This document shows positions 1 through 64,000 of a stretch of 64,000 bases of DNA, piece after piece. Origin of the DNA: Clostridia bacterium (GTDB taxonomy: Bacteria > Bacillota > Clostridia > Oscillospirales > CAG-382). A program made the position numbers and the translations under genes. The stretch is from NCBI GenBank assembly GCA_017625615.1, contig JAGAKP010000018.1, positions 2,454 through 66,453 on the forward strand, written 5' to 3'. How positions within the stretch are numbered: position 1 is the stretch's first letter; every line of letters begins with the position of its first letter. The notes beneath the pieces were generated by a model. It worked only from the letters and a program-made list of their open reading frames with translations, was not told where the DNA came from and did no database searches.

Positions 1-271
1 TGGGGTCGGTGTCAAAGGATATTACCGATCCGACCTCAACGTCCTCGTTTTGCTCAAAGGAGATAAACTTAAGCAGATACCTGAAGTTTTCTACCGTCAG
101 CTCCTCGGGATAAAAGGAATATGAAAGCAGGCAGAAGGCTATCAACGCTATTATTGCCGCAAACATACCTATTTTTGCACGGTTTGCAAGCCGTGTGTAA
201 TAGACCTCAGCAGTAGGCGTCTGTTGCTTTTTTTGTTTCTTTTTATCTTTGAAGATCGAAAAAGCGCTCAT
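1..271 (-). CDS. hypothetical membrane protein, N-terminal part only (gene runs off left edge)
   Basis: A minus-strand ATG (complement of 269-271) lies 2 nt from the truA stop. It opens a frame reading MSAFSIFKDKKKQKKQQTPTAEVYYTRLANRAKIGMFAAIIALIAFCLL... with one hydrophobic helix. It is absent from the ORF track because there is no stop inside the window. No family recognised. Confidence 0.4.
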   Translation of the reverse strand, partial: MSAFSIFKDKKKQKKQQTPTAEVYYTRLANRAKIGMFAAIIALIAFCLLSYSFYPEELTVENFRYLLKFISFEQNEDVEVGSVISFDTDP

Positions 272-273
272 CT

Positions 274-1005
274 TTACCTCGTATAAACAAGCTTGTTCAA
301 AAACAGTCCGCAGGCAGGTGCCGTCATACCGGCTTTGCTTCTGTCTTTAGCCTCGGTAATACCGCGTATATCGGTACACTTTTTGCCGTATGTAGCTTCT
401 ACCAGCGTTCCCGTCATTATTCTTACCATATTATATAAAAATCCGTCTGCCGCCACGTTTATGCGTATATAATCCCCGTCGCGGGTGACGTTCATATATT
501 TTACCGTTCGAACCGTGTCGATTATCTTGCTTCCCGCCGACATATAGGAGCAGAAATCCTGCTTTCCCACGAAATCCTGCGCCAGTGACGCCATTCTTTC
601 CGTGTCCAGCGGGCGGGGAAGATGCCACACACGGCTATCGAATACGTTTTTAATATTTGAATTCCATATTACGTATTCGTATTCCTTTTGTATGCAATCA
701 TATCTGGGGTGAAAATCATCGGGTACCCTTCTTGCCTTCAATGCGGATATATCCGCAGGCAGGCAGGCATTCAGCGCAAGGGGCACCGCTTCGGTTTTTA
801 TATCCTTTACGTCAGAAATAACGCATACGTATTCTCTTGCGTGTACGCCCGAATCTGTCCGTGAGCATCCCGTAACGGGAGGACGCATCCCAAAAACCTT
901 TTCAGCAGCGTCCTGTACGGTCTGTTGTATGCTTATTGCGTTGTTTTGCACTTGCCAGCCGCAGTAAGCGGTTCCGTCAAAGGCGATAGTTACTGCATAG
1001 TTCAA
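274..1005 (-). CDS. truA: tRNA pseudouridine(38-40) synthase TruA
   Basis: 243-aa ORF with FDGTAYCGWQVQ and RTDSGVHA (catalytic Asp) motifs. It follows ecfA-ecfA-ecfT as in Bacillus. Confidence 0.9.
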   Translation of the reverse strand: MNYAVTIAFDGTAYCGWQVQNNAISIQQTVQDAAEKVFGMRPPVTGCSRTDSGVHAREYVCVISDVKDIKTEAVPLALNACLPADISALKARRVPDDFHPRYDCIQKEYEYVIWNSNIKNVFDSRVWHLPRPLDTERMASLAQDFVGKQDFCSYMSAGSKIIDTVRTVKYMNVTRDGDYIRINVAADGFLYNMVRIMTGTLVEATYGKKCTDIRGITEAKDRSKAGMTAPACGLFLNKLVYTR

Positions 1006-1817
1006 AAGGGGATCACCACCTGATTAAGGAAGAATATTCCCACACAGCACACCACCGAAATACCAAGAAAAATATAGTCGGCAGGCCGTGTTTTTATTAC
1101 CTTCATACGCGTTTTTCCCACACCGCTTCTGTAACAGCGGCATTCCATCGCCTCCGCCAATTCAAAGGCGCGTCTGTATGCGGATACGAAAAGGGGAACA
1201 AGAATGGGAATAAGAGCCTTTGCTCTCGAAAACAGATTACCCGATTCAAAATCTGCGCCTCTTGCCTTTTGTGCGGATATTATCTTGTCCGTTTCCTCTA
1301 TCAGCGTAGGTATAAAGCGGAGTGCTATGGACATCATCATCGCAAAGTCGTGTACGGGTACGCCGATATGCTTTAAGGGTGTCAGCAAACGCTCAATACC
1401 GTCCGTAAGGTCAAGAGGTGAGGTGGTGTAGGTCAGCAGTACGCTGGTGCCCGTTACGAGGCAGGTCAGACGCACCACCATTTTTATTGCGTTTTCAATG
1501 CCCTCTCTGTATATCTTTATAAATTTCCACTGAAGCAGTATATCCTCTCCGTTTGCAAAAAACAGATTAATTACCGCCGTGAAAATAAGGACGAACATAA
1601 GAGGCTTTAACGATTTAATTATAGTTTTAAGCGGTATGGCGGAAATTATCACCAATACAGCCGTGCATACTGCCACGAAAGTAAACGCCGCCGCGCTTTT
1701 GGCGCAAAGCACGAAGACCAGAAATACCGCAAGCAGTATTATCTTTATCCGCGCATCGGTGCGGTGCAGCAGAGATCTTCCGGGAAAAAACTGTCCCAGA
1801 GTTATATCCTTAAGCAT
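1002..1817 (-). CDS. ecfT: energy-coupling factor transporter transmembrane subunit EcfT
   Basis: 271-aa polytopic membrane ORF with the ARG...RAFELAEAME coupling-helix region typical of EcfT/CbiQ. There are 4-nt and 8-nt overlaps with its neighbours. Confidence 0.88.
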   Translation of the reverse strand: MLKDITLGQFFPGRSLLHRTDARIKIILLAVFLVFVLCAKSAAAFTFVAVCTAVLVIISAIPLKTIIKSLKPLMFVLIFTAVINLFFANGEDILLQWKFIKIYREGIENAIKMVVRLTCLVTGTSVLLTYTTSPLDLTDGIERLLTPLKHIGVPVHDFAMMMSIALRFIPTLIEETDKIISAQKARGADFESGNLFSRAKALIPILVPLFVSAYRRAFELAEAMECRCYRSGVGKTRMKVIKTRPADYIFLGISVVCCVGIFFLNQVVIPF

Positions 1818-2664
1818 TGCCTATTCCTTTTTCCTTTAAAAGCTTTTCTCCGAATTTCACCGTATAAACGTCGTCGCGCTCTATAAGACCGCGTTTTTTC
1901 AGCTCGTGGAAAAGCCGTGTTATCTGGGGAAGATCGAGGGATGAATCCGCAAGAGCGGAAATGTTTGAGAATATTTCCTCAACGGTGCCCTGGGCAAAGA
2001 CCTTGCCTTCCTTCAGTACGAGTATATAGTCGGAATACTTTGCCACGTCCTCCATGCTGTGGGATATAAGCAAAACCGTTCCGTCCGTCTCGTTTTTGTA
2101 ATTTATTATTCCGTTAAGTATATCGGTCTTTCCCACGGGATCAAGCCCTGCGGCAGGCTCGTCAAGCACGAGATACTTCGGCTTCATAGCCATTACGCCT
2201 GCTATAGCCACGCGCCGCTTTTGTCCGCCGGAAAGCTCAAAGGGGGAGCGGTCAAGGGAATCATCGGGAATACCGCACATTCTTGCCGCTTCTGTCACCC
2301 GCAGAGCTATTTCATTTTCGCTCAGCTTCATATTTTTCGGGCCGAAGGCAATATCCTTGCCCACCGTTTCCTCAAAAAGCTGGTATTCGGGATATTGGAA
2401 CGCCAATCCCACCTTGAATCTTACCTTGGATATCTCCTTGGGATTTACCCAGATATCCTCTCCGTCAAGGTATATTTTACCCGAGGTAGGCTTATTAAGC
2501 CCGTTAAGAAGCTGTGCAAGGGTGGATTTACCGCTTCCCGTATGACCGATAATTCCCGTTATCTTTCCCTTGGGAAACTCTATATTTATATTGTCCAAAG
2601 CGACCTTGCGGAAGGGCGTGCCCTCTCCGTAGACCACGGAAACGTTCTCAAGCTTTAATGACAT
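1810..2664 (-). CDS. ecfA2: ECF transporter ATPase subunit EcfA2
   Basis: Walker A GHTGSGKST, ABC signature LSGGQKRR, Walker B LVLDEP; second of two tandem ABC ATPases upstream of ecfT. Confidence 0.9.
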   Translation of the reverse strand: MSLKLENVSVVYGEGTPFRKVALDNINIEFPKGKITGIIGHTGSGKSTLAQLLNGLNKPTSGKIYLDGEDIWVNPKEISKVRFKVGLAFQYPEYQLFEETVGKDIAFGPKNMKLSENEIALRVTEAARMCGIPDDSLDRSPFELSGGQKRRVAIAGVMAMKPKYLVLDEPAAGLDPVGKTDILNGIINYKNETDGTVLLISHSMEDVAKYSDYILVLKEGKVFAQGTVEEIFSNISALADSSLDLPQITRLFHELKKRGLIERDDVYTVKFGEKLLKEKGIGNA

Positions 2665-3476
2665 TTCTTTTCTATTTCCTTTTGGATGATATCTGCGGCC
2701 TCGGATGCGTGCAACGCTTCGGGAAGTCCCAGATCGTAAAGCAATTCCGTAACTTGAGGCACGGCAAGCGAAAGTGAACGCAATTCGTCAACGCGGGCAA
2801 AAACCTCCCGCGGAGTTCCGTCCATAGCCACCTCGCCCTTGTTCATAACCACTATTCTGTCTGCCATAGCGGCTTCGTTCATGTGGTGTGTCACGGTGAT
2901 CACGGTTATGCCACGCTTATTCAACTCGTTCATAGCGGCGGATATTTCCCGTCTGCCTGCAGGGTCAAGCATAGCGGTGGCTTCGTCAAATACTATGCAA
3001 TCGGGGTTCATGGCAAGTATGCCCGCAATGGCAACTCTTTGCTTTTGCCCGCCCGAAAGCTTGTATGCGGAGTGATGTGCGTATTCCGTCATCCCCACGG
3101 CGGCAAGGGCATCATCTACTCTTTTTCTTATTTCCTTCGGCTCCACGCCCAAATTCTCGGGCGCAAAGGCTACGTCCTCCTCCACTACGGAGGATACTAT
3201 CTGGTTATCGGGATTTTGGAACACCATTCCGCATTTTTCGCGGATATTTTCCTGCTTTTCCTCGTCGGAGGAGTCCATTCCGTCTATAAATACCTTACCG
3301 CCCGTAGGGGTAAAGATACCGCAAAGCAATTTTGCCAGCGTGGATTTTCCGCTTCCGTTGTGACCGATAATAGCGGTATAGCTTCCCTTTTCAAAGGAGA
3401 GGGACACTTCCTTTACGGCGGGAACGAGATTTCCTTCGTAGTTGTAGGTAAGCTTTTCTGTCTGAATAAACGCCAT
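2655..3476 (-). CDS. ecfA1: ECF transporter ATPase subunit EcfA1
   Basis: Walker A GHNGSGKST, LSGGQKQR, Walker B IVFDEA. The track ORF extends to 3494, but the internal ATG (MAFIQTEKL) follows a GAGGT RBS and starts just after the upstream stop, so it is preferred. Confidence 0.88.
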   Translation of the reverse strand: MAFIQTEKLTYNYEGNLVPAVKEVSLSFEKGSYTAIIGHNGSGKSTLAKLLCGIFTPTGGKVFIDGMDSSDEEKQENIREKCGMVFQNPDNQIVSSVVEEDVAFAPENLGVEPKEIRKRVDDALAAVGMTEYAHHSAYKLSGGQKQRVAIAGILAMNPDCIVFDEATAMLDPAGRREISAAMNELNKRGITVITVTHHMNEAAMADRIVVMNKGEVAMDGTPREVFARVDELRSLSLAVPQVTELLYDLGLPEALHASEAADIIQKEIEKKCH

Positions 3477-3478
3477 TT

Positions 3479-4339
3479 TTACCTCGCAGTCCATCTGCTT
3501 GCCGCGCCGCAGGGGAGATACATTCCGCTTGCCTCAACGGGAAGTCCAACCTCGTCGCTTTCCACCTTACCGCCGAATTTTTCGCAAAGGTGTCTGCCGA
3601 GTATATAACCGCAGGTGGATGCGGAAAGTCCGGTGGTATAGGAGTTGAGCAGTACGAACAAGGGCTCGTCGGAAATAACTCCGGTTATAAGACCTATAAG
3701 GTTATCAAGGGATTGCTCAAGCATCCATCTTTCACCCTTGGGACCTCTTCCGAAGGAGGGCGGGTCGAGAATGACCGCATCGTACTTATTTCCTCTCTTA
3801 ATTTCACGCTCAACGAACTTTACGCAGTCGTCAACGATGTATCTTATTCCGTCGCCGGGAACTCCGGAGAGGGTTGCGTTTTGCTTTGCACGGAGCACCA
3901 TACCCTTTGAAGCGTCAACGTGGCAAACGAATGCGCCTGCCTTTGCCGCCGCAATGCTTGCTCCGCCGGTGTATGCAAACAGATTCAGCAGCTTTATTTT
4001 TCTGCCCGAATTTTTAATAAGCGGCGCAAACCAATCCCAGTTTGCCGCCTGCTCGGGAAACAGACCCGTGTGCTTGAATCCCATGGGAGAAAGGAGAAAG
4101 GTCATATCACCGTAGGAAATATTCCATTCCTCGGGTATATCCTTTTTGACCCAGCTTCCGCCGCCGCCCTCTCTGCGGTATATTCCATCCGCCTTTTTCC
4201 AAAGGGGGCTTTTTTTGTTACCGTTCCATATAACCTGAGGGTCGGGACGTATAAGCAGGTGACCGTTCCAGCTTTCAAGCCGTTCTCCGTCAGATGCGTC
4301 TATAAGTCTGTATTCCTTCCATCCGTCTGCCGTAAACAT
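3479..4339 (-). CDS. class I SAM-dependent (rRNA large-subunit type, RlmI/RlmK-like) methyltransferase
   Basis: 286-aa ORF with a LNLFAYTGGASIAAAKAG SAM-binding loop and the DPPSFGRG motif characteristic of this methyltransferase family. Confidence 0.75.
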   Translation of the reverse strand: MFTADGWKEYRLIDASDGERLESWNGHLLIRPDPQVIWNGNKKSPLWKKADGIYRREGGGGSWVKKDIPEEWNISYGDMTFLLSPMGFKHTGLFPEQAANWDWFAPLIKNSGRKIKLLNLFAYTGGASIAAAKAGAFVCHVDASKGMVLRAKQNATLSGVPGDGIRYIVDDCVKFVEREIKRGNKYDAVILDPPSFGRGPKGERWMLEQSLDNLIGLITGVISDEPLFVLLNSYTTGLSASTCGYILGRHLCEKFGGKVESDEVGLPVEASGMYLPCGAASRWTAR

Positions 4340-4343
4340 ATAT

Positions 4344-5426
4344 CTACTCCATCAATAACTGTTGTGTGTCCTTTGCTCCGTTACCGGGAAAGGGGATACC
4401 CAGATGCTCGTATGCCGCAGGGGTAACGCATCTTCCTCTGGGTGTTCTGTTTATAAATCCGAGCTGCATCAGATAAGGCTCGTATACGTCCTCGAGGGTG
4501 ATAGCCTCCTCGCCGATAACCGCGGCAAGGGTCTCAAGTCCGACGGGACCTCCTCCGAAATGCTTTATTATGGCGGTGAGCATACGTCTGTCCACCGCGT
4601 CGAGACCGAGGGTGTCAACGTCCAGCGAGGATAATGCAATATCCGCTATCCCGCTGTCAATAATTCCGTTTCCCTTTACCTCGGCAAAATCGCGTACGCG
4701 CTTTAAAAATCTGTTGGCAAGTCGCGGCGTCCCGCGGGATCTTCTTGCGATTTCGTATGCTCCCTCTTCGGTTATGGGCGTGCCCAGTATTCCCGCAGAG
4801 CGGGTAACTATGCTCGCAAGCTCCTCGGGGGTATACAGCTCCAGACGGAACAGCATACCGAATCTGTCACGGAGAGGGCCCGTAAGCTGTCCCGCTCTCG
4901 TGGTTGCGCCGATAAGGGTGAAGGGCTGAAGGGGGATACGTATCGATCTTGCAGAGGGACCCTTTCCCATCATAAGGTCAAGGACGAAGTCCTCCATAGC
5001 GGGGTACAGTACCTCCTCTATGGAACGGGAAAGTCTGTGTATTTCGTCTATGAACAAAATGTCTTTTCTGCCAAGCGTTATCAGTATAGCCGCAAGATCA
5101 CCGGGCTTTTCTATTGCGGGACCCGAGGTGACCTTTATATTCACGCCAAGCTCGGCGGCGATGATGGTGGCAAGTGTAGTCTTGCCCAAGCCGGGAGGGC
5201 CGTGAAGAAGCACGTGGTCAAGCTGCTCGTCACGGGCTTTTGCGGCTTTCATAAATACCGAAAGGTTTTCCTTTACCGTTTCCTGACCTACGTACTCGTC
5301 AATGCTTTTGGGACGGAGTGAGTTTTCGTTATCTCTGTCCTCGGGCACCTCGTGAGTGGCGGTCAGACGGTCGTCGGTATCCAATTCCGCGCCGGTATGA
5401 AAATTGTCGGATTGATTTATAGGCAT
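4344..5426 (-). CDS. ruvB: Holliday junction branch migration helicase RuvB
   Basis: Walker [10 protein letters not shown], Walker B FIDEIHR, conserved C-terminal RTPRG motif; lies in a ruvC-ruvA-ruvB arrangement. Confidence 0.95.
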
Positions 5427-5436
5427 ATTACACCTC

Positions 5437-6036
5437 TTACATTAAAGCTAACTTTTTCAGCGCCTCGCCGATGATCGTTTCAAGAGGAAGAGTGGGATCT
5501 ATACCCTTCAGGGCGGCAACCGCCTCCGCTCTCGTATATCCGAGGACGGCAAGAGCATCCACCGCGTCGCTTCCTCCGCCGGAGGCAGCCGTAACGAAGT
5601 TGCTTTCCGTCTGCGCGGAGGAAACTATTTCTCCGCTTATCTTGTCCTTTAATTCAAGTATTATCTTTTGCGCCGTTTTTAGTCCCACGCCGGGTGTGCG
5701 CGAAAGTGTTTTCGCATCTCCTGAGGCGATTACGGAAGCAAGCGCGTCGGAGGTGAAGGTGGACAGCACGTTTATCGCCGCCTTGGGACCTACTCCGGAA
5801 ACGGTTATAAGCAGCTTGAATGCGGATAATTCGTCCTCGGTACCAAAGCCGAACAGCTCCACCGCGTCCTCACGCACTGCCATATATGTAAAGAGTGTTG
5901 CCGTCTTTCCGTAAAGAGGGGAGAGGGAAGCAAAGGTGTTTTTGGATACGGTAAGCTTGTATCCCACACCGCCCGCGTCAATTACAGCGGCATCGGGAAA
6001 CAAAAACTGCAATGTGCCTTTTATATAGTAAAACAT
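5437..6036 (-). CDS. ruvA: Holliday junction DNA-binding protein RuvA
   Basis: 199 aa with the MFYYIKG N-terminus and two helix-hairpin-helix motifs ([16 protein letters not shown]). Confidence 0.9.
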
Positions 6037-6039
6037 AAT

Positions 6040-6525
6040 TTATACTCCCATTTTGTGCATCGTACAGGTGCCGTGGCATATAGCCGCAGCCAGCGCGTCC
6101 GCCGCGTCGTCGGGCTTTGGCGTTTTATCCAGCTTCAGCAAAAGCTTGACCATATACTGCACCTGCTGTTTTTCCGCTCTGCCGTAGCCAACTACCGTTT
6201 GCTTTATCTGCAGAGGCGTGTATTCGTAGGTGTTTATACCTTTGTTTTCGGCGGCGAGAAGCATAACTCCTCTTGCCTGACAAACGTCCACCGCCGTTCT
6301 CTGGTTGGTGTTGAAGAACAATTCCTCAATCGCCATACAGTCGGGCTTGTAGGTGTCTATCAGCGTGCACAGACAATCGTATATTTCTTTTAATCTTTTC
6401 TCAATAAGGGTGTGAGGCGGAGTGGTTATTGCGCCGTAGGATATGGGTGTAAAAACACCCTTTTCGCATCTCACGACACCGTATCCGACGGTTGCAAAAC
6501 CGGGGTCGATACCTATAATGACCAT
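6040..6525 (-). CDS. ruvC: crossover junction endodeoxyribonuclease RuvC
   Basis: 161 aa with the IIGIDPG N-terminal catalytic Asp, IEELFF, and a C-terminal DAADALA motif. Confidence 0.9.
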   Translation of the reverse strand: MVIIGIDPGFATVGYGVVRCEKGVFTPISYGAITTPPHTLIEKRLKEIYDCLCTLIDTYKPDCMAIEELFFNTNQRTAVDVCQARGVMLLAAENKGINTYEYTPLQIKQTVVGYGRAEKQQVQYMVKLLLKLDKTPKPDDAADALAAAICHGTCTMHKMGV

Positions 6526-6713
6526 TGCCTGCCTCCTACTGTAATTATAATCAGTACATTATACCATTAAATGATTGTTTCGTCAACGAATGAAAGCAAA
6601 ATAAATTATTTTTTTCCTTTTATTTAATAAAGGGGTTGCTTTTTTTAAGCATTTGGATTATTATAGTGCTGCGGTATGCTTCCGCCGCAATAATCGATTT
6701 GGGAGGATTTTTT

Positions 6714-6944
6714 ATGAATATGCTTGAAAAGGTAAAGGAAATAGTTGCCAACCAGCTCCGTCTGGAGGTTGAGAATATATCTGACGACGCTTCTTTGGTA
6801 GAGGATCTCGGCGCAGATTCTCTCGATATTGTCGATATCATAATGGCGTTTGAGAGCGAATTCGGCACCACCGTGCCCGAGGACGATATTGCAGATCTTC
6901 GCACCATCCGCGACCTTGCCGATTACGTATCAGAGCACGCATAA
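6714..6944 (+). CDS. acpP: acyl carrier protein
   Basis: LGADSLD phosphopantetheine attachment motif. The true start is taken as the ATG at 6714, after a GGGAGGA RBS; the track ORF starts at 6636 with a non-homologous hydrophobic extension. Confidence 0.85.
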   Translation: MNMLEKVKEIVANQLRLEVENISDDASLVEDLGADSLDIVDIIMAFESEFGTTVPEDDIADLRTIRDLADYVSEHA

Positions 6945-6956
6945 TTCAATACCACG

Positions 6957-6986
6957 AGGCAGACGGTCAGTCTGCCTTGCTTTTTA
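6957..6986 (+). terminator. intrinsic terminator of acpP
   Basis: AGGCAGAC-ggtca-GTCTGCCT hairpin followed by TGCTTTTT. Confidence 0.75.
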
Positions 6987-7032
6987 TCGGGGTCCCCGAA
7001 AAGCCGTAAGGCTTCTTGGGGTGATTATTTTT
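6987..7032. repeat. REP-like tetraloop hairpin repeat, copy A
   Basis: TCGGGGTCCCCGAAAAGCC-GTAA-GGCTTCTTGGGGTGATTATTTTT. The same about 45-nt unit occurs twice in tandem at 24741-24830. Confidence 0.65.
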
Positions 7033-7053
7033 AAATTCAAAGGAACGTATACA

Positions 7054-7707
7054 GTGAAATATAACGCAGTATTTTTCGATCTTGACGGCACGCTGCTTGA
7101 TACCCTCGGCGATCTTACCGCCGCAGTCAACCACGTGCTTACCACTCTCGGCTATCCTACCCGCACCAAGGAGGAGGTTCGCTCCTTTATCGGCGACGGC
7201 TTTGCCCTTCTCATACAGCGCTCCTGCCCTGCGGGAACGGACGCGGGTGATACGGATAAGGCGTATACCCTGTTTGCCGAATATTATTCAAACCATCTTA
7301 TGGATACCACCGTTCCCTACGAGGGTATTCCCGAGCTTATCCACCGTCTTTCCGCGGAGGGATATCCCTTGGCGGTAGTTTCAAATAAGCGTGATGATGC
7401 GGTTAAATTTTTGGTTTCCTCCTTCTTCGGCGAAAAAATTCCCGTTGCCTTGGGCGAAAGGGGAGGGAACACCAGAAAGCCGTCACCGACCCTGTGCATT
7501 GAGGCGGCGGAAAAACTAAACGTGCATTGCGGAAATACCTTGTACGTGGGAGATTCTCCCTCGGATATAAAAACCGCTTTTAACGCGGGAATGGTTCCCG
7601 TTGCCGTCACTTGGGGCTTCCGCTCAAGGGAAGCACTTGTTTCCGCAGGAGCCGCATTGGTTGCGGATACTCCGGAGGAATTGTACCGTATCATTAAAAA
7701 GGGTTAA
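7054..7707 (+). CDS. HAD-superfamily hydrolase (phosphoglycolate phosphatase-like)
   Basis: VFFDLDGTLLDT motif I, VVSNK motif II, and YVGDSPSDI motif IV. A GTG start at 7054 is preferred over the 6850 track start, which overlaps acpP and the repeat. Confidence 0.8.
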   Translation: MKYNAVFFDLDGTLLDTLGDLTAAVNHVLTTLGYPTRTKEEVRSFIGDGFALLIQRSCPAGTDAGDTDKAYTLFAEYYSNHLMDTTVPYEGIPELIHRLSAEGYPLAVVSNKRDDAVKFLVSSFFGEKIPVALGERGGNTRKPSPTLCIEAAEKLNVHCGNTLYVGDSPSDIKTAFNAGMVPVAVTWGFRSREALVSAGAALVADTPEELYRIIKKG

Positions 7708-7810
7708 AAAAATATTATTTCTTTTTACAAATATCGTTGCATTTTTGCAACTGTTGTGTTATTATTGGATTGATATTAAATTTTGTTAAATAATGGAGGA
7801 TATGGGCTTT

Positions 7811-8944
7811 ATGAAGGCTATTATCAACGGCAAAATAATTCTTAAAGACCGCATCGTAGAGGGCAAGGTCCTCGTTTACGACGACGTTATCCGCGGCGTA
7901 TGCGACGTTGCTCCCGAAGGCGCGGAGGTTATCGACGCAAAGGGCGGCTACGTTGCCCCCGGTCTTATTGATCTTCACATTCACGGCTATCTCGGCAAGG
8001 ACGTTTGCGACGGTGAGCCCGAAAGCATCCGTACCATCGCAGAGGGTATCGTAGCAAACGGCGTTACCGGCTTCCTTCCCACTACCATGACGGTAGATAT
8101 GCAGGTCATCCGCAAGGCGCTTGAGTGTCTGCGCAGCCTCAAGGAAGAAAGCAAGACCTGGAACGGCACCGCAATTCTCGGCTGCCACGCAGAGGGTCCC
8201 TTTATCAACGCAAAGAAGAAGGGCGCGCAGGACGAAAAGTACATACTCAAGCCCGACGCAGCTTTCGTTAAGGAATATGCAGATATCATCAAGATAATCT
8301 CTCTCGCTCCCGAAATGGACGAGGATTTCGCCGCTATCCGCGAGATCGTTGCGGATACCGACGTTGTGGTTTCCATGGGTCATACCGATGCTGATTACGA
8401 TACCGCTTACAAGGCAACCGTAAACGGCGTTTCCCACGCAACCCACCTTTTCAACGCTATGACCGCTCTCGCTCACCGTAACCCCGGCGTAGTTGGCGCG
8501 GCTCTTAATTCCGACGTTACTACCGAGCTTATCGTGGACACCTTCCACGTAAACCCCGCTCTGTATCCCATCTTAGCAAAGCTGAAGGGTGACAAGCTCT
8601 GCTTTATTACCGACTGTCTCCCCGCAGGCGGTCTTCCCGAAGGACAGTACACCCTCGGCGGCACCGCATTCATTTCCAAGGGAATCGAATGCAGACTGCT
8701 TGACGGTACTATCGCAGGAAGCATCCTTAAGCTCAACAAGGGTGTCTGGAACGTATACACCAACACCGACCTGCCCTTGTGGTACTGCGTAAACTGCGCA
8801 TCCCTCAACCCTGCAAACGCTATCGGCATGGGAGATACCAAGGGCTCTCTCGATATCGGCAAGGACGCTGATATTATTATCACCGACAATGAATTTAACG
8901 TAGAAAAAACTATTATCGGAGGCACAGTAAGATATGAAGCTTAA
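7811..8944 (+). CDS. nagA: N-acetylglucosamine-6-phosphate deacetylase
   Basis: Amidohydrolase metal motif GLIDLHIHGY, plus the HLFNAM and GSLDIGKDADI motifs typical of NagA. The ATG at 7811 is about 10 nt after a GGAGGA RBS. Confidence 0.85.
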   Translation: MKAIINGKIILKDRIVEGKVLVYDDVIRGVCDVAPEGAEVIDAKGGYVAPGLIDLHIHGYLGKDVCDGEPESIRTIAEGIVANGVTGFLPTTMTVDMQVIRKALECLRSLKEESKTWNGTAILGCHAEGPFINAKKKGAQDEKYILKPDAAFVKEYADIIKIISLAPEMDEDFAAIREIVADTDVVVSMGHTDADYDTAYKATVNGVSHATHLFNAMTALAHRNPGVVGAALNSDVTTELIVDTFHVNPALYPILAKLKGDKLCFITDCLPAGGLPEGQYTLGGTAFISKGIECRLLDGTIAGSILKLNKGVWNVYTNTDLPLWYCVNCASLNPANAIGMGDTKGSLDIGKDADIIITDNEFNVEKTIIGGTVRYEA

Positions 8945-10313
8945 AGTAAATGCTGTTCTTGATCCCCAGTTCCAGCCCCTTTCTCTCCTCTGCCGCGAAA
9001 TGCGCGAGGCAACCAAGGATAACGGTCAGGATCTCGTAATCGGTATCCAGAGAAACAAGGGCTATATCACCACTTACAAAACCAGAATTTATCCCGACGG
9101 AATCGGCAAGGATGAAGAAAATATCAATTTTGTTGACCGTCTCGTAAAGAGCCTTCTTTGGGTTGCCGGCGGTTATAAGATCATCATCGCAGGCTCCAAG
9201 GTAGTAGGCGAAAATATCAAGGCTGCTTACGCAAAGGGCGGCTCCAGAGATTTCGATAACGGCTTTATGTCTCGCGTATACGAAACCGAATTCGAGGTTG
9301 AGCTTCGCGATATCGCAGACGCTCCCGTAGATTATAACTCTCCCGCTCCCGTTGGCAGACATCTTGACGGCTGCCGTATCGGCTTTGACGCAGGCGGAAG
9401 CGACCGTAAGGTTTCCGCTGTTATCGACGGCGAAGCCGTATATTCCGAGGAAGTCGTTTGGTTCCCCAAGATCAACTCCGATCCCAACTACCACTACGAA
9501 GGCATCCTCTCCGCTATGAAGAGTGCCGCTGAGCATATGCCCAGAGTAGACGCTATCGGCGTTTCCTCCGCAGGCGTATATATCGATAACAAGATAATGG
9601 TAGCTTCTCTCTTCCTCAAGGTTCCCGACGATCAGTTCGATAAGTGCGTAAAGAATATGTATATCGACGTTGCAAAGGAACTCGGCGAGAATATTCCCAT
9701 CGAGGTTGCAAACGACGGTGACGTTACCGCTCTCGCAGGCGCAATGGATCTTGACGATACCAACGTTCTCGGCGTAGCTATGGGTACCTCCGAAGCAGGC
9801 GGATACGTTGACGGTCAGGGCAACATCACCGGCTGGCTCAACGAGCTCGCTTTCGTTCCCGTTGACAACTGCAAGAACGCTATGGTTGACGAACGGTCCG
9901 GCGATTACGGCTGCGGCGTTAAATACTTCTCTCAGGACGGCGTTATCAAGCTTGCTCCCTTCGCAGGCATCGAGCTTGACGAAAGCCTTTCTCCCGCAGA
10001 AAAGCTTAAGGTTGTTCAGAACCTTATGAAGGAAGGCGACGAAAGAGCTGCAAAGATCTACGAGACCATCGGCGTATACTTCGGCTATGCTATCGCATAC
10101 TACACCGAATTCTACGATATCAAGCACGTTCTCATTATGGGCCGTGTTACCAGCGGTGAGGGCGGCGTTATCCTTCTCGCAAAGGCGCAGGAGGTTCTCG
10201 ACGTTGAATTCCCCGAGCTTGCAAAGAAGATCACCCTCCACATTCCCGATGAATCCTCTCGTCGCGTAGGCCAGTCCGTTGCAGCTGCAAGCCTCCCCGA
10301 CCTCGGCAAATAA
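8934..10313 (+). CDS. ROK-family / ASKHA-fold sugar kinase-like protein
   Basis: GFDAGGSDRK phosphate-1 motif and VANDGDVTALAGA ROK-like motif. It overlaps nagA by 11 nt, suggesting an amino-sugar utilisation pair. Confidence 0.72.
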   Translation: MKLKVNAVLDPQFQPLSLLCREMREATKDNGQDLVIGIQRNKGYITTYKTRIYPDGIGKDEENINFVDRLVKSLLWVAGGYKIIIAGSKVVGENIKAAYAKGGSRDFDNGFMSRVYETEFEVELRDIADAPVDYNSPAPVGRHLDGCRIGFDAGGSDRKVSAVIDGEAVYSEEVVWFPKINSDPNYHYEGILSAMKSAAEHMPRVDAIGVSSAGVYIDNKIMVASLFLKVPDDQFDKCVKNMYIDVAKELGENIPIEVANDGDVTALAGAMDLDDTNVLGVAMGTSEAGGYVDGQGNITGWLNELAFVPVDNCKNAMVDERSGDYGCGVKYFSQDGVIKLAPFAGIELDESLSPAEKLKVVQNLMKEGDERAAKIYETIGVYFGYAIAYYTEFYDIKHVLIMGRVTSGEGGVILLAKAQEVLDVEFPELAKKITLHIPDESSRRVGQSVAAASLPDLGK

Positions 10314-10327
10314 AACGCAATTTAACA

Positions 10328-10370
10328 CCATCGAGTTTAAACTTATAGAAGTAGACTCGATGGCGTTTTT
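10328..10370 (+). terminator. probable intrinsic terminator after the ROK-kinase gene
   Basis: CCATCGAGT ... ACTCGATGG 9-bp stem (the loop is long, about 18 nt) followed by CGTTTTTACTTTT. Confidence 0.55.
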
Positions 10371-10386
10371 ACTTTTACGGTGTATA

Positions 10387-10415
10387 TTGACAAAAATCAA
10401 CTTTTCTGGTAAACT
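10387..10415 (+). promoter_or_regulatory. sigma-A type promoter of the four-gene AT-rich operon
   Basis: TTGACA, a 17-nt spacer ending in TGG (extended -10), then TAAACT; 45 nt upstream of the first ATG. Confidence 0.5.
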
Positions 10416-10459
10416 TTTTTGTGAAGAATTATTAAGATTTATGATGTGAGGGCGTTACA

Positions 10460-11437
10460 ATGAATTTTGCAATGGTCGGATACGGATATTGGGGACGTAT
10501 ACTGTTAAAAGCGTTTAATGACAGCAACAAACATCGAGTGACTCATTTAGCTGATCGTAATATAGATAAACTACTGCAAGCTAAAAGCATTTATCCCGAT
10601 ATTGCTATTTTCACGAATATTGACGATATCGCATTCAACGGTGACGTTGATGCTGTAATAATATCGCTACCTGCAATTTATCACTTTAATTATGCAAAAC
10701 TTTGTTTAGAAAATGGTAAACATGTTCTTATAGAAAAACCAATGACATTAACCTACAACGAAGCTTATGAGTTGAATGAATTGGCTCAAAACCTAAATTT
10801 AGTGTTAATGGTCAATCATCACTTTATTTATAAAGATGCTATACGAAGTGTAAAGCAACATATACCGTCAAGTGTCGGAAAACTACAGTATTTCGATTCC
10901 ACGCGGACAAATTTAGGCATTTTCAGAACCGATGTGGACGTTGTTTTGGATTTGGCGCCTCACGACATTTCCATTTTGCTTTATCTTGCGGAAAAACTTC
11001 CTGAATCAGTTAGCGCAATTGCTAAAGCCAATGTTGTTCCGAACAGAAATGATATCGCTTATATAACATTGTATTTTGATGATTTTATGGCACACATTAA
11101 TGTTTCGTGGATATCTGCATTTAAAAATAGAACAATAATCTTTGGGTGTGAAAACGGTACTATTTGCTTTGATGATAATAAAAGTACGGAGAAGCTAACG
11201 ATTTCTCCTGTTAGATATGTTCGGAATAACGGAAAAATTGAGTGCATTAAAAACGAAGCTTTGATAACTGAAAATGATACAAGTAACGCTTTAATAAACG
11301 TTATCGATGAATTCGCAAGTGCGATTGAAACGGGGAGGCAACCCATATCTAACGGAGAATTTGGTATGGCTGTCGCTTTAATAATCGATGCAATACAAGC
11401 GTCTATAGCCAAAGATGGAATTATTATAAAACTTTGA
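10460..11437 (+). CDS. Gfo/Idh/MocA-family NAD(P)-dependent oxidoreductase
   Basis: N-terminal Rossmann MVGYGYWG, LIEKPMT (EKP motif) and DLAPHDISIL (D..H); 325 aa, a typical length for sugar or NDP-sugar dehydrogenases of this family. Confidence 0.85.
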   Translation: MNFAMVGYGYWGRILLKAFNDSNKHRVTHLADRNIDKLLQAKSIYPDIAIFTNIDDIAFNGDVDAVIISLPAIYHFNYAKLCLENGKHVLIEKPMTLTYNEAYELNELAQNLNLVLMVNHHFIYKDAIRSVKQHIPSSVGKLQYFDSTRTNLGIFRTDVDVVLDLAPHDISILLYLAEKLPESVSAIAKANVVPNRNDIAYITLYFDDFMAHINVSWISAFKNRTIIFGCENGTICFDDNKSTEKLTISPVRYVRNNGKIECIKNEALITENDTSNALINVIDEFASAIETGRQPISNGEFGMAVALIIDAIQASIAKDGIIIKL

Positions 11438-11449
11438 GGTATTTATGTT

Positions 11450-12796
11450 ATGATATGGTTGATTGACTATAACCATTATAAAAAGGAAATTGATAGCCGA
11501 CTCAACAAGTGTAAACAAGACTATTTTATAGTTAAGAGTTATAAACGCTTTAATATTATTGGCGAAACCGCACCTGTAAAAACCAAAACTTTTTCGAACG
11601 GTCTATTGCGGCTTGCAACCATTTTAGATGCCAACGGAATTTGCGTCAGATATATGCATTACAATATGCTTGAATTTGCGTTAAACAACGGAGAACCACT
11701 TCCGGAAACTATAGCATTTTCTGCCGTTTGCCCAACCGTACCGTTGTGTGCGGCTTTAGCGCAACGAATTAAGGCGGTCTCTCCAAAAACGAAAGTAATG
11801 ATTGGAGGTGCACATATCAACGTAGCGGCGAAAGAAACAGCAAATCGTTACCCGATTTTCGATAAGTTGGTTATAGGATACGAAATGGATGCCGCACAGC
11901 AGTTGACAGATAAAAAGTTGACTGTATGCCCAAAGCCATACGTCAACTATTCTTTGTTGCCTTTTTCGCTCGCAGATTATGCGATCAATACGTTCACTAC
12001 TATGGGATGCCCCTTTTCTTGTAATTATTGTGTGGATGGACGTGCGCCGCATTTCTTTTCAAGTGAAAACGGTCAATTAGATGAAATGGTCAAGTTGTTA
12101 CCGTTAAGAACACTGGTCCATTTTTTTGATAGCGTGCTGGGTTATTCTCGGGATGGTTTAAAAAATGTTTGTAAACAAATAGAAGCCACCAAACATAATT
12201 TCGTATTAAGTTGTGATATGAGAGCCGACATGATCGACTTAGATGCCATTTACGCTTTGGAGAGTGCGGGCTTTGTCGAAATTCGTTTGGGTATGGAGAG
12301 TAGCGATTCCGATTTGCTTAAGAAAAATGGTAGAACCCTAATGTATCGCAAACTGATGGAAAAATTAGAATTATTATACTCAAAATCAAAGCTTTATGTT
12401 ACGCTATATACCATCACTGGATTGCCTGGAACCACATGGGAAATTCAAGAAAATACCCTTAAGGAATGTGATTATTTATTATCGAGCGGTCTTGTGGACG
12501 AGATTAAAAATTCTTTGTATGTTCCATACCCTATGGAGGGTGTAGATTATAGTACGCGCGGCGTAACCATTTTGAATGACAATTGGGAAGACTATGACCG
12601 ACAAAGTTATCCGGTTTATCGCACTGTCGAGTTGAGTTCTGCTGAGTTGTGGGAGATGTATATTAAAACAGCGGAAAGCATCAACACCAGCTGGCTGAAA
12701 AGCATTGGCTTTTCCGATTTTTCGGAAGTTCCATACAATCCAACCTATTATTCGGAATATATAATTCCAAACTATTTGAAAGATGAGGGAGAATAA
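11450..12796 (+). CDS. radical SAM enzyme with N-terminal B12-binding-type (Rossmann-like) domain
   Basis: CPFSCNYC CxxxCxxC cluster motif and LGMESSDSDLL. The N-terminal IAFSAVCPT...VMIGGAHI segment resembles the cobalamin-binding-like domain of class B / COG1032 radical SAM proteins. A GAGGT RBS lies 12 nt after the upstream stop. Confidence 0.85.
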   Translation: MIWLIDYNHYKKEIDSRLNKCKQDYFIVKSYKRFNIIGETAPVKTKTFSNGLLRLATILDANGICVRYMHYNMLEFALNNGEPLPETIAFSAVCPTVPLCAALAQRIKAVSPKTKVMIGGAHINVAAKETANRYPIFDKLVIGYEMDAAQQLTDKKLTVCPKPYVNYSLLPFSLADYAINTFTTMGCPFSCNYCVDGRAPHFFSSENGQLDEMVKLLPLRTLVHFFDSVLGYSRDGLKNVCKQIEATKHNFVLSCDMRADMIDLDAIYALESAGFVEIRLGMESSDSDLLKKNGRTLMYRKLMEKLELLYSKSKLYVTLYTITGLPGTTWEIQENTLKECDYLLSSGLVDEIKNSLYVPYPMEGVDYSTRGVTILNDNWEDYDRQSYPVYRTVELSSAELWEMYIKTAESINTSWLKSIGFSDFSEVPYNPTYYSEYIIPNYLKDEGE

Positions 12797-12797
12797 T

Positions 12798-14717
12798 ATG
12801 GCTTATGATACTTTTATTTGCTACAGAGGACAGAAAGTTGATGATGGAATCAGCGAGAAGATTGGCAGACGAATATACGAGCTAATAAAAAACGATGAGG
12901 ACTTCGGCGAGGTATTTTTTGCGCCCGAGTTGAAGAATAACTATAACTTTATCGAAGATACAAAAACTATTATGCCTAACTTAAAAAGAATGATAGTCGT
13001 TCTCTGTCCTGACTTTTTTGACGGAATAAACAAATCGGATACGCTTACCGATGCATCCCCGATATACCACGAGTTTTTCCAAGCGTTCAAAAATGAAAAA
13101 TGTGTTTTTATACCTGTGTTTGTTTATGGTTTCACTTGGAAAGATGACATTTTAGTTACATTAAAAAGGTATTTTTCAGAAAATGATCTTAATCGTATTG
13201 TTCACATGAGTGGTTTAAGATTGGCGGGCAACGAGTTTAAAGAAACCGACGTGAAATATTTAATGTCTGTGTGTGAAGGCGGTGATACTATTTCGCGAAA
13301 CGTTATAGATATGTGTATTGATGACCTCAAAGCTTGTAGTACCACTGTGGGGGATGCTATTGTCCCGTTAGATAAAAATACGTTAGAAACCGATTATTAT
13401 TCATATCTATATTACTGCGATCGCGAAAACACGCGATTCTTCCCAAAACTATTTTTGGATACGCTCAATGTCTGTATAAAAAATTTTAGTATTGTTGACA
13501 GCGATTTCGTTTATTGGCCTATTGACTTGGTTGAACGAGAATACGCTGACAAGGACATTAGTATATGTTCGATTTGCTTCGGAATAATGATTTTGAATAA
13601 TTGGCTAAATAAAGATATTCAATATACAAACTGCGCTGTGGATACTGCAACAGAACGTGCGTTTCAATCTGCAATTAATGGTGCTATGAATTTACTGATT
13701 TCATTGCGTTCTCCGAAATGTTATTCTTGGCCATCTATTTGGGAATTTGATAAGAAGAGCGTTGAAGGCACTATCAACCAAACAACACTTAGCTTATCTA
13801 CCCTTTTGAGTGGTGGCTTTTTATCTTTCCCTTCAAATCTTGAAGAAGACATACGAAAAGATGTTTTTTTAAAAAGATATAATTTCATCGCTCAAAGTGC
13901 TGACTGGCTGATACGGTCGAGTAACTATAGTACTTTTCTAGACAAAAGGTCTTGGGGATATATGGCGACTAATAAAACATCGGCAATACTTCCTACTGCA
14001 TTTGCGTTTGATACTTTACTCAAATTCAAAAAATGCTTAGAGGTTGCTCTTCCTGAATTTGACAATGATTGCAAGCAAAATGAGTTAAGACTGTATATGG
14101 ACAAACTACAAGTAATACTTTCTTCTACTATTAATTATTTTAAACATACCCAAAATAGTTCTGACGGTTATTTTATGAGTCCAACTGGCGAACCTTCAAT
14201 TACTCATACGTCGAAGGTTTTGAAATCGTTAGTAACATACGCAAGAAATTCAGAGCCCAATGAAATGGTAGACGAAATGATAGGAAAAGCTTTTTGTTTT
14301 TTGATTAATAAAGATTCTGCTGCTGTTATGAATTTGCCCAAAAATGAAATGTTTGAGCGCTTTCAATACACCGAAAAAAATTCTGTTAACTTATGTGGCG
14401 AAACTGAACTGGATAAGAATGATGGAGAGGACTATGAAAATTGTGGCGAGTTATTGTATTTGGATGCTTTGCTTAATGCTCATGGGTATTATAAGACTGT
14501 AGGAAATTCCCCGAGTCTCGGATTCGAAAATAAGGTTTGTGAGATTTGGAAACTGATTCGAGAAAGAAACGTAAAGCGAACTCCCGACAATTGGTTAATA
14601 TATGCTGGGAAACGTTCAGCCTATCCCAAATATCCGATATATTCTCTGTATTATTATAGGATGGTTTGTTCGGATATAATAGAATACAATGCATGGAGTA
14701 ATAGAGAAAATGTTTGA
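12798..14717 (+). CDS. TIR-domain protein fused to a large alpha/alpha-toroid-like (prenyltransferase/terpene-cyclase-repeat-like) C-terminal domain
   Basis: The N-terminus YDTFICYRGQ...MIVVLCPDFF...IYHEFF follows the TIR beta-A/beta-C/Glu layout. The C-terminal about 480 aa shows repeats such as RSWGYMATNKTSAILPTAFAFDTLL and SSDGYFMSPTGEPSITHTSKVLKSLV, which resemble the prenyltransferase/squalene-cyclase repeat. The ATG at 12798 follows a GAGGGAG RBS, 1 nt after the upstream stop. Confidence 0.78.
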   Translation: MAYDTFICYRGQKVDDGISEKIGRRIYELIKNDEDFGEVFFAPELKNNYNFIEDTKTIMPNLKRMIVVLCPDFFDGINKSDTLTDASPIYHEFFQAFKNEKCVFIPVFVYGFTWKDDILVTLKRYFSENDLNRIVHMSGLRLAGNEFKETDVKYLMSVCEGGDTISRNVIDMCIDDLKACSTTVGDAIVPLDKNTLETDYYSYLYYCDRENTRFFPKLFLDTLNVCIKNFSIVDSDFVYWPIDLVEREYADKDISICSICFGIMILNNWLNKDIQYTNCAVDTATERAFQSAINGAMNLLISLRSPKCYSWPSIWEFDKKSVEGTINQTTLSLSTLLSGGFLSFPSNLEEDIRKDVFLKRYNFIAQSADWLIRSSNYSTFLDKRSWGYMATNKTSAILPTAFAFDTLLKFKKCLEVALPEFDNDCKQNELRLYMDKLQVILSSTINYFKHTQNSSDGYFMSPTGEPSITHTSKVLKSLVTYARNSEPNEMVDEMIGKAFCFLINKDSAAVMNLPKNEMFERFQYTEKNSVNLCGETELDKNDGEDYENCGELLYLDALLNAHGYYKTVGNSPSLGFENKVCEIWKLIRERNVKRTPDNWLIYAGKRSAYPKYPIYSLYYYRMVCSDIIEYNAWSNRENV

Positions 14718-15453
14718 TAACGAACTGAAAATCGGCAGCTGGAATGTCGGATCAATGCTTTCTGATATAGAGAGAAACTTGCATTTTGTTAAGGAAACTA
14801 TCAAAGAGCATAATCCTGATGTTATTTGCTTTCAAGAGTTCCCCGATATAAAGGAGATTCGAGAGGAGATTTTAAATTCAGTAGGATACGGCAGCAGCGT
14901 GTTTAAAGTCATGTCCGAGAGTCATGTTGCACCCGGTTTGAATGTGGGGTTGTTCGTTTGTTCAAAGTATGAATTGACCTCAAGTATTATTCACAAACTT
15001 CTCAAACCCATAACCAGAGTTTATTATAATGGCAACGAGGAATTTTGGCACGATAAATTCTTTTTAAAAACCGGTATCAGTTTAAACGGAATGCAAGTAG
15101 CTATTGTCACAGGACATAGCTTCCCGTTTTATAGATATAAACTGGATGAAAAAGAATACGATTGGGTTTTCAATAGTATTGAAGATTGGATTATTGATTG
15201 TTGCAACGAAAGTACGTTTATAGTTGCTGCGGACTTTAATAGTGGAAATCCTATGGATTATATGTCGAGGATATCACAGCATAATGTCGACGCTTTCTAC
15301 GGACAGGCGACTCGTCCCAGCGGTAGGAAAACAGATGCTATTATCATCCCAAATGGTTTTATCATTAAAAGCAAAATCAATGAAACTATTGAAAGTAAAA
15401 ATGCAGCCGGTAGATTTGATCATAATTTTCTTATGCTTCATTTAGCGCTATAA
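14689..15453 (+). CDS. endonuclease/exonuclease/phosphatase (EEP) family protein
   Basis: IGSWNVGS, ICFQEFP, VTGHSFP, AADFNSGN and RFDHNFL form the N / E / H / D-N / D-H catalytic set of the DNase I/AP-endonuclease/phosphatase fold. The start is either 14689 or 14710; both overlap the TIR gene stop. Confidence 0.8.
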   Translation: MHGVIEKMFDNELKIGSWNVGSMLSDIERNLHFVKETIKEHNPDVICFQEFPDIKEIREEILNSVGYGSSVFKVMSESHVAPGLNVGLFVCSKYELTSSIIHKLLKPITRVYYNGNEEFWHDKFFLKTGISLNGMQVAIVTGHSFPFYRYKLDEKEYDWVFNSIEDWIIDCCNESTFIVAADFNSGNPMDYMSRISQHNVDAFYGQATRPSGRKTDAIIIPNGFIIKSKINETIESKNAAGRFDHNFLMLHLAL

Positions 15454-15574
15454 AGTGATTTTACATTTATTGTGGTTTTCAGCTAAAAGCGTCAAACTAA
15501 TTTGATTGCATTTTATAGTTGAAAGTATTTACCGTGTTTTATTGTGTTTTCATAAAAATAATGGGGGTTTTACT

Positions 15575-17608
15575 ATGAAAAAGAAAATTGCTTTTATTCT
15601 TGCATCCGTTTTATTAGGTACTACCTTGTGCGCTTTCCCCGTATCGGCTGAAAGCTACGACGTGGATTTCACCTGCAATATAACCGGTTACGACCAGAAG
15701 ACCTCGTCGGGATGTGTTGTCGTATATCCCAACAACACCGATTCTACCCGCGTTATCGGTTCCAGCGAGTATGCGTTCCGTTATGCAAAGCTTCTTATAT
15801 TCGATAAAAACGGCACTCTTATCGAGGCGGGCGGAGATCTGCTTGCCAACGAAAACGGCGTATACGGCTCTCCCCAGCTTACCGTAAAGATCCCCGCAGG
15901 CGGATTTATGGTAGCATATACCTCCGGAGCACCCTCGGGACTTTCCCAGTGCTACACCACCGCGATGGAAGGCGCAATGCTGTATAACGCCACCATGTCC
16001 GTTATTTATCCCGTTCACGGCGAATACAATAAGTCTACCAACAAGCTCCGCATAGCTTACGATAATCCCGTTGCTCCCTCCAAGGATGCAATAAAGTTCC
16101 TTTTCGTTGGTAACAGTACCACTTATTTCAACGGTATTCCCATAAAGTTCAAGGGACTCTGCCAAGCCGCAGGCGTTGAGGTGGTAGTCGATTACTGTAC
16201 CGACGGCAGCGCATTCCTTCAGGAATTTGCAGATCCTTCCCATACCCGCGGAAAGAAGTTCCGCAGTATGCTTAACGCAAAGAAATACGATTACGTGGTT
16301 CTGCAGGATGCCGCAGGCGCCGCATATAACAAAATGGAAGAATCCGTCGGCATAATGCTTCCTCTTATCGAAGCGAACGGCGCCACCGCCCTTCTTTATA
16401 TGCGCTATTCCAACGATCTTGACGCCTCCACCCGCGTAAATTCCTTCTATAAGCATTACCGCAATTACTCCCGCCTTGCCGATAAGTACGATCTTGAATA
16501 TTCTCCCGTTGCAAGCGCGTTCCTTAAGTGCATAGAAACCGCCCCCTCCATCAACCTTTTTGCAGATGACGGCGGACATCACTCCTGGGAAGGCAGTTAT
16601 CTTGCCGCTTGTACCTGGCTGTATTCCTATCTCGGCATCGACCCACGCGGAAACGCATATACCGCAAACCTTCCTTCCTCCACAGCAACCACACTGCAGA
16701 ATATAGCTTACGATATTGCAAAGAACGGATATCCTTATCCCGAGGAAGGCAGTGCAAACAAGGTTATTGACGGGGTTAAGTACGATAACCTCTCTCTTAA
16801 AAAGCCATATACCTCCGATGGCGCCACATATTCCGGAGATTGGACCGATACGGGCGCAGACGGCAAGCCCTTGGGCAAGTTTACCGATGGCTACGGCACT
16901 CTTACCGCCGCGGGCAGCGTCGGTGAATGCGGATGCTACAAGGGACAAAACGTAAATATAACCATCGACCTCGGCAAGGTCACCTCCGTAAAACAGGTCA
17001 CCACCGACCTTTTCGGTAACAGCGACTGGGGTATTCCTTCTCCTGCAGATGCAGGCGTAAAGGTATCCTTCTCCAATGACGGAAAGAATTTTGCCGAAGC
17101 GAAGGCACTCACAGGCGGAAGCGTTTCCAAGTCCGATTCTTGGGAAAAGCGTGATTTCACCGTCACCTTCTCCGAAATGCAGGAAGCAAGATACGTTCGC
17201 GTCGAGTATACCATTACAGGTAAATTCCTCTGGGTAAGTGAAATAAGCGTTTTCGGTAAGGATGCAAGCACCGTTTCTCCCGACGTTTCCGAACCCGATA
17301 CCGACGTATCCGTTCCCGAGGAATCGAAAGAGGATACCTCCGTGCCCGAAGAATCCGTACCTGAGGAGTCCGTACCCGAGGAAAGCGTTGCTCCCAACGA
17401 AAGCATTGCTCCCAACGAAAGCGTTGCTCCCAACGAGAGCGCGTCCGACGATGAAAGCACGCCCGCCGACGTATCCGAAAAGAGCGAGGCCGCTTCTGCC
17501 GATACCGATAAAAAGGGCGGCAGCACCGGCTGGATAATCGCCGCAGTAGGCGCCGTTGTTGCAGTAGCCGCAGTGGCAGCAGTGGTTATTTTCAGGAAAA
17601 AGAAATAG
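15575..17608 (+). CDS. secreted, membrane-anchored surface protein (SGNH-like domain + discoidin/F5-8 type C-like domain + acidic Pro/Glu/Ser repeats)
   Basis: Signal peptide MKKKIAFILASVLLGTTLCAFPVSA after a GGGGG RBS. It carries an FVGNSTTYFNG SGNH-like motif, a YVRVEY...WVSEISVFG carbohydrate-binding-module-like segment, VPEES/VAPNES repeats, and a C-terminal TM helix followed by RKKK. Confidence 0.72.
   Translation: MKKKIAFILASVLLGTTLCAFPVSAESYDVDFTCNITGYDQKTSSGCVVVYPNNTDSTRVIGSSEYAFRYAKLLIFDKNGTLIEAGGDLLANENGVYGSPQLTVKIPAGGFMVAYTSGAPSGLSQCYTTAMEGAMLYNATMSVIYPVHGEYNKSTNKLRIAYDNPVAPSKDAIKFLFVGNSTTYFNGIPIKFKGLCQAAGVEVVVDYCTDGSAFLQEFADPSHTRGKKFRSMLNAKKYDYVVLQDAAGAAYNKMEESVGIMLPLIEANGATALLYMRYSNDLDASTRVNSFYKHYRNYSRLADKYDLEYSPVASAFLKCIETAPSINLFADDGGHHSWEGSYLAACTWLYSYLGIDPRGNAYTANLPSSTATTLQNIAYDIAKNGYPYPEEGSANKVIDGVKYDNLSLKKPYTSDGATYSGDWTDTGADGKPLGKFTDGYGTLTAAGSVGECGCYKGQNVNITIDLGKVTSVKQVTTDLFGNSDWGIPSPADAGVKVSFSNDGKNFAEAKALTGGSVSKSDSWEKRDFTVTFSEMQEARYVRVEYTITGKFLWVSEISVFGKDASTVSPDVSEPDTDVSVPEESKEDTSVPEESVPEESVPEESVAPNESIAPNESVAPNESASDDESTPADVSEKSEAASADTDKKGGSTGWIIAAVGAVVAVAAVAAVVIFRKKK
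17314..17440 (+). repeat. in-frame tandem repeats inside the surface-protein gene
   Basis: 15-nt units encoding VPEES (x3-4) followed by three 18-nt units GAAAGC(G/A)TTGCTCCCAAC encoding ES(V/I)APN. Confidence 0.7.
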
Positions 17609-17747
17609 TTTTTTAGTCAATATATCCGTCCCGTATACAAAACGGGGCGGATTTTTTATATAAATATGAAATTTACTGTTGGCAAAACCGAATTTATGTG
17701 TTATAATTATTTGGAATAGGTATATTTACCGAAAAGAGGTATCTTTT

Positions 17748-18521
17748 ATGCGTGACGAAAACGTCCGTGTTAACGGAAACGACGGTATCTTCTGGGGCAG
17801 AAATTCAGTGCTTGAGCTTCTCGCCTCCGGAAGAGATATAGATAAAATATATGTACAAAAAGGCGCAGTCGAGGGAAGTATAAAGGTCATCGTCGGCAAA
17901 GCAAATGCAAGACGTATCCCCGTTGTGGAGATCGACCGTGCCCGTCTCGATAATATTTCGGGCGGCGCGGTACACCAAGGTGTTGCCGCTTCCGTGCCCG
18001 AAACGGTGTACGCCACCGTTGACGATCTTTTCGGCGTTGCCGAAAGAAAAGGCGAAAAGCCCTTCTTCGTCATCTGCGATTGCATAAACGATCCTCATAA
18101 TTTGGGTGCGATAATCCGTACCGCAGAGTGCGCAGGCGCTCACGGAGTTATAATTCCCAAGCACCGCTCGGTGTCGCTCACCTCAACGGTTGCCAAATCC
18201 TCGGCAGGCGCCCTATTCCGCGTAGCCGTTGCCCGCGTGGCAAATATAGCCTCCACGGTGGCGGAGCTTCAGAGCAGGGGAGTGTGGGTATACGCCCTTG
18301 AGGCAAACGGAAAGCCTTATTTCGGCGAAAGATTTGATGACAGCGGAATAGCCTTCGTCCTCGGCAGCGAGGGTGAGGGAGAAACCCGAATAGAAAAAGA
18401 AAAAAGCGATTTCGTCCTTTCCATACCTATGTACGGAGAGCTGAATTCGCTTAACGTATCCAATGCGGCGGCAATAATGCTGTTTGAGGCGGCGCGCCAG
18501 CGCCATGGAAAGGGGGAATAA
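17748..18521 (+). CDS. rlmB: 23S rRNA (guanosine-2'-O)-methyltransferase RlmB (SpoU/TrmH family)
   Basis: SpoU motifs NLGAIIRTAECAG, VLGSEGEG and IPMYGELNSLNVSNAAAI. The ATG at 17748 follows an AAGAGGT RBS. Confidence 0.85.
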   Translation: MRDENVRVNGNDGIFWGRNSVLELLASGRDIDKIYVQKGAVEGSIKVIVGKANARRIPVVEIDRARLDNISGGAVHQGVAASVPETVYATVDDLFGVAERKGEKPFFVICDCINDPHNLGAIIRTAECAGAHGVIIPKHRSVSLTSTVAKSSAGALFRVAVARVANIASTVAELQSRGVWVYALEANGKPYFGERFDDSGIAFVLGSEGEGETRIEKEKSDFVLSIPMYGELNSLNVSNAAAIMLFEAARQRHGKGE

Positions 18522-18529
18522 AGCAGACG

Positions 18530-21031
18530 ATGAGCGAAAGAAACGAATCCAGCGTTGAGGATATACTTAAACGGTTGCAGCACGTGTCTGCCGAAAACGA
18601 TACTGCACGTCATATTCCCATGCCCTCGGGCGGCTATAAGGCTCCCGACGGGAATTCAATGCTTGAAAAAACCAAATCGGTGGACGGGAACATTCCCACC
18701 CGCACCGAAACCGAGGATATTATTGATAAATACTCCTCCCGCGTAAAGATACAAGATGAAAAATCCTCCACTCAGGGCTTGCGCGATGCCCTTGAGGCAC
18801 GTATGGAGGACGACGCGGAGCTTAAGAATTATTATTACGGCAACAAGGACAAGCCTATGAAGAGCCGCCGTGCAGACGAGCTCTTTGCACTTATCGACCG
18901 TGCCACGGTGGACACCATCGGTCAGGCAGAGAAAAAGCCTGCGGAAATAGACACCTCCCGCTTTATGGATCCCGAAACGGTGGAAAAGCCCGTGGAATAC
19001 AAGCAGGAAGAGCTGTTCCCCATGGGCGACACCATGCCCCCTCAGGAGGACAACCGTGAGACTGCCACCTTTGACGACGACTACGCAGGACTTTCCGAGC
19101 GTGTGGTAAGCGGCAAGATCGGCTTGGAGGACGAGGACGATACTCAGCTCAGCCTCGTTTCCGAGGATAGCGACGATATCAACGTCGGTGACGGCTTGCT
19201 TGATACCAAGGATATCGGCTTGAAGATCGCTTTGGGTGAAATAGATATCGAAAGCGACGAGGTGCCCGAGGCAATCCGCGAAAAATACAAAAAGGCAGAA
19301 AACGAAGTTAACAAGAATAACGGCGAGTACGAATATACCGACAGAGCGCAGAACAACGAGGTCAACCGCCTTATGCGCCGCGGCATCCGACACGCCTTCC
19401 GCCGTCTTATTGCGGCAATACTTATTACTTTGGGTATCGTTTATCTTGAGCTTGCCACCAAGGGAGGCGCGGGATACTCAATATACCTCAGTCAGGGACG
19501 GTACGGTGTTCTGTATATCCTTGCGGATCTTCAGGTGCTGTTCTTCCTCGGTATGGTGCTTATGCCTTACCTCTCCAAGGGTGCAAAAGGCTTGTTTACC
19601 TTTAATCTTACGGCAGACAGCGTGTTCTTCTTCTCCTTCGTCGCCAGTGCGGGCTATTGTCTGGTAAGAGCGTTTATGTCTCCCACGGATCCCGATTTGC
19701 ATCTGTTCAACCTTACGGCGGCAATGTGCGGCATCTGCTCCGCGCTTATACATTATCTCACCGCCAAGAAGGATTACGCCTGCTTCAAGGTTATCGCTTC
19801 CGCAAAAAGCAAGTATGCGGCGGCACAGATATCCGGAGCATCCCGCGAATCCGATGAGTTTTATTCATATCTTCTTGAGGACAGCGATATTTACACCGTC
19901 CGCAAGACAAAGTTTATAAGCGGATTCTTCGCACGTCTCAAAAAACGTCCCAAGAGCGAGGACCTGTTCAACTTCCTGCTTCCCTTCGTGATGGTTGCCG
20001 CTATAGCCGCCCTTGCGGTAAAGGCTATTATGGGCGGAACCATGCTTGAATCTGTAAACGGCGCAATGTTTACTTTGGCAGTGGGACTTCCTCTTTCCGC
20101 CTTCTTTATAATCGCAATGCCCCTTTGCACTGCAAACCGCAGAGCAAACCGCTCCTCCTCCTGCTTTATCGGTCCCGCCGTTGCAGAGGAATATGCGGAC
20201 GCTTCCGTTATCTCCTTTGCGGATACGGAGGTATATCCCTCCCACCTCGTAAAGATAACCAGCTTCCGCACCTACGGAGATTTCCGTATCGACCGTATGC
20301 TTATCGAGCTTTCACGTATCTTCAACTACGTGGGCGGACCTCTCGAAAAGGTTCTGTCTTCCACCATAACCGAGCCCGTAGAGCCTGCACAGTACATCCG
20401 CGTTCTTGAGTCTGCCTCCGACGGACTCCGCGTGGTTCTTGACGGTAAGGAGTATTTCATCGGAAAGCGCGCCTATATGCGCCGCTACCGCTTTGAGGCT
20501 CCCAAGGACGAGATAGACGATATGTACGAAAACAGCGTCGGCTCCGTAATGTTCGTTTCGGTAGGGGATCATCTGGCGGTAAAGCTGTACATCAAGTATT
20601 CCATCAACCCGTTGTTTGACGAATTGCTTCGCGATATGAACAAATCGGGCTTGTGCGTTGGAATAAAAACACTTGACCCCAATATAAATAACGATCTCCT
20701 TGCAAACGGTATTAAATATAAGAAGTGCCCCATCGCCATCCTCAAGGCGGGCAACCCCGAGGATATGACGAAGGTATCCAAGGAAATAGATTCCGGTATC
20801 GTTACAAACTCCGGACTTCATAATTTCCTGCGTATTTTCGCTCTGTGCGATAAGACGCGTCATATCATAAAGAGCAACGCTATGATATGCGTTATCGGCA
20901 CGGTGCTGTCACTTGTGGCGGCAGGATTTATGCTTTTCGTGGGGGATACGAGCAATATTCCCTCGGTCTATACGGTGCTGTTCCAGCTCGTTTGGGTGCT
21001 CCCCGTATGGCTGCTTTCGATGATTTTGTAA
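18530..21031 (+). CDS. polytopic membrane protein resembling a catalytically degenerate P-type ATPase, with a long acidic N-terminal extension
   Basis: 833 aa. The first about 290 aa are acidic and low-complexity, followed by at least 8 hydrophobic helices. The segment SFADTEVYPS sits where P-type ATPases carry DKTGTLT, and FVSVGDHLAVKLYIKYSINPLFDELLRDMNKSGLCVGIKTLDPN sits where they carry the ...TGD hinge region. This is a by-eye alignment only. Confidence 0.55.
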   Translation: MSERNESSVEDILKRLQHVSAENDTARHIPMPSGGYKAPDGNSMLEKTKSVDGNIPTRTETEDIIDKYSSRVKIQDEKSSTQGLRDALEARMEDDAELKNYYYGNKDKPMKSRRADELFALIDRATVDTIGQAEKKPAEIDTSRFMDPETVEKPVEYKQEELFPMGDTMPPQEDNRETATFDDDYAGLSERVVSGKIGLEDEDDTQLSLVSEDSDDINVGDGLLDTKDIGLKIALGEIDIESDEVPEAIREKYKKAENEVNKNNGEYEYTDRAQNNEVNRLMRRGIRHAFRRLIAAILITLGIVYLELATKGGAGYSIYLSQGRYGVLYILADLQVLFFLGMVLMPYLSKGAKGLFTFNLTADSVFFFSFVASAGYCLVRAFMSPTDPDLHLFNLTAAMCGICSALIHYLTAKKDYACFKVIASAKSKYAAAQISGASRESDEFYSYLLEDSDIYTVRKTKFISGFFARLKKRPKSEDLFNFLLPFVMVAAIAALAVKAIMGGTMLESVNGAMFTLAVGLPLSAFFIIAMPLCTANRRANRSSSCFIGPAVAEEYADASVISFADTEVYPSHLVKITSFRTYGDFRIDRMLIELSRIFNYVGGPLEKVLSSTITEPVEPAQYIRVLESASDGLRVVLDGKEYFIGKRAYMRRYRFEAPKDEIDDMYENSVGSVMFVSVGDHLAVKLYIKYSINPLFDELLRDMNKSGLCVGIKTLDPNINNDLLANGIKYKKCPIAILKAGNPEDMTKVSKEIDSGIVTNSGLHNFLRIFALCDKTRHIIKSNAMICVIGTVLSLVAAGFMLFVGDTSNIPSVYTVLFQLVWVLPVWLLSMIL

Positions 21032-21095
21032 CATTTGCACAAAAATGAACCTTGCAAATTTACATTTTCGACGGCTCAATGCTCAAAAAATACTC

Positions 21096-21124
21096 TTGAA
21101 TAATTTGAAATATTATTATATAAT
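21096..21124 (+). promoter_or_regulatory. sigma-A type promoter upstream of the EF-G paralog
   Basis: TTGAAT, 17-nt spacer, TATAAT. Confidence 0.5.
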
Positions 21125-21166
21125 AGATTGTTGGAAAATTGTTAGTACATTAATGGAGGAAAAATA

Positions 21167-23245
21167 ATGGCAAAATATACATCTGACAAAATTCGTAATA
21201 TCTGTTTATTGGGACACGGCGGTGACGGTAAGACCTCTCTCGCAGAGTCTATGCTCTACCTTTCCAAGGTAACCGACCGTCTCGGCAAAACCGTTGACGG
21301 CAACACCGTAATGGACTTTGACCCCGAAGAGATCAGAAGAACCATATCCGTATCCGCTTCTCTCGCAAACTTTGAGTGGAACGGTGCGAAGATCAACTTA
21401 GTTGACACTCCCGGTACCTTCGATTTCGTTGGTGAAGTCAGACAGGCTCTCCGCGTTGTAGGCACCGCAGTTCTCGTAGTAGACGGTAAGTCCGGACCCA
21501 AGGTTGGTACCGAGCTTTGCTGGGATCTTGCAGGCAAGCTTCCCAAGGCGTTCTTCGTAAATAAGATGGACGATGAAAACGCTAACTTCGAGCGTGTCTT
21601 CGGTCAGCTTCGCGACCTGTTCGGCAACACCGTATGTCCCGTTTTCGTTCCTTATCACGAGGGTAAGGCAGATATGGGCTTCTATAACCTTCTTACCGAA
21701 GAAGCATTCACCTTCGATAAGAGCGGCAAGCCCAACCCCGCATCTCTTCCCGCAGATATGAACGATACCGTAGAGCAGTACAAGAAGATGCTTGACGAAT
21801 CTCTTGCAGAGACCTCCGATGAGCTTATCGAAAAGGTTCTCTTCAACGAAGAGGCTCTCACCATCGATGAAAAGACCACTGCTATGAACGCAGGTCTTAT
21901 CAGCGGTACCATCGCTCCAGTATTCTCCGGCTCAGCGTTCACTCTCGCAGGCGTAAGAACTCTTATGAACGTTATCGCTGCTTCCTTCTCCTCTCCCAGT
22001 GACCGTCACGACGAGACTCTGATCGACAGCGAAGGCAATAAAAAGACAGTTTCCTCTTCCGAAACCGGCGATACCTCTATCTTCGTATTCAAGACCGTAG
22101 CAGACCAGTTCGGTAAGAAGAGCTACTTCAAGGTTCTCAACGGCTCCCTTAAGAAGGATACCGTTCTTACCAACCTTTCCACCGGCCAGACCGAAAAGAT
22201 CGCTCGTATCGTAACCATGGCAGGTAAGAAGGAGACCGACGTTGACGAGCTTTGCTTCGGCGATATCGGTGTAACCGTAAAGCTCACCAACACCAATACC
22301 AACAATACCCTTTCCACCAACGCTGCTCTCGGCGGAACCTACGCTCCCGTAGAATTCCCCACTCCTTATCTCAGCATGGCTCTCGTTCCCAAGGCAAAGG
22401 GTGATGAAGATAAGATCTCTTCCGGTATTTCCAAGCTTCTGGAGGAAGACCTTACCGTTAAGTACGTAAACAACGCAGAAACCAAGCAGATGTGTCTGTA
22501 CGGTCTCGGCGATATGCACCTTGACGTTATCGTAAGCAAGCTCAAGAACCGCTTCGGCACCAGTGTTGACCTTGCTACTCCCAAGGTTGCTTACAGAGAA
22601 ACCATCAAGCGTCCCAAGTCCGTTCAGGGTAAACATAAGAAGCAGTCCGGCGGTCACGGTCAGTACGGCGACGTTAAGATCGAGTTCTCCCGTCACGATG
22701 AGGACGGACTCGTCTTCACCGAAACCGTTGTCGGCGGCGCAGTCCCCAAGAACTTCTTCCCCGCAATCGAAAAGGGACTTCAGGAATCCATGCAGAAGGG
22801 CGTTCTTGCAGGCTATCCCGTTATCGGTCTTAAGGCAAACCTCTTCGACGGTTCTTATCACGACGTTGACTCTTCCGAAATGTCCTTCAAGCTTGCCGCA
22901 AACCTTGCGTTCAAGGAAGGTCTTAAGGATAACTCCGTTCTTCTCGAGCCCGTTGGTATGCTGAAGGTTCTTATCCCCGATAATATGATGGGCGATATCA
23001 TCGGCGACCTTAACAAGCGCCGCGGCAGAATTGCAGGCACCGACCAGTCTCCCGACCGTAAGGGATACACCGTTGTTGAAGCAGAAGTTCCTACCGCTGA
23101 AATGAGCACCTACGCAATCCAGCTCCGCGCTATGACTCAGGGCAGAGGTACCTATACCTTTGAATTCCTCAGATACGAGGAAGCTCCCTCCAACATCGTT
23201 CAGAAAGTAGTCGAGGAAGCAAAGAAGAACGCCTCCGACGAATAA
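21167..23245 (+). CDS. elongation factor G paralog (EF-G2-like translational GTPase)
   Basis: G1 GHGGDGKT, G3 DTPGTFDFVGE, G4 NKMD, and EF-G domain IV/V-like C-terminus; 692 aa. Confidence 0.85.
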   Translation: MAKYTSDKIRNICLLGHGGDGKTSLAESMLYLSKVTDRLGKTVDGNTVMDFDPEEIRRTISVSASLANFEWNGAKINLVDTPGTFDFVGEVRQALRVVGTAVLVVDGKSGPKVGTELCWDLAGKLPKAFFVNKMDDENANFERVFGQLRDLFGNTVCPVFVPYHEGKADMGFYNLLTEEAFTFDKSGKPNPASLPADMNDTVEQYKKMLDESLAETSDELIEKVLFNEEALTIDEKTTAMNAGLISGTIAPVFSGSAFTLAGVRTLMNVIAASFSSPSDRHDETLIDSEGNKKTVSSSETGDTSIFVFKTVADQFGKKSYFKVLNGSLKKDTVLTNLSTGQTEKIARIVTMAGKKETDVDELCFGDIGVTVKLTNTNTNNTLSTNAALGGTYAPVEFPTPYLSMALVPKAKGDEDKISSGISKLLEEDLTVKYVNNAETKQMCLYGLGDMHLDVIVSKLKNRFGTSVDLATPKVAYRETIKRPKSVQGKHKKQSGGHGQYGDVKIEFSRHDEDGLVFTETVVGGAVPKNFFPAIEKGLQESMQKGVLAGYPVIGLKANLFDGSYHDVDSSEMSFKLAANLAFKEGLKDNSVLLEPVGMLKVLIPDNMMGDIIGDLNKRRGRIAGTDQSPDRKGYTVVEAEVPTAEMSTYAIQLRAMTQGRGTYTFEFLRYEEAPSNIVQKVVEEAKKNASDE

Positions 23246-23267
23246 TTCCAAACGCTACTACCAAGAA

Positions 23268-24692
23268 ATGAGGTTATTTTCAATGTCAAGCTTTAAAAGA
23301 TATACTTTTGCGGCAATGCTTACCGCTCTGCTGCTTGTTTCGGTACTTTTAACGTCCTGCGTCAGCTTCTCCGGTTCTACTATCGACGATATTCCTCCTC
23401 TGGATTTCTCCAAGGATGCAGTTGATGAAAAAGAAGAGTCCGAGCCTCCCACGGAGGAGGGCTATACCGCACGTCCCACCGTTACCGCTATCGTCAACAC
23501 CTCTCCCGAGATCGTTGTTATCAGCGGCGCGTGTGAGGAAGGCGCAGTAGTTACCGCTACCAGCCCTGTGGATTCCGTTTCCGTTAACTCTCTCAACGGT
23601 TATTATATCCTTGAGTACGATCTTGACGGCAGAGATTCCCGTTCTCTTTCCATCACCGCAAAGGTAGACGGCAAGGAAGAAAGCACCCCTCGCGATATAA
23701 CCGTTAAGCGCGACGCTATGGCAGAGACCCGTACCGACGAATTCGAAGTAGTTCTCGGTAAGGACGGCTATCTCTTCTTCCGCGAGACCGTAGAAAATTA
23801 CTGCGGTACCAATATCGCTACCGTTTCCAAGATCGATAAGTTCGTAAACGATACCGTTAACGCACAGATCACCGCTCTTGAAAACCGTGCAGGCGGTATG
23901 GAGGTTGAGATCATCTACGTTCTCATCCCCAACGCTTCCTTTGAGTACAGCGAATATCTTCCCGAAAGCGCAGAGAAGGGTACCTATAACACTCTGTACG
24001 ATCAGGTTTCTGAAGCCCTCACCAAGTCCAACGCTACCTTCATCAATATGCGCGACGTTTTCGGGCAGCATAAGGATGACGGATATACTCTGTATAACAA
24101 GACCGATAGCCATATCACCGATTACGCAGGCTTCCTTGTTTATACCGAAATTATGAACCACATCGCAGAGAGATTTCCCGAAGCAGCTCCTCACGCACTT
24201 GAAAACTTCAACGTTTCCGAGGAAAAGGTAGTTGCCGGCGGTAACCTTGCAGTATACGGTCAGTTTGACACCGATACCCTTACCGAAAAGCGCGTTACCC
24301 TTTCTCCAAAGTTCTCTCTTGATATGGGTGATTCCGCTCACAGACTTAAGCTGACCACCACCAATCTCAGCAAGATCCAGAAGTTCACCTCCGAGGATAG
24401 CTGCGAGATCATCTCCGGTGATGCAAACGAGGGTATGAGCAGTGTTCTTTCCCGTCTTTACTTCTGTACCGAGCGTCCCGAGCTTCCATCTGCTATGATC
24501 TACCGTGACGATAGCTCCGCTATGTTCGTAGATTACCTTGCAGAACGCTTCAACAACTCTATGATGGCGGTTTCCGGCGACTACGTTGTTAACCTTACCG
24601 ACGCAGGCAGACACGCATCCGCAGGCAAATCCGTTGTAGATTACGTTATCGTTATCGTTGACGAAAATAACCTTGACCAGTTGGTTAAATAA
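23268..24692 (+). CDS. putative lipoprotein of the AlgX/AlgJ / DHHW-type SGNH-like family
   Basis: Signal peptide with lipobox LLTSC. The NKTDSHITDYAG segment matches the D-x-H-(W) motif region of AlgJ/AlgX-type O-acetyltransferase-like proteins. The start could be 23283. Confidence 0.55.
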   Translation: MRLFSMSSFKRYTFAAMLTALLLVSVLLTSCVSFSGSTIDDIPPLDFSKDAVDEKEESEPPTEEGYTARPTVTAIVNTSPEIVVISGACEEGAVVTATSPVDSVSVNSLNGYYILEYDLDGRDSRSLSITAKVDGKEESTPRDITVKRDAMAETRTDEFEVVLGKDGYLFFRETVENYCGTNIATVSKIDKFVNDTVNAQITALENRAGGMEVEIIYVLIPNASFEYSEYLPESAEKGTYNTLYDQVSEALTKSNATFINMRDVFGQHKDDGYTLYNKTDSHITDYAGFLVYTEIMNHIAERFPEAAPHALENFNVSEEKVVAGGNLAVYGQFDTDTLTEKRVTLSPKFSLDMGDSAHRLKLTTTNLSKIQKFTSEDSCEIISGDANEGMSSVLSRLYFCTERPELPSAMIYRDDSSAMFVDYLAERFNNSMMAVSGDYVVNLTDAGRHASAGKSVVDYVIVIVDENNLDQLVK

Positions 24693-24707
24693 TTAAAACA
24701 AAAAATT

Positions 24708-24742
24708 ATGAGCTGTCAGCTTCCTGACAGCTCATTTTTTTC
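24708..24742 (+). terminator. intrinsic terminator
   Basis: Perfect 12-bp stem ATGAGCTGTCAG-cttc-CTGACAGCTCAT followed by TTTTTTT. Confidence 0.88.
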
Positions 24743-24830
24743 GGGGTCCCCGCGAAGCCGCAAGGCTTCGTGGGGTGATTATTTTTCGGGGTCCCCGAGA
24801 AGCCGAAGGCTTTTTGGGGTAATTATCGGA
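24741..24830. repeat. REP-like tetraloop hairpin repeat, two tandem copies (B, C)
   Basis: TCGGGGTCCCCGCGAAGCC-GCAA-GGCTTCGTGGGGTGATTATTTTT followed directly by CGGGGTCCCCGAGAAGCC-GAA-GGCTTTTTGGGGTAATTAT. Same family as 6987-7032. Confidence 0.65.
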
Positions 24831-24888
24831 GTTATTGCATATATTCCCGGGTATTCCCGCATATAAATTACGGGAAAGGAGTATTACA

Positions 24889-26076
24889 ATGAAACGAATT
24901 TTTGTTTTAATTATCGTAGCGGTGTTGGTTTTCCCCTTAACAGCCAACGCCACCGAAAGCATCGACGTTTTTGAAAGCCTGCCTGCGGAGGACTTCTGGT
25001 TTGAGCCCGCGGCTGCCTTTACGGGGGATTTCAAGGTGAAAAGCGCATATCTCACCGATTACCTCACGGGTAAGGTATTGTATGCCAAAAACGAGGAGGA
25101 AAAGCTTCCCATCGCCTCCGTTACAAAAATAATGACCTCACTCTTGGTATTCGAAGCGCTGGACGGGGGAAAGATAACCTACGATGAAACCGTAACCGTA
25201 AGCGAGTACGCGGCGAAAATGGGCGGCAGTCAGGTCTACCTTGAGCAAGGCGAGCAAATGACGGTAAAGGACCTTATGAAGGCAATGATGATCTCCTCTG
25301 CAAACGACGCCACCGTGGCACTTGCGGAGCATATTGCAGGCAGTGTGGAGACCTTCGTGGGTATGATGAACAACCGCGCCGCAAGCCTCGGTATGACCAA
25401 CACGAGCTTCAAAAACCCTCACGGTCTCGATGAGGAAGGCCACTACAGCTGTGCCCGCGACGTGGCTTTTATGACCCGTGAATTACTTACTCACGAGGGT
25501 GTGACCGAGTTTACCACCGTATGGATGGACACTATTCGCGACGGCGCCTTCGGACTTTCAAACACAAACAAGCTCATCCGTTATTACAGCGGCGCAACGG
25601 GTATGAAAACGGGCTTTACCAATGCCGCAGGCTTTTGCCTTTCGGGTACTGCCATGCGTGACGGACTTCATCTTATAGCCGTCGTTCTCGGCGGTGAAAG
25701 CAGTAACGAAAGATTCGGCACCGTAAAGAAAATGCTTGATTTCGGCTTTGCAAACTATTCTGTCATCACCCCCGAGCATCTTGAAATAGAGGATATTTTC
25801 GTTCCGGGCGGCAAGGATAATTACCTTTCCGCCGACTATACTCCGCCTTCAATGCTTACGGAAAAGGGCGTGGCAGGGGAGATAACCCAAAAAGTGAATA
25901 TATTCGAGGATATCAGCGCACCCATTTCAAAGGGCGATAAGGTTGGCAGAGTTGATATCTACCGCGACGGACAGCTTATTTCAACAGCGGACGTAGTTGC
26001 GACGGAGGACATTTCACGAATAAGCTTCGGAGAAGTATTAATGCGAATATTACGCGTCGCTTGCGGATTTATTTGA
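24889..26076 (+). CDS. D-alanyl-D-alanine carboxypeptidase (PBP5/DacB-DacF type, S11 family)
   Basis: Signal peptide plus the SVTK (SxxK), SSAN (SxN) and KTGFT (KTG) motifs. The ATG at 24889 follows an AAAGGAG RBS. Confidence 0.85.
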   Translation: MKRIFVLIIVAVLVFPLTANATESIDVFESLPAEDFWFEPAAAFTGDFKVKSAYLTDYLTGKVLYAKNEEEKLPIASVTKIMTSLLVFEALDGGKITYDETVTVSEYAAKMGGSQVYLEQGEQMTVKDLMKAMMISSANDATVALAEHIAGSVETFVGMMNNRAASLGMTNTSFKNPHGLDEEGHYSCARDVAFMTRELLTHEGVTEFTTVWMDTIRDGAFGLSNTNKLIRYYSGATGMKTGFTNAAGFCLSGTAMRDGLHLIAVVLGGESSNERFGTVKKMLDFGFANYSVITPEHLEIEDIFVPGGKDNYLSADYTPPSMLTEKGVAGEITQKVNIFEDISAPISKGDKVGRVDIYRDGQLISTADVVATEDISRISFGEVLMRILRVACGFI

Positions 26077-26105
26077 TTGACAAAACGGGTAATATGGTAT
26101 ATAAT
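26077..26105 (+). promoter_or_regulatory. consensus sigma-A promoter of pgi
   Basis: TTGACA, 17-nt spacer, TATAAT. This places the transcription start downstream of the track ORF start at 26108. Confidence 0.55.
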
Positions 26106-26143
26106 ATATGGAAATTCAAAATAAAAGGAAGAAACAAAAAACT

Positions 26144-27478
26144 ATGATACGTCTTGAAGATAAATACGCACTTTCCTTTCTCGGCGAAGGCGCGTTGGAA
26201 GCTCTTAACGAATCTCTTGAAACCGCAGACGGTTATATACGCAACCGTAACGGCGCAGGCAACGATTTTACAGGATGGATAGACCTTCCCGCAAATTACG
26301 ATAAAGAGGAATTTGCACGCATTAAAGCGGCTGCAAAGCGCATTTGTGACACCAGCGACGCTCTCATCGTTATCGGTATCGGCGGAAGCTATCTCGGCGC
26401 AAAGGCTGCAATAGATTTTCTCCGCTCTCCCAATTACAATTGCCTTTCCAAGAATACTCCCGATATTTACTTTACCGGCAACTCCTTCTCGGGCGACGAT
26501 CTTAACGAGGTGCTCGAGCTTTGCAAGAACAAGCGCGTTTCCGTTAACGTCATAAGTAAATCCGGCACCACCACCGAAAGCGCACTTGCTTTCAGATTTA
26601 TAAGAAGCGAGCTTGAGAAGCGCTATACCCGCGAGGAGCTTAAGGAGCGAATTTATTGCACCACCGATAAGGCAAGAGGAGCTTTAAAGAATTTTGCGGA
26701 CGCTGAGGGCTACGAAACCTTCGTTATTCCCGATGATATCGGCGGAAGATTTTCCGTTCTCACCGCGGTGGGCTTGCTTCCCATCGCCGTTGCGGGCTGT
26801 GATATAGACGCACTTATGCAGGGCGCCGCAGATATGCGCGCACAGTGCTTTGAGCAGGGACTTGATAATATCGCATACAGATACGCAGTTGTCCGCAACG
26901 CACTTTATAACAGCGGCAAGCGTATAGAGATACTCGCCTCCTACGAGGGCGCCTTCCGTTCTATGGCAGAATGGTGGAAGCAGCTTTACGGCGAAAGCGA
27001 GGGTAAGGACGGAAAGGGTATTTTCCCCGCATCCGTTGCCTTCTCTACCGATCTTCACTCTCTCGGTCAGTTCATTCAGGACGGAAGCCGTACTATGTTT
27101 GAGACCGTGGTAAGACAGGTAAACCCCGTAAACACTCTTACCGTTCCCTTCGACGAGCTTAATACCGATACCCTCAATTACCTTGCGGGTATGACTATGA
27201 ACCAGATCAACGATCATGCTATGACCGGCACTCTCCTCGCTCACCTTGACGGAAACGTGCCTAACCTTATGATCACCTACGATTCCAGAAGCGAGCATAC
27301 TCTCGGCGAAATGGTATATTTCTTTGAATTGGCGTGCGCCGCAAGCGGATATATTCTCGGCGTAAATCCCTTCGATCAGCCCGGTGTAGAGGACTATAAA
27401 CGCAATATGTTTGCGCTTTTGGGCAAGCCCGGCTACGAAAGTCAAAAAGAAGCACTGGAAAACAAGATGAAAATGTAA
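26144..27478 (+). CDS. pgi: glucose-6-phosphate isomerase
   Basis: Firmicute-type Pgi motifs IGIGGSYLG, KSGTTTE, GGRFSVL and ESEGK. The start is set at the ATG at 26144 because of the promoter position. Confidence 0.9.
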   Translation: MIRLEDKYALSFLGEGALEALNESLETADGYIRNRNGAGNDFTGWIDLPANYDKEEFARIKAAAKRICDTSDALIVIGIGGSYLGAKAAIDFLRSPNYNCLSKNTPDIYFTGNSFSGDDLNEVLELCKNKRVSVNVISKSGTTTESALAFRFIRSELEKRYTREELKERIYCTTDKARGALKNFADAEGYETFVIPDDIGGRFSVLTAVGLLPIAVAGCDIDALMQGAADMRAQCFEQGLDNIAYRYAVVRNALYNSGKRIEILASYEGAFRSMAEWWKQLYGESEGKDGKGIFPASVAFSTDLHSLGQFIQDGSRTMFETVVRQVNPVNTLTVPFDELNTDTLNYLAGMTMNQINDHAMTGTLLAHLDGNVPNLMITYDSRSEHTLGEMVYFFELACAASGYILGVNPFDQPGVEDYKRNMFALLGKPGYESQKEALENKMKM

Positions 27479-27556
27479 AAAAACACTTGCTTTTTCGGTT
27501 CATATCAAGTAAAATAAGTATAGACATTTAAAGTCACGAACAGGAGGAAAACCAAT

Positions 27557-27964
27557 ATGATAAAAATGTTAGTCGGTCTTAAAGGATCCGGCAAAACCAA
27601 AACTCTCATTGACGAGGTAAAAAAGGCTTCTGAAGCTTCTTCCGGCTCGGTAGTTTGCGTTGAATACGGCAGAAATCTTTCTTATAACATCGGCTACGAC
27701 GTACGCCTTGTAGACGCAAAGGAATACGCTGTTAAGGATGCAACCACCCTTTACGGCTTTGTTTGCGGTCTTCTTGCCAGCAACCATGACGTTACCGACC
27801 TTTTCATAGACAGCGCTCTCAAGATCTGCGGCGACGACGTTTCCGCATACGCAGAATTCCTTGAAAAGCTTGACGCTATTCTCGGCGAAGATATCCACTG
27901 TATGATCACCGCTTCCGTTGAGGAAGACCGGCTTCCCGAAAGCGCAAAGAAATACATAGGCTAA
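27557..27964 (+). CDS. small P-loop protein, function unknown
   Basis: 135 aa with a Walker-A-like GLKGSGKT and an AGGAGG RBS. Its stop overlaps the next start (ATGA). Confidence 0.5.
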   Translation: MIKMLVGLKGSGKTKTLIDEVKKASEASSGSVVCVEYGRNLSYNIGYDVRLVDAKEYAVKDATTLYGFVCGLLASNHDVTDLFIDSALKICGDDVSAYAEFLEKLDAILGEDIHCMITASVEEDRLPESAKKYIG

Positions 27965-28362
27965 TGAAAAAGAATTTTAAAGATATCGCCCTTATCGCGC
28001 TGGGCTCCTACGCTCTGCTTTCGATGGCGTATATCCTTACCCTCGTTTCGGGTATAACGGACGAAACCGTAAAAATCGTTGCCTCTCTTTTCGGCAAACA
28101 GCTTTTGTTTATATTGGTGTACAGTATAGTCATCGGCGTGTCCTTCTTGGTCTTCGGGCTTAAATCAAGCCCTATCGCCAAAAGACTTATACATATCGCC
28201 GTCACCTATGGCGCTACCGTTGCGGTAATGCTTCTTTTGGTGGCTTCCGATACCAACGCGGCTCAAAAGCTCATTTACGTGGTAATAACCACCGTTGCCT
28301 TTGCTGCGGTTTACGGTCTTGTCAGCTTGTTTGTATATCTTATCAAAAGGAATAAGCAGTAA
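27964..28362 (+). CDS. small integral membrane protein (about 4 TM helices)
   Basis: 132 aa and hydrophobic throughout; translationally coupled to the preceding P-loop ORF. Confidence 0.5.
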   Translation: MKKNFKDIALIALGSYALLSMAYILTLVSGITDETVKIVASLFGKQLLFILVYSIVIGVSFLVFGLKSSPIAKRLIHIAVTYGATVAVMLLLVASDTNAAQKLIYVVITTVAFAAVYGLVSLFVYLIKRNKQ

Positions 28363-28418
28363 AATTTTAAGCACCTTCTTTTTCAAGAGGGTGCTTATTT
28401 CGTTTAAGGGGAATTATT

Positions 28419-28832
28419 ATGAAGGGCTCAAACATTATAGCCGTCTTTAACAAGGACCATACCAAGGTGCTTATGTGCAAGCGCAGGTCGGACCCGTACA
28501 AGGGAAAATACAATTTCGTAGGCGGTAAGATAGAGCAGGGGGAGGACGGTATGAGCGCCGCCTACCGCGAGCTTGAGGAGGAGACGGGAATTACCCGTCG
28601 GGATATATCGCTTATTCATTTTATAGATTTCACCTATCATTGGTACGGCATCCGCCTTGAGTTTTATATCGGCAGACTTAATAGCGATATCCCCGTCCAC
28701 GGTGATGAAAACGACCTTTTATGGATCCCTCTGGATTCCGATTTTTTTGATATATCCACCTTCGCCGGCGAGGGCAATATTGGGCATATGATGCTCTTGG
28801 TTGAAATGGAAAAGGAAAAAATTTTTAAATAA
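28419..28832 (+). CDS. NUDIX hydrolase
   Basis: Nudix box GGKIEQGEDGMSAAYRELEEETGI. Confidence 0.82.
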   Translation: MKGSNIIAVFNKDHTKVLMCKRRSDPYKGKYNFVGGKIEQGEDGMSAAYRELEEETGITRRDISLIHFIDFTYHWYGIRLEFYIGRLNSDIPVHGDENDLLWIPLDSDFFDISTFAGEGNIGHMMLLVEMEKEKIFK

Positions 28833-28834
28833 TT

Positions 28835-28866
28835 AAATCGCATCCTTCAGAGGATGCGATTTTTAA
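28835..28866. terminator. bidirectional intrinsic terminator between convergent genes
   Basis: Perfect 10-bp stem ATCGCATCCT-tcag-AGGATGCGAT flanked by A-run and T-run. Confidence 0.82.
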
Positions 28867-28874
28867 TACACTTA

Positions 28875-29939
28875 TCACAAAAGTCCGCATTCGGGGTGTA
28901 TCCTTGTTTTGTCTACCGGCTTGATTTTTTTATTGCTCCACGGATAGGATATTTCGTACAGCAGGGTTTCAAAGCTTATGGCGGGAAGGGAATCAAACAA
29001 GGAATACGCAAAATGATCTTTGGGAAGACCGATAACGAACATGCCGTAGTTTTTGATTATTTCTTTTTTTATCTCCTTCAGGAATATACGCGCCGTTCTC
29101 TCGCTGTCGTCCTTGCAGGTAAAAAATGAAAGCATGGGGAAATCAAGTGCGGCGTTTTCCTTCGGCAGCCTTATATATCCGAAAAGTGATATCAGCGGAT
29201 TAAACAACCGTGCCGCCTTCATCCATCGCCCGTATCTTTTAACCACGTACTGCTTGTAGGGAGTCTGATTCCATAATGCGGCGGCGGCTATTATTCTTTC
29301 GCCGTCAAGAAGCAGATAAAAATCGGTGTAATTCAAATTATAAAATCCTTCCGCGCCTTCAAATACGGGAAACAGATCCTTTTTTGCTCCCTCATTATTC
29401 AAAAAGCGTGTTATATCCTCTCCGTCCCCATCGGTCGCGCGCCTGAAAACGTAGGCGTGCTTTGGAGCAGAAATCCTTACTCTCGGGTTAAGGATAAAGG
29501 TTTTGTACGAAGCAAAGGGCTTCATTGAAATAACGCGCCTTGCACGTTCAAACATTTTCACGGCATCACGGTTGTCCGCCACGACGGAGCAATAATAAAA
29601 GTCGATATCATCGCGGTAAAGTCCTTTTATAAACTCCGCACCGAACCCGACGTTGCCTGCGAACTCCGCATCTTTTTTAAGTCCGCAGACGTACGCCGCC
29701 TTGCAGGGCTTTCCGTCAATATAAAGAGTGCGTACAATTTCGGCGCAGGTGCCGATTGCGTTTTCTCCGCGCCTTGAAACAAATACCCTCGCTTCACCCC
29801 ATTCCTTCATATAGGACTCATAGGCATCGGGACGGCGGGTGTACAACAGTTCAATGCTTCCCTTGGCGGCAGAGCTTTCAAGTATACGCAAAATCTCTTT
29901 TCCGTCGGTCGGGGATGCTGAAAATTTGGACTCACTCAT
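28875..29939 (-). CDS. hypothetical protein, possibly a two-lobed acyltransferase (GNAT-like); family not securely recognised
   Basis: 354-aa ORF, last gene of the permease/radical-SAM operon, with a 4-nt overlap to the upstream gene. Only weak resemblance to acyl-CoA N-acyltransferase folds. Confidence 0.45.
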   Translation of the reverse strand: MSESKFSASPTDGKEILRILESSAAKGSIELLYTRRPDAYESYMKEWGEARVFVSRRGENAIGTCAEIVRTLYIDGKPCKAAYVCGLKKDAEFAGNVGFGAEFIKGLYRDDIDFYYCSVVADNRDAVKMFERARRVISMKPFASYKTFILNPRVRISAPKHAYVFRRATDGDGEDITRFLNNEGAKKDLFPVFEGAEGFYNLNYTDFYLLLDGERIIAAAALWNQTPYKQYVVKRYGRWMKAARLFNPLISLFGYIRLPKENAALDFPMLSFFTCKDDSERTARIFLKEIKKEIIKNYGMFVIGLPKDHFAYSLFDSLPAISFETLLYEISYPWSNKKIKPVDKTRIHPECGLL

Positions 29940-31276
29940 TTTTTCTTTTCCTCAAGATTTTCTCCGATAGGAATACCAAAACGCTTGTCTATCTCAAAGT
30001 GGAAAATAATATTTATGACCCAGTAAGCAAAATTGATCAAGAAACCCTTACTGCGCTTGCGCATGGTTTTTCCCCGTCTGAAAATAGAGGGAAAGCTGAA
30101 ATACTTCTTTCTGTATCCCTTACAGCAAGCGCGCAAATGGTCGGATGTGATCTGCTTTGGGTTAAAGGTGACCATACCGAAGGTATATCCGCTTTCCAGC
30201 CACCATTTTTCGGATATCAGGCGTCCGTCCGCCTTGAAGGATTCGTAGGTCTTTGTGTTGGGGAATATGAGCAGGTGGTTAAAAGCAACTACAAAGAACT
30301 GATGCTTTTCACAGAATTCAAGGGTTGCCTTGAAGGTATCCTCGTTGTCCGAATCAAAGCCGAATACGAAGCTTGCGTATATACCGATACCCACGTCGTG
30401 TATCTTTTGAATGAGCTTCTCCCGTTCCCCGAGCCGTTCCGACCAGCCCTTGTTCATCTGCTTAAGGTTATCGCTTTCAATAGACTCAAAGCCGATGAGC
30501 ACCATTTCACATCCGCTTTCCTTCATCAGATGAAGCATCTCGTCATCTCTGGCAATATCGAGGGTTATCTGTGTCGTCCAGATGATATCGAGCTTTTTCA
30601 GCTCCTCAAACAGCTCCTTGGCAAAGGATCTGTTTGAAAAAATACTGTCGTCCACAAAAAAGAATATCTTGTGTCTGCATGCTTTTATCTCGGCAATAAT
30701 ATCCTCCACCTCACGGTGTATGTAGCATTGCTTGTAATATCCTGCAATGGAGCAGAATTCACAGTTGTGATAGCATCCGCGCCCCGTTTCCACAAGGGAT
30801 ACGGGCAGATATTTTTTCATCTTATCGGCATAAATGCTTCTGTCGGGCATTTTATACATAATACACGCACCGCCGTCATATCTCGGCTGAAGCGTGTCGT
30901 TTTCAATATCGTTCAGCACTTGCGAAATAATTCCGTCCGCGTTGCCTACCATAATGCTGTCGGAGTGCAGAACAGCCTCCTCGGGACAAAGGGTTACGTG
31001 ATACCCGCCCATAACGACCTTCTTGCCTCGCTTTCTGAATTCGGACGCGATATAGTAAGCACGCTTTGCGGTATAGGTCTCGACCGTGATGAAAACTATA
31101 TCCGTTTTTGTATCGTAGTTTATTTTTTCTATTCTGTCATCAAAGAACTCGCGTTCATACGTGTCGGGTATCATCGAGTTTAATACCGCAACGGTAAGCG
31201 GCTCCATCAGCCAGCTTTTAAGATACTTTTGCCCCGTTTTTTTACCGATAGCGGGGAGAATAAAGGTTATTTTCAT
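29936..31276 (-). CDS. B12-binding-domain radical SAM protein (COG1032-type)
   Basis: N-terminal Rossmann-like MKITFILPAIGKK...VVMGGYH and a GRGCYHNCEFC CxxxCxxC motif; 446 aa. Confidence 0.85.
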   Translation of the reverse strand: MKITFILPAIGKKTGQKYLKSWLMEPLTVAVLNSMIPDTYEREFFDDRIEKINYDTKTDIVFITVETYTAKRAYYIASEFRKRGKKVVMGGYHVTLCPEEAVLHSDSIMVGNADGIISQVLNDIENDTLQPRYDGGACIMYKMPDRSIYADKMKKYLPVSLVETGRGCYHNCEFCSIAGYYKQCYIHREVEDIIAEIKACRHKIFFFVDDSIFSNRSFAKELFEELKKLDIIWTTQITLDIARDDEMLHLMKESGCEMVLIGFESIESDNLKQMNKGWSERLGEREKLIQKIHDVGIGIYASFVFGFDSDNEDTFKATLEFCEKHQFFVVAFNHLLIFPNTKTYESFKADGRLISEKWWLESGYTFGMVTFNPKQITSDHLRACCKGYRKKYFSFPSIFRRGKTMRKRSKGFLINFAYWVINIIFHFEIDKRFGIPIGENLEEKKK

Positions 31277-32625
31277 TGGTTTGCTCCTTTCGGTAAAGGA
31301 ATATCGCTATTGTCCGACATTACGTCGGCACCGAATATTTCAAATTCCTTGGCGTATTTTCTGTATCCGACGTTGACGAGCATAAATAGGCTTTTCATTG
31401 TTTTGGGCTTGGTGAGGTCAAGTCGTTTAATGATATTCTTCCACGAATAGGTTTCCTTCCACGCCCACGCGATACCTGCCTCAAGCTCCTCTTTCGTCAT
31501 CTGCTTGGGCCTGTACACGCAATGCTCCACGTCGTACATGGCAAAGTCGTGCTCCACGATGCGCCCCTCCGCCTCAAGCTCGCGGTAAAATTCGGTGCCG
31601 GGGAAGGGAGTGATAATGGAAAAACGCGGAAGGTCGATCTTTGCTTCGATACAAAGCTCAACCGTGCGCTTGAATACGTCGGGCCCGTCCTCGTCCGCGC
31701 CGAAGGCAAAGCATCCCATAACCATAATACCCTTGCGGTGAAGCTTGTCTATAAGCGCCTTGTATTCTTCTACGTGGTTAACACCCTTGCGTATGCCTTG
31801 TTGAGTCGCCTGATTGACCGATTCAAAGCCGATAAGCAATCCCTTGCATCCGCTTTTTTGAAAAATATCCAAAAGCTCGTCGTTGTGACCGATGGCGGTA
31901 GTCGTAAGTCCCATCCACCATTTTTTAAGAGGGATCATCGCCGTAAAAAGGTCCTTTGCGTACTGTACGTCGGCAATAAGGTTAACGTCGGGGAAGATGA
32001 CCTCTTTTCCTTTAAAGGTCTTTATTTCCGCTATAACGTCCTCAACGGGGCGCGTTATCACTCTTTTGCCGAATGCGGCGGGGTAGGCGCAAAAGGTGCA
32101 GGAATGGTTACATCCACGTACAGCCTCCACAGTATTTAAGGTTATGTATTTTTTCTTGTTCAGCAGATCCTTTCTCGGTATGGGTCTGTTTGCTATATCA
32201 CCGCAGCAGTCACCGCGGTAAAAGGGCTTAAGGCTTCCGTCTTTAATATCCAAAAGCGCCTGAGGAAAGGTCTTTTCTCCCAATCCGATAAGCACGGAAT
32301 CCGCGTGCAAGGCAGCTTCCTCGGGCATAAGTGACGGATGCACACCGCCGAGAAGCACCGTCTTTCCAATACTTCTGAAATAATCTGCGTATCTGTAGCA
32401 TCTTGAAGAGGTGCCCGTAATGCAGGTGATCGCAATAACGTCCGCATCGTTATCAATAGGAATTGCGTTTGCGGTCTCGTCGTAAATAACCACCTCCGCA
32501 TCAAGCTCCTTCGGAACGAGGGCTGCAAGCAGAGCAAGAGTTATGGGCGCGTAATGCAATCCCTTGTGAAACATTCCGTTGTATCTGTGCATAGCTCCGG
32601 CGGGAGAAACAAGTGCAATTTTCAT
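31273..32625 (-). CDS. B12-binding-domain radical SAM protein (COG1032-type), paralog of the downstream gene
   Basis: MKIALVSPAG...VLLGGVHPS N-domain and a VRGCNHSCTFC CxxxCxxC motif; 450 aa; 4-nt overlap with the next gene. Confidence 0.85.
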   Translation of the reverse strand: MKIALVSPAGAMHRYNGMFHKGLHYAPITLALLAALVPKELDAEVVIYDETANAIPIDNDADVIAITCITGTSSRCYRYADYFRSIGKTVLLGGVHPSLMPEEAALHADSVLIGLGEKTFPQALLDIKDGSLKPFYRGDCCGDIANRPIPRKDLLNKKKYITLNTVEAVRGCNHSCTFCAYPAAFGKRVITRPVEDVIAEIKTFKGKEVIFPDVNLIADVQYAKDLFTAMIPLKKWWMGLTTTAIGHNDELLDIFQKSGCKGLLIGFESVNQATQQGIRKGVNHVEEYKALIDKLHRKGIMVMGCFAFGADEDGPDVFKRTVELCIEAKIDLPRFSIITPFPGTEFYRELEAEGRIVEHDFAMYDVEHCVYRPKQMTKEELEAGIAWAWKETYSWKNIIKRLDLTKPKTMKSLFMLVNVGYRKYAKEFEIFGADVMSDNSDIPLPKGANQ

Positions 32626-32639
32626 AAATTCTCCTTTAA

Positions 32640-33788
32640 TTAATCAATGGGAATGAAGGAAGATATCGCCATCAGTATTATCGAGACGGCAACCGCAGCG
32701 AGCATAATTTTGTTTGCAGAAAGTCTGCCGAGCAATAAGGGCTGTCTCGCCTTTTTTACGGCGTTGCGGTATGCGGGAAGCACTACGATTATCAGTATGA
32801 CCGATAAAGCCCCCGCGCCGATCTGCACGTAATCAATAACGGAAAGAGGCAGAAAAATTGCTGTCAAAAGGGCGGGAACGGTAGCTATAAGCCACGCAGG
32901 CAGTCGGGGAATACCAAATTGACCCTTTATGACGTCCGTAAAAGCAAATCCGCTTGACCAGAATGACGTAAACATGGCAAACAGCACCAGCACCGAGCAT
33001 ATCACCTTTACTGCGGGATGACCGATACCGTCGGCAAGCCCGATAGTTGCTACCTCGGTTATGCTTTCCGATCCGAGTATGACCGCCGCGGTAAAAATTA
33101 CGGTTATTATTCCGTTAAGAGTAAGACCGCCTAAAATCGCTTTTCCCGCAAGAGCGGGCTTTTCTATATGATTACAAACCTGAATAACGGAGAATATTGC
33201 AGAAAAAGAGAACATAAACAGTCCGTATACGGCAAATACCTTTCCCGTATCGCCAAAGGAAAAATCAAAGCTTCCTTTTACGTTGAAGCAGGCAAGCACC
33301 GTGAGGACTGCCACCGCAACACCGATAAGAATTACGGAGATCTTTTCTCCAATCCCCATTCCCTTTACTCCGAATACTACGATAAGGGACGAAAGTATAT
33401 AAAAAATTATTTTTGCTGCGTTTCCGTTTATGGGGATAAGGGCGGTTATTACACTTTCCGCGCACATAATATATACTACGAGATTTTCAAGCAGCAAAAG
33501 CACCAGCAAAACAAAGAACACGATATTCAGCGCCTTTTTTCCTTTTCCACTGAATAAATGCTCGTTCAGAATGGCTATCAGATCCTCGGGACGGCTTGAC
33601 TGTCTCGTAAGGTCGGCGATGATAAGATACATAAATGCACTTGCCGCGTATGCAAGCAGAAGGGAAGTAATGGTTCCGAATACGCCGATTTTGCTTATAG
33701 CGTAGGGAATGGTAAGAATACCGGTTCCTATTCCCGCTCCCGCTACGAGCATAAGCGACTCCGTGAACGTAAGCTTTTTGCTTTTCAT
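32640..33788 (-). CDS. amino-acid permease (aromatic amino acid/H+ symporter-like, about 11 TM)
   Basis: 382-aa polytopic ORF. The N-terminal LMLVAGAGIGTGILTIPYAI segment resembles the Trp/Tyr permease (TnaB/Mtr/TyrP) family. First gene of the operon. Confidence 0.7.
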   Translation of the reverse strand: MKSKKLTFTESLMLVAGAGIGTGILTIPYAISKIGVFGTITSLLLAYAASAFMYLIIADLTRQSSRPEDLIAILNEHLFSGKGKKALNIVFFVLLVLLLLENLVVYIMCAESVITALIPINGNAAKIIFYILSSLIVVFGVKGMGIGEKISVILIGVAVAVLTVLACFNVKGSFDFSFGDTGKVFAVYGLFMFSFSAIFSVIQVCNHIEKPALAGKAILGGLTLNGIITVIFTAAVILGSESITEVATIGLADGIGHPAVKVICSVLVLFAMFTSFWSSGFAFTDVIKGQFGIPRLPAWLIATVPALLTAIFLPLSVIDYVQIGAGALSVILIIVVLPAYRNAVKKARQPLLLGRLSANKIMLAAVAVSIILMAISSFIPID

Positions 33789-33960
33789 AAAAACTTTCCT
33801 TTGTATTATTTTAGTATATTATATCATAAAATATCGTACTTGTCTACTGTGCGAGACGAAAAAACCATTATACCCGCATAAACCTGTCTTTTGGTATTGC
33901 AAGGAGGAAAAAAATATGATATAATCATTATAAAGAAACTTTACGCAAAGGAGGCTCGTT

Positions 33961-35415
33961 ATGGCGGACTTTATACAGAATACCTTCGGTATCACTTCTC
34001 CTGCGGCTATCGCGGTAATTACAATAGCCCTTATGCTTTTTTGCGGCTTTGCTATGACGAGGCTTACCAAGCTTTTAAAGCTTCCCAACGTCACCGCGTA
34101 CATAATAACCGGCATTTTTCTCGGTCCATTTTGTCTTGATGCGGTGCCGCAGACCATAATCGACGGAACCGAGTTTCTTTCCGACGTGGCTCTGGCGTTT
34201 ATCGCCTTCAGCACCGGTGAGTTTTTTAAGTTAAACGTGCTCAAAAAGAACGGCGCAAAGGTGGTTCTTATTACACTGACCGAGGCGTTTCTTGCCTCTG
34301 CGGCGGTTTTCGGTGTGCTGTACGGAATACTCCGTGTAGACCTTGCCTTTTCCATAGTTCTTTCCGCGCTGGCGGCGGCTACTGCCTCCGCATCCACTAT
34401 GATGACCATACGGCAGACCGGTGCAAAGGGAGACTTCGTAAACACTCTTTTGCAGGTAGTCGCCCTTGATAACGTAATAAGCCTTATTGCCTATTCCGTT
34501 TCCATCTCCGTCGCCGTTGCCCTTATCGGAGGAGAGAAAAACGCCACCGCAGGCGACGTTTTCTTCCCGCTCCTTATAAATATGGGCGTTTTCCTGCTCG
34601 GCGGCGTGTTCGGATTTTTCCTTACCGCTCTTTTAAAGAAGCGTTCTACGGATAACCGCCTTATAGTTTCAATAGCGGTTCTCTTTGCCTTTTGCGGTGT
34701 TTGTGCCGTTCTTGACGTTTCGCCTCTGCTGGGCTGTATGTCAATGGCTACCGTTTACGTAAACGTTTCGGGTGATGAAAAGCTGTTCAAGCAGCTCAAT
34801 TACTTCAGCCCGCCCTTGCTGCTGTTGTTCTTCGTCCGCTCGGGAGTGAGCTTCGACCTCGGCGCGTTGTTTGATTTTTCAGCTTCCGTGGGCTCGGTGT
34901 CACTGCTCGTTATCGGAATTGCGTATTTTACGGTCAGAATTGTCGGCAAATACGCAGGCGCATATCTCGGCAGTATGCTTGCGGGCAAGGATAAAAAGGT
35001 GCGTAACAACTTGGGACTTGCGCTTATCCCGCAGGCAGGCGTCAGTATCGGTCTTGCAGCCCTCGGCGCAAGAGCTATCGGCGGGGAGGTCGGTCAGGCA
35101 CTTCATACTGTAATACTTGCTTCCGGCGTGCTGTACGAGCTTGTGGGCCCCGCGGCGGCAAAGCTTTCCCTTCATCTTGCAGGCTCATATTCGGAAAAAA
35201 TCGAGGATATCGTCCTCGTTGAGACCGTCACCGAAGACGGTAAAACCAAAACCGAGGCTCAGCTTTTGGTTGAGCGAATACAAAAAATACAAAAGGAGCT
35301 TCCCGAAAAGGGGGATACCCCCACGGAAGACGAGCAAGCCTTTCTGGAGGCGGCAGAGGAGCAGTACGCCGCAATGCTCGCTTCAAGGCGAAGACCTTTT
35401 TCAAGAAACAGATAA
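33961..35415 (+). CDS. cation:proton antiporter (CPA1/CPA2, Na+/H+ exchanger family)
   Basis: 484 aa with about 12 TM helices and a LPNVTAYIITGIFLGP N-terminal motif. It ends in a hydrophilic C-terminal tail. Confidence 0.8.
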   Translation: MADFIQNTFGITSPAAIAVITIALMLFCGFAMTRLTKLLKLPNVTAYIITGIFLGPFCLDAVPQTIIDGTEFLSDVALAFIAFSTGEFFKLNVLKKNGAKVVLITLTEAFLASAAVFGVLYGILRVDLAFSIVLSALAAATASASTMMTIRQTGAKGDFVNTLLQVVALDNVISLIAYSVSISVAVALIGGEKNATAGDVFFPLLINMGVFLLGGVFGFFLTALLKKRSTDNRLIVSIAVLFAFCGVCAVLDVSPLLGCMSMATVYVNVSGDEKLFKQLNYFSPPLLLLFFVRSGVSFDLGALFDFSASVGSVSLLVIGIAYFTVRIVGKYAGAYLGSMLAGKDKKVRNNLGLALIPQAGVSIGLAALGARAIGGEVGQALHTVILASGVLYELVGPAAAKLSLHLAGSYSEKIEDIVLVETVTEDGKTKTEAQLLVERIQKIQKELPEKGDTPTEDEQAFLEAAEEQYAAMLASRRRPFSRNR

Positions 35416-35427
35416 GGAGTGTGTAAA

Positions 35428-36153
35428 ATGCCCGTTATAAACGATCCTTTGGCTATTCTTATGGGAGAATGGTCCGCTCAGATAAACATATACACCATAC
35501 TTTTGCGTATCGGAATTTCAATGCTTTTTTCCGCTTTTATCGGAATTGAGCGTTCCTCCAAGCGCCACTCTGCGGGACTCCGTACCTTTATAATCGTGTC
35601 CCTCGCAGGCACCCTCGCAATGCTTACGGATATTTTCCTTATGAGCTCCACTCAAATGTCCATTCCCGTAATATCTGCGGCGGCTATAATCGGCGGCGCT
35701 ATGATCAGCGGCAACTCCGTTCTGTACAGCTCTAAAAGTCAGATAAAGGGACTTACCACCTCGGCGGCATTGTGGGCTTGCGGCGTTATAGGCTTAACGG
35801 CAGGGGCGGGAATGTATACCGTCACCGCAGTTGCATTCGTTGCGGTTATATGCGGTCTTTCTCTGTTCCCCACCATCGAGCACGGACTTAAGGACAGATT
35901 CAACCACTTCGAGATCCACCTTGAATTAAAGAACAAAAGCAACCTGCAGGATTTCGTTACCACCATCCGCCAGCTCGGTATGGTCATAGATAACATCGAA
36001 TCCAACCCTGCCTACATCAACTCGGGCTTAAGCGTTTACACCGTATCCGTTACCATAAACGGAAAAGAGCTTAAAAAGTACAAAAAGCACAGCGAGATAA
36101 TTCAGGCGCTCAGCACTCTTGAATACGTTTACCACATTGAAGAAATGGAATGA
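35428..36153 (+). CDS. mgtC: MgtC/SapB family membrane protein
   Basis: IGIERSSKRHSAGLRTFIIVSLAG motif plus a C-terminal ACT-like domain. The ATG at 35428 is 8 nt after an AAGGAG RBS. Confidence 0.8.
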   Translation: MPVINDPLAILMGEWSAQINIYTILLRIGISMLFSAFIGIERSSKRHSAGLRTFIIVSLAGTLAMLTDIFLMSSTQMSIPVISAAAIIGGAMISGNSVLYSSKSQIKGLTTSAALWACGVIGLTAGAGMYTVTAVAFVAVICGLSLFPTIEHGLKDRFNHFEIHLELKNKSNLQDFVTTIRQLGMVIDNIESNPAYINSGLSVYTVSVTINGKELKKYKKHSEIIQALSTLEYVYHIEEME

Positions 36154-36159
36154 TACGTT

Positions 36160-37182
36160 ATGATACGTTTTGAATGTGATTATACCGACGGATGCGCTCC
36201 GCAGGTTATGGAAGCTCTCGTACGCACCAATTCTCTCAACACCGTAGGCTACGGTATGGACGAGTTTTGTGCACGTGCAAAGGAAAAAATAAAAAAGATT
36301 TGTAACGCGCCCGACGCAGAGGTTCACTTTGCGGTAGGTGGCACTCAGGCGAACACTATAATAATCTCTTCTGTTCTCCGCCCCTACGAGGGCGTGGTGT
36401 GCTGTAACAGCGGTCATATCAACGTCCACGAAACGGGCGCTATCGAGGCGACGGGACACAAGGTAATGGCACTTCCCGCAGTTGACGGAAAGCTTACCGC
36501 CGCCGCTTTAAGGGAGCTTTTGGCGGTCCCCACCAACGAGCACGAGGTAAAGGCGGGAATGGTATATATTTCTCATCCCACGGAAACGGGCTCCCTTTAC
36601 TCCGCAAAGGAGCTTGAGGAGATATATGCGGTCTGCAAGGAGAATGAAATTCCTTTGTTTGTAGACGGCGCCCGTCTTGCATACGGTCTTGCTGCAGGCA
36701 AGGACGTAGACCTTCCTTTTCTTGCAAGCCATTGCGACGTTTTCTATATCGGCGGCACCAAATGCGGCGCTTTGTTCGGAGAGGCTATGGTGTTTACCAA
36801 CCCCGATCTTGCTTATAATATCCGTCACATGATCAAACGCCACGGCGCGCTTCTTGCAAAGGGCAGACTTTTGGGCGTTCAGTTTGACGCTTTGTTTACC
36901 GACGGAGTATATTTTGAACTTGGCTCCCACGCCATGGCTCTCGCCGAAAAGGTAAAAAAATGTCTTTCCGAATGCGGCGTAAGCGTGTATTATCCATCTC
37001 CCTCCAACCAGATATTCCCCATCTTTGAAAACACCGTTTTGGATTCCTTGAAGGAAAAATATACCTTCGAGCATATCGCATCCCTTGGCGATAAAACAGC
37101 CGTCCGCATCTGCACCGGCTGGTCAACGACGGAAGAAAACGTGGATATGCTTATAAAGGATATAAAGAATACCGTAAAGTAA
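36160..37182 (+). CDS. ltaE: low-specificity L-threonine aldolase / beta-eliminating lyase family PLP enzyme
   Basis: FECDYTDG N-terminus, GGTQANT, and a GGTKCGA PLP-lysine region typical of threonine aldolases. Confidence 0.8.
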   Translation: MIRFECDYTDGCAPQVMEALVRTNSLNTVGYGMDEFCARAKEKIKKICNAPDAEVHFAVGGTQANTIIISSVLRPYEGVVCCNSGHINVHETGAIEATGHKVMALPAVDGKLTAAALRELLAVPTNEHEVKAGMVYISHPTETGSLYSAKELEEIYAVCKENEIPLFVDGARLAYGLAAGKDVDLPFLASHCDVFYIGGTKCGALFGEAMVFTNPDLAYNIRHMIKRHGALLAKGRLLGVQFDALFTDGVYFELGSHAMALAEKVKKCLSECGVSVYYPSPSNQIFPIFENTVLDSLKEKYTFEHIASLGDKTAVRICTGWSTTEENVDMLIKDIKNTVK

Positions 37183-37236
37183 CATTAAAAAACCGCCGAA
37201 ATAATCGGAGGTTTTGTGTTGGTGGAATTGTAAAGG

Positions 37237-37440
37237 TCAAATATAATATTTTCCGTCAGCGGTTTTATTTATAATACCTTTTTTAACCATTCTTTCGGTG
37301 ACTCCGGGCAATATGTTTGGTTTTATTATGCCCGCATCTGCCAAGGTCTTTGCAGTTTCGGGCGACGTCGCACCGCTTTGACGCAGTCTTTTTATTATGA
37401 CTTTTTTTCTTATGAGTATAAACGGCGGGAAGAATACCAT
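37237..37440 (-). CDS. small hypothetical protein downstream of the sigma-factor gene
   Basis: 67-aa ORF, 18 nt after the sigma-factor stop, with a basic N-terminus. No family recognised. Confidence 0.35.
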   Translation of the reverse strand: MVFFPPFILIRKKVIIKRLRQSGATSPETAKTLADAGIIKPNILPGVTERMVKKGIINKTADGKYYI

Positions 37441-37458
37441 ATTATTACGCTCCTCTTT

Positions 37459-39069
37459 TTATTCTGTTGCAAAGAGGCTGAGCCATTCTTTGTTATTTTC
37501 GTCGGGAGTGGAAAGCATACCGCGTTTATCCGCTTCGTACAGACTGCAGGTTACCAAATAATTGAGCCCGTTTGTCATAAAGTTGCCCATCTGCCAGTGA
37601 AGATGCTCGGGAACGGTTTTTTCGTATTCACCAAGTATTATACTGTATGCTTTATGAACAAGAGGAAGCAATTCTCTACATATCTCCTCTCCCATAGAAA
37701 CCAGATCGCGATATTCCTCGCGGTTTACATAATAATAATTCTGTGCGTAACCGTTTTCGGTCTTTACGAAAAGCTTTTTCTCAAGAGCGATACTGAACAG
37801 ATACTTTTGCTCCTCGTTCAACTGCGAAATATTCACGTTCCCTTTAATTATCTCGCGGCAAAGAAAGAACACCTCCACGGGAGTTTCAAAAAACACGGAG
37901 CTGTCCGCATTGCTCCACCAATGATAAAATCCTTGAACGTGCGCGGTAGAGCTTTTATGAACGGGACCGTCAAAGGCGTGGTATTTTTCCCACGTCATTC
38001 TTTCGGGCATACACATTCCGCTGTCATAACCGAGCGCAATCCATTTTCCGCCGTTGGGACGCAAAGGGATGTCTTCGTATTTTACGGTTATTTTGTTTGC
38101 GTGAGTATAAAATCCGATCTGAATTTCGGGGAAAATATGAAGATATACCCATAGCAGACGGCTCCATTCAAAGCCGGCGGTATTAAATCGTTTTTCCGAA
38201 AGAATATCCTTTTTGGATTCAAGAAAGCCAATAAGCTTTTCGAAAAATTCGGGGAAGCAATCCTCGTATATCTTGTTTGCAAGAGCTTTGTTGTTGCCGG
38301 GAAGAATAACGAAATCTGTCTGGTATTTTCCCTTCGACACCTCTTTCATAAGCTGATTCTGAACCAGAAAATCCACCTCGTCCTCGATATAAGGCGCGGA
38401 AATTCCCAGCTCCTCACAAAGCTCGGTTATTGTAAGCGGCTGCTTGTATGCGGCAAGCAGAATGTTCTGTGCCGCTCTTCTTTTAGCGCAAGACATAGGC
38501 TCGTATCCTGCGCCGAACTGTCCCGTGCAGGACAAAAACAAACTGCCGGGGCGGTAGCTTTTTTCACCGTACTCTCTCATTGTATCAATTCCTTTCTCGA
38601 TAGCAATTCTCGCATCGTGAAGCCACCATTTGACAGTGCCCACACTTTTGCCGAGCTTATTTGCTATTTCCTCGCAGGTCATTTCGTCAAAATAATGCAT
38701 TACCACCGCACGTCGATAGTTACCCGACATAAGAGAAAGCTCACGTCGTAAAAGCTTTTTCTGCTCTTCAAGTATATATTCGTTCTCGGTATCATCGGAA
38801 GCGATGATATTATCGGGAAGGTATACGGTGTCGCCGTGCTTCTTTCTGCGCAAGAGGTTGAAAAACAGATGGTTTGAAACGCTCCACACGAAGGCGTTGA
38901 GGTTTTCTATCTGCTTTTGGCTGTTTATGGATTTTATCACCTCAAGGCAGATATCCTGTGCAAGATCCTCTGCATCCGCTTGGTTGTTAAGCTTCAATCT
39001 GCAAAACCCGTATATTTTCGGGATCATTTCACTTTCAAAGGCGTGTAAAAGGTATTCTTTTTCCGTCAA
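37459..39069 (-). CDS. sigma-70 family (ECF-like) sigma factor with about 350-aa C-terminal extension
   Basis: Region 2 (ADAEDLAQDICLEV) and region 4 HTH (CEEIANKLGKSVGTVKWWLHDAR) lie in the first about 170 aa; the remainder is unassigned. TTG start after a GAGGTGA RBS. Confidence 0.75.
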   Translation of the reverse strand: MTEKEYLLHAFESEMIPKIYGFCRLKLNNQADAEDLAQDICLEVIKSINSQKQIENLNAFVWSVSNHLFFNLLRRKKHGDTVYLPDNIIASDDTENEYILEEQKKLLRRELSLMSGNYRRAVVMHYFDEMTCEEIANKLGKSVGTVKWWLHDARIAIEKGIDTMREYGEKSYRPGSLFLSCTGQFGAGYEPMSCAKRRAAQNILLAAYKQPLTITELCEELGISAPYIEDEVDFLVQNQLMKEVSKGKYQTDFVILPGNNKALANKIYEDCFPEFFEKLIGFLESKKDILSEKRFNTAGFEWSRLLWVYLHIFPEIQIGFYTHANKITVKYEDIPLRPNGGKWIALGYDSGMCMPERMTWEKYHAFDGPVHKSSTAHVQGFYHWWSNADSSVFFETPVEVFFLCREIIKGNVNISQLNEEQKYLFSIALEKKLFVKTENGYAQNYYYVNREEYRDLVSMGEEICRELLPLVHKAYSIILGEYEKTVPEHLHWQMGNFMTNGLNYLVTCSLYEADKRGMLSTPDENNKEWLSLFATE

Positions 39070-39214
39070 GGCTGCTTCACCTCGCTTTCTTTTAGTGCTT
39101 ACAACATGTTGTTTCGCCTATTCAGTAACCGAAAAAGGAAAAGGGTTGGAACTTTTTAAAAATATTTTTTATTGCAATCACCCCAAGTAGCCGTAGGCGC
39201 TTGGGGTGAAAAGG

Positions 39215-40009
39215 TTAATCGTTAATATTCATTATTTCACATATTCCGTCGGGAGGTGCCACGCGGAGGATAACGTCGTCACCTACGCGGATACCGCTTC
39301 CCATAAGCGTGCCGCGGGCGGCGGCAAGAGCGAGGGGAGGACGGTTGTTCTCCTCGCTAAGGTGGGCGAGGACGATACGTTTTACTCCGCTGTGAACGAG
39401 ACGGCAGAGCAGCGTACCGCAATCGCAATTTGAAAGATGACCGTAATCCGAAAGAATACGGTTTTTCAGCGCACGGGGATAGGGACCGTTTTCAAGAAGC
39501 TCGAGATCGTGGTTGGATTCCACCACCACGCTGTCCGCACCGCTTAGTGCCTCCCACACCTGCTCGCTGGCATAGCCGATATCGGTGGCGTAGCCGATAA
39601 CGCCGTTGGGCGTGGTTATGCGAAAGCACACCGAGCCCTGACTGTCGTGAGGGGTGGCGTATGCAGTTATGACCGTATCCAGAAGCTCTACCGTATTACC
39701 GGGGTTGTTTTCGCATAGAAACGGAGCAACCTCGGGGAAAGCGGACTTTATGTAACGGGCACACAAATAAGGCGCGTAGACGGGAATACCGTACTTTTTG
39801 CTTATTACCGCAAGACCTTTAATATGGTCGGTATGCTCGTGAGTTATAAATATTGCGGAGATCTTCTTAATATCACCGCCCACGTTGGCGAGAGCATCGC
39901 ATATACGCTTGGCGGAAACGCCTGCGTCTATAAGAAACTCGTCTCTGCCGGAGCGAACGTAGGTGCAGTTCCCCTTGGAGGAAGAAAATAAGGTACAAGC
40001 AAAAACCAT
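39215..40009 (-). CDS. MBL-fold metallo-hydrolase (YycJ/WalJ-like)
   Basis: HEHTDH zinc motif; its 264 aa match the size and layout of Bacillus YycJ. Confidence 0.8.
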   Translation of the reverse strand: MVFACTLFSSSKGNCTYVRSGRDEFLIDAGVSAKRICDALANVGGDIKKISAIFITHEHTDHIKGLAVISKKYGIPVYAPYLCARYIKSAFPEVAPFLCENNPGNTVELLDTVITAYATPHDSQGSVCFRITTPNGVIGYATDIGYASEQVWEALSGADSVVVESNHDLELLENGPYPRALKNRILSDYGHLSNCDCGTLLCRLVHSGVKRIVLAHLSEENNRPPLALAAARGTLMGSGIRVGDDVILRVAPPDGICEIMNIND

Positions 40010-40013
40010 ATTT

Positions 40014-41294
40014 TTATTTCGCCTCTGTTATTTCTTCGCCGTTTATGCAAGCCGCGCCGTAAGGACGGATATTAAGGAACATACAGCAGCCCTCACCGAA
40101 CACACGCTCCATCTTTTCGCGGTATTCTTCCTTTTGTGAAGAGGGGAGATAGGTCTGTATAGTGCCCGCAAATCCGCCGCCGTGAACACGGCAGATAAGC
40201 CCCATACGCTCGGTAAGCGCCAGCGCGAGAGAAAGACCCTGCTCGGATACGTTTTTGTTGGTATATACGTTCTGCAGAAAACGGAAGGAAGAATTGCCCG
40301 AAGCGGTAACACAGCGGAAGTACCCCTCGGTGTCTCCCTTTTCAAGACATTCCACTGCCTTGTCTACTCTGCGGTTTTCCTCAAAATAATGGAGTGCCCG
40401 AAGAATGGCTCTGTCGCCTACGTTGGCGCGGAGCACGGAAATTCGGGAAATAAACTCGTTTTCGTCTACCTGACGAAGGGTCCTCTTGCCCATAAGAGCG
40501 GCACAGGAAAGCATTTCGGAGGGGACGGAGGCGTAATCGTCTGTAAGGTCGGCGTGGTTTCCGCCGGTGTTTACTATGCAAAGCACGGTGTCGCCGAGAT
40601 CGGGAGTGATCTTTCGGAGTACAGCCTCTTCACCGCCGAAATCTATAAAGGAGCATCCGCCGGAAGCGCACGCTGTCTGATCCATAAGTCCGCAGGGCTT
40701 GCCAAAATATACGTTTTCCGCATATTTTCCTGCCATTGCAAGGAAAAGGGGAGAGAAACGGTTATCGTTATACATTATATTAAGCATATTTCCGCACATT
40801 ACCTCGAATGCCGCAGAGGAAGAAATACCGCTTCCCGTAAGCACGTCGCTGGTGGTGCAGGCACGTATACCGCCAATATTACCGCCGTGGCTCTTGAAGT
40901 AATCGCAAACGCCTGCGATGACCGAGGATGAGCTGCCCTTTTTAGCCTTGTCGGGGTCGATCTCCGCAAGGTTTACAACGTCCTCACGGTAGCCCTCGGA
41001 TTTAATGCGGATATATCCGTCCTCGGCGGGAGAAGCAAGGGCAATAATATCTATATCCACAGCGGCGGCAAGAACTCTGCCATTGTTGTGGTCGGTATGG
41101 TTACCCAAAAGCTCGGTTCTGCCGGGCACGGAAAGCATATACACCTCGGTGTCGCCGTAAAGGGAGAGAAAGCTGTTTGCAAGCTTGGTCCACCTTTCTC
41201 TTTGTGCGCCTACTCGGTCCTTTCCGTAAAGAAGAGTGAAGGCCTTGTCACAGCCGCCTGACGCTATATGATTGATAGTCTGTGTAACTGTCAT
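40014..41294 (-). CDS. galK: galactokinase-like GHMP kinase
   Basis: Galactokinase signature GRTELLGNHTDHNNG and GHMP motif GSGISSSAA. Confidence 0.8.
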   Translation of the reverse strand: MTVTQTINHIASGGCDKAFTLLYGKDRVGAQRERWTKLANSFLSLYGDTEVYMLSVPGRTELLGNHTDHNNGRVLAAAVDIDIIALASPAEDGYIRIKSEGYREDVVNLAEIDPDKAKKGSSSSVIAGVCDYFKSHGGNIGGIRACTTSDVLTGSGISSSAAFEVMCGNMLNIMYNDNRFSPLFLAMAGKYAENVYFGKPCGLMDQTACASGGCSFIDFGGEEAVLRKITPDLGDTVLCIVNTGGNHADLTDDYASVPSEMLSCAALMGKRTLRQVDENEFISRISVLRANVGDRAILRALHYFEENRRVDKAVECLEKGDTEGYFRCVTASGNSSFRFLQNVYTNKNVSEQGLSLALALTERMGLICRVHGGGFAGTIQTYLPSSQKEEYREKMERVFGEGCCMFLNIRPYGAACINGEEITEAK

Positions 41295-41321
41295 AAATGA
41301 TCCTCCGATAATATCTGTATT

Positions 41322-42359
41322 TTACGGCATACAGTAAACCGAAATATCCCACATGGGTACGTATTCTTTTTTGCGTATGTATAATTTATATTTTGAATTA
41401 ACGCGGTGCAAAAGCAAGGGTAATTCCCAAAGGTCGCCCGTGCGGTGGTAAAGTGATACGTTCAAAGCGGGAGAGTGCTTCCAGATGGTGTTCGCCGCAC
41501 CTGCAAGAACCTCTCTTTCGTCGCCCTCCGCATCAATCTTTATGCAGGCAACGTTTTTTTCTGCCGCTACGGAATCAATGCTTTTAACCGCAACGGTTAT
41601 TTTTCCCTTTCCCGTGGAGGACGACCGTCCTCCGCCTCCGCTGAAGGTCGTCTCGCCGTCCCGTCTGCCTGCGGCGGCGTTAAAGGCGGTAAGATTATTC
41701 AGCTCTCGCTTAAGCATTTTATTATATGAGCGTACGTCGGGCTCAAAGCATATCATTTCGGGCACGGCGGGAGCTTTTTCTAAATATTCTTGCGCTGTGT
41801 CGCCGTTATATGCACCCACGTCAATATACGTGCCGTCGTCTCTGAAGTATCCGTCGGGGGGAGTATCGTCTCCCTCAGTGTGCTTAAGATATGAAATATC
41901 TCCAGTGATACAGTAAGCAATTGCGTTTTCGTATATCCGCCGCGAGGTATCGTCGGCAAGTAGGGAGTATACCTTTTCTATATCCTCACGGCTTTGCAAA
42001 ACCGTCTGCTTGTCGGTCACGCCTTCACCGCACACCGCCATATAAGGTGTGTATAAATGATGCTTTGCAGTCACCCGCTCAAGTATATCAGCCTTTCTGC
42101 CCTCAAGAGCAAAGCTTAAAACAGCGATAAAATCGCCGTATATCTCCTCTGCCGCGGATAAGGATAAAACGGGGTATCCCAAAAAGGAGTGGCCTCGCAC
42201 GAATCCGTCGGATGCAAAGACGCCCGCAACCTCAATGCCTCGCGAGGTAAGCAGGGAGTACGCCTTTTCACCGCCGTTTCCCATTCCGTAAAGCAAAACC
42301 TTTTTTCCGGAGGTGCGCAGATATTCAATTCCGTCGGGCAGATCAAAAACGTTTTTCAT
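41322..42359 (-). CDS. FkbM-family methyltransferase with N-terminal extra domain
   Basis: C-terminal IKIDAEGDEREVL and GAYNGDTA motifs of the FkbM family. The start is set at MKNVF after an AAGGAGG RBS. Confidence 0.7.
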   Translation of the reverse strand: MKNVFDLPDGIEYLRTSGKKVLLYGMGNGGEKAYSLLTSRGIEVAGVFASDGFVRGHSFLGYPVLSLSAAEEIYGDFIAVLSFALEGRKADILERVTAKHHLYTPYMAVCGEGVTDKQTVLQSREDIEKVYSLLADDTSRRIYENAIAYCITGDISYLKHTEGDDTPPDGYFRDDGTYIDVGAYNGDTAQEYLEKAPAVPEMICFEPDVRSYNKMLKRELNNLTAFNAAAGRRDGETTFSGGGGRSSSTGKGKITVAVKSIDSVAAEKNVACIKIDAEGDEREVLAGAANTIWKHSPALNVSLYHRTGDLWELPLLLHRVNSKYKLYIRKKEYVPMWDISVYCMP

Positions 42360-42469
42360 ATCCCAAGCCTCCTTGGGGTACATTTTACCACATTTTTATC
42401 AAAAAGGGTAGTATTTTAAATAAAATAATGTTAGAATATATTTGAAATTTACCGTAAGGAGTAGCGTGT

Positions 42470-43525
42470 ATGAAAATTTCAGTTGAGACCTACAGAGATA
42501 AGCTTCGCGCCGCAATGCTTGGCAGATTTGCAGGCTGTGTTCTGGGCTGTCCCGTCGAGGGATGGACTATCGACCGCATCAAAGAATACGCCTTGAAGCA
42601 GGGAATAGGATTCCCTATGGAGGATTACTGGACCGAGGTTCCCGAGCCTGACCTGCAGAGATACATACGTTTTACCTTTAAGAATTACACCAAGCCCTAT
42701 TTTGACGGCTTTCCCGGTGACGATGATATTGCATACACTTTGCTCTCTCTTTTTATAGCGGAGGAAGGTCACGGCAAGGATTTTACCTTGCAGGACGTTG
42801 CGGATGCTTGGCTTAAATATATCACCCTGGCGTGGACGGCGGAGGATATCGCACTCAAAAATCTGCAAAAGGGCATTTCTCCGGAAAAAGCGGCGGAAAT
42901 CGATAACCCTTATCAGGAATGGATAGGCGCGGATATCCGCTGTGACGGATACGGCTATATGGCACCGGGCGATCCGAAAAAGGCTTCCGAAATGGCACGG
43001 ACGGACGCCCTTATCTCTCACCGCGGAAACGGCGTATACGGCTCTATGTATTTTGCCGCAGTTATCGCTCTCGCCTTTGAATGTGATACCGTGGAAGAAG
43101 CTCTCGTCAAGGGACTTGATTATATCCCCGCCGACAGTGCTATGGCGGAGGCGGTAAGATGGTCCTTAAGCATCGCGCCCACCGTCCGTGACGCCGAGCA
43201 CGCAAACGAGCTTGTCACAAAGCGTTACCCCGGTATGCACATCGTTCATACCCTTAATAACGCCTGCCTTACTATATTCGCCCTTTATCTCGGCGGCAAG
43301 GATATCGGCAAGGTATTTGCAAATGCGGTTTCCATGGCGTACGATTGCGATTGCACCGCCGCAACCGCAGGCTCAATTGCGGGCGCCTGCTACGGAATGA
43401 GCGCACTTGATGAAAAATGGTACGAATGCTTTGGCGACAAGGTCTGCTCTTACTTCAACGGACCCGAGGAATACAGCCTTGAGGACCTCTTGAAAAGATA
43501 CGAAAAAATAGCGTTAAGCCGGTAA
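42470..43525 (+). CDS. ADP-ribosylglycohydrolase family protein
   Basis: GDDDIAYTL and DCDCTAATAGSIAGA metal-binding motifs of the ARH/DraG family. Confidence 0.82.
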   Translation: MKISVETYRDKLRAAMLGRFAGCVLGCPVEGWTIDRIKEYALKQGIGFPMEDYWTEVPEPDLQRYIRFTFKNYTKPYFDGFPGDDDIAYTLLSLFIAEEGHGKDFTLQDVADAWLKYITLAWTAEDIALKNLQKGISPEKAAEIDNPYQEWIGADIRCDGYGYMAPGDPKKASEMARTDALISHRGNGVYGSMYFAAVIALAFECDTVEEALVKGLDYIPADSAMAEAVRWSLSIAPTVRDAEHANELVTKRYPGMHIVHTLNNACLTIFALYLGGKDIGKVFANAVSMAYDCDCTAATAGSIAGACYGMSALDEKWYECFGDKVCSYFNGPEEYSLEDLLKRYEKIALSR

Positions 43526-43531
43526 AAAACA

Positions 43532-43569
43532 AAGACTATGCTTTAAAATGTAAAAGCATAGTCTTTTTT
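43532..43569 (+). terminator. intrinsic terminator
   Basis: 12-bp stem AAGACTATGCTT ... AAGCATAGTCTT followed by TTTTTG. Confidence 0.82.
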
Positions 43570-43575
43570 GCGGAT

Positions 43576-43692
43576 ATACACGCTTCCACGTGATGCCATA
43601 CAATGCGCGCGGCGCATCTGTTCCAAGCCAACCTCCGGTTGGATAAAAAGAAAACGTCCGAACAATGCTCGGACGTTTCTTTTTGGTGAAGC
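43576..43692. repeat. hairpin-rich intergenic repeat, copy 1 (contains a bidirectional terminator)
   Basis: It shares ATACACGCTTCCACGTGATGCCATAC and TTGGATAAAAAGAAAACGTCCGAACAATGCTCGGACGTTTCTTTTTGGTGA with 45327-45457. Internal hairpins are ATGCGC-gcg-GCGCAT and CCAACC-tcc-GGTTGG. Confidence 0.65.
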
Positions 43693-43729
43693 GGACGATT
43701 GAATGTCCGAACCGCGATTGTTTATATGC

Positions 43730-43763
43730 AGAAAACAAAGAAAAGCCCCGCACGAGGCGGGGC
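43730..43763 (-). terminator. intrinsic terminator of the XRE/TPR regulator gene
   Basis: GCCCCGC-ctcgt-GCGGGGC (read on the minus strand) followed by TTTTCTTTGTTTT. Confidence 0.75.
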
Positions 43764-43769
43764 AATAAA

Positions 43770-44861
43770 TCACGGCTTTTTAGCAACTTTTTTCAATCGA
43801 TCAACAAGCACTTCATAACGGGTATCGGAACGCAAAACGGCAGCCTCATCGTCATTTGTCAACCATTCAAGCATAGATTGCGAACGATTGCCTTCTGCCT
43901 CCATAATCCATCCACCACTCGAGTAGCCGCGAAGAATGGGCGAGGTGTGCGGAGCATCAAAATCATATGTGTCCATATGAATAGCAAAACCTGCACCTTT
44001 CTCCAGCCACTTCCACGCTTCTTCGTAGTTTTTCTTTCTCAAATATGCGGTGCACAGAAAACTACAAGCGGCTTCGCCAAGCTGGGCTTTGATTTGATAA
44101 TCACCGTCGGGGAAAATCAATTCAAGAAAATCTACTTCTGTTTTCCACAAACCAATTCTGTCTTCAAGTGGATAAATAAACTCTCCGTTATCGTGTCTTT
44201 GACCAACTGCAAGTTCAATCATTTCAGCGGTGTGGTAAATTAAAAACGATAAATATCCTTGAAATTCTTCAAAATCCGCATCCCCCTTCCAACGATACAT
44301 CATAAAGTTTTCGTACGAAAAATGGGTGCGCGGCATTTCCTTGGCAAGCTTTAACATTTCATCCTTTTTGCCTGCATATCCATAAGCGGTTCCAAGTGTG
44401 TCGATTGCTTCATATCGAATCAAACTATCGGTACACTCGGCAAGGATTCGATTGCAAAGATCAAACACCTCGTCATATTCCTTAATGCCTTTTCGAGAAT
44501 ACTCACACACCAACGAATCGGCAAGACTTTGCATGATCTTATAATCGCGCGGGAACTTTTTGTTTGCTTCGCGGAGAAGTTCTGTACGTTCAGTGCCTTT
44601 CCCTTGATAGCCCAATTCAGCCGCATCGCTCAAATATTTCTTTATTTCCTCATTGTTCTTCTCGATATCGATTCCGAGCAAAACATCTGACGAAACATCG
44701 AAAATATGACAGAGTGCGGGGAGTTGGGAAATGTCTGGGGCGGTCCTATCGCATTCCCATTGAGAAATCGCACGCGAAGTGATCCCCAGATACTCTGCAA
44801 GCCGTTCCTGCGTAATATCCTTCTCGCGACGCAGGCGTTTTATGGTTGAACCAATAGACAT
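43770..44861 (-). CDS. XRE-family HTH transcriptional regulator with TPR-like C-terminal domain
   Basis: N-terminal IKRLRREKDITQERLAEYLGITSRAISQWE (Cro/C1 HTH) followed by about 290 aa of helical repeats. One spot-counted 60-nt line gave about 38% G+C. The ATG at MSIGST follows a GGAG RBS; the track ORF starts 5 codons earlier at a TTG. Confidence 0.8.
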   Translation of the reverse strand: MSIGSTIKRLRREKDITQERLAEYLGITSRAISQWECDRTAPDISQLPALCHIFDVSSDVLLGIDIEKNNEEIKKYLSDAAELGYQGKGTERTELLREANKKFPRDYKIMQSLADSLVCEYSRKGIKEYDEVFDLCNRILAECTDSLIRYEAIDTLGTAYGYAGKKDEMLKLAKEMPRTHFSYENFMMYRWKGDADFEEFQGYLSFLIYHTAEMIELAVGQRHDNGEFIYPLEDRIGLWKTEVDFLELIFPDGDYQIKAQLGEAACSFLCTAYLRKKNYEEAWKWLEKGAGFAIHMDTYDFDAPHTSPILRGYSSGGWIMEAEGNRSQSMLEWLTNDDEAAVLRSDTRYEVLVDRLKKVAKKP

Positions 44862-45326
44862 AATATTGTACTCCAAAAAGTATTCAAAAGCGCTTTTGTG
44901 ATTTTATTATATCAGATTTAAAAAAATATTCCACGAAGTGTTTGTTGAGGCAAAGTATAGTTTTGCTTTGATTTTCAAAGATATTATAGCACAAAAACTT
45001 AAATATATCAAGTTGCATTTTCTGCTTTCCCGACGCTTGCGTCTGGGGCAAGCATAGCGCGTGGACGTCCACCGCCAAATGGCGGCGCACGTCTCGCTCC
45101 GTCCCTGCGCTCACGCCGGGACAATATCGGGCAGAAGCCCGAACCAACTAAAAAAGCAAGGCTTTTCAACCTTGCTTTATTTCGGAATATTTAAGCAATA
45201 AATTCTTTGCCTTATCATTCTCCTTTCGCATCCAAATCACGCCGCAGGCGTGTATGGAATCCGCAACTTGTTGCGGAATGGAATTGCGACGCAGTCGCGT
45301 ATGTAATCAAGCCGCAGTGAGACGCG

Positions 45327-45452
45327 TATACACGCTTCCACGTGATGCCATACGCCTGTGGCGATGCCATACACGCTGACGCGTGATTCCATACCAAGCC
45401 TGCGGCTTGGATAAAAAGAAAACGTCCGAACATTGTTCGGACGTTTCTTTTT
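45327..45452. repeat. hairpin-rich intergenic repeat, copy 2, abutting the tRNA 3' end
   Basis: Same conserved blocks as copy 1. Hairpins are CACGC-tgac-GCGTG, CCAAGCC-tgc-GGCTTGG, and the terminator AACGTCCGAACA-ttg-TTCGGACGTT with flanking A/T runs. Confidence 0.65.
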
Positions 45453-45527
45453 TGGTGACCCGTAGGAGAATCGAACTCCTGTTACCGCCGTGTAAGGGCG
45501 GTGTCTTAACCGCTTGACCAACGGGCC
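45453..45527 (-). tRNA. tRNA with UAC anticodon (formally tRNA-Val) on a tRNA-Glu-type body
   Basis: The minus strand reads GGCCCGT TG GTC AAGCGGTTAA GAC A CCGCC CTTACAC GGCGG TAAC AGGAG TTCGATT CTCCT ACGGGTC A CCA. The cloverleaf is good, with a 3-bp D stem, a 4-nt variable loop and the ACACCGCCCUU.CACGGCGGUAAC core typical of bacterial tRNA-Glu, but the anticodon is UAC instead of UUC. Confidence 0.8.
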
Positions 45528-45532
45528 GTTTA

Positions 45533-45608
45533 TGGTAGCGGAAGTGGGACTTGAACCTACGACCTGCCGGGTATGAACCGGATGCTCTGCCAACTGAGCT
45601 ATTCCGCC
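45533..45608 (-). tRNA. tRNA with CAU anticodon (Met or lysidine-Ile2 type), slightly degenerate
   Basis: GGCGGAA TA GCTC AGTTGGCA GAGC A TCCGG TTCATAC CCGGC AGGTC GTAGG TTCAAGT CCCAC TTCCGCT A CCA. The cloverleaf folds but has G1.U72, U27.C43 and A51.C63 non-Watson-Crick pairs. Confidence 0.7.
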
Positions 45609-45712
45609 ATTTTATTCCGCTTTTCTTGCCGTCGTGCTGACAGCTTGCTTATTATACCAAGCTTTTTTTCATTTGTCAATAGTTTTTTTATTAAAAATGA
45701 AAATAATGTTTC

Positions 45713-46591
45713 TTGAAAAGTATATATGTATATGTTATAATTTTATGGGGTGATATTTTCTTGAACCAACAGTTCCTTTTACATAAAGACACAGCGGTGT
45801 ATTATACCTCTCCGCTTTTTGATACGTATTCCGTGCCTCACGCTTTTTTCACACGCCACGGCGGTGTCAGCGCTTCTCCCTTCGATACCCTTAATTTCGC
45901 TGTCGGTACAGGTGAAAAGAGGGACGATGCACAAAGCGTTCTTTTAAACCACCGTATTGCCGCTTCAGTCTTCGGACTTGACGAAACAAGCGTCTGCCGT
46001 ACCTATCAGACCCACAGCACCACCGTGCTTTTGGCTGACGAAAATGACCGCGGCAGGGGAACGGTGTTGCCTCCCTACGATTGCGACGTTGACGGACTCG
46101 TTACCGTCTGTGAGGAGCTTATCCTTTCCGTCCGAAGTGCAGATTGCGTGCCCATATTGCTTTACGATGTTAAAAACGATATCTGCGGCGCGGTACATTC
46201 GGGCTGGCGGGGAACGCAGGGCAATATTTCCGGCGTGGCAATTGAGAAGATGTGCGCACTCGGCAGTGATAAAAAGGATATTATCGCCGCTATCGGACCT
46301 TGCGCAGGCGTTTGCTGTTACGAGGTAGGCGCAGAGCTGTATCATATCTTTACCGAAATAAATAAAGATTATTCCAAATACTTCGTTCCCAAGGAAAACG
46401 GCAAATATTTCCTTGACCTTACGGGACTTAATACCGCGGTGCTTATAAACAACGGAATCGACGATAACCGCATTTCCGCTTGTAATATATGCACCTGCTG
46501 TAATACAAAGGATTTCTTTTCTCACCGAGTTATGGGTAAGGAAAGAGGAACCATGGCGTCGTTTATTATGAACAGGAGGAAGGCAAAATGA
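45713..46591 (+). CDS. pgeF: peptidoglycan editing factor PgeF / YfiH (DUF152, laccase-domain) protein
   Basis: Conserved HG..., DC.P.., HSGWRG and C.C.. zinc/copper ligand pattern (SADCVPILLYD, HSGWRGT, CNICTCC). The true start may be the TTG at 45761 after a GGGGTGA RBS. Confidence 0.8.
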   Translation: MKSIYVYVIILWGDIFLNQQFLLHKDTAVYYTSPLFDTYSVPHAFFTRHGGVSASPFDTLNFAVGTGEKRDDAQSVLLNHRIAASVFGLDETSVCRTYQTHSTTVLLADENDRGRGTVLPPYDCDVDGLVTVCEELILSVRSADCVPILLYDVKNDICGAVHSGWRGTQGNISGVAIEKMCALGSDKKDIIAAIGPCAGVCCYEVGAELYHIFTEINKDYSKYFVPKENGKYFLDLTGLNTAVLINNGIDDNRISACNICTCCNTKDFFSHRVMGKERGTMASFIMNRRKAK

Positions 46592-47712
46592 GCGTTAAAA
46601 TATTACATACCGCAGATATACATCTGGATTCTCCCTTTGCGGCTTTTTCGCCTACTGCGGCTGAAAAGCGCAGAGAGATCATACGCCAAAGCTTCCTTGC
46701 TTTAATAGAAAAAGCAAGGGAAGAAAAGGTACAGCTTTTCTTTATTTCGGGCGACCTGTTCGATACAGAATTTGCCACGAGGGATACTGCCCTTATGCTT
46801 AAAAACGCATTTGCGTCCCTTTCCTCCTGCCTTTTCTTTATTTCCCCCGGCAACCACGATCCCTTTACGCCCACCTCCGTATACGCAACTGCCGAATTTC
46901 CCGATAACGTCCACGTTTTCCGTGAAAGACAGTGTATAGAGCTTGCCGATATGGGAGTGCGCGTCTACGGCTTCGGCTTTACCTCCCCTCTTTGCGGCGA
47001 AAGCACCGTTTCGGGCTACGATATCCCTGACGACGGTATGATAAATATATTGGTATGCCACGGCGATATGTCGGGCGCCCTTTCCTCCAACGGACCCGTT
47101 ACCAAAGGGGACGTCGGCGGAAGCGGATTCGATTACGTTGCTCTCGGCCATATTCACAAGGCAACGGGCGTACGTAACGAAAACGGAGTTTATTACGCTT
47201 ATCCCGGTTGTCTCTGCGGCAGAAGCTTTGATGAAACGGGCAAAAAGTCAGCCCTGATCGGCACCGTGGAAAAGGGAAGCGTAAGTCTTGACGAGGTGTC
47301 GGTAGCAGGTATGCGCTACGAGATCGTCCATTGCGACGTTACCGATTCCTTGAGCAGACGCAACGCTCTTGATATGCTGCGCGAAGCCGCAAACGAGTTT
47401 GATCCATCCACGGTTGTCCGCATTATCGCAGAGGGTGATACATCGGAGGAATATCTTTTCTCTCCCGATGAGCTTGCGGGACAGACCAAGTGCGAGGCGT
47501 ATATAGTCGATAATACCCGTCCCGTCATCAGCTTTACGGGCACCGAAAGCGAAAACACCTTAAAGGGTGTGTTCTACCGAATTATGGAAAAGCGCATTTC
47601 CGAAGCCAAAGCGGGAAGCGAAGAGTATAACACCCTTGTAAAAGCATTGAAGTACGGTCTTACCGTTCTTGACGAAAAGAATATAGCCGATATATGGGAG
47701 GACGAGAAATGA
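46588..47712 (+). CDS. metallophosphoesterase DNA-repair exonuclease (YhaO / SbcD-like)
   Basis: HTADIHLD, SGDLFD, PGNHD and VCHGD motifs of calcineurin-like nucleases; coupled to the following ATPase gene. Confidence 0.8.
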   Translation: MSVKILHTADIHLDSPFAAFSPTAAEKRREIIRQSFLALIEKAREEKVQLFFISGDLFDTEFATRDTALMLKNAFASLSSCLFFISPGNHDPFTPTSVYATAEFPDNVHVFRERQCIELADMGVRVYGFGFTSPLCGESTVSGYDIPDDGMINILVCHGDMSGALSSNGPVTKGDVGGSGFDYVALGHIHKATGVRNENGVYYAYPGCLCGRSFDETGKKSALIGTVEKGSVSLDEVSVAGMRYEIVHCDVTDSLSRRNALDMLREAANEFDPSTVVRIIAEGDTSEEYLFSPDELAGQTKCEAYIVDNTRPVISFTGTESENTLKGVFYRIMEKRISEAKAGSEEYNTLVKALKYGLTVLDEKNIADIWEDEK

Positions 47713-49931
47713 ACGCAGTAGTTATCGAAAAATGTGAAATAGTCTCCTTCGGCTGTATCTCCAATACGATCATTACTCCCTCCTCGGGAATAAATCTTAT
47801 TACCGCTCCCAATGAAAGCGGAAAAACAACGCTCGCACACTTTATAAAGTTTATCTTCTACGGCTTTTCGGGACAGCGCATCTCCAACGTGTCCGAAAAC
47901 GAGAAAAAGCATTATATCCCTTGGGACAACCCCCGTGCCGCAGGCGCTCTGGAGTTTTCTCTCGGCAGTGTCAGATACCGTATCGACCGTGAATATCTTG
48001 CAGGCAAGGATATATGCACCGTTACGGAAAAGGATACTGGCAAGGAAATTTTAAAGGGTCAGGTTCCCGGTGAATGCTTCTTCGGAGTGAAGGAAGAAAT
48101 ATTTACAAAAACCGCCTTCTTCCGTCAGCTTTCCGCGCCCGGTAAAAAGGATGACGAGCTTGCGGAGCAGCTTCGTAATCTGGTGGCTTCCGCAGACGAA
48201 AGCGTAAGCGCCTCCGATGCAATAAAGCGTCTTTCCGATACCCGCAACCGTATCCGAAGCCGCGTAAAGGGCGGCGGTATTCTTCCCGCCTTGGAGGAAA
48301 AGCGTGCTCATTACGACCGCGCTCTTGGAGAGGCTGTTTCCCGTTCGGGCGCTTTGGGCAAGGTGGACGGCGAGATAAAGGAAATAGAAAAAAGCCTTGC
48401 AGATAACCGCGATGCCAAAAACGAAATAAAAAAAGAGCTTGATGGCATAGAAAAATACGAAGCCTTCGTAAAATACGAGGAATTGAAGGAGCACGCCCGA
48501 AAGGTGACGGACGCTCAGTCCGAGTACGATACCGCCGTAGATCCCTTCGGAGGAAAGGAGCCGGATAAGGATGCGGTGGCGCAGTCGGTCAAGCTCATAT
48601 CCCGCAGAAGCGTTTACGTTGCCAAGGTGGACGAGCGTAAGGAAACTTACGAAAACGCAGAAAAGGACGTTGAAAACGCCCGCAAGGAAAGTCTTTTCGA
48701 CGGAAGAAACGTCATTACTCTGCGCAAAAAGATAAACGCCATCCGCGGTGCACGCGCGTTTATGTCCGTGCTTATAGTGCTTATGCTTCTGGCGGCAGGC
48801 GCAACGGCAGTATTCTCATTTACGGAGCTTTTTCCGAGCGTTGAATTTTTGCCGTGGCAGTTTATCATAGTGTTCGGCGTAGGCGCGCTGGCTATCGGTA
48901 TCGTTCTTCTGATACTGAATATGTCAGCCTCCCACTTCGCTACCAGAAACGGATTTTCTTCAATCGCGGAAATGAAGTATATGCTTGGTCAGTATCCCGC
49001 CGCACAGCAGGAGATAGCCGAGCTTGAATTAAAAGCCTTTAACGCAAAAACACTATATGACCGTGCCTGTCAAGAGCTTGCAAATCTTGACGGCGAAATA
49101 TTCACGGTCACCGCAGGAATGCCCGGCGACGAAAGTGACGTAAACAAGCGCGTTGCCGATATCGTTGCGGCAACGGATACGGTCATACGCACACGCACAC
49201 AGCTTGAAACGGTAAAGGCAGTTCAGGAAGCAGCGTTTTCCAACTGCGACCTTAAAAAGATAAGCGAGATGGCTGAAGGTGCAACGCCTCCTGCCCACAC
49301 CCGCGAGGAGCTTGAAAAAGCGCTTGAGCTGCTCGCCTCCGAGGACGAAAGAAACCGCAGTATCCTTCGCGAAAAGGAAGGAGAAAGGGGCAGACTTATC
49401 GGCTCGGGAGGGGACCCTGCCCTTATTCAGGCACAAAGAGACGCAGTGGCAGAGCGCATAAAATATCTTGAGCAGGCGTACGCTGCCGTAAATATTGCGG
49501 CAGAAGCCCTTGACGAGGCGGACAAATATATGCGTAACACCGTTTCTCCCGCACTTTCACGCCACGCGGGAAAGTATATGTCCGAGGTTACCGACGGAAA
49601 GTACGGAAAGGTGTCCTTCGATACTTCTCTTACAATGTCCTACGAAACGGCTTCGGGTACCAAGCATTCCGATTATATGTCGGCAGGCACCCGTGACAGC
49701 GCATATATGTGTCTGCGCCTTGCTTTGATAAATCTTATTTATTCCGAAACCCGTCCTCCCTTGGTACTTGACGACGCCTTCGTACGTCTTGACGGAGAAC
49801 GGCTTGAAAATATGCTTGCACTGGTTGAAACAGTAGCAGGCGAGGGGCAGGTATTCGTTTTCTCCTGCCACGAAAGAGAACAGCAGATATTCGATTCCAA
49901 CGGAACGAAGTATAACAGGATAGTGATCTGA
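47709..49931 (+). CDS. AAA/SMC-like ATPase (YhaN / SbcC-like)
   Basis: Walker A APNESGKTT, a long coiled-coil middle with two TM-like helices, and a C-terminal LVLDDAF Walker B. Its ATG overlaps the upstream stop (ATGA). Confidence 0.75.
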   Translation: MNAVVIEKCEIVSFGCISNTIITPSSGINLITAPNESGKTTLAHFIKFIFYGFSGQRISNVSENEKKHYIPWDNPRAAGALEFSLGSVRYRIDREYLAGKDICTVTEKDTGKEILKGQVPGECFFGVKEEIFTKTAFFRQLSAPGKKDDELAEQLRNLVASADESVSASDAIKRLSDTRNRIRSRVKGGGILPALEEKRAHYDRALGEAVSRSGALGKVDGEIKEIEKSLADNRDAKNEIKKELDGIEKYEAFVKYEELKEHARKVTDAQSEYDTAVDPFGGKEPDKDAVAQSVKLISRRSVYVAKVDERKETYENAEKDVENARKESLFDGRNVITLRKKINAIRGARAFMSVLIVLMLLAAGATAVFSFTELFPSVEFLPWQFIIVFGVGALAIGIVLLILNMSASHFATRNGFSSIAEMKYMLGQYPAAQQEIAELELKAFNAKTLYDRACQELANLDGEIFTVTAGMPGDESDVNKRVADIVAATDTVIRTRTQLETVKAVQEAAFSNCDLKKISEMAEGATPPAHTREELEKALELLASEDERNRSILREKEGERGRLIGSGGDPALIQAQRDAVAERIKYLEQAYAAVNIAAEALDEADKYMRNTVSPALSRHAGKYMSEVTDGKYGKVSFDTSLTMSYETASGTKHSDYMSAGTRDSAYMCLRLALINLIYSETRPPLVLDDAFVRLDGERLENMLALVETVAGEGQVFVFSCHEREQQIFDSNGTKYNRIVI

Positions 49932-51976
49932 TGGATTTTAACACACCGTTACAGTATATAAAGGGCATAGGAGAAGCACGCAGTAAGTGCTTCTCCAAGC
50001 TTGGCTTGTCCTGCGCAGGGGACTTACTTACCTTTTATCCCCGCACATATGAATACCGCGGGGAAACCAAAAAAATAGCAGACGTTTGCGACGGCGAGGT
50101 GTGCTCACTTATACTTACGGTGGATTCACCCGTAAAAACGGGCGGCGGCAAGGTACAGTATATTAAATTCACCGCAGGCGACGATACTGGTACCGTGAAT
50201 ATAACCTTTTTTAATCAGAAATGGCTTTTAAAGGTTTTCTCTCAAGGCAGAGCCTTCCGCTTTTACGGAAAGGTGTCCTTCGGCTTTTACGGCAAGGAAA
50301 TGGTCTCTCCCGAGGTGGAACCCATCCTTCACGGCAAAAAGCTTTGCGACGTGGTGCCCATATATCCCCTTACAAAGGGACTTTCGCAAAAGACCGTGAC
50401 CTCCGCGGTAAACAACGTGCTTGCTCTCGCAGATTCGGTAAAGGACGTGCTTCCCGAGGAAATACGCAAAAAATACGCACTTCTCAAGGCGGGGGAGGCT
50501 ATAAAAATGCTTCACCATCCCGCAGACAGAAGCGAGGTCGCCAAGGCAAAGCGAACTCTCGCCTTTGAGGAGCTTGTGGTGTTCCAGACCGCTTTACGCA
50601 TTTCCCGCAGAGGAAAGGTAAAAAGCACGGGCATAAAAATGTCATTTAAAAACAGCGGTGTAAAACAGTTTTTTGAATCATTGCCCTTTTCTCTTACCGG
50701 TGCGCAGGAAAAAAGCGTAAAGGAAATACTGGGCGATATGTGCGGCGATACGCCTATGACACGACTTTTGCAGGGTGACGTGGGCAGCGGAAAGACCGCA
50801 GTTGCCGCGGCGGCGGTATATTTTGCCGTCAAAAACGGATATCAGTGCGCTTTTATGGCACCTACCGAAATACTTGCCTCCCAGCACGCAAAAACTCTTG
50901 ATAAAATGCTGTCTCCCTTCGGAATAAAGGTGGGACTTCTCACGGGAGGACTTACCAAAAAGCAAAGGACCTTGCTTCAGGCAAGGCTTTCCGAGGGCGC
51001 TATCGACGTTGCCGTCGGCACCAACGCCCTTATTCAGAACAGCGTGGAGTATCATAATCTCGGTCTTGTTATAACCGATGAACAGCACCGCTTCGGCGTA
51101 ATGCAGAGAGCACGCCTTACCGAAAAGGGCGGCAGCGGAAGCGTAAAGCCTCATATGCTGGTTATGTCCGCAACTCCCATTCCCCGCACGCTTTCACTCA
51201 TTCTTTACGGCGACCTTGATATAAGCGTCCTTGACGAGCTTCCCCCCGGCAGACAAAAGGTGGATACCTATCTTGTGGGGAGCGATAAACGCGAGCGGGT
51301 GTTCAAAATGATACGCTCCCGTATCGAGGCGGGAAATCAGGCGTATATAATATGCCCCTTGGTTGAGGAAAACGAGGAAAGCGACAAGCAAAGCGCCGAG
51401 GGCTACGCCGAGGCAATGCGCCGCGGAAGCTTTTCGGATATAAATATCGGTATGCTTCACGGCAAAATGACTCCTTCGGAAAAGGAAGAGATAATGCGCT
51501 CTTTTTCAAAGGGAGATACCAAAATTCTCGTTTCCACCACCGTGGTTGAGGTGGGCGTAGACGTGCCCAACGCAACGGTAATACTTATCGAAAACGCAGA
51601 ATGCTTCGGACTTTCACAGCTTCATCAGCTTCGCGGCAGAGTGGGCAGGGGAAAGGACAAGAGTATGTGCGTCCTTATGTCTGACCACGCCTACGGTAAA
51701 ACGGAAAACCGCCTTAAGATAATGTGCGAGACCAACGATGGCTTCGCCATAGCTGCCGCCGACCTCGATCAGCGCGGACCGGGCGATTTCTTCGGCGAAA
51801 AGCAGTCGGGTGTTCTTGCCTTCAAGGTGGCGTCCGCCGCAGATATGAATATGCTTGAGGCGGCAAAGAAGCTTTCGGAGGAATTATTCGACAAAGGCTT
51901 GGAATCATATCCCGTTTTGTATCAGAAAGCGTCCGTTATCGCATCGGGCAACGAAAGAGGTAACAAGATCAGTTAA
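49931..51976 (+). CDS. recG: ATP-dependent DNA helicase RecG
   Basis: Wedge-domain N-terminus, GDVGSGKT, DEQHRFG, and QLRGRVGRG motif VI. Confidence 0.95.
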   Translation: MDFNTPLQYIKGIGEARSKCFSKLGLSCAGDLLTFYPRTYEYRGETKKIADVCDGEVCSLILTVDSPVKTGGGKVQYIKFTAGDDTGTVNITFFNQKWLLKVFSQGRAFRFYGKVSFGFYGKEMVSPEVEPILHGKKLCDVVPIYPLTKGLSQKTVTSAVNNVLALADSVKDVLPEEIRKKYALLKAGEAIKMLHHPADRSEVAKAKRTLAFEELVVFQTALRISRRGKVKSTGIKMSFKNSGVKQFFESLPFSLTGAQEKSVKEILGDMCGDTPMTRLLQGDVGSGKTAVAAAAVYFAVKNGYQCAFMAPTEILASQHAKTLDKMLSPFGIKVGLLTGGLTKKQRTLLQARLSEGAIDVAVGTNALIQNSVEYHNLGLVITDEQHRFGVMQRARLTEKGGSGSVKPHMLVMSATPIPRTLSLILYGDLDISVLDELPPGRQKVDTYLVGSDKRERVFKMIRSRIEAGNQAYIICPLVEENEESDKQSAEGYAEAMRRGSFSDINIGMLHGKMTPSEKEEIMRSFSKGDTKILVSTTVVEVGVDVPNATVILIENAECFGLSQLHQLRGRVGRGKDKSMCVLMSDHAYGKTENRLKIMCETNDGFAIAAADLDQRGPGDFFGEKQSGVLAFKVASAADMNMLEAAKKLSEELFDKGLESYPVLYQKASVIASGNERGNKIS

Positions 51977-52929
51977 TGAAAATAGGAAATTACACCTTTA
52001 AATACGGTCTGTCTCTTGCGCCGATGGCAGGCGTTACCGACCGTGCATACCGCGCTCTGTGCGTGCGCTACGGAGCAGAGCTGGTTACTACCGAGCTTAT
52101 CTCCGCAAAGGCGGTCACGATGGGAGATCAGCGCACCTTTAAGCTGGCGTCTCTCACAGAGGAGGAATCTCCCGCCGCAATACAGATATTCGGCTCGGAT
52201 CCTGCCGTAATGGGCGAGGCGGCGTATAGATTAATGTCTCTTTCTCCCGCTATGATCGATATAAATATGGGCTGTCCCGTCCATAAGATCATCCGCAACG
52301 GAGAGGGATGCGCCCTTATGCGTGATATCGACAAGGCGGCGACCATAGTTGCAGAAGTCGTCAAGTCGGTTTCGGTGCCCGTTACCGTTAAAATGCGTAT
52401 CGGTATGGATGAAAACAGCCTTAACGCTCCTCAGCTTGCCCTTGCGTGCCAACAGGCAGGCGCGGCGGCAGTTACCGTCCACGGCAGAACGAGAGATAAA
52501 ATGTATTCGGGCACTTCCGATTGCGGGGAGATACGCAAGGTAAAGCACGCAGTGGATATTCCCGTTATCGCCTCGGGTGACGTGGGACTTACCCTCACCG
52601 CCGATGAGGCGTATTCCCTTACGGAGGCGGACGGAATTGCAGTAGGCAGAGCGGCTATGGGTGCCCCTTGGATATTTGCATACCTTATTGACGATATCAA
52701 CGGCGTGCCCCGCAGAGAAATACGCAGCACGGAAAAGCTTTCCGTCATAAAGGAGCATATCGACCGTCTTTTGTATTTTGAAGGTGAAAGAGCACTTTGT
52801 CAGATGCGCACTCACCTTTCCTGGTATACCAAGGGACTTCGCGGAAGCGCCGCACTGCGCCGTGATATCAATACTGCAGTTACAAAATCGGATTTTTACA
52901 CCCTCGCGGAAAAGGTCTTCGAGGAGTGA
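51976..52929 (+). CDS. dusB: tRNA-dihydrouridine synthase (DusB-like)
   Basis: LAPMAGVTD, INMGCP and VTVHGRT motifs of the Dus family. Confidence 0.9.
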   Translation: MKIGNYTFKYGLSLAPMAGVTDRAYRALCVRYGAELVTTELISAKAVTMGDQRTFKLASLTEEESPAAIQIFGSDPAVMGEAAYRLMSLSPAMIDINMGCPVHKIIRNGEGCALMRDIDKAATIVAEVVKSVSVPVTVKMRIGMDENSLNAPQLALACQQAGAAAVTVHGRTRDKMYSGTSDCGEIRKVKHAVDIPVIASGDVGLTLTADEAYSLTEADGIAVGRAAMGAPWIFAYLIDDINGVPRREIRSTEKLSVIKEHIDRLLYFEGERALCQMRTHLSWYTKGLRGSAALRRDINTAVTKSDFYTLAEKVFEE

Positions 52930-53104
52930 TTTGTAACATTGTACAGAATACCTTTTTTTACTTTGTGCAGACTGCTAAAATTGAACGGATTTTTATAAAA
53001 ATATTGACAAATTATTTCTTAAATATTAAAATACTGCCATAGGTGTATATATTTCACCCTCGGCAGTATTTTTTACTGTCTTATATTATTTTAGGAGGTC
53101 TTTT

Positions 53105-54514
53105 ATGGACAAGTTCTTCAAAATCTCTGAACGCGGCTCAAACGTCAAAACAGAGATAATGGCAGGTCTCACCACGTTCTTCGCTATGGCCTACATCGTC
53201 GTAACCAACCCCAATCAGGTCGTTGGCTTTACTACGGGCGGCGCATACGATACCATCTGGAACGCAGTATATATTGCTTCCATACTGGTTGCTTTCGTCG
53301 GTACCCTGCTTTATGCACTTTACGCAAAACTACCCTATGCACAGGCGTGCGGAATGGGTCTTAACTCATTCTTCTTCGTTTCCTTTATTCTTCCCGCACT
53401 TCTTTCCGAGGGAGACCCCATAAAGGGTTATCACGAAGGTCTTTTCATTATTCTTCTTTCCGGCGTTATCTTCCTTATTCTTTCTGTCACCGGCGCAAGA
53501 GAATATATCGCAAAGGCACTGCCCGATTGTCTTAAAAAGGCCATTCCCGCAGGTATCGGTCTGTTCATCGCCTTCATCGGCTTCAAGAACGTCGGCATAA
53601 TTCAGGCTAACCAGTATACCTACGTACAGCTTTTCGATTTTCACGGTGCTGTTGCAGGCAAGAGCTTCTTTGACGCTTGGGTTGCTATCGCTCCCGTAGT
53701 TCTCGCTCTTCTCGGTCTGTTCCTTATCGCTATTCTTGATAAGAAAAAGGTTAAGGGCTCCGTCATCATCACCATCGGTATCGTCACCGTTCTTTACTAC
53801 CTCACCACCTGGACCGCGCCTACCTTCGACCTTGGCAAGATCGGTCAGTCCTTCAAGGACTTCGGCTCCATCGGTATTATCGGCGCATTCAAGGGATACA
53901 CCGTATTTACCGGCGGCGCAAGTGCTGTTATAAACGCTATCGTTCTCGTTATTACCTTTACTCTTGTTGATATGTTCGATACCATCGGCACTCTTTACGG
54001 CACCGCTTCTCAGGCAGGTATGCTTGACGAAAACGGCGACCCCATCGACGTAAACAAGGCTATGGCTTGCGACTCTGTCGCAACCTGCGCAGGTGCAGTA
54101 TTCGGCACCTCCACTTGTACCACCTTCGTTGAGTCCGCGGCAGGCGTAGCAGCAGGCGGCAGAACCGGTCTTACTTCTCTCGTAACCTCCATCTGCTTCT
54201 TCGTATGCTTGTTCCTCACTCCTCTTGCAGCAATCGTTCCCGCATGTGCAACCGCACCCGCTCTTATCTACGTTGGCGTTCTTATGCTCAAGAACTTCTC
54301 CAAGGTTGATATGGACGATATCGCATCTGCGGTTCCCGCATTCCTCGCTCTTATTATGATGCCTCTTACTTACTCTATCTCCAACGGTATTGCAGTAGGC
54401 GCCATCTCTTACGTTCTTATCCGTCTTTTCACCGGTAAGTTCAGCAAGAAGGATATCGTTGTTACCATCATCGGCATCCTCTTCCTTGCAAGATTCTTCC
54501 TCGTTACGATGTAA
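53105..54514 (+). CDS. NCS2/AzgA-family purine (adenine/guanine/hypoxanthine) permease
   Basis: MDKFFKISERGSNVKTEIMAGLTTFFAMAYI is the characteristic PbuG/AzgA N-terminus; 469 aa, polytopic. Confidence 0.85.
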   Translation: MDKFFKISERGSNVKTEIMAGLTTFFAMAYIVVTNPNQVVGFTTGGAYDTIWNAVYIASILVAFVGTLLYALYAKLPYAQACGMGLNSFFFVSFILPALLSEGDPIKGYHEGLFIILLSGVIFLILSVTGAREYIAKALPDCLKKAIPAGIGLFIAFIGFKNVGIIQANQYTYVQLFDFHGAVAGKSFFDAWVAIAPVVLALLGLFLIAILDKKKVKGSVIITIGIVTVLYYLTTWTAPTFDLGKIGQSFKDFGSIGIIGAFKGYTVFTGGASAVINAIVLVITFTLVDMFDTIGTLYGTASQAGMLDENGDPIDVNKAMACDSVATCAGAVFGTSTCTTFVESAAGVAAGGRTGLTSLVTSICFFVCLFLTPLAAIVPACATAPALIYVGVLMLKNFSKVDMDDIASAVPAFLALIMMPLTYSISNGIAVGAISYVLIRLFTGKFSKKDIVVTIIGILFLARFFLVTM

Positions 54515-54526
54515 CCAAAGCTTTTT

Positions 54527-54566
54527 ATATCCCGTTTGGTTTAAAATGCCAAACGGGATATTTTTA
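54527..54566 (+). terminator. intrinsic terminator
   Basis: Perfect 13-bp stem ATATCCCGTTTGG ... CCAAACGGGATAT followed by TTTTTAT. Confidence 0.85.
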
Positions 54567-54631
54567 TGTTTACTTTTCTTAATATTTTTGGTATAATACG
54601 TATATCAATAATCCAAAGAGGAAAAAAGCAA

Positions 54632-56782
54632 ATGGACATTATTTCAAAAATAGCCGAAGAACTCCGAATTAAAGCTACACAGGTGGAGGCGGCTGTAAAA
54701 CTTATTGACGAGGGTAATACCATTCCCTTTATCGCACGTTACCGTAAGGAAGCCACCGGCTCTCTTGACGATACCGTTTTACGCGATCTTGACGAAAAGC
54801 TTCGCGCTTACCGCGCAGTAGAACAGCGCAGGGAAGAGGTACGCCGTCTTATAACCGAGCAGGAAAAAATGACAGACGAGATCAACGCCGCGCTGGACAA
54901 AGCGTCCACCGTCGCAGAGATCGACGATATATACCGTCCTTACCGCCCCAAGCGCAAGACCCGCGCTTCCGTGGCTATCGAAGCAGGACTTGCACCTCTT
55001 GCAGAGCTTATGCTTGCGCAGGAAAAAACTGTTGACATCGTAGAAGAAGCATCTAAATACCTCAACCCCGAAAAGAAGATAAACACCGTTGACGACGCTC
55101 TCCGCGGCGCAATGGATATTATTGCGGAGACCGTTTCCGATAACGCAGAATTCCGTAAATGGATACGCGGATACACTATGAAGAACGGCTTCCTTTCCAC
55201 CAAGGCAAAGACCGAGGAGGACAGCGTTTACCGTATGTATTACGACAGAAGCGAGCCTCTCAAAAAGCTGGTTTCCCACCGCGTTCTCGCAATAGACCGC
55301 GGCGAAAAGGAAGGCTTCCTTACCGTTAAGGTGGACGTTGATAAGGACTATATCGAGGGCTACCTTATCGGTCAGACCGTTTCCAAGCAGATATGCTCCT
55401 CCACGCAGTACGTAAAGGATGCAGTTGTTGACGGATACGAGCGTCTTATCGCGCCCTCCATACAGAACGAGGTCCGCAACGATATTACTGCCTCCGCGCA
55501 GGAGCAGGCTATAAAGGTATTCGGCGAAAACCTTCGCAACCTCTTGCTTCAGGCACCCGTAAAGGGCAAGGTGGTAATGGGCTTTGACCCCGCATACCGC
55601 ACCGGCTGTAAAATAGCAGTCGTCGGCGAAAACGGCGAGGTTCTTGATACCACCGTAGTATATCCCACTCCTCCTCAGAACCGCACCGAGGATGCAGAGC
55701 GCGTGCTCACCGCTCTTATCAAAAAGCACGGTGTTGACATAATATCAATCGGTAACGGCACGGCCTCAAAGGAAAGCGAAATTTTCGTTTCTTCCCTTCT
55801 TCCCAAGCTCACCCGTCAGGTAAGCTATATTATGACCAACGAAGCAGGCGCATCCGTATATTCCGCATCCAAGCTGGGCGCAGAGGAATTCCCTCAGTTT
55901 GACGTTTCCTTAAGAAGCGCCGTTTCCATTGCACGACGCGTTCAGGATCCTCTTGCAGAGCTTGTAAAAATAGATCCCAAGGCTATCGGAGTAGGTCAGT
56001 ATCAGCACGATATGAACCCCAAGGAGCTTTCCGCTTCTCTTGACGGCGTCGTAGAGGATGCGGTTTCCTCCGTTGGCGTAGATCTTAATTCCGCCTCCGT
56101 TTCGCTGCTTTCACGCGTTGCGGGCATAACCTCAAAGACCGCAAAGGCCATATACGATTACAGAAATGAAAACCGTCTCTTTACATCCAGAGAAGAGCTT
56201 AAAAAGGTAAAGGGTATCGGCGAAAAGGCGTTTACTCAGTGCGCGGGCTTTTTGCGCGTGTCCGAAAGTGACGAGGTGCTTGATAACACCGCCGTCCATC
56301 CCGAAAGCTACGAATCTGCGCGTGTGCTTCTTAAAAAGCTTGGTTATACCGAGCAGGACGTCCGCGACCGTAAGATAGACGATATCAAAGCAAAGGCAAA
56401 TCTCGTGGGTATAGATTCTCTCGCTCAGTCCGTAGGCGTAGGCGTTCCCACTCTCAACGATATGCTCAGCGAGCTTACCAAGCCGGGACGCGACCCTCGT
56501 GACGAACTTCCCAAGCCCATTCTCCGTACCGACGCTATGGATATATCCTCACTCAAAACGGGAATGGAGTTTGTCGGCACCGTACGCAACGTGGCAGACT
56601 TCGGCGCATTCGTTGATATCGGCGTTCATCAGGACGGACTTGTACACATTTCCAAGCTGGCAAAGGGCTTCGTACGCCGTGCGCAGGATGCCGCCAAGGT
56701 AGGAGATATTATCAAGGTTCGCGTTATCGAAGTAGACGTTGCAAAAAAACGCATTTCTCTCGAGCGTGTTTTTGAAAAATAA
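54632..56782 (+). CDS. tex: Tex-like RNA-binding transcription accessory protein (S1 domain)
   Basis: The N-terminus IPFIARYRKEATG, a YqgF-like region, HhH motifs and a C-terminal S1 domain (GTVRNVADFGAFVDIG) all fit Tex. The ATG at 54632 follows an AAGAGGA RBS and an extended -10 promoter at about 54569-54597. Confidence 0.9.
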   Translation: MDIISKIAEELRIKATQVEAAVKLIDEGNTIPFIARYRKEATGSLDDTVLRDLDEKLRAYRAVEQRREEVRRLITEQEKMTDEINAALDKASTVAEIDDIYRPYRPKRKTRASVAIEAGLAPLAELMLAQEKTVDIVEEASKYLNPEKKINTVDDALRGAMDIIAETVSDNAEFRKWIRGYTMKNGFLSTKAKTEEDSVYRMYYDRSEPLKKLVSHRVLAIDRGEKEGFLTVKVDVDKDYIEGYLIGQTVSKQICSSTQYVKDAVVDGYERLIAPSIQNEVRNDITASAQEQAIKVFGENLRNLLLQAPVKGKVVMGFDPAYRTGCKIAVVGENGEVLDTTVVYPTPPQNRTEDAERVLTALIKKHGVDIISIGNGTASKESEIFVSSLLPKLTRQVSYIMTNEAGASVYSASKLGAEEFPQFDVSLRSAVSIARRVQDPLAELVKIDPKAIGVGQYQHDMNPKELSASLDGVVEDAVSSVGVDLNSASVSLLSRVAGITSKTAKAIYDYRNENRLFTSREELKKVKGIGEKAFTQCAGFLRVSESDEVLDNTAVHPESYESARVLLKKLGYTEQDVRDRKIDDIKAKANLVGIDSLAQSVGVGVPTLNDMLSELTKPGRDPRDELPKPILRTDAMDISSLKTGMEFVGTVRNVADFGAFVDIGVHQDGLVHISKLAKGFVRRAQDAAKVGDIIKVRVIEVDVAKKRISLERVFEK

Positions 56783-56811
56783 TTGACATATTCATTCATT
56801 TAATGTATAAT
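56783..56811 (+). promoter_or_regulatory. consensus sigma-A promoter of the hydrogenase-maturation operon
   Basis: TTGACA, 17-nt spacer, TATAAT, beginning 1 nt after the tex stop codon. Confidence 0.6.
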
Positions 56812-56883
56812 TACCTTACCTGAAGGAAAGATACGTTCTGACTCAAAGGTGTGGCTTTTAATAATAACAGTAATTTTGCTTTG

Positions 56884-56920
56884 CCGCGCCTTTTTTCAGG
56901 GCGCGGTTATTGTTTTTTGG
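56884..56920 (+). terminator. terminator-like hairpin inside the operon leader (candidate attenuator)
   Basis: CCGCGCC-ttttttcag-GGCGCGG (7 G-C pairs) followed by TTATTGTTTTTT. It lies between the promoter (56783-56811) and the ATG at 56929. Confidence 0.55.
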
Positions 56921-56928
56921 AGTTATTT

Positions 56929-57186
56929 ATGGAAACACGTATAGCAGTTATCAGCATTATAGTAGAAAAAAATGAATCCGCCGAAAGCATAAACACTCTT
57001 TTGCACGAGTACGGCGAATACATAATCGGCAGAATGGGTATACCTTACCGCCGCAGAGGTGTGAATATTATCAGCATCGCCATGGAGGCACCTCAAAACA
57101 CCGTCGCCGCCCTTTCGGGTAAGATCGGCAGAATAGAGGGCGTAAGCGTAAAGACGGCATATTCGGGAGTTTCCTTCGATGACTGA
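56929..57186 (+). CDS. TM1266-family iron-only hydrogenase system regulator (small ACT/NikR-C-like protein)
   Basis: 85-aa METRIAVISIIVE...GRMGIPY...ISIAMEAP pattern, positioned immediately upstream of hydE. The start is set at the internal ATG because the track start lies upstream of the leader hairpin. Confidence 0.68.
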   Translation: METRIAVISIIVEKNESAESINTLLHEYGEYIIGRMGIPYRRRGVNIISIAMEAPQNTVAALSGKIGRIEGVSVKTAYSGVSFDD

Positions 57187-58219
57187 ATTAACCTCCCGTC
57201 TTTTAAAGGACCGCTCTCTTTCTCTTGAGGAATACGCCGCCCTCATACGCACCTTCACCGATGATGACGCCGTGATACTTGCAAAGGAAGCCTGCCGCGT
57301 AAGAGACGAGGTTTACGGAAATCAAGTATACGTCCGCGGACTTATAGAAATAAGTAACTTTTGCCGTAACGATTGCTTTTATTGCGGTATCCGCAGAAGC
57401 AATAAAAAATGCGACCGTTACCGTCTTACCAAGGAGGATATATTGTCCTGCTGTGAGGAGGGCTACTCTTTAGGCTTTCGCACCTTCGTCCTTCAGGGCG
57501 GAGAGGACGGTTATTATACCGATGCGGTTATGTGCGATATAGTAAAGGAGATCAAGTCCCGCTTTCCTGATTGCGCCGTAACTCTTTCCTTGGGTGAAAG
57601 AAGCAGTGAAAGCTATCAAAAGCTTTTTGATGCAGGGGCAGACAGATACCTTCTCCGTCACGAAACCGCGGATGCGGAGCATTACAGCCTGCTTCACCCG
57701 ACAGAGCTTACCCTTGAAAACCGTATGAAATGCCTTAAGGACCTGCGCGATATCGGCTTTCAGGTAGGCGCCGGATTTATGGTGGGAAGCCCCTTTCAGA
57801 CGGCAGAGCATCTTGCAAAGGATCTGTGCTTTATAGCGGACTTTAAGCCGGATATGTGCGGTATCGGCCCCTTCGTACCCCATAGCGATACACCCTTCGG
57901 CGGTTATCCTACGGGCAGCGCCGTGCTTACCTGCTTTTTGCTGTCGGTCATACGAATAATCCATCCCACGGTCTTACTGCCCGCTACTACAGCCTTGGGC
58001 ACCATTCTTCCAAAGGGCAGGGAATTGGGTATTCTTTCGGGTGCAAACGTGGCTATGCCCAACCTTTCTCCTGCGACAGAAAGAAAAAAATATTCTCTTT
58101 ACAACAACAAATTATCGGACGGCGCAGAATCTGCCCAATGTCTTGACGAACTGAAAAAACGTGTCGCCTCCGTCGGCTGTACCATACCCGTACACAGAGG
58201 CGACGTTAAGAAAGGATAA
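57179..58219 (+). CDS. hydE: [FeFe]-hydrogenase maturase HydE (radical SAM)
   Basis: CRNDCFYC CxxxCxxC motif and BioB-like fold motifs; 346 aa; part of a hydE-hydG-hydF cluster. Confidence 0.85.
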   Translation: MTELTSRLLKDRSLSLEEYAALIRTFTDDDAVILAKEACRVRDEVYGNQVYVRGLIEISNFCRNDCFYCGIRRSNKKCDRYRLTKEDILSCCEEGYSLGFRTFVLQGGEDGYYTDAVMCDIVKEIKSRFPDCAVTLSLGERSSESYQKLFDAGADRYLLRHETADAEHYSLLHPTELTLENRMKCLKDLRDIGFQVGAGFMVGSPFQTAEHLAKDLCFIADFKPDMCGIGPFVPHSDTPFGGYPTGSAVLTCFLLSVIRIIHPTVLLPATTALGTILPKGRELGILSGANVAMPNLSPATERKKYSLYNNKLSDGAESAQCLDELKKRVASVGCTIPVHRGDVKKG

Positions 58220-58225
58220 ATTATT

Positions 58226-59674
58226 ATGGCTATATACAACCCCGCATCTCTCGATCCCAACGAGTTTATTAACGAGGGCGAGATACTCGCTACCCTTGAA
58301 TATGCAGAGGCAAATAAGAATAATATCGAGCTTATCGATTCCATTCTCCAAAAGGCGCGCCCCGTTAAAAACGGTAACGCTTATACCTGCAAGGGACTTA
58401 ACCACCGTGAGGCATCCGTACTTCTCGCTTGCGATATCCCCGAAAAGGTAGAGGAGATATACAAAATCGCCGAGGAGATAAAGCAGGCTTATTACGGCAA
58501 CCGTATAGTCATCTTTGCGCCTCTTTATCTTTCAAATTACTGCGTAAACGGATGCGTTTACTGTCCGTATCACCTCAAAAACAAGCATATCGCCCGCAAA
58601 AAGCTCACTCAGGAGGAGGTAAAGGCGGAGGTTATCGCTTTGCAGGATATGGGACACAAGCGCCTTGCCATCGAAGCAGGGGAGGATCCCAAGAACAATC
58701 CTATCGAATACATACTTGAATGTATAAACACCATTTACAGCGTTAAGCACAAAAACGGCGCCATCCGCCGCGTTAACGTAAATATCGCCGCAACCACCGT
58801 AGAAAACTACCGCAAGCTCAAGGAAGCGGGAATAGGCACCTATATCCTTTTCCAGGAGACCTATCACAAGGAAAGCTACCTCAAGCTTCATCCCACGGGA
58901 CCCAAGCACGATTACGATTATCACACCACTGCGATGGACAGAGCTATGGAGGGCGGTATTGACGACGTCGGTCTCGGCGTTCTCTTCGGACTTGAGCTTT
59001 ACAAATACGAATTTGCAGGCCTGCTTATGCACGCGGAGCACCTTGAGGCGGCTCACGGCGTGGGTCCTCACACCATCAGCGTTCCCCGCGTAAAGCGCGC
59101 TGACGATATCGACCCCGACGCATTCGATAACGGCATTTCCGACGAGACCTTTGCAAAGATCACCGCTTGTATCCGTCTTGCCGTTCCTTATACGGGTATT
59201 ATCATTTCCACCCGAGAGACCGAGGCTACCCGCAGTAAGCTTCTCCGTCTCGGCGTTTCTCAGGTAAGCGGCGGTTCCCGTACCTCCGTGGGCGGCTATA
59301 CCACCGAGGAGCGTCCGCACGATACCGAGCAGTTCGACGTTTCCGATCAGCGCACTCTTGACGAGGTCGTCAAGTGGCTTATGGATAACGGACACATTCC
59401 TTCCTTCTGCACCGCTTGCTACAGAGAGGGCAGAACGGGAGACAGATTTATGAGCCTTTGCAAATCGGGACAGATAATCAACTGCTGTCATCCCAACGCA
59501 CTTATGACCTTGTCCGAATACCTTGAGGATTACGCTTCTGCAGACACCAAGGCGGTAGGCTATAAGGTTATTGAAACCGAGCTTGAGAGAATAACCAATT
59601 TCAAGGTAAAGGAAATTGCAATTCAGAATATTGCGGATATCCGAGCATCCAACCGCCGCGATTTCCGCTTTTAA
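58226..59674 (+). CDS. hydG: [FeFe]-hydrogenase maturase HydG (radical SAM tyrosine lyase)
   Basis: CVNGCVYC radical SAM motif and a C-terminal CTACYREGRTGDRFMSLC auxiliary-cluster region; 482 aa. Confidence 0.9.
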   Translation: MAIYNPASLDPNEFINEGEILATLEYAEANKNNIELIDSILQKARPVKNGNAYTCKGLNHREASVLLACDIPEKVEEIYKIAEEIKQAYYGNRIVIFAPLYLSNYCVNGCVYCPYHLKNKHIARKKLTQEEVKAEVIALQDMGHKRLAIEAGEDPKNNPIEYILECINTIYSVKHKNGAIRRVNVNIAATTVENYRKLKEAGIGTYILFQETYHKESYLKLHPTGPKHDYDYHTTAMDRAMEGGIDDVGLGVLFGLELYKYEFAGLLMHAEHLEAAHGVGPHTISVPRVKRADDIDPDAFDNGISDETFAKITACIRLAVPYTGIIISTRETEATRSKLLRLGVSQVSGGSRTSVGGYTTEERPHDTEQFDVSDQRTLDEVVKWLMDNGHIPSFCTACYREGRTGDRFMSLCKSGQIINCCHPNALMTLSEYLEDYASADTKAVGYKVIETELERITNFKVKEIAIQNIADIRASNRRDFRF

Positions 59675-59685
59675 CAGGAGTTTAT

Positions 59686-60879
59686 ATGTCACTTAACCAA
59701 ACCGTTTCGGGCGAAAGATTGCATATCGGCTTTTTCGGCAAGCGCAACGCAGGCAAGTCCAGCCTTGTAAACGCCGTTACGGGACAGGAGCTTTCCGTGG
59801 TTTCCGACGTAGCGGGAACCACCACCGATCCCGTCAAAAAGGCGATGGAGCTGTTTCCCATCGGTCCCGTCCTTATAACCGATACCGCAGGCTTTGACGA
59901 TATCGGCGCTCTCGGCGAAAAGCGAGTGGAAAAGACGGAGCGCACCCTTGCCTCCACCGACCTTGCCGTGCTTGCCGTAGACGGCGTGACGGGCTTTTCT
60001 CCCGAAGACGAGCAGATGCTTGAAAAAATAAAAAAACGCGGTATAAAGCATATTATCGTGTATACCAAGGCAGACCTCGGCGCTCCACGTATTACTCATG
60101 CGGGAATTTCCGTTTCCTCGGAAAGCGGGGAGAATATAGAAAAGCTTAAAACACTTCTGGGCTCTCTTTGTGCCCAAAAAACGGAAAGGTTTATTCTCCG
60201 CGATCTCGTTGAAAAGGGAGACACCGTGCTTCTGGTCATCCCCGTAGACGAATCTGCGCCCAAGGGAAGACTCATCCTTCCTCAACAGCAGACCATACGG
60301 GAATTGCTTGACCTTCACTGCATTCCTCTCTGCTGTCAGCCCGAAGAGGTAAAGCACGTTCTTTCCGTGCTTTCCGCTCCGCCCAAGCTCGTTATAACCG
60401 ATTCCCAAGCCTTCGGCAGAGTTTCCAAGGATCTGCCCGAGGAAATTATGTTAACTTCTTTTTCCATCCTTTTCGCCCGCTATAAAGGTGATCTTACCAC
60501 TCTCGTAAAGGGCGCGGCAATGCTAGGATCCTTAAAAGACGGGGATAACGTGCTTATCGCAGAGGGATGTACCCACCATCGCCAATGCGGCGATATCGGC
60601 AGCGTGAAAATGCCGAAGTGGATAGAAGGGTATACGGGCGTAAAGCCAAATTACACCTTCTCGTCGGGCAACGATTTCCCTTCGGATTTATCGGAGTTTT
60701 CTCTCGTTATCCACTGCGGAGGATGTATGCTTAACGAAACCGAAATGGTGCACCGCCTTTCCGTTGCGAGAGAGCAGGGAATACCTATGGTAAACTACGG
60801 CGTTGCCATCGCTTGTATGCACGGCATACTCAAAAGAAGCCTTCAGCCCTTTCCGACGGTTGCCGAATTACTCAAATAA
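59686..60879 (+). CDS. hydF: [FeFe]-hydrogenase maturation GTPase HydF
   Basis: G1 GKRNAGKSS, G3 DTAG, G4 TKAD, and C-terminal cluster ligands CTHHRQC...HCGGC. Confidence 0.85.
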   Translation: MSLNQTVSGERLHIGFFGKRNAGKSSLVNAVTGQELSVVSDVAGTTTDPVKKAMELFPIGPVLITDTAGFDDIGALGEKRVEKTERTLASTDLAVLAVDGVTGFSPEDEQMLEKIKKRGIKHIIVYTKADLGAPRITHAGISVSSESGENIEKLKTLLGSLCAQKTERFILRDLVEKGDTVLLVIPVDESAPKGRLILPQQQTIRELLDLHCIPLCCQPEEVKHVLSVLSAPPKLVITDSQAFGRVSKDLPEEIMLTSFSILFARYKGDLTTLVKGAAMLGSLKDGDNVLIAEGCTHHRQCGDIGSVKMPKWIEGYTGVKPNYTFSSGNDFPSDLSEFSLVIHCGGCMLNETEMVHRLSVAREQGIPMVNYGVAIACMHGILKRSLQPFPTVAELLK

Positions 60880-60894
60880 ATCACCCCAATAAAG

Positions 60895-60934
60895 AAGGTG
60901 CTCGTGTTATGTTAACGAGCACCTTTTATTTTTT
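60895..60934. terminator. bidirectional terminator between hydF and the PAP2 gene
   Basis: Perfect 11-bp stem AAGGTGCTCGT ... ACGAGCACCTT followed by TTATTTTTT. It overlaps the last codons of the minus-strand gene. Confidence 0.7.
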
Positions 60935-61676
60935 CAACTATTATATATACGGTATGAAGTATTGCAAACAGTATAACTGCTGCAACGAGGTCGATTATCG
61001 AATGCTGCTTTACAAAGACCGTAGAAAGGCAGATAAGCACGGCAAGCACCGTACCGCTTATTTTAACGTAGCCTTTAACGTTCCTGCTTCGTATAAGGGC
61101 GGCGGCAAGTACAACCGAGCCGTACACGTGCATGCTGGGAAATACCACGCGGGGAGGATCGTCGCAGGCGTAGATAAACGCCGTAAGCTTTGTCAGAATA
61201 TTGCTTCTGCCGAGATTTTCAAGCAGATTGGGGTCTCTTGCAATTTCAGTAGGACATATCGTGTTGGTAATAAGGCAAACGAGCATTCCGGCAATAGTCA
61301 TTATTGCAAGATACATATATTCCTTTTTCGTGCCGTTTTTTGCAAGGAGAACGTTGGTAAACAGGATGAAGGGATACCACAGCACGTAGGGAAGTATGAA
61401 CCATTCGCAAAAGGGTATCATCGCGTCAACGCTGTTGAATTCTACCATTATATATCCGTCGGCAAAGCCGGGAAATCTTACCAAAAGGGAGTACCATATT
61501 ATTTGAAAAAGCCAATAAAAGGTTAAAAGGGTATACGGCTTTTTCTTAAAGAAGTTTATAAGCTTAATTTTAATCCGCTCCTTTCGAGTAGCAATTATAC
61601 ACCATTTTCTTTTAAAAATCAATATTCGGTTGACAAAACCTTTCCTTTGGTGTAGAATACCTAAGCACGCCTGCAT
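60912..61676 (-). CDS. PAP2-superfamily (PAP2_C / sphingomyelin-synthase-like) membrane phosphatase; start codon uncertain
   Basis: FPSMH ... VKQHSIIDL motifs and 5-6 TM helices. The only ATG (61674-61676) lies downstream of the opposing tRNA promoter's start site, while a good AAGGAG RBS at about 61590 is followed only by ATT/ATA codons. Confidence 0.6.
   Translation of the reverse strand: MQACLGILHQRKGFVNRILIFKRKWCIIATRKERIKIKLINFFKKKPYTLLTFYWLFQIIWYSLLVRFPGFADGYIMVEFNSVDAMIPFCEWFILPYVLWYPFILFTNVLLAKNGTKKEYMYLAIMTIAGMLVCLITNTICPTEIARDPNLLENLGRSNILTKLTAFIYACDDPPRVVFPSMHVYGSVVLAAALIRSRNVKGYVKISGTVLAVLICLSTVFVKQHSIIDLVAAVILFAILHTVYIIVEKIKGAR
61630..61658 (+). promoter_or_regulatory. sigma-A promoter driving the tRNA-Arg region
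   Basis: TTGACA, 17-nt spacer ending in TG, then TAGAAT. Confidence 0.6.
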
Positions 61677-61770
61677 AGTTAAATGGATATAACAAGCCCC
61701 TCCTAAGAAGTAGGTCGTTCGAGTCTATGGGGGCTGGATAGAGCAAAAAACTTAATATTTATTAGCAAAT

Positions 61771-61814
61771 GTCCCAGTAGCTCAGCTGGATAGAGCACCA
61801 CCCTCCTAAGGTAG
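61771..61814 (+). pseudogene. truncated tRNA-Arg(CCU) paralog (acceptor 5' strand through anticodon arm only)
   Basis: GTCCCAG TA GCTC AGCTGGATA GAGC A CCACC CTCCTAA GGTAG, then unrelated sequence. No T arm and no CTGGGAC acceptor 3' strand were found in the next 80 nt. Confidence 0.55.
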
Positions 61815-61894
61815 CGTTACAACGCTCACCTTGGAAAAACCTTAGGAGGGAGCTGAGTCCGATAACTACGGGGGCTGACAAAAAAATTTAATAC

Positions 61895-61971
61895 GTCCCA
61901 ATAGCTCAGTTGGATAGAGCACACGCCTCCTAAGCGTGGGGTCGGAGGTTCAAGTCCTCTTTGGGACGCCA
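61895..61971 (+). tRNA. tRNA-Arg (anticodon CCU)
   Basis: GTCCCAA TA GCTC AGTTGGATA GAGC A CACGC CTCCTAA GCGTG GGGTC GGAGG TTCAAGT CCTCT TTGGGAC G CCA. The cloverleaf is canonical. Confidence 0.9.
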
Positions 61972-61980
61972 GCTAACAAC

Positions 61981-62019
61981 GCCGAAAGCCTTTGTTTTCA
62001 AGGGTTTTCGGCTTTTTTT
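61981..62019 (+). terminator. intrinsic terminator of the tRNA transcript
   Basis: GCCGAAAGCC ... GGTTTTCGGC 10-bp stem (one G.U) followed by TTTTTTT. Confidence 0.82.
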
Positions 62020-62132
62020 AACAAATTCCAGTGTGATTGCTGAGACGAAATAATGTTTTCAAATTTTACTTCAAATTCTGATTTTTGACAAGCCCTAAAA
62101 AATCGAACTGCTGTGATAAGACAAAAATTTCT

Positions 62133-62250
62133 GCTAATCATTAGCAGAAAAAGGGCCGTTTTTGCTAATGAAAATGCGCTTCCAGCTAATTAGGCGAAAA
62201 AACGTGCTAAAAACCTTGCTAATTCAAAAGGCGGATGTTCCGAGTGCTAA
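62133..62250. repeat. iterated GCTAA(T) motifs including a 17-bp perfect palindrome
   Basis: CTGCTAATCATTAGCAG palindrome at 62131-62147, then GCTAA at about 62164, 62185, 62206, 62218 and 62246. The 21-nt spacings recur. Confidence 0.45.
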
Positions 62251-62289
62251 GCCGTTATAAGAAATAAAATTGAATATTACCATGTACAT

Positions 62290-62340
62290 AGAGCGTCTAT
62301 TTGCCCCTGTATCGGGGATGGATAGACGCTCTTTTTTTAT
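62290..62340 (+). terminator. strong terminator-like hairpin upstream of the first ICE gene
   Basis: Perfect 11-bp stem AGAGCGTCTAT ... ATAGACGCTCT with an inner CCCC-tgtatc-GGGG hairpin, followed by TTTTTTT. Confidence 0.7.
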
Positions 62341-62384
62341 GCCCAAAATTCATGGGTAAATCTGAAAGATTGGAGGTTTGATTT

Positions 62385-62609
62385 TTGAGTAAAATCGTCT
62401 ATTCCCCAGACAAGCCAAACGACTGCCGCTACTGTCATTTTTGGAAAAACAATAAAACGGGCTGCTGTCTGGGCGAAGAAAATTGTTACTACTTAATCTC
62501 CGTATCCCCAAAGCCGAAGTCGGAATGTGAAGGTTGTCCTTATGGGCGGGATCATCCCTGCATCGGCTGGTGTACCAGGAAGATTATGAAGGAAGTGGGG
62601 GTGCGTTGA
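62385..62609 (+). CDS. cysteine-rich small protein (ICE-associated, VLP-type)
   Basis: 74 aa with 10 Cys in CxxC/CC patterns; TTG start after a GGAGG RBS. Genes of this kind precede RepA_N genes in Clostridia ICEs. Confidence 0.6.
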   Translation: MSKIVYSPDKPNDCRYCHFWKNNKTGCCLGEENCYYLISVSPKPKSECEGCPYGRDHPCIGWCTRKIMKEVGVR

Positions 62610-62610
62610 T

Positions 62611-62808
62611 ATGTATGAGTATGAACGCAATCGCCGTGACAAGCCGAAATGTTGCAAAGACTGCGAGTATTATCAACCCCGATGGAAGTACCGCTTCTGC
62701 TATTTTGTCAGATGTCCGTATAAACTGAAGGATACGACTTTCCGCAGAACCCCTCTGAAAAAAGAGTATTTCCCGCAGAAAGAGGTGGTGAGGATGAGTG
62801 ACGTATGA
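62611..62808 (+). CDS. cysteine-rich small protein (ICE-associated, KTR-type)
   Basis: 65 aa with CCKDCEYY...FCYFVRCPY. It starts 1 nt after the previous stop. Confidence 0.55.
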   Translation: MYEYERNRRDKPKCCKDCEYYQPRWKYRFCYFVRCPYKLKDTTFRRTPLKKEYFPQKEVVRMSDV

Positions 62809-63700
62809 TTATTTCTATGGGCAGCAAGCGGAGATGTTCGCATTCTACCGTGTTCCGAAGGTGCTATTCACCGAGGATTGCTTCTGGAATGTATCAACCG
62901 ATGCCAAGCTGCTTTACGGTATTCTGCTTGACCGCATGAACCTCTCAGCCCGGAACGGTTGGCTGGACGAGGAAGGCCGTGTCTATATCATCTTCACGAT
63001 TGAAGAAATCAAAGGTGCGTTAGGCTGTGCTGAAAAGAAAGCGGTGAAGCTGCTGGATGAGCTGGAAAAGAAATGCGGTCTGATAGAACGCAAGCGACAG
63101 GGACTTGGGAAACCGAACCTGATCTATGTAAAGAACTTCATTTCCGGTTCTGTGGAAAGACAATTCTTGAATTGTCAAAAGGACAATTCTGGAGTTGTCA
63201 AAAACACAATTCAAGAACTGTCAAAAGCACAAGGTAATAATACTGATACTAATTATATTGATTTTAGTGATACTGATCCTTTCTTTCCTTCCGGTTTTTG
63301 TGGAAAGGAAGTCGATGAGACTGACGAATTTACCCGATATTATCAGTATTTTTATGAACAGCTTTCTATGGACTATCTGAAACAGGATTATCCGTATGAC
63401 CATGAGATACTCGATCTAATTCTGCATTTGATTATTGAAGTCATGTGCAGTAATCGGAAGCAAATACGAATTGCCAGTGATGATAAGCCCATTGAAATTG
63501 TCAAAAGCAGTTTTATGAAGCTGGATTCTGAACACATCAGATTTGTAATGAGTTCTTTCAAAGAGAACACAACCGATGTTCGCAATATCAAGCAGTATTT
63601 ACTTGCTTCGATATACAATGCCCCCTACACCATAAGCGCCCACTATGACGCAAAGGTCAGGCATGATATGGCTTCGGGGAAACTTGGAGGGAGGTGGTAA
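62798..63700 (+). CDS. replication initiator protein A (RepA_N domain) with C-terminal DUF-like domain
   Basis: The N-terminal FYRVPKVLFTEDCFWNVSTDAKLLYGILLDRMNLS...GWLDEEGRVYIIFT pattern is the RepA_N winged-helix signature. Confidence 0.8.
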   Translation: MTYDYFYGQQAEMFAFYRVPKVLFTEDCFWNVSTDAKLLYGILLDRMNLSARNGWLDEEGRVYIIFTIEEIKGALGCAEKKAVKLLDELEKKCGLIERKRQGLGKPNLIYVKNFISGSVERQFLNCQKDNSGVVKNTIQELSKAQGNNTDTNYIDFSDTDPFFPSGFCGKEVDETDEFTRYYQYFYEQLSMDYLKQDYPYDHEILDLILHLIIEVMCSNRKQIRIASDDKPIEIVKSSFMKLDSEHIRFVMSSFKENTTDVRNIKQYLLASIYNAPYTISAHYDAKVRHDMASGKLGGRW

Positions 63701-63741
63701 TCAATGCAGTATACACAGAATAGAAAGCGAGGTAAAGATAT

Positions 63742-64000
63742 TTGTCGAAAAAAGCAACCGTCATTGCCGTAGTCAACCAGAAAGGCGGCACGGGCAAGAC
63801 CACAACCACGGAAAATTTGGGTGTGGGACTGGCGATGGAGGGCAAAAAGGTTCTGCTGGTAGACACAGACCCGCAGGCTTCTTTAACAGTCAGTCTGGGA
63901 AATCCGTACCCGGATACCTTATCTCCCACCCTTTCCGACATGATGGGAAAGATTATGATGGAAAAGCCGATTGCCCCCGGCGAAGGCATTCTTCATCACC
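63742..64000 (+). CDS. parA: ParA-family partition ATPase, N-terminal part (runs off right edge)
   Basis: My own translation from the TTG at 63742 gives [48 protein letters not shown], with the deviant Walker A KGGxGKT. It is absent from the ORF track because there is no stop in the window. Confidence 0.85.

Follow-up and report, generated by a model that had tools for sequence, protein, structure and literature searches.

The window, a 64,000-nt stretch of clostridial DNA, contains a compact four-gene cassette encoding a Gfo/Idh/MocA-family oxidoreductase, a radical SAM enzyme (rSAM), a TIR domain fused to an (alpha/alpha)6 toroid, and an endonuclease/exonuclease/phosphatase (EEP) enzyme. 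We favor the reading, with a probability of about one half, that it is a self-contained, horizontally mobile conflict module, most likely for anti-phage defence, that has not yet been described. Its core would be the B12-domain rSAM and the adjacent large protein, with nucleotide- or nucleic acid-degrading domains attached or adjacent, and the oxidoreductase would be an optional add-on. This reading rests on architecture and evolutionary behavior and not on defence-island statistics, because one locus adjoins a known defence system and the other flanks are ordinary.

Table 1. Features of the cassette region (window positions).
Feature	Position	Strand	Description and basis
Low-GC island	10320-15500		Coextensive with the four genes; composition
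ROK-gene hairpin terminator	10324-10373 (hairpin 10324-10367)	+	Inverted repeat, 16-nt arms, 12-nt loop, then T-run
Candidate sigma-70 promoter	10387-10415	+	TTGACA, 17 nt, extended -10 TG-n-TAAACT
Oxidoreductase gene	10460-11437	+	Gfo/Idh/MocA, 325 aa, accessory gene; Pfam
rSAM gene	11450-12796	+	B12-binding + Radical_SAM, 448 aa; Pfam
TIR-toroid gene	12798 (or 12783)-14717	+	639-aa fusion; profile search and structure model
TIR domain	12798-13277	+	N-terminal, residues ~1-160 of the fusion; SARM1-like
Toroid domain	13290-14717	+	C-terminal, residues ~165-639 of the fusion; (alpha/alpha)6
EEP gene	14710 (or 14689)-15453	+	247 aa; Pfam Exo_endo_phos

The four ORFs are tightly packed and co-directional on the + strand, spanning 10460-15453. 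The oxidoreductase and rSAM genes are separated by 12 nt, the rSAM and TIR-toroid genes by 1 nt, and the TIR-toroid and EEP genes overlap by 8 or 29 nt depending on the EEP start, all as described in an earlier, sequence-only reading of this DNA; with the 12783 start, the rSAM and TIR-toroid genes would instead overlap by 14 nt. Homologue alignments favored the starts at 12798 and 14710, and a Shine-Dalgarno GAGG/GGAG lies 5' of each of the four starts. The ROK-gene terminator that the same reading reported is present, with its T-run, and forms the left edge of the low-GC island. The proposed promoter, TTGACA-17-TGgTAAACT, was the top + strand site of a scan (10/12 match, with TG); since promoter-like sites in the region are in total no more numerous than in shuffles, we regard it as plausible and not as proven.

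The motifs GYGYWG, EKP, CPFSCNYC, YDTFICYRG and IYHEFF can be read directly in the translations, and profile searches bore out the family assignments made from them. The oxidoreductase matched Pfam GFO_IDH_MocA (5.6e-25, above the gathering threshold) plus C-terminal domains, placing it in the NAD(P)-dependent Gfo/Idh/MocA family. Its nearest NCBIfam models, UDP-GlcNAc 3-dehydrogenase and inositol 2-dehydrogenase, both scored far under their cutoffs. The rSAM matched B12-binding (1.3e-8) and Radical_SAM (6e-10), both above the gathering threshold, and its cluster cysteines (Cys187, Cys191 and Cys194) form a CxxxCxxC triad invariant in 31 homologues. No other component of the cassette is as well conserved, and rSAM homologues fall into ~90 clusters at 35-63% identity. 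Its closest solved relative was AprD4 (6fd2, 1e-14), the rSAM diol-dehydratase that works with the NADPH reductase AprD3 in apramycin C3'-deoxygenation; the NCBIfam AprD4 model gave 3.4e-13 and 49 bits against a cutoff of 500. Weak NCBIfam matches included ApyD (7.7e-9) and MCR Gln C-methyltransferase (0.013).

The TIR-toroid protein had no match in Pfam, but both of its domain assignments were supported by profile search and by an AlphaFold2 model (pLDDT 82.5). The TIR family profile matched the TIR of SARM1/TIR-1 (E 2e-4), and the profile alignment placed Glu92, in IYHEFF, on their HKE glutamate. Glu92 is invariant in 47 of 47 relatives, with a mean TIR-region identity of only 25%, and is predicted to be the catalytic residue of a SARM1-like, catalytically competent TIR. 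The model shows a five-strand alternating beta/alpha topology in which FICYR forms beta-A, and Foldseek aligned it with the SARM1 TIR 9ugj_B (TM 0.69). The same TIR clade is also found on NB-ARC/AAA_16-TPR (STAND-type), GDPD and PP2C-like proteins.

With probability 1.0 and E 1e-4 to 7e-3, Foldseek matched the toroid to complement C3d/C4 TED, class II terpene cyclases, GH105/YteR, cellobiose 2-epimerase and GH8/GH76; sulfoquinovose isomerase was also among its best fold matches. The likeness to sugar isomerases and glycosidases is as strong as that to TED domains, an ambiguity that counts against a defence role. Signature residues of the toroid are W240, C257, G262, W311, GTINQTT (324-330), R360, K409, P613 and Y618; invariant acidic residues of the kind required by glycosidases or class II cyclases are absent, as is a thioester CGEQ motif. 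The EEP matched Pfam Exo_endo_phos (3.1e-7, above the gathering threshold), and its full catalytic set (N12, E43, D175, N177, D209, D237 and H238) is invariant in 17 homologues, also across loci, indicating a catalytically intact enzyme. Its AlphaFold2 model (pLDDT 93.8) matched bacterial EEPs, neutral sphingomyelinase, TDP2 and Nocturnin (E ~1e-12, TM 0.64-0.73).

The four-gene cassette proposed from the sequence is not conserved as a whole in most loci. The conserved unit is the trio of rSAM, TIR-toroid and EEP, found together in ~19 distinct loci (L001/2, L003 (=L013), L004, L005, L006/7, L008-L011, L014, L015, L019, L021, L083-L085, L012 and L020; L012 is counted although a contig end cuts the locus, and L020 although its toroid carries no TIR), whereas the oxidoreductase gene is accessory, occurring in just 4 of ~26 loci (the window and L005, L019 and L085, where the orthologues also lie 5' of the rSAM gene). 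In the window, as in these ~19 loci, the trio genes are direct neighbors that read in the same direction, with a permuted order, EEP-rSAM-TIRtoroid, in L003. Across a common set of 14 loci, mean pairwise identity is 58% for the rSAM, 36.5% for the EEP and 30% for the TIR-toroid protein, as is typical of an enzyme under constraint whose partners diversify.

What more distant variants retain is the rSAM with a large protein beside it; the TIR is absent or has a Metallophos domain in its place. L022 and L026 encode the rSAM, an EEP and a Metallophos fusion protein, which in L022 carries a TED-like toroid (Pfam PF07678, 2e-5); L016 and L017 encode the rSAM and a single EEP-Metallophos-X fusion protein; and in L027 the rSAM is accompanied by a NYN nuclease instead of the EEP and by a protein in which one region is a TED-like toroid (2.3e-5). 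The Metallophos-bearing variants are tied to the family through the rSAM (35-45% identity); between their large proteins and the window toroid, homology was not demonstrable (hhalign E 0.015, probability 3%). Conservation runs deepest for the pairing of the rSAM with the adjacent large protein, a toroid wherever assessable, and the TIR and EEP are exchangeable parts. Because the toroid was detected in the variants L022 and L027 only (L026, L016/17 and L025 were not assessable), we partly infer a constant toroid with swapped heads, and this tells somewhat against the module. Such modular swaps are typical of defence systems, and we count them, with the trio linkage, the invariant catalytic residues and the unequal evolutionary rates, in favor of one.

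The cassette was thought from its sequence to be compositionally foreign and self-contained, with A/T-ending codon choice, and windowed G+C and GC3 agree. G+C is 0.365 in the cassette and 0.485 in the rest of the window (0.33-0.41 and 0.45-0.55, respectively, in 500-nt windows), dropping from ~0.53 to ~0.36 at the ROK-gene terminator, and GC3 is 0.29-0.39 in the four genes versus 0.55-0.61 in six neighbors. Searches at the island turned up neither a tRNA nor an ORF of integrase size, and no direct repeats flanking it. A sharp GC island is also seen for the cassettes L014, L020, L022 and L026. The cassette was found at 14 loci in 185,579 species genomes, in Oscillospiraceae, Lachnospiraceae, a Nitrospirota genome and high-GC metagenome contigs. 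It is absent 3' of nagA-ROK in 55 related loci, and its flanking genes vary by lineage. With a different context in each lineage and often a sharp GC island, the cassette is horizontally mobile; mobility and rarity are further points for a defence module.

Enrichment of defence genes around homologous cassettes, a possibility raised from the sequence, was not demonstrated, because only 1 of ~26 loci adjoins a known defence system: in L083 the cassette lies 208 bp 5' of cas9-cas1-cas2-csn2 (type II-A CRISPR-Cas). In one further locus a WYL gene lies 7 kb away, and the remaining flanks are ordinary metabolic or housekeeping genes. Carbohydrate genes flank several loci (nagA/ROK in the window, GH125/GH38 in L006, fucose genes in L017 and L083) and, like the sugar-type dehydrogenase, also fit a metabolic role. 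In the loci examined, the cassettes do not sit inside polysaccharide or natural-product clusters, and no such cluster is consistently near them; nor does the window cassette contain a precursor-peptide-sized gap. PADLOC gave no match for three of the four proteins and a weak partial one for the rSAM, in keeping with the earlier failure to assign the cassette to any named system. This match was to PDC-M51A, covering residues 103-196 only (E 4e-5), and 30 of 31 rSAM family members matched that model weakly (best 3.9e-12). The Cas9 adjacency, the PDC-M51A matches and the lack of a peptide-sized gap or consistent biosynthetic cluster are in line with a defence module. A literature search found no paper mentioning PDC-M51, and no characterised defence system with a B12-type rSAM, a missing precedent that weighs on the other side.

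For such a defence module we infer substrate, order of steps and immune role as follows. The toroid of the fast-evolving TIR-toroid protein would bind a ligand or infection cue, and its TIR would cleave NAD+. The rSAM would then act by a radical mechanism on a nucleotide or sugar, whether derived from NAD+ or not, in either a dehydration, by analogy with AprD4 and viperin, or a B12-dependent methylation. The oxidoreductase, if present, would reduce or oxidise the resulting keto-sugar, and the EEP would trim phosphate off the product or act as a nuclease effector. In the end NAD+ could be depleted, phage replication could be halted by an antiviral or signalling nucleotide, or both could occur. 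A point against this scheme is that the cassette shows no obvious trigger, sensor logic or means of self-protection.

A serious rival, though on balance an unlikely one, is a horizontally acquired small-molecule cassette without an immune role. Here the TIR-like domain would be an N-glycosidase with NAD or a nucleotide as its substrate, the toroid would isomerise or epimerise a sugar, and the rSAM would be a sugar dehydratase or methylase, as AprD4 acts with AprD3 in apramycin 3'-deoxygenation; the oxidoreductase would handle the keto intermediate and the EEP would take off phosphate. The cassette would make a modified nucleoside, sugar or antimetabolite, or would salvage such a compound. The proximity of the rSAM to a diol-dehydratase, the nearest dehydrogenase models, the epimerase, isomerase and GH105 fold matches, the carbohydrate surroundings, and an EEP fold equally near to nucleases and to the NADPH 2'-phosphatase Nocturnin all suit this explanation, and the high rSAM conservation suggests a fixed small substrate. 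However, pathway steps should not swap freely, yet the TIR gives way to Metallophos or is lost and a NYN RNase stands in for the EEP. Most loci lack the oxidoreductase, and the cassette is not accompanied by any transporter, regulator, resistance gene or additional tailoring gene. The missing acidic residues in the toroid, the sharing of the TIR clade with STAND-type NTPase fusions, and the low identity of the middle protein, unusual beside its rSAM partner, also argue against it.

Rather improbable in our view is that the rSAM is a maturase that modifies the toroid protein in the invariant GTINQTT/Cys257 region, for example by C-methylation or crosslinking, thereby activating a TED-like, complement-style binding or tagging domain with the TIR and EEP as output domains. 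Across all swaps only the rSAM and the adjacent large protein always co-occur, the GT[I/C]NQTT motif is nearly invariant, two variants matched Pfam A-macroglobulin TED and the model matched C3d/C4 TED, and B12-rSAM protein/RiPP methyltransferases are among the weak NCBIfam matches. HXS, a defence system with an rSAM-matured effector, is a published precedent (PMC13128918). Against this, the thioester motif is missing, the fold match cannot tell TED from other toroids, and the NCBIfam matches are stronger to small-molecule than to protein-modifying rSAMs. The idea that unrelated genes lie together by chance, or that ORFs were mis-called in AT-rich DNA, is refuted by the conservation of the trio. 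In its favor, a search 3' of the EEP gene, the last of the four, revealed no hairpin/T-run terminator, but the trio recurs across lineages in a conserved order with ORFs that overlap or nearly abut, three proteins exceed Pfam thresholds, and both structure models are confident.

Among known systems, the cassette resembles the TIR-based ones, namely Thoeris (ThsB TIR and ThsA effector), SpbK, TIR-STING, SPARTA and TIR-STAND/Avs, in its TIR with a conserved, predicted catalytic glutamate, its small mobile operon, and the combination of the TIR with a separate hydrolytic protein; the occurrence of its TIR clade on STAND-type NTPase-TPR proteins adds to the likeness. It differs in lacking a ThsA-type SLOG/Macro sensor-effector, pAgo, STING or NTPase, and in having its TIR joined to an (alpha/alpha)6 toroid, linked in every case to a B12-type rSAM, and dispensable in distant variants. 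PADLOC TIR models were matched by 0 of 18 family members. Like pVip, it is a compact, mobile and possibly antiviral locus with a radical SAM enzyme, and the radical sugar dehydration of AprD4 chemically parallels ddhCTP synthesis by viperin; in contrast to pVip, whose PADLOC model it did not match, the cassette rSAM has an N-terminal B12-binding domain and a central CxxxCxxC, and never stands alone but always beside a large protein. Among solved structures AprD4 matched the rSAM core best and likewise has an N-terminal B12-like domain, and in four loci the pairing with an NAD(P) oxidoreductase recalls AprD4/AprD3; however, there is no aminoglycoside cluster, the NCBIfam score is far under cutoff, and the oxidoreductase is of the Gfo/Idh/MocA family and missing from most loci. 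The likeness to the PADLOC candidate PDC-M51 (component A) is confined to the rSAM. In HXS, the rSAM matures an HxS-repeat peptide or a periplasmic effector (PMC13128918) and is, as in the cassette, the obligatory partner of another protein; the cassette differs in having no HxS repeats or peptide gene, and instead combines cytoplasmic proteins with a B12-domain rSAM.

The low-G+C operon on the plus strand of the window (10460-15453, the cassette) encodes a Gfo/Idh/MocA oxidoreductase, a B12-binding-domain radical SAM enzyme (rSAM), a 639-aa fusion protein (TIR-toroid) and an endonuclease/exonuclease/phosphatase enzyme (EEP). The ORF listing agreed with the sequence-only reading, which had described four co-directional genes packed with gaps of 12 and 1 nt and an overlap of 8 or 29 nt. 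A GAGG/GGAG ribosome-binding site was present at every one of the four starts, and for genes 3 and 4 alignments of homologues favored starts 12798 and 14710. The promoter proposed to follow the hairpin of the ROK gene was also found, but is plausible rather than proven, because promoter-like sites in the region were no commoner than in shuffled sequences. G+C in the cassette was 0.33-0.41 versus 0.45-0.55 outside (overall 0.365 versus 0.485), and GC3 was 0.29-0.39 in the four genes versus 0.55-0.61 in six neighbor genes. The description of an AT-rich island with a shift in codon choice was thus confirmed, and the foreign origin ascribed to the operon stands. No tRNA, integrase, or flanking direct or inverted repeat beyond chance marked the island in a search around the window cassette.

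Coordinates of features in the window and in related loci
Feature	Locus	Coordinates	Strand	Remark
nagA-ROK gene pair	window	7793-10313		11-nt overlap at 8934-8944
ROK-gene hairpin	window	10324-10367
Candidate promoter, TTGACA-17-TGnTAAACT	window	10387-10415	+	top plus-strand promoter match
Gene 1, Gfo/Idh/MocA oxidoreductase	window	10460-11437	+
Gene 2, rSAM	window	11450-12796	+
Gene 3, TIR-toroid fusion	window	12798 (or 12783)-14717	+
Gene 4, EEP	window	14710 (or 14689)-15453	+
Downstream "surface protein" ORF	window	15506-17608		listed from TTG at 15506
Antisense shadow ORF over "surface protein" ORF	window	15614-17620
Antisense shadow ORF over ROK gene	window	8913-10400
tRNA-Val(TAC) and tRNA-Met(CAT), tandem	window	45453-45608	-
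tRNA-Arg(CCT)	window	61895-61971	+
Metallophos and PHP_C gene pair	L001	7747-9056		opposite strand to cassette
PHP-domain gene	L004	285-968
RyR / transglutaminase-core regions	L005	3339-5651, 18108-20595
RyR-domain region	L014	6215-8788
Transglutaminase-core region	L020	1742-6940
EEP region	L020	10083-11403		full EEP 10083-10898; 120-aa EEP fragment 11038-11403
Distant rSAM on viral contig	L023	8001-9167
Cassette beside CRISPR-Cas	L083	10001-20595

Three tRNA genes of the window lie far away and have no association with the cassette. For the "surface protein" ORF downstream, the ATG at 15575 (MKKKIAFILASVLLG, signal-peptide-like) is a more likely start than the listed TTG; the ORF ends in VPEES/APNES low-complexity repeats and a hydrophobic anchor. 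Both this ORF and the ROK gene are overlapped by long shadow ORFs in antisense.

The rSAM matched Pfam PF02310 with 35.1 bits (cutoff 32.1) and PF04055 with 40 bits (cutoff 29.5). It contains an N-terminal B12-binding domain and a core with a CxxxCxxC motif, the layout of the class B-like B12-binding-domain enzymes, and the three cysteines (C187, C191, C194) are invariant in 31 homologues. Its nearest solved structure is the diol-dehydratase AprD4 (6fd2, 1e-14), which has the same domain layout, yet is a dehydratase that works without cobalamin. Homologues of the rSAM formed about 90 clusters at 35-63% identity.

The identity of the TIR-toroid was obtained solely via a family profile and the AlphaFold2/Foldseek route, as the protein had no match in Pfam, NCBIfam or PADLOC and a single-sequence PDB search returned noise. 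A profile of 18 homologues matched the SARM1/TIR-1 TIR domain (E 2e-4), with FICYR aligned to FISYR, and one family member weakly matched Pfam TIR_2 (0.038). The AlphaFold2 model (pLDDT 82.5, pTM 0.72) has two domains, the N-terminal one matching the SARM1 TIR domain 9ugj_B in Foldseek (TM 0.69, E 6.5e-3). Its DSSP topology is bA-aA-bB-aB-bC-aC-bD-aD-bE-aE, a five-strand, flavodoxin-like beta/alpha fold. The modeled fold and the sequence similarity together point to a SARM1-like TIR domain. The predicted catalytic Glu, Glu92 on helix alpha-C, falls on the Glu of the "HKE" motif of SARM1/TIR-1; it is kept in all 47 of the full-length relatives compared, despite a mean identity of 25% over the TIR region. 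The same TIR clade is also found on NB-ARC/AAA_16-TPR, GDPD and PP2C-like proteins.

The C-terminal domain is an (alpha/alpha)6 toroid, for which Foldseek returned GH105/YteR, cellobiose 2-epimerase, GH8/GH76, class II terpene cyclases and the complement C3d/C4 TED; the match to C3d/C4 TED (TM 0.57-0.59) was no closer than that to the other toroids. Residues conserved among the 47 relatives are W240, C257, G262, W311, N327, Q328, T329, T330, R360, K409 and Y618, and the family motif is GTINQTT (GTCNQTT in L020, a variant locus). No Asp or Glu of the toroid reaches 93% conservation in these relatives, which disfavors glycosidase or class II cyclase chemistry; neither the DxDD motif nor the paired catalytic carboxylates of GH8/76/105 were found. 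A reading of GTINQTT as a degenerate CGEQ thioester was likewise rejected, since the Cys is absent, and mis-spaced in L020, and PF07678 (TED) was matched by no TIR-toroid family member. The family is rare, with 18 clusters among 5.8 billion sequences in a word-indexed search and about 45 full-length representatives in an exhaustive HMM search. One 607-aa protein (P0112) carries the rSAM core of the cassette family and the C-terminal ~100 residues of the toroid, and must be a natural fusion or else the product of a frameshift or misassembly.

The EEP matched its Pfam family at 3.1e-7, and its AlphaFold2 model (pLDDT 93.8) matched EEP structures in Foldseek with E about 1e-13. The four-layer alpha/beta sandwich and the N/E/D-N/D/D-H set place it in the superfamily, the catalytic residues (N12, E43, D175, N177, D209, D237, H238) being invariant. 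The fit of the model to the NADPH phosphatase Nocturnin was about as good as to bacterial EEPs, neutral sphingomyelinase and TDP2, which leaves DNA, RNA, lipid or NADP as candidate substrates. The oxidoreductase matched PF01408 (5.6e-25), PF22725 and PF02894; its translation contains GYGYWG (the Rossmann GxGxxG) and EKP, followed by a C-terminal alpha/beta domain, as in the Gfo/Idh/MocA family. The closest NCBIfam models were sugar or cyclitol dehydrogenases, matched well under their cutoffs. Pfam, the family profile and AlphaFold2/Foldseek thus bore out every domain call of the sequence-only reading, from oxidoreductase, rSAM and EEP to TIR and alpha/alpha-toroid.

In about 19 distinct loci from metagenomes and genomes, the rSAM, TIR-toroid and EEP genes lie side by side on one strand, with their order permuted in one locus (L003). 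Only the window, L005, L019 and L085 have the oxidoreductase gene as well. The proposed four-gene unit therefore holds as a conserved core of three genes, with the oxidoreductase as an accessory. When the core proteins were compared over one set of 14 loci, the rSAM had a mean pairwise identity of 58%, against 36.5% in the EEP and 30% in the TIR-toroid.

Loci with distant rSAM orthologues (35-46% identity) retain a large adjacent protein, and the other parts are changed. The rSAM is found with an EEP and a Metallophos fusion protein in L022 and L026, and with a single ~1050-aa EEP-Metallophos-X protein in L016 and L017. In L027 the rSAM is accompanied by a 636-aa protein, part of which is TED-like (2.3e-5), and by an NYN-domain protein in place of the EEP. 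L020 encodes the rSAM, a toroid without TIR and an EEP, and L025 an AAA protein, the rSAM and a 607-aa protein. The Metallophos fusion of L022 matched the Pfam A-macroglobulin TED domain (2e-5). In hhalign comparisons, the cassette toroid showed no demonstrable sequence homology to the Metallophos-linked proteins (L022, E 0.015; L016, E 0.19). What ties the variants to the cassette family is the orthology of their rSAMs, together with the Pfam TED matches in L022 and L027. Since a toroid was detected among the variants only in these two loci, a constant toroid with swapped heads is partly inferred. In L020 the full EEP gene is followed by an EEP fragment, and appears to be duplicated or broken.

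Among 185,579 species (one genome per species), 14 cassette loci were found. The hosts are mostly gut or rumen Oscillospiraceae, Faecousia and Lachnospiraceae, with one Candidatus Magnetominusculus; variants also occur on high-GC metagenome contigs (L025, L027). The cassette or variant stands out as a low-GC island with sharp borders in the window, L014, L020, L022 and L026, and has the composition of its host in the other loci. One Clostridia-type cassette lies on a contig labeled "MAG: Corallococcus sp." (L015, JAMPHX010000013.1) with a G+C of about 0.47-0.49. Myxobacteria have about 70% G+C, so this contig is probably mis-binned.

The nagA-ROK gene pair directly upstream of the window cassette was followed in 55 metagenomic loci (L028-L082) from human gut and herbivores, with ROK proteins up to 83% identical, and is kept in most of the longer contigs. 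None of the 55 contained any of the four cassette genes. Downstream of ROK these loci share no conserved gene order, so no exact empty site was recovered.

Different lineages have different genes on either side of the cassette, most of them with housekeeping or carbohydrate functions. On a contig from a Hadza gut metagenome (L083), a cassette with a 728-aa TIR-toroid is followed after 208 bp, in the same direction, by the cas9-cas1-cas2-csn2 genes of a complete type II-A CRISPR-Cas system, the sole clear defence-gene neighbor among about 26 loci; in L006 a WYL gene lies 7 kb from the cassette. Of the anticipated context, conservation of the trio was found, but these two neighbors in the annotated flanks of about 26 loci are too few for a statistical claim of a defence island. 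No copy of the cassette was found on IMG/VR viral contigs, where the scan gave only rSAMs of 21-24% identity, and a BFVD fold search gave no significant match. One such viral rSAM, on a 51-kb contig (L023, IMGVR_UViG_3300031566_000057), is 21% identical over query residues 66-428 and unrelated to the cassette, yet is a phage-borne rSAM of the same broad type.

Several other genes were observed near cassettes. A PHP-domain gene lies immediately upstream of the rSAM in L004, within a low-GC stretch, and a Metallophos and PHP_C gene pair 3.4 kb downstream of the cassette in L001; these phosphoesterase genes may be further accessory modules. RyR-domain proteins recur beside the cassette in L005 and L014, and very large transglutaminase-core proteins in L005 and L020, which may reflect shared synteny or a functional link.

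The evidence is best fitted by a mobile conflict or defence module, a reading to which we assign a probability of about 0.5, the defence role being unproven. It is suggested by a compact, self-contained unit that moves between phyla, by the pairing of a constrained enzyme with fast-diverging partners, and by the swapping of nucleotide- or nucleic-acid-degrading domains (TIR, Metallophos, EEP, NYN) around a fixed core. The invariant, predicted catalytic Glu of the TIR domain, and a TIR clade common to STAND-type NTPase proteins, point the same way. In such a module the toroid may bind a ligand or cue and the TIR domain would cleave NAD+. The rSAM could modify a nucleotide or sugar by radical chemistry, through an AprD4- or viperin-like dehydration or a B12-dependent methylation, with the optional oxidoreductase processing a putative keto intermediate, and the EEP might dephosphorylate the product or serve as the nuclease effector. 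A more specific proposal, which we regard as unlikely, is that the rSAM and toroid form the core of a new immune chemistry. The rSAM would either turn a TIR-made, NAD+-derived nucleotide into a hitherto undescribed antiviral or signaling molecule, applying viperin-like logic to TIR signaling, or mature a toroid resembling the complement TED into a reactive domain for sensing or tagging, with TIR, Metallophos, EEP and NYN as interchangeable killing modules.

The main rival is a non-immune cassette that modifies a nucleotide or sugar, in keeping with the likeness of the rSAM to AprD4 and of the oxidoreductase to sugar dehydrogenases, and with carbohydrate genes as neighbors. We consider it doubtful, as the supposed pathway steps are exchangeable and no transporter or tailoring gene co-travels. 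Post-translational maturation of the toroid protein by the rSAM, which is compatible with defence, is quite improbable. Chance juxtaposition of the genes is excluded by the conservation of the cassette.

Should the defence reading hold, the cassette would add to prokaryotic immunity a second, architecturally unrelated class of rSAM next to the viperins, and would link a B12-type rSAM to TIR/NAD+ chemistry, which is central to the immunity of bacteria, plants and animals (SARM1). The fixed core of rSAM and large protein, with swappable TIR, metallophosphoesterase, EEP and NYN parts, leads to testable hypotheses on the product or cue. The source is strictly anaerobic gut and rumen Clostridia. 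Screens run aerobically in E. coli or Bacillus cover these organisms poorly and would have overlooked a system that is sensitive to oxygen and linked to cobalamin. If biosynthetic instead, the cassette would represent a compact new pathway that yields a modified nucleotide or sugar.

The earlier failure to match the operon to a named system was upheld by the absence of the defining partners of known systems and of any strong PADLOC match. No PADLOC model matched the oxidoreductase or EEP, and at E <= 0.1 the TIR-toroid and its 18 homologues were unmatched, save for one spurious HamB match. Only the rSAM among the cassette proteins matched a PADLOC model: PDC-M51A, component A of the candidate defence system PDC-M51, was matched weakly by 30 of 31 homologues (best 3.9e-12), the window protein giving a partial match of 4e-5 over 94 residues. 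Full-text literature searches found no description of the cassette gene combination, nor of PDC-M51. The cassette differs from Thoeris in that its TIR-toroid matches no PADLOC model, ThsB-type TIR included, and in that a ThsA-type effector (SIR2, TM, Macro or caspase-like with SLOG or another signal-binding domain) is absent from the cassette and related loci; the operon partners of the TIR-toroid are only the oxidoreductase, rSAM and EEP. Prokaryotic viperins (pVip) are single-domain proteins, whereas the cassette rSAM combines B12-binding and rSAM domains, is nearest in structure to AprD4 rather than viperin, and in PADLOC matches only PDC-M51A. The pAgo/APAZ, CD-NTase, pyrimidine cyclase and STAND NTPase components of SPARTA/short pAgo, CBASS, Pycsar and Avs were absent from the four proteins in Pfam and PADLOC searches. 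HXS (PMC13128918), the sole published rSAM-partnered defence system found, is built differently from the cassette. We rate the core of rSAM and large protein as one without a described counterpart, and the cassette as a TIR-containing mobile defence-type operon.

Follow-up and report, generated by a model that had tools for sequence, protein, structure and literature searches.

A TIR domain joined to an alpha/alpha toroid and linked to a B12-domain radical SAM enzyme and an EEP phosphoesterase in a mobile cassette of gut Clostridia

In the window, the stretch of 64,000 nucleotides of DNA analysed here, we identified a gene that encodes a TIR domain followed by an alpha/alpha toroid. It belongs to a core cassette formed with a B12-binding radical SAM (rSAM) enzyme and an EEP phosphoesterase. 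The domains of these proteins can be identified, their catalytic residues are intact, the genes are strictly linked, and TIR domains and membrane helices alternate on the toroid. We tentatively propose, giving the idea nearly even weight, that the three genes form a horizontally mobile conflict cassette, which would probably act against phages by abortive infection, and that the TIR-toroid gene supplies its sensor-effector subunit. The features of the locus are the following:

10387..10415, + strand: promoter-like site at the left edge of the island (TTGACA, 17 nt, TAAACT, with TG), a consensus match only
10460..11437, + strand: GFO/IDH/MocA NAD(P) oxidoreductase, 325 aa (Pfam GFO_IDH_MocA, 5.6e-25), an accessory fourth gene
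11450..12796, + strand: B12-binding-domain radical SAM enzyme, 448 aa, the best conserved cassette gene
12798-14717, + strand: TIR-toroid ORF, 639 aa, the middle gene of the cassette
12798..13292, + strand: TIR domain, residues 1-165, from profile and AlphaFold model; codon of the putative catalytic Glu92 at 13071-13073
13293..13499, + strand: helical linker or N-terminal cap, residues ~166-234, from the secondary structure of the model; variable in the alignment
13500..14717, + strand: (alpha/alpha)6 toroid, residues ~235-639, with at least 5 QW-like hairpin repeats, then the stop codon
14689..15453, + strand: EEP-family enzyme, 254 aa, or 247 aa from a start at 14710; overlaps the end of the TIR-toroid gene

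The 639-aa product starts with MAYDTF, as in the public gene calls and all homologues, while an alternative in-frame ATG upstream, at 12783, would give 644 aa. All six peptide strings quoted in a preliminary description of this DNA were located in the translation of the ORF. The protein had no matches at E<0.1 in Pfam, NCBIfam and PADLOC, none in PHROGs and none in the PDB by single-sequence phmmer, and only family profiles and structure prediction were informative for it. The combination of TIR and toroid, suspected from the outset to be uncatalogued, is indeed represented by no Pfam, NCBIfam, PADLOC or PHROGs match, and targeted full-text searches of the literature returned no paper describing the fusion or the cassette. 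It is hardly credible that the fusion is an artefact, whether of a mis-assembled or decaying gene or of generic helical repeats taken for a toroid. The lack of direct Pfam, NCBIfam and PADLOC matches and the remoteness of the structural matches of the toroid (8-12% identity, E 1e-4 to 1e-2) would agree with such an artefact. However, identical copies of the protein occur on 3 independent metagenome contigs, the family comprises about 41 full-length representatives at 50% clustering, and many residues are invariant among 13 members sharing ~30-40% identity with the window protein. Moreover, the AlphaFold models of the full-length protein (pLDDT 83.5, pTM 0.73) and of residues 1-165 (pLDDT 85.5, pTM 0.84) are both confident, and the partner genes are conserved, so that the artefact is ruled out for practical purposes.

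The TIR domain previously proposed at the N-terminus was borne out by structural comparison, as the best 50 PDB structure matches of the residues 1-165 model are all TIR domains. Matches to this model include RUN1 (E=1.5e-5), the SARM1 TIR domain (TM up to 0.74), TIR-1, RPS4, MyD88 and AbTir. A profile of 13 family members matches the SARM1/TIR-1 TIR domain (PDB 8p2l, E=4.4e-4), and Glu92 aligns in this profile alignment with the Glu of 'HKE', the catalytic residue of SARM1. Glu92 is invariant in the 13 full-length members, in 16 TIR-only relatives and in NB-ARC/TPR relatives; the TIR domain may cleave NAD+ through it. Because Pfam, NCBIfam and PADLOC are silent on the protein, the domain cannot be called from standard profiles: the window protein has no match to Pfam TIR or TIR_2 at E<0.1, and relatives reach only E=0.008-0.05. 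The fold and the Glu at the SARM1 HKE position are shared with the NADase TIRs of SARM1, plant TNLs and bacteria (RUN1, AbTir and ThsB of Thoeris), but the window TIR falls under the Pfam TIR_2 threshold, has no PADLOC TIR match and has a putative NADase activity. Also, whereas known TIR fusions involve ARM/SAM, NB-ARC-LRR, SAVED, STING or APAZ modules, here the TIR is joined to an alpha/alpha toroid. NB-ARC/TPR STAND proteins and GDPD fusions also begin with a TIR of this subtype, and the fact that such architectures are typical of immune and conflict proteins is a point in favour of a conflict role.

The rest of the protein had been described as carrying repeats of prenyltransferase/terpene-cyclase type, and the model, the structure search and the family profile concur in an alpha/alpha toroid of this kind. 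Using the full-length model, Foldseek returned alpha/alpha barrels only, with (alpha/alpha)6 matches to GH8, YihS/cellobiose 2-epimerase, complement C3d/C4/C5 thioester domains (C3d with TM 0.57-0.60), GH76 and GH105; squalene-hopene cyclase appeared only at rank 47 of the list. The hairpins, at least five, obey a common motif logic, 'Q..DGG(F/W)...S..hT..AL..L'. In the PDB, sequence matches of the toroid-family profile are restricted to terpenoid-cyclase/prenyltransferase structures (7.7e-7 to 5e-3), namely the SQHop_cyclase_C proteins 7xqz/8zg5 (E=7.7e-7), squalene-hopene cyclase (E=3.6e-4), farnesyltransferase beta (E=5.5e-4) and, more weakly, oxidosqualene cyclase, copalyl diphosphate synthase and RabGGTase beta. 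They run via a single repeat of ~65 residues, which aligns with several repeats of every target. The periodicity is therefore genuine, and the motif belongs to the type named earlier. Pfam Prenyltrans and SQHop_cyclase_C gave faint sub-threshold matches in relatives and none in the window protein. The toroid thus has the (alpha/alpha)6 barrel and hairpin repeat of the terpenoid cyclase/prenyltransferase superfamily, but it consists of a single ~400-aa barrel and is structurally about equally close to sugar isomerases, epimerases and six-hairpin glycosidases.

Invariant positions in the broad toroid family are W311, P312, F341, R360, W386, E547 and the Tyr of a C-terminal YPIY motif, and the TIR clade additionally conserves SxCxxCFG, GTINQTTLSLST, D405, K409, E544 and E551. 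Motif scans of the TIR-toroid protein found DxDD (D.DD) nowhere and neither DDxxD nor NSE/DTE. Catalysis of the terpene cyclase/synthase type was rejected on these grounds and, given that the CxxC is also unconserved beyond the TIR clade, the toroid is probably not a terpene cyclase. C257 and C260 are fixed within the TIR clade yet vary across the broad toroid family, which excludes the CxxC as a family-wide metal or redox site. With regard to the Asp/Cys/His zinc ligands of protein prenyltransferase beta subunits, the alignment of 13 TIR-clade members has no invariant His. A thioester domain of complement/alpha-2-macroglobulin type was discarded for want of a conserved CGEQ; the sole CGE string, CGET (about residues 529-532), lies in a loop of pLDDT <50 and is itself unconserved. 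A role of the toroid in sensing or ligand binding, by which it would control the TIR, is plausible, and the absence of terpene-synthase catalytic motifs lends indirect support to this role.

The rSAM, toroid and EEP genes were found together in 10 out of 10 complete, distinct TIR-type loci, and the cassette was seen again at loci L025 and L046. Gene order is permuted and the flanks are unrelated among cassette loci, which speaks for a conflict system. The preliminary description considered the TIR-toroid protein by itself, but given that its gene is strictly linked to the cassette, any mechanism must take in both the rSAM and the EEP. The rSAM, with 51-62% identity between TIR-type cassettes, matches Pfam B12-binding (35.1 bits) and Radical_SAM (40 bits), each above its cut-off, and its CxxxCxxC cluster motif (C187-x3-C191-x2-C194) is invariant in 18 homologues. 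On its sequence, it is classed as a B12-binding-domain (class B-like) radical SAM enzyme, with predicted use of cobalamin. Its sole solved relative by sequence is AprD4 (6fd2, E=5.6e-11), which also carries a B12-binding-type domain. NCBIfam matches to PhpK, AprD4 and HpnJ are all far under the cut-off (for AprD4, 49 against 500 bits), and the viperin models of NCBIfam and PADLOC do not match the enzyme. A PADLOC PDC-M51A match (20.6 bits) covers the B12-binding region only and is not a system match. Weak ApyD/rSAM_ocin matches led us to consider a RiPP cluster, which was ruled out: the genes abut or overlap, they are not accompanied by any conserved small ORF for a precursor, and partners of LanC or peptidase type were not seen. 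The EEP exceeds the Pfam Exo_endo_phos cut-off (30.7 against 24.5 bits) and has N19, E50, D182, N184, D216, D244 and H245, catalytic residues that are invariant in 10 cassette EEPs. The GFO/IDH/MocA gene is absent from all other cassette loci and, being confined to the version in the window, was dismissed as a core component.

These partners bear on a defence system wired in another way, in which the toroid would directly recognise a phage protein or structure, in the manner of the repeat sensors of Avs/STAND proteins, and switch on the TIR, and in which the rSAM and the EEP would be parallel effectors, the former a viperin-like producer of modified (e.g. deoxygenated) nucleotides and the latter a nuclease or phosphatase. 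We consider this wiring quite unlikely. It fits the fast evolution of the sensor-effector gene, a fold that is also that of complement thioester domains, which are macromolecule binders, and an EEP for which the nucleases APE1 and ExoIII are the nearest solved structures (about 1e-6). AprD4 dehydrates a sugar diol with an NADPH reductase (PMC5461906), and the window likewise adds an NAD(P) oxidoreductase to an rSAM that has AprD4 as its nearest solved relative. A precedent is found in Ophion, a validated defence system composed of a radical SAM enzyme, a phosphoesterase and an enzyme acting on N-glycosyl bonds, which acts on nucleotides without abortive infection (bioRxiv 10.1101/2025.09.30.679545). 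This existing combination of enzymes also favours the conflict cassette proposed above. Against these points, the AprD4 similarity covers the radical SAM core only (residues 183-363, 45 bits), a PhpK-type methyltransferase model scores the rSAM equally, the oxidoreductase is missing from every other cassette, and if the effectors were independent, the three genes would not need to be linked so strictly, with a toroid that is shared and does not vary. The cassette likewise resembles the AprD4/AprD3 pair of the apramycin pathway in the rSAM core and in the adjoining oxidoreductase of the window, but lacks an aminoglycoside cluster and does not conserve the oxidoreductase elsewhere. Ophion (OpnA rSAM, OpnB PHP and OpnC PRTase) is similar in the types of enzyme that it combines, but it belongs to Gammaproteobacteria and has a viperin-related rSAM with PHP and PRTase partners, whereas the cassette, hosted by gut Clostridia, has a B12-domain rSAM closest to AprD4, an EEP and the TIR-toroid protein.

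A sister clade without TIR has the toroid followed by 1-2 C-terminal membrane helices and the same rSAM/EEP partners. Such TM-like segments were detected in 24 of the 25 TIR-less toroid representatives and in 0 of 46 TIR-toroid proteins, and four toroid-TM locus types (L018, L021, L022 and L031-33) contain both rSAM and EEP. The toroid stays constant while C-terminal membrane helices replace the TIR, and its sensor role therefore gains further indirect support. Pycsar, CBASS and Thoeris effectors follow this pattern, with TIR domains and membrane helices exchanged on a sensor domain that does not change. The broader toroid family comprises a few hundred representative clusters, and in a distant clade the toroid-TM protein is paired with a ThiC-type radical enzyme and an Fe-ADH. 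Other distant versions may have a toroid-like region fused to phosphoesterases (EEP and Metallophos), not to a killing module, a fusion equally compatible with a pathway enzyme and with a sensor. For these EEP-Metallophos/TED-like proteins (L027, L036 and L041), hhalign against the toroid gave E=0.01-0.09 over a single repeat only, a similarity suggestive of homology to the window toroid.

The rSAM and EEP partners also leave open a biosynthetic, non-immune reading, which we regard as unlikely though deserving of attention. In it, the cassette would serve a small pathway of biosynthesis or cell-envelope modification whose substrate is an isoprenoid, a lipid-linked compound or a sugar. The toroid would bind or convert this substrate (anchored to the membrane in the TM clade), the rSAM would modify it, the EEP would dephosphorylate it, and the TIR would cleave a nucleotide-linked intermediate as N-glycosidase or nucleosidase. 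A cassette of this kind would formally resemble hopanoid side-chain synthesis, which combines the action of a squalene-hopene cyclase with that of HpnH, a radical SAM enzyme, and HpnG, a nucleosidase. Terpenoid cyclases and prenyltransferases are the only sequence-level relatives of the toroid, the rSAM has a weak HpnJ-family match, and the membrane anchoring of the TIR-less clade suits lipid substrates. The apparent phosphoesterase fusions and the distant clade with the ThiC-type enzyme and Fe-ADH point the same way, as do the carbohydrate genes that often adjoin the cassette and the lack of defence genes nearby. A polyprenyl synthase lies 3.5 kb from one cassette, but it is a lone case, on the opposite strand and unconserved. 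A catalytic toroid is at odds with the missing DxDD, DDxxD and NSE/DTE motifs and with the lack of an invariant His in the 13-member TIR-clade alignment. Moreover, the TIR is truly SARM1/RUN1-like, of a kind common to STAND NTPases and not nucleoside deoxyribosyltransferase-like, and the TM clade drops it while keeping rSAM and EEP, a poor fit to a TIR-catalysed step.

The cassette is foreign in composition, variable in location, and patchy and mobile in distribution. In the window, it forms a GC-poor island (GC 0.37 vs 0.48) set in the core chromosome, a point for a conflict role, and the GFO/IDH/MocA gene (GC 0.35) matches the rest of the island. A terminator-like hairpin after the upstream ROK gene directly precedes the promoter-like site, which has the best score of the region, in a count of sites that is not above that of shuffled controls. 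The island contains no integrase, and its borders show no meaningful direct or inverted repeats as insertion scars. We did not find the cassette on phages, plasmids or IMG/VR viral contigs or in PHROGs, which rules out prophage, plasmid or viral carriage as far as these sets reach and counts against a defence role. Neighbours that favour a conflict role are RhuM and an integrase-like gene at L046, a transposase HTH at L036 and a faint nSTAND NTPase match at L022. In the same direction, the TIR-toroid protein (27-37% identity) diverges much faster than the cassette rSAM. Against a defence role, PADLOC gave one weak domain-level match and nothing further for the cassette proteins, and no match for 10 flanking proteins from 5 loci. 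These 10 neighbours without a PADLOC match, and the predominance of housekeeping and carbohydrate genes around the cassette, give no sign of a defence island. Three features, the exchange of modules on the toroid, a TIR of immune type and a distribution that is patchy and mobile, suggest a conflict system, probably acting by abortive infection, and the toroid cassette would be an undescribed, probably anti-phage system. We infer its defence role, the existence of a ligand and the direction of information flow.

In the sensor-effector mechanism that we tentatively favour, the rSAM, aided by the EEP, would make or modify a small molecule, most likely derived from a sugar or nucleotide, and the GFO-type oxidoreductase would assist the rSAM step in the version found in the window. 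The catalytically silent toroid would bind this molecule in its central cavity, and binding would alter the assembly state of the fused TIR domains, which would then cleave NAD+ via Glu92 and bring the cell to a halt. The toroid of the sister clade would drive a membrane-helix output in its place. A more specific version, which we hold to be doubtful, is that the B12-domain rSAM and the EEP turn a cellular sugar or nucleotide into a radical-derived messenger upon infection, with the dead toroid as the receptor driving interchangeable TIR and membrane effectors. By analogy, a constant putative sensor with alternative killing modules and adjoining conserved enzymes would be comparable to Pycsar, CBASS, Thoeris and type III CRISPR ancillary effectors. 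However, the cassette enzymes are an rSAM and an EEP instead of a nucleotide cyclase or a TIR signal synthase, and the putative sensor is a toroid, not a SAVED, CARF, STING, SLOG or cNMP-binding domain. As for Thoeris, no cassette protein has a PADLOC Thoeris match and there is no ThsA-type partner, the neighbours being the rSAM and the EEP.

TIR domains are central to the innate immunity of animals, plants and bacteria, and each new mode of TIR control has revealed new signalling chemistry. Here, a TIR is coupled to a type of domain with no earlier link to TIRs and is locked to an rSAM and a phosphoesterase, in gut Clostridia, a group whose phage defences have been little studied. A biosynthetic cassette would be one of the few examples of a true TIR domain working outside immunity. 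A defence cassette would extend bacterial immunity by a new sensor fold and, probably, by new radical chemistry; should the messenger version be true, it would also provide the first second messenger produced by radical SAM chemistry and the first immune receptor with a toroid fold. The system is small (3-4 genes, about 5 kb) and directly testable, and it would be informative either way.

The target gene is part of a ~5-kb island that is poor in GC (0.37 versus 0.48) and surrounded by core chromosomal genes (RuvB, EF-G, RecG, SbcC and Tex). The island consists of four tightly packed co-directional genes with one promoter-like site ahead of them:

10460–11437, + strand, GFO/IDH/MocA oxidoreductase (GC 0.35)
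11450–12796, + strand, B12-binding-domain radical SAM enzyme (rSAM)
12798–14717, + strand, TIR-toroid protein
14689–15453, + strand, endonuclease/exonuclease/phosphatase-family enzyme (EEP)

The ORF ending at 14717 has two candidate starts, 12783 for a product of 644 aa and 12798 for one of 639 aa. Since public gene calls and all homologues open with MAYDTF, 12798 is the true start, as placed in the preliminary description, whose quoted peptide strings were all found in the translation. No match to the protein was obtained at E<0.1 in Pfam, NCBIfam or PADLOC, nor by single-sequence phmmer against the PDB, and standard annotation therefore misses both the TIR and the toroid. A search of 5.8 billion proteins retrieved 12 full-length relatives (28–37% identity), none of which carries a functional name, one being labelled 'hypothetical protein'.

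The N-terminus of the protein is a true TIR domain, as initially proposed. A profile built from the full-length-relative alignment matched 8p2l, a SARM1/TIR-1 chimera, in its TIR (E=4.4e-4), and the predicted model of residues 1–165 (pLDDT 85.5, pTM 0.84) retrieved only TIR domains among its best 50 PDB matches, including RUN1, SARM1 (TM up to 0.74), TIR-1, RPS4, MyD88 and AbTir. FICYR, F51, FF73-74 and E92 are invariant in the alignment of the target with its 12 full-length relatives. The profile alignment places E92 on the Glu of 'HKE' in the 8p2l TIR, the SARM1 catalytic glutamate. E92 is likewise strictly conserved in 16 TIR-only relatives and in NB-ARC/TPR proteins having only the TIR domain in common with the target. 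The catalytic capacity of the domain has probably been retained.

The full-length model (pLDDT 83.5, pTM 0.73) consists of helices beyond about residue 250, and in Foldseek it matched only (alpha/alpha)6 barrels: GH8 exo-oligoxylanase, YihS and cellobiose 2-epimerases, complement C3d/C4/C5 thioester domains, GH76, GH105, AGE and, at rank 47, squalene-hopene cyclase. Because all these matches are remote (8–12% identity), structure alone picks no superfamily for the toroid. Sequence comparison, unlike structure alone, does single one out: a profile of the window's toroid and 25 TIR-less relatives matched only terpenoid-cyclase/prenyltransferase types, namely the squalene-hopene-type cyclases 7xqz/8zg5 (7.7e-7) and 2sqc (3.6e-4), farnesyltransferase beta (5.5e-4), oxidosqualene cyclase, copalyl diphosphate synthase and RabGGTase beta. 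The match is carried by one ~65-residue unit, 'Q..DGGF...S..hT..AL..L', which aligns to several repeats per matched protein, and faint Pfam Prenyltrans and SQHop_cyclase_C matches occur in toroid relatives. With at least five hairpins of this type in the window protein, the repeats had been recognized correctly, yet the domain lacks the equipment of a terpene cyclase: the window protein contains no DxDD, DDxxD or NSE/DTE motif. CGEQ is not conserved in the toroid.

In other metagenomes and MAGs, all 10 distinct complete loci combine the rSAM, TIR-toroid and EEP genes, one of them in permuted order. Their flanks are unrelated (LexA/ImuB, FtsZ/MurG, xanthine permease, GH125/GH38), and the cassette is carried by gut Clostridia (Oscillospiraceae, Faecousia). 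Among these loci, conservation is by far the highest in the rSAM, with 51–62% identity versus 27–37% for the TIR-toroid protein and 29–41% for EEP. The CxxxCxxC cysteines of the rSAM are invariant, as is the Asn/Glu/Asp/Asn/Asp/Asp-His set of EEP, the canonical EEP catalytic residues. One contig, JAMPHX010000013.1 (L046), belongs to a MAG labelled Corallococcus sp., yet has a GC of ~0.48 and a Clostridia-type cassette; there is reason to doubt the label or the binning. A RhuM-family gene and one resembling an integrase are found downstream.

The GFO/IDH/MocA gene occupies an operon position in the window's island and is missing from every other cassette locus. The only solved relative of the cassette rSAM is AprD4, a sugar diol dehydratase partnered by an NADPH reductase (PMC5461906), an arrangement paralleled in the window, where the rSAM and the oxidoreductase resemble a dehydratase-plus-reductase pair. 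A PhpK-type methyltransferase model scores equal to AprD4, and all rSAM family-model matches are far below family cut-offs.

An exhaustive profile search yielded 275 representatives. About 41 are full-length TIR-toroid proteins, a similar number, ~500 aa long, match only the toroid, and many others are TIR-only proteins or TIRs in other fusions. One or two C-terminal TM-like segments were found in 24 of 25 toroid-only representatives and in none of 46 TIR-toroid proteins, and cassette-type rSAM and EEP also accompany four locus types encoding such membrane-helix toroids (L018, L021, L022 and L031-33). Given this TIR/TM alternation and the retained partners, the constant core is the radical enzyme, the phosphoesterase and the toroid, the TIR being one of several appendages.

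Variant architectures were also observed. At L019/L020 (1–4125), a ThiC-type radical SAM enzyme and an Fe-dependent alcohol dehydrogenase replace B12-rSAM and EEP ahead of a distant membrane-helix toroid protein (P0104; faint Prenyltrans and SQHop_cyclase_C matches): a different radical enzyme with a toroid of the same kind. In a 607-aa protein on a 3.2-kb contig (P0098), the cassette rSAM is apparently joined directly to a TIR-less, shortened toroid, the protein matching the toroid start FxxWP...CxxCFG and end YPIYxLYYYRM; this may be a genuine fusion or the product of a deletion or an assembly error. The L022 cassette is directly followed by genes for a 1,238-aa protein faintly matching nSTAND NTPase5 and for an unknown 325-aa protein (8927–13617), possibly a neighbouring pair of defence genes. 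Among rSAM-anchored environmental loci, ~1,080-aa proteins adjoin cassette-type rSAM at L027 (8590–11850) and L045 (477–3716); their residues 1–253 match the EEP profile, and that of L027 also carries a Pfam Metallophos domain and a faint Prenyltrans match. L041 has the order rSAM, EEP, 765-aa Metallophos protein, and L036 encodes a 680-aa protein with a TED_complement match beside a transposase HTH. Homology of these EEP-Metallophos and TED_complement-protein regions to the window's toroid is weakly supported.

Around the island, the native flank directly downstream (15506–17608) encodes a protein of 700 aa that matches F5/8 type C and, weakly, DUF4886. It has a signal-peptide-like N-terminal hydrophobic stretch, 'VPEES' repeats in a Pro/Glu/Ser-rich region and, at the C-terminus, a hydrophobic anchor. 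An 833-aa protein (18530–21031) keeps its place beside the island in contig L006; its N-terminal half is acidic, it has stretches towards the C-terminus that look hydrophobic, and Pfam gives no match. At 61895–63700, tRNA-Arg(CCT) is followed, in a stretch of lower GC (0.43), by a RepA_N/DUF6017 replication-initiator-like gene; an integrated plasmid-like or conjugative element probably has its edge here, where the window ends.

Whatever its wiring, the cassette probably serves defence or conflict. Our preferred but tentative reading, at somewhat less than even confidence, takes it as a mobile conflict cassette whose toroid would sense a ligand made or processed by rSAM and EEP, and whose TIR or membrane helices would provide the output. 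It is favoured by an immune-type TIR with a Glu at the catalytic position, which also heads STAND NTPases, by TIR/TM alternation on a constant domain, by a toroid that has lost catalytic motifs, by a patchy and mobile distribution, and by a fast-evolving putative sensor beside a slow-evolving enzyme; radical-SAM defence systems also have precedent, such as Ophion (bioRxiv 10.1101/2025.09.30.679545). Direct phage sensing with parallel effectors is a doubtful alternative wiring. Against defence, known defence families were matched neither by the cassette proteins nor by the neighbours tested, the surrounding genes serve mostly housekeeping or carbohydrate functions, and the cassette is absent from the phage, plasmid and viral collections searched. 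A biosynthetic pathway rather than immunity seems unlikely overall, although a small lipid or glycan pathway would also be compatible with a terpenoid-type toroid, membrane anchoring and the possible fusions to phosphoesterases.

PADLOC (2023), Pfam and NCBIfam hold no model for the protein, and a targeted full-text literature search returned no description of the TIR-toroid fusion or the rSAM-toroid-EEP cassette. That the cassette embodies a new signalling chemistry is improbable; we class it as a probable TIR-output conflict system in which the putative sensor fold and the enzymatic partners are new.

Follow-up and report, generated by a model that had tools for sequence, protein, structure and literature searches.

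The bacterial tRNA-Glu(UUC) of Firmicutes and Clostridia type is the closest described counterpart of the gene analysed here. The two share the chromosomal locus, a tRNA-Met partner, a 75-nt body, a D stem of 3 bp with A13/A22, the U11-A24 pair, a 4-nt variable loop, A73 and an encoded CCA. The difference is an A instead of a U at anticodon position 35, which among the compared loci occurs only in the present assembly. A second group of described systems combines the body of one identity with the anticodon of another. In bacteria, tRNAPro variants of this kind are extra genes that are conserved across species, and ProRS identity tolerates the anticodon change. Bacterial tRNAPro with non-proline anticodons, as described in PMC10404621, resemble the present gene in their mixed make-up. 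However, the present gene is neither extra nor conserved, and GluRS depends strongly on U35 according to the treatment of identity elements in PMC9976931.

The third group consists of tRNAs that changed identity during evolution. In the eukaryotic alloacceptor shifts described in PMC3923123, a syntenic ortholog changes its amino-acid class through one anticodon substitution, and the mitochondrial tRNA remolding described in PMC4783518 follows the same formal pattern as the gene studied here. The shifts and remolding events documented in these two sources took place in multi-copy families or after duplication, with the original function kept. The present gene, in contrast, is the only Glu(UUC) copy seen and a singleton in a draft MAG.

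In the description given in PMC9976931, U34, U35, C36 and A37 are strong Glu determinants, and the U11-A24 pair, the 13-22:46 triple and the absence of nucleotide 47 are further ones. For valine, the same source names A35, C36 and A73 as main determinants and G20 and G45 as minor ones; A35 and A73 are common Val determinants, and transplantation of A35, C36, A73, G20 and G45 together confers valine acceptance (PMC9976931).

We analysed a window of 64,000 nucleotides from a draft Clostridia genome (G000), in which an earlier note had described a tRNA-Glu-type body carrying the valine anticodon UAC. Our preferred reading, to which we give a probability of roughly 80%, is that the gene is the ordinary single-copy tRNA-Glu(UUC) of its genus with one miscalled or mis-threaded base in the draft assembly. 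A35 is doubtful because the gene is orthologous to tRNA-Glu(UUC) genes that are single-copy in the genus, because the change is a singleton and because no metagenome contig supports it.

Structure and Identity Determinants of the tRNA Gene

On the assembled sequence, ARAGORN calls the gene a 75-nt tRNA-Val with anticodon TAC (Table 1). It matches Rfam RF00005 over the full model with 64.3 bits (gathering score 29) and zero non-standard pairs flagged. Folded as a single strand, it forms a cloverleaf of -28 kcal/mol, in which the D stem consists of 3 Watson-Crick pairs. The variable loop has 4 nt (UAAC), the anticodon arm reads ACACCGCC-CUUACAC-GGCGGU and the 3' end is ACGGGUC-A-CCA. Weak Rfam hits under the tRNA and the terminator, namely MicC (28.6 bits, gathering score 90), Tymo_tRNA-like and Plastid-ycf2, fall far below gathering and were dismissed as chance.

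Table 1. Coordinates of the tRNA operon and of the doubtful base in the window.
Feature	Position	Strand	Basis
tRNA gene, Glu-type body, encoded CCA	45453-45527	-	ARAGORN; Rfam; cloverleaf fold; orthologs
Anticodon position 35, single doubtful base	45493	-	Comparison with relatives; contigs of runs X1-X4
tRNA-Met(CAU), first gene of the operon	45533-45608	-	ARAGORN; Rfam 62.3 bits; adjacent Met(CAT) in 29/29 relatives (best loci)
Putative sigma-70-type promoter, TTGACA-17-TATAAT with TG extension	45651-45679	-	12/12 consensus match only
Predicted intrinsic terminator, 13-pair hairpin with a 3-nt loop and a T-run	45419-45447	-	Inverted repeat I1

The isotype was judged from sequence identity with orthologs and with other tRNAs of the same genome. 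The closest tRNA in the genome is tRNA-Glu(CUC), which matches the gene at 60 of 75 positions. The genome's Val(UAC) on contig C42 matches at 51/75 and its Val(GAC) on contig C48 at 49/75, and both values lie inside the range of unrelated tRNAs (41-54/75). Identity to the genome's Val tRNAs is therefore at background level, and the body is not of Val type. In these canonical Val tRNAs the D arm is of the common GCUCAGUUGG type and the variable loop is 5 nt long. Sequence and Rfam alignment place U11-A24, the absence of nucleotide 47 and a Glu-type D arm in the gene under study. Its position 13-22 is A/A, as it is in all orthologs, whereas E. coli has U13-G22.

In the anticodon the assembled gene departs from the Glu pattern, as it reads U34-A35-C36-A37 in place of U34-U35-C36-A37. 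Of the main Val determinants only A35 is new, as C36 and A73 already belong to the Glu gene of the relatives and occur in all orthologs. By the numbering used here, U20 and A45 take the place of the minor Val determinants G20 and G45.

The structural description in the earlier note withstood these comparisons. The cloverleaf, the 3-bp D stem, the UAAC loop, the core arm and the ACGGGUC-A-CCA end are all present in the sequence, and the Glu-type body with a Val anticodon is borne out by 60/75 identity to Glu(CUC) and 74/75 identity to the Glu(UUC) of 12 relatives. The note had further stated that tRNA-Val has a differing D arm, which the genome's own Val genes confirm, and that the ValRS determinants A35, C36 and A73 are present, as all three are in the assembled gene. 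The disagreement between anticodon and body is a genuine property of the deposited sequence. If the base were real, the identity rules would predict that GluRS charges the tRNA poorly and that ValRS may charge it, though suboptimally, and a redundant Val tRNA would be expected rather than a Glu-inserting misreader.

Operon and Genomic Neighborhood

The gene is the second gene of an operon that consists of a promoter, tRNA-Met(CAU), tRNA-Glu and a terminator. The putative sigma-70 promoter is placed 43 nt upstream of tRNA-Met, which itself lies upstream of the Glu gene at a spacing of 5 nt, and the terminator hairpin begins 5 nt past the CCA. A second predicted promoter with an 11/12 match lies divergently (+ strand) in the AT-rich stretch and is directed towards a PgeF-type gene (Cu-oxidase_4 in Pfam, 235 bits), beyond which SbcD-like and SbcC-like genes follow. 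The opposite flank of the operon contains a gene for an HTH regulator. Among the six flanking ORFs that were scanned, none encoded an integrase or phage protein.

The earlier note had placed the gene next to an AT-rich insertion and a slightly degenerate CAU tRNA, and had suggested an accessory or mobile-element origin. Neither neighbor fits that description: the AT-rich stretch holds a divergent promoter pair with 12/12 and 11/12 sigma-70 matches, and the CAU tRNA scores 62.3 bits and has both of its mismatched pairs in common with the congeners. That a mobile element or phage carried in an accessory tRNA is hardly credible. The same site and neighbors recur in 9/9 congeners with aligned flanks, the Met-Glu tandem is conserved in 29/29 relatives, the neighboring genes are housekeeping genes and a search of IMG/VR gave 0 hits. 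What would point to such an origin is the earlier impression of an AT-rich neighbor, which the pair of predicted promoters accounts for, and the short palindromic repeats at about 45230-45410.

The tRNA-Met(CAU) is presumably of the elongator type, by its likeness to Bacillus tRNAs. In the Rfam alignment it carries two non-standard pairs, U27-C43 and A51-C63, which are identical in eight congeners (L002-L009). The ninth congener (L012) keeps both pairs in a slightly different body. U27-C43 is also shared by those members of the family that were compared from other genera, where 51-63 is U-G. The non-standard pairs are conserved oddities rather than decay. The D loop of this tRNA-Met is 1 base shorter than that of six congeners and has the same length as in L007 and L009.

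Downstream of the terminator, the non-coding interval 45230-45410 is dense in short GC-rich palindromes and direct repeats, with the motifs GATKCCATAC and AATCAMGCCGCAG. Over the four metagenome runs X1-X4 (see below), its summed depth was 200-1000 versus 5-8 on the unique flank. The interval is therefore a REP-like dispersed repeat, either here or in co-resident genomes.

Orthologous Loci in Relatives

The Met-X tandem was sought in 40 relatives and in the genome itself, and the best 29 loci outside the genome were compared. In all 29, tRNA-Met(CAT) adjoins tRNA-Glu(TTC) at the same chromosomal site, and the UAC variant was found at 0/29 orthologous loci of this family and order sample. At position 45493 the window has T on the + strand (A35 in the tRNA), where all relatives have A (U35). 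The Glu gene matches the gene under study at 74/75 positions in 12 of the 29 loci, with position 35 as the sole difference; these 12 comprise eight of the nine same-genus species and four species from other genera of the family. The ninth congener has three differences, position 35 included. The earlier note had claimed a U35A shift from bacterial tRNA-Glu(UUC), this identity supports one substitution at position 35 relative to the clade's Glu(UUC), and the comparison of orthologous loci that it proposed returned Glu(TTC) every time and never TAC.

In the nine same-genus loci the flanks align at 71-82% identity and the tRNA pair is 93-97% identical. By this comparison the site is orthologous and the tRNA is strongly constrained. 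One relative (L027) has a tandem Glu-Glu duplication at the locus.

Copy Number and Codon Demand

A pattern scan found exactly one Glu(UUC) anticodon arm per genome in 9/9 congeners, always at the orthologous locus. In the 77-contig draft G000 no exact Glu(UUC) arm was found, and a scan with one mismatch gave four sites: the gene under study, Glu(CUC) and two sites that are not tRNAs according to ARAGORN. The inventory of Glu and Val tRNA genes that the earlier note had suggested yielded Glu(CUC) and the canonical Val(UAC) and Val(GAC), with no other Glu(UUC) arm. An extra gene beside an intact Glu(UUC), the arrangement of the tRNAPro variants, was not seen in this 93%-complete genome, and the congeners are single-copy. 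The assembly comprises 2,042,028 bases with an estimated completeness of 93.37% and 29 tRNA genes, and a gene that is missing from it may still exist in the organism.

The assembly is also without tRNA genes for Phe, Tyr, Trp, Cys, Asn and Ile(GAU), and without those for Ala(UGC), Pro(UGG), Thr(UGU) and Ser(UGA/GCU). Missing tRNAs of this kind are typical of tRNA/rRNA clusters lost from short-read MAGs.

Codons were counted in 963 ATG-to-stop ORFs of at least 300 codons, which were not curated. GAA makes up 17,889 of 476,652 codons (37.5 per 1000) and is the commonest Glu codon of the genome, while GAG and GUA occur at 30.2 and 22.2 per 1000, respectively. By established wobble rules, a tRNA-Glu(CUC) with C34 is unable to read GAA. 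If the only U34 Glu tRNA had turned into UAC, the commonest Glu codon would therefore be untranslatable. Since GAA is the commonest Glu codon and the gene is the sole copy, tRNA-Glu(UUC) is needed; since canonical Val(UAC) and Val(GAC) are present, a new Val tRNA is not.

These results bear on the two outcomes that the earlier note had proposed, a recruited Val tRNA of Glu ancestry or a tRNA that misreads GUA as Glu. As fixed biology neither could be upheld, as the change is a singleton in the sole Glu(UUC) gene, GAA is the major Glu codon and the variant is present in 0/100 metagenome contigs.

A real and recent U35A shift within the strain would be viable only with a second, wild-type Glu(UUC) that was left unassembled or was collapsed, for example in a Met-Glu-Glu tandem. 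The mutant gene would then have lost GluRS recognition and, by gaining A35 beside C36 and A73, would have become a redundant and probably inefficient tRNA-Val(UAC). Such a shift is unlikely in our view. A second Glu(UUC) arm was found in 0/9 congeners, the variant is in 0/29 loci of the relatives and in no contig of the four runs, the minor Val determinants G20 and G45 are replaced by U20 and A45, and two canonical Val tRNAs are already in the genome. Several observations nevertheless argue for it and against an assembly error. Firstly, the base stands in the deposited contig, and the remaining gene is flawless, with a predicted promoter and terminator, while the change falls exactly on the middle base of the anticodon and puts all main Val determinants named in PMC9976931 in place. 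Secondly, a second, wild-type Glu(UUC) could be missing from a 93%-complete assembly with 29 tRNAs, and the Glu-Glu tandem of L027 makes a collapsed duplicate conceivable. Thirdly, a separate wild-type Glu(UUC) is found in two other MAGs with a changed position 35 (G041 and G044), five variants at position 35 stand against none at position 36 (see below) and evolution by anticodon shift is documented in eukaryotes (PMC3923123).

A real UAC tRNA could also still be glutamylated, in which case it would insert Glu at GUA Val codons and act as a natural mistranslating tRNA. The gene retains the Glu determinants outside the anticodon (U11-A24, no nucleotide 47 and the Glu-type D arm), and natural mistranslating tRNA families exist in bacteria, as described in PMC10404621. 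However, U35 is a strong GluRS determinant in the account of PMC9976931, and glutamylation should drop severely upon its loss. Moreover, GUA is frequent in this genome, which would make replacement of Val by Glu costly, and no Glu(UUC) other than the changed gene was seen, with neither an extra copy nor conservation in relatives. We consider glutamylation of a real UAC tRNA very improbable.

Metagenome Contigs at the Locus and a Proposed Entry Route for a Wrong Base

Twenty public metagenome runs contain part of the locus in the form of Logan contigs. Four of these from three studies (X1-X4, with X1 and X2 from one study) were compared over positions 45200-45900. Of the sampled locus words, X1 contained a fraction of 0.83 and X2 of 0.80, the highest among the runs, and the assembly may derive from these two. 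Position 45493 was covered by 26 contigs in X1, 26 in X2, 30 in X3 and 18 in X4. All of the summed depth at this position reads A on the + strand, namely 6090.7 of 6090.7 in X1, 5593.7 of 5593.7 in X2, 5411.7 of 5411.7 in X3 and 6438.6 of 6438.6 in X4. The T of the window was found in 0/100 contigs, which is weak evidence as contigs drop rare variants.

The unique flank of the organism had a depth of 7.1 in X1 (45560-45900) and of 5 in X2 (45735-45900), in both cases with 0 other letters. The tRNA core, in contrast, is collapsed across taxa, with a summed depth of about 5400-6400 versus 5-8 on the flanks of the organism. An allele of 5-7x under about 6000x of shared sequence would be invisible in contigs that drop rare variants, and the contig result therefore fails to support the variant but does not disprove it. 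The earlier note had named reads with UUC at this position as an observation that would speak against its interpretation; at the level of contigs UUC is indeed what was found, and this does not carry over to the level of raw reads.

We propose the following course of events for the preferred reading, that of an ordinary tRNA-Glu(UUC) in which one base was assembled wrongly. The organism's tRNA-Glu(UUC) would be an essential gene that is transcribed from the strong sigma-70 promoter as a tRNA-Met/tRNA-Glu dicistron. This transcript would end at the intrinsic terminator and then be processed, and the mature tRNA would be charged by GluRS and read GAA and GAG. A35 would be an error of a draft, metagenome-type assembly and not the base of the organism. 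An identical 75-nt tRNA in many co-resident gut species would explain the summed depth of about 6000x against about 5-7x on the gene's own flanks. Within a repeat of this kind, k-mers that contain errors, or a rare variant of a foreign genome, may be covered as deeply as a genome of low abundance and become threaded into that genome's contig. The wrong base thus probably entered through the high-depth repeat shared across species.

If the base is real, the locus would be a rare bacterial example of an essential tRNA in the middle of an identity switch, or a natural Val-to-Glu mistranslator, and it would bear on the origin of deviations from the genetic code. Annotation pipelines would call the gene tRNA-Val and the genome devoid of tRNA-Glu(UUC), and both calls are probably wrong.

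The Variant Anticodon Arm in Other Genomes

The Glu-type arm with UAC (AAGACNNNGCCCTTACACGGC) was scanned for in species genomes, JGI metagenome contigs and IMG/VR viral contigs. The species collection holds one genome for each of 185,579 species and excludes the genome of the window by design. It contained 13 loci with the UAC arm, of which 11 were archaeal tRNA-Val, one was a chance hit in a coding region and one was a Glu-type tRNA. The archaeal loci are ordinary tRNA-Val of Nitrososphaeria whose body differs, as they have 55-58 matches to the 75-nt gene. The single other Glu-type UAC tRNA (L036) comes from a gut Fusicatenibacter MAG, and its body is unlike that of the gene studied here. 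No Glu-type UAC tRNA was present among the 26 loci from JGI metagenome contigs (19 archaeal Val, 7 non-tRNA), and the arm was found at 0 loci in the IMG/VR viral contigs.

Other changes of the anticodon served as controls. With C or G at position 35, the scan gave 85 loci and three Glu-type tRNAs, of which L093 and L095 carry UGC and L103 carries UCC; each comes from a gut MAG and adjoins tRNA-Met. With A, G or T at position 36, it gave 41 loci and 0 Glu-type tRNAs. There are thus five Glu-type arms with a changed position 35 (the present gene, L036, L093, L095 and L103) against none with a changed position 36. Of the four other MAGs with a changed position 35, G041 and G044 have a separate wild-type Glu(UUC), and in G042 and G043 none was found.

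The 5-to-0 skew is not predicted by uniform random error, weighs against the error reading and leaves a small probability on biology. One such biological explanation would be that the base is real and that gut Clostridia repeatedly mutate position 35 of the Met-linked tRNA-Glu. This would produce missense-decoding or identity-switched tRNAs with UAC (the present gene and L036), UGC (L093 and L095) and UCC (L103), which would be kept as an additional gene copy or within subpopulations that are merged in short-read assemblies. Taken as a joint claim, this has only a slim chance of being correct. The preferred reading of an assembly error is favored by the oddity of other gut MAGs at the same tRNA and by the chimeric appearance of L093.

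In L093 (positions 23-97, - strand), the UGC Glu-type tRNA has a G4-G69 clash in the acceptor stem, whose 5' and 3' strands correspond to the types of two different species. From its sequence, L093 looks like a chimeric assembly within a shared tRNA. More generally, tRNA genes that are common to many species in one metagenome can carry single-base or chimeric errors in draft MAGs. A disagreement between anticodon and body in a MAG should therefore be taken as biology only after comparison with orthologs and with reads anchored in the flanks.

A scan of position 33 was considered as a pure error control and rejected, as the 25 tRNA-Glu genes that it returned with C33 or G33 are probably real, many being present in multiple species. 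U33 is near-universal in tRNAs. Among L201-L266, from Clostridia MAGs, there are 25 tRNA-Glu(UUC) genes called by ARAGORN, and one more that is cut by a contig end, without U33. C33 (loop CCUUCAC) is found in 22 of these genes and G33 in L205, L214 and L217. Several of the bodies recur across species representatives, and many adjoin tRNA-Met. In four of the five C33/G33 genomes checked, a U33 arm of the same type was not found; three of these genomes are only 0.9-1.1 Mb in size. From their recurrence, the C33/G33 tRNA-Glu genes look lineage-conserved rather than erroneous.

Lastly, the anticodon arm GCCCUUACACGGC is present in the Nitrososphaeria tRNA-Val(UAC) of L031-L035, L037, L038 and L040-L043 and in the 19 archaeal metagenome loci. 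These tRNAs of ammonia-oxidising archaea have both GCCCUUACACGGC and the UAAGAC end of the D arm in common with the bacterial Glu-type tRNAs, and differ in the remaining body.
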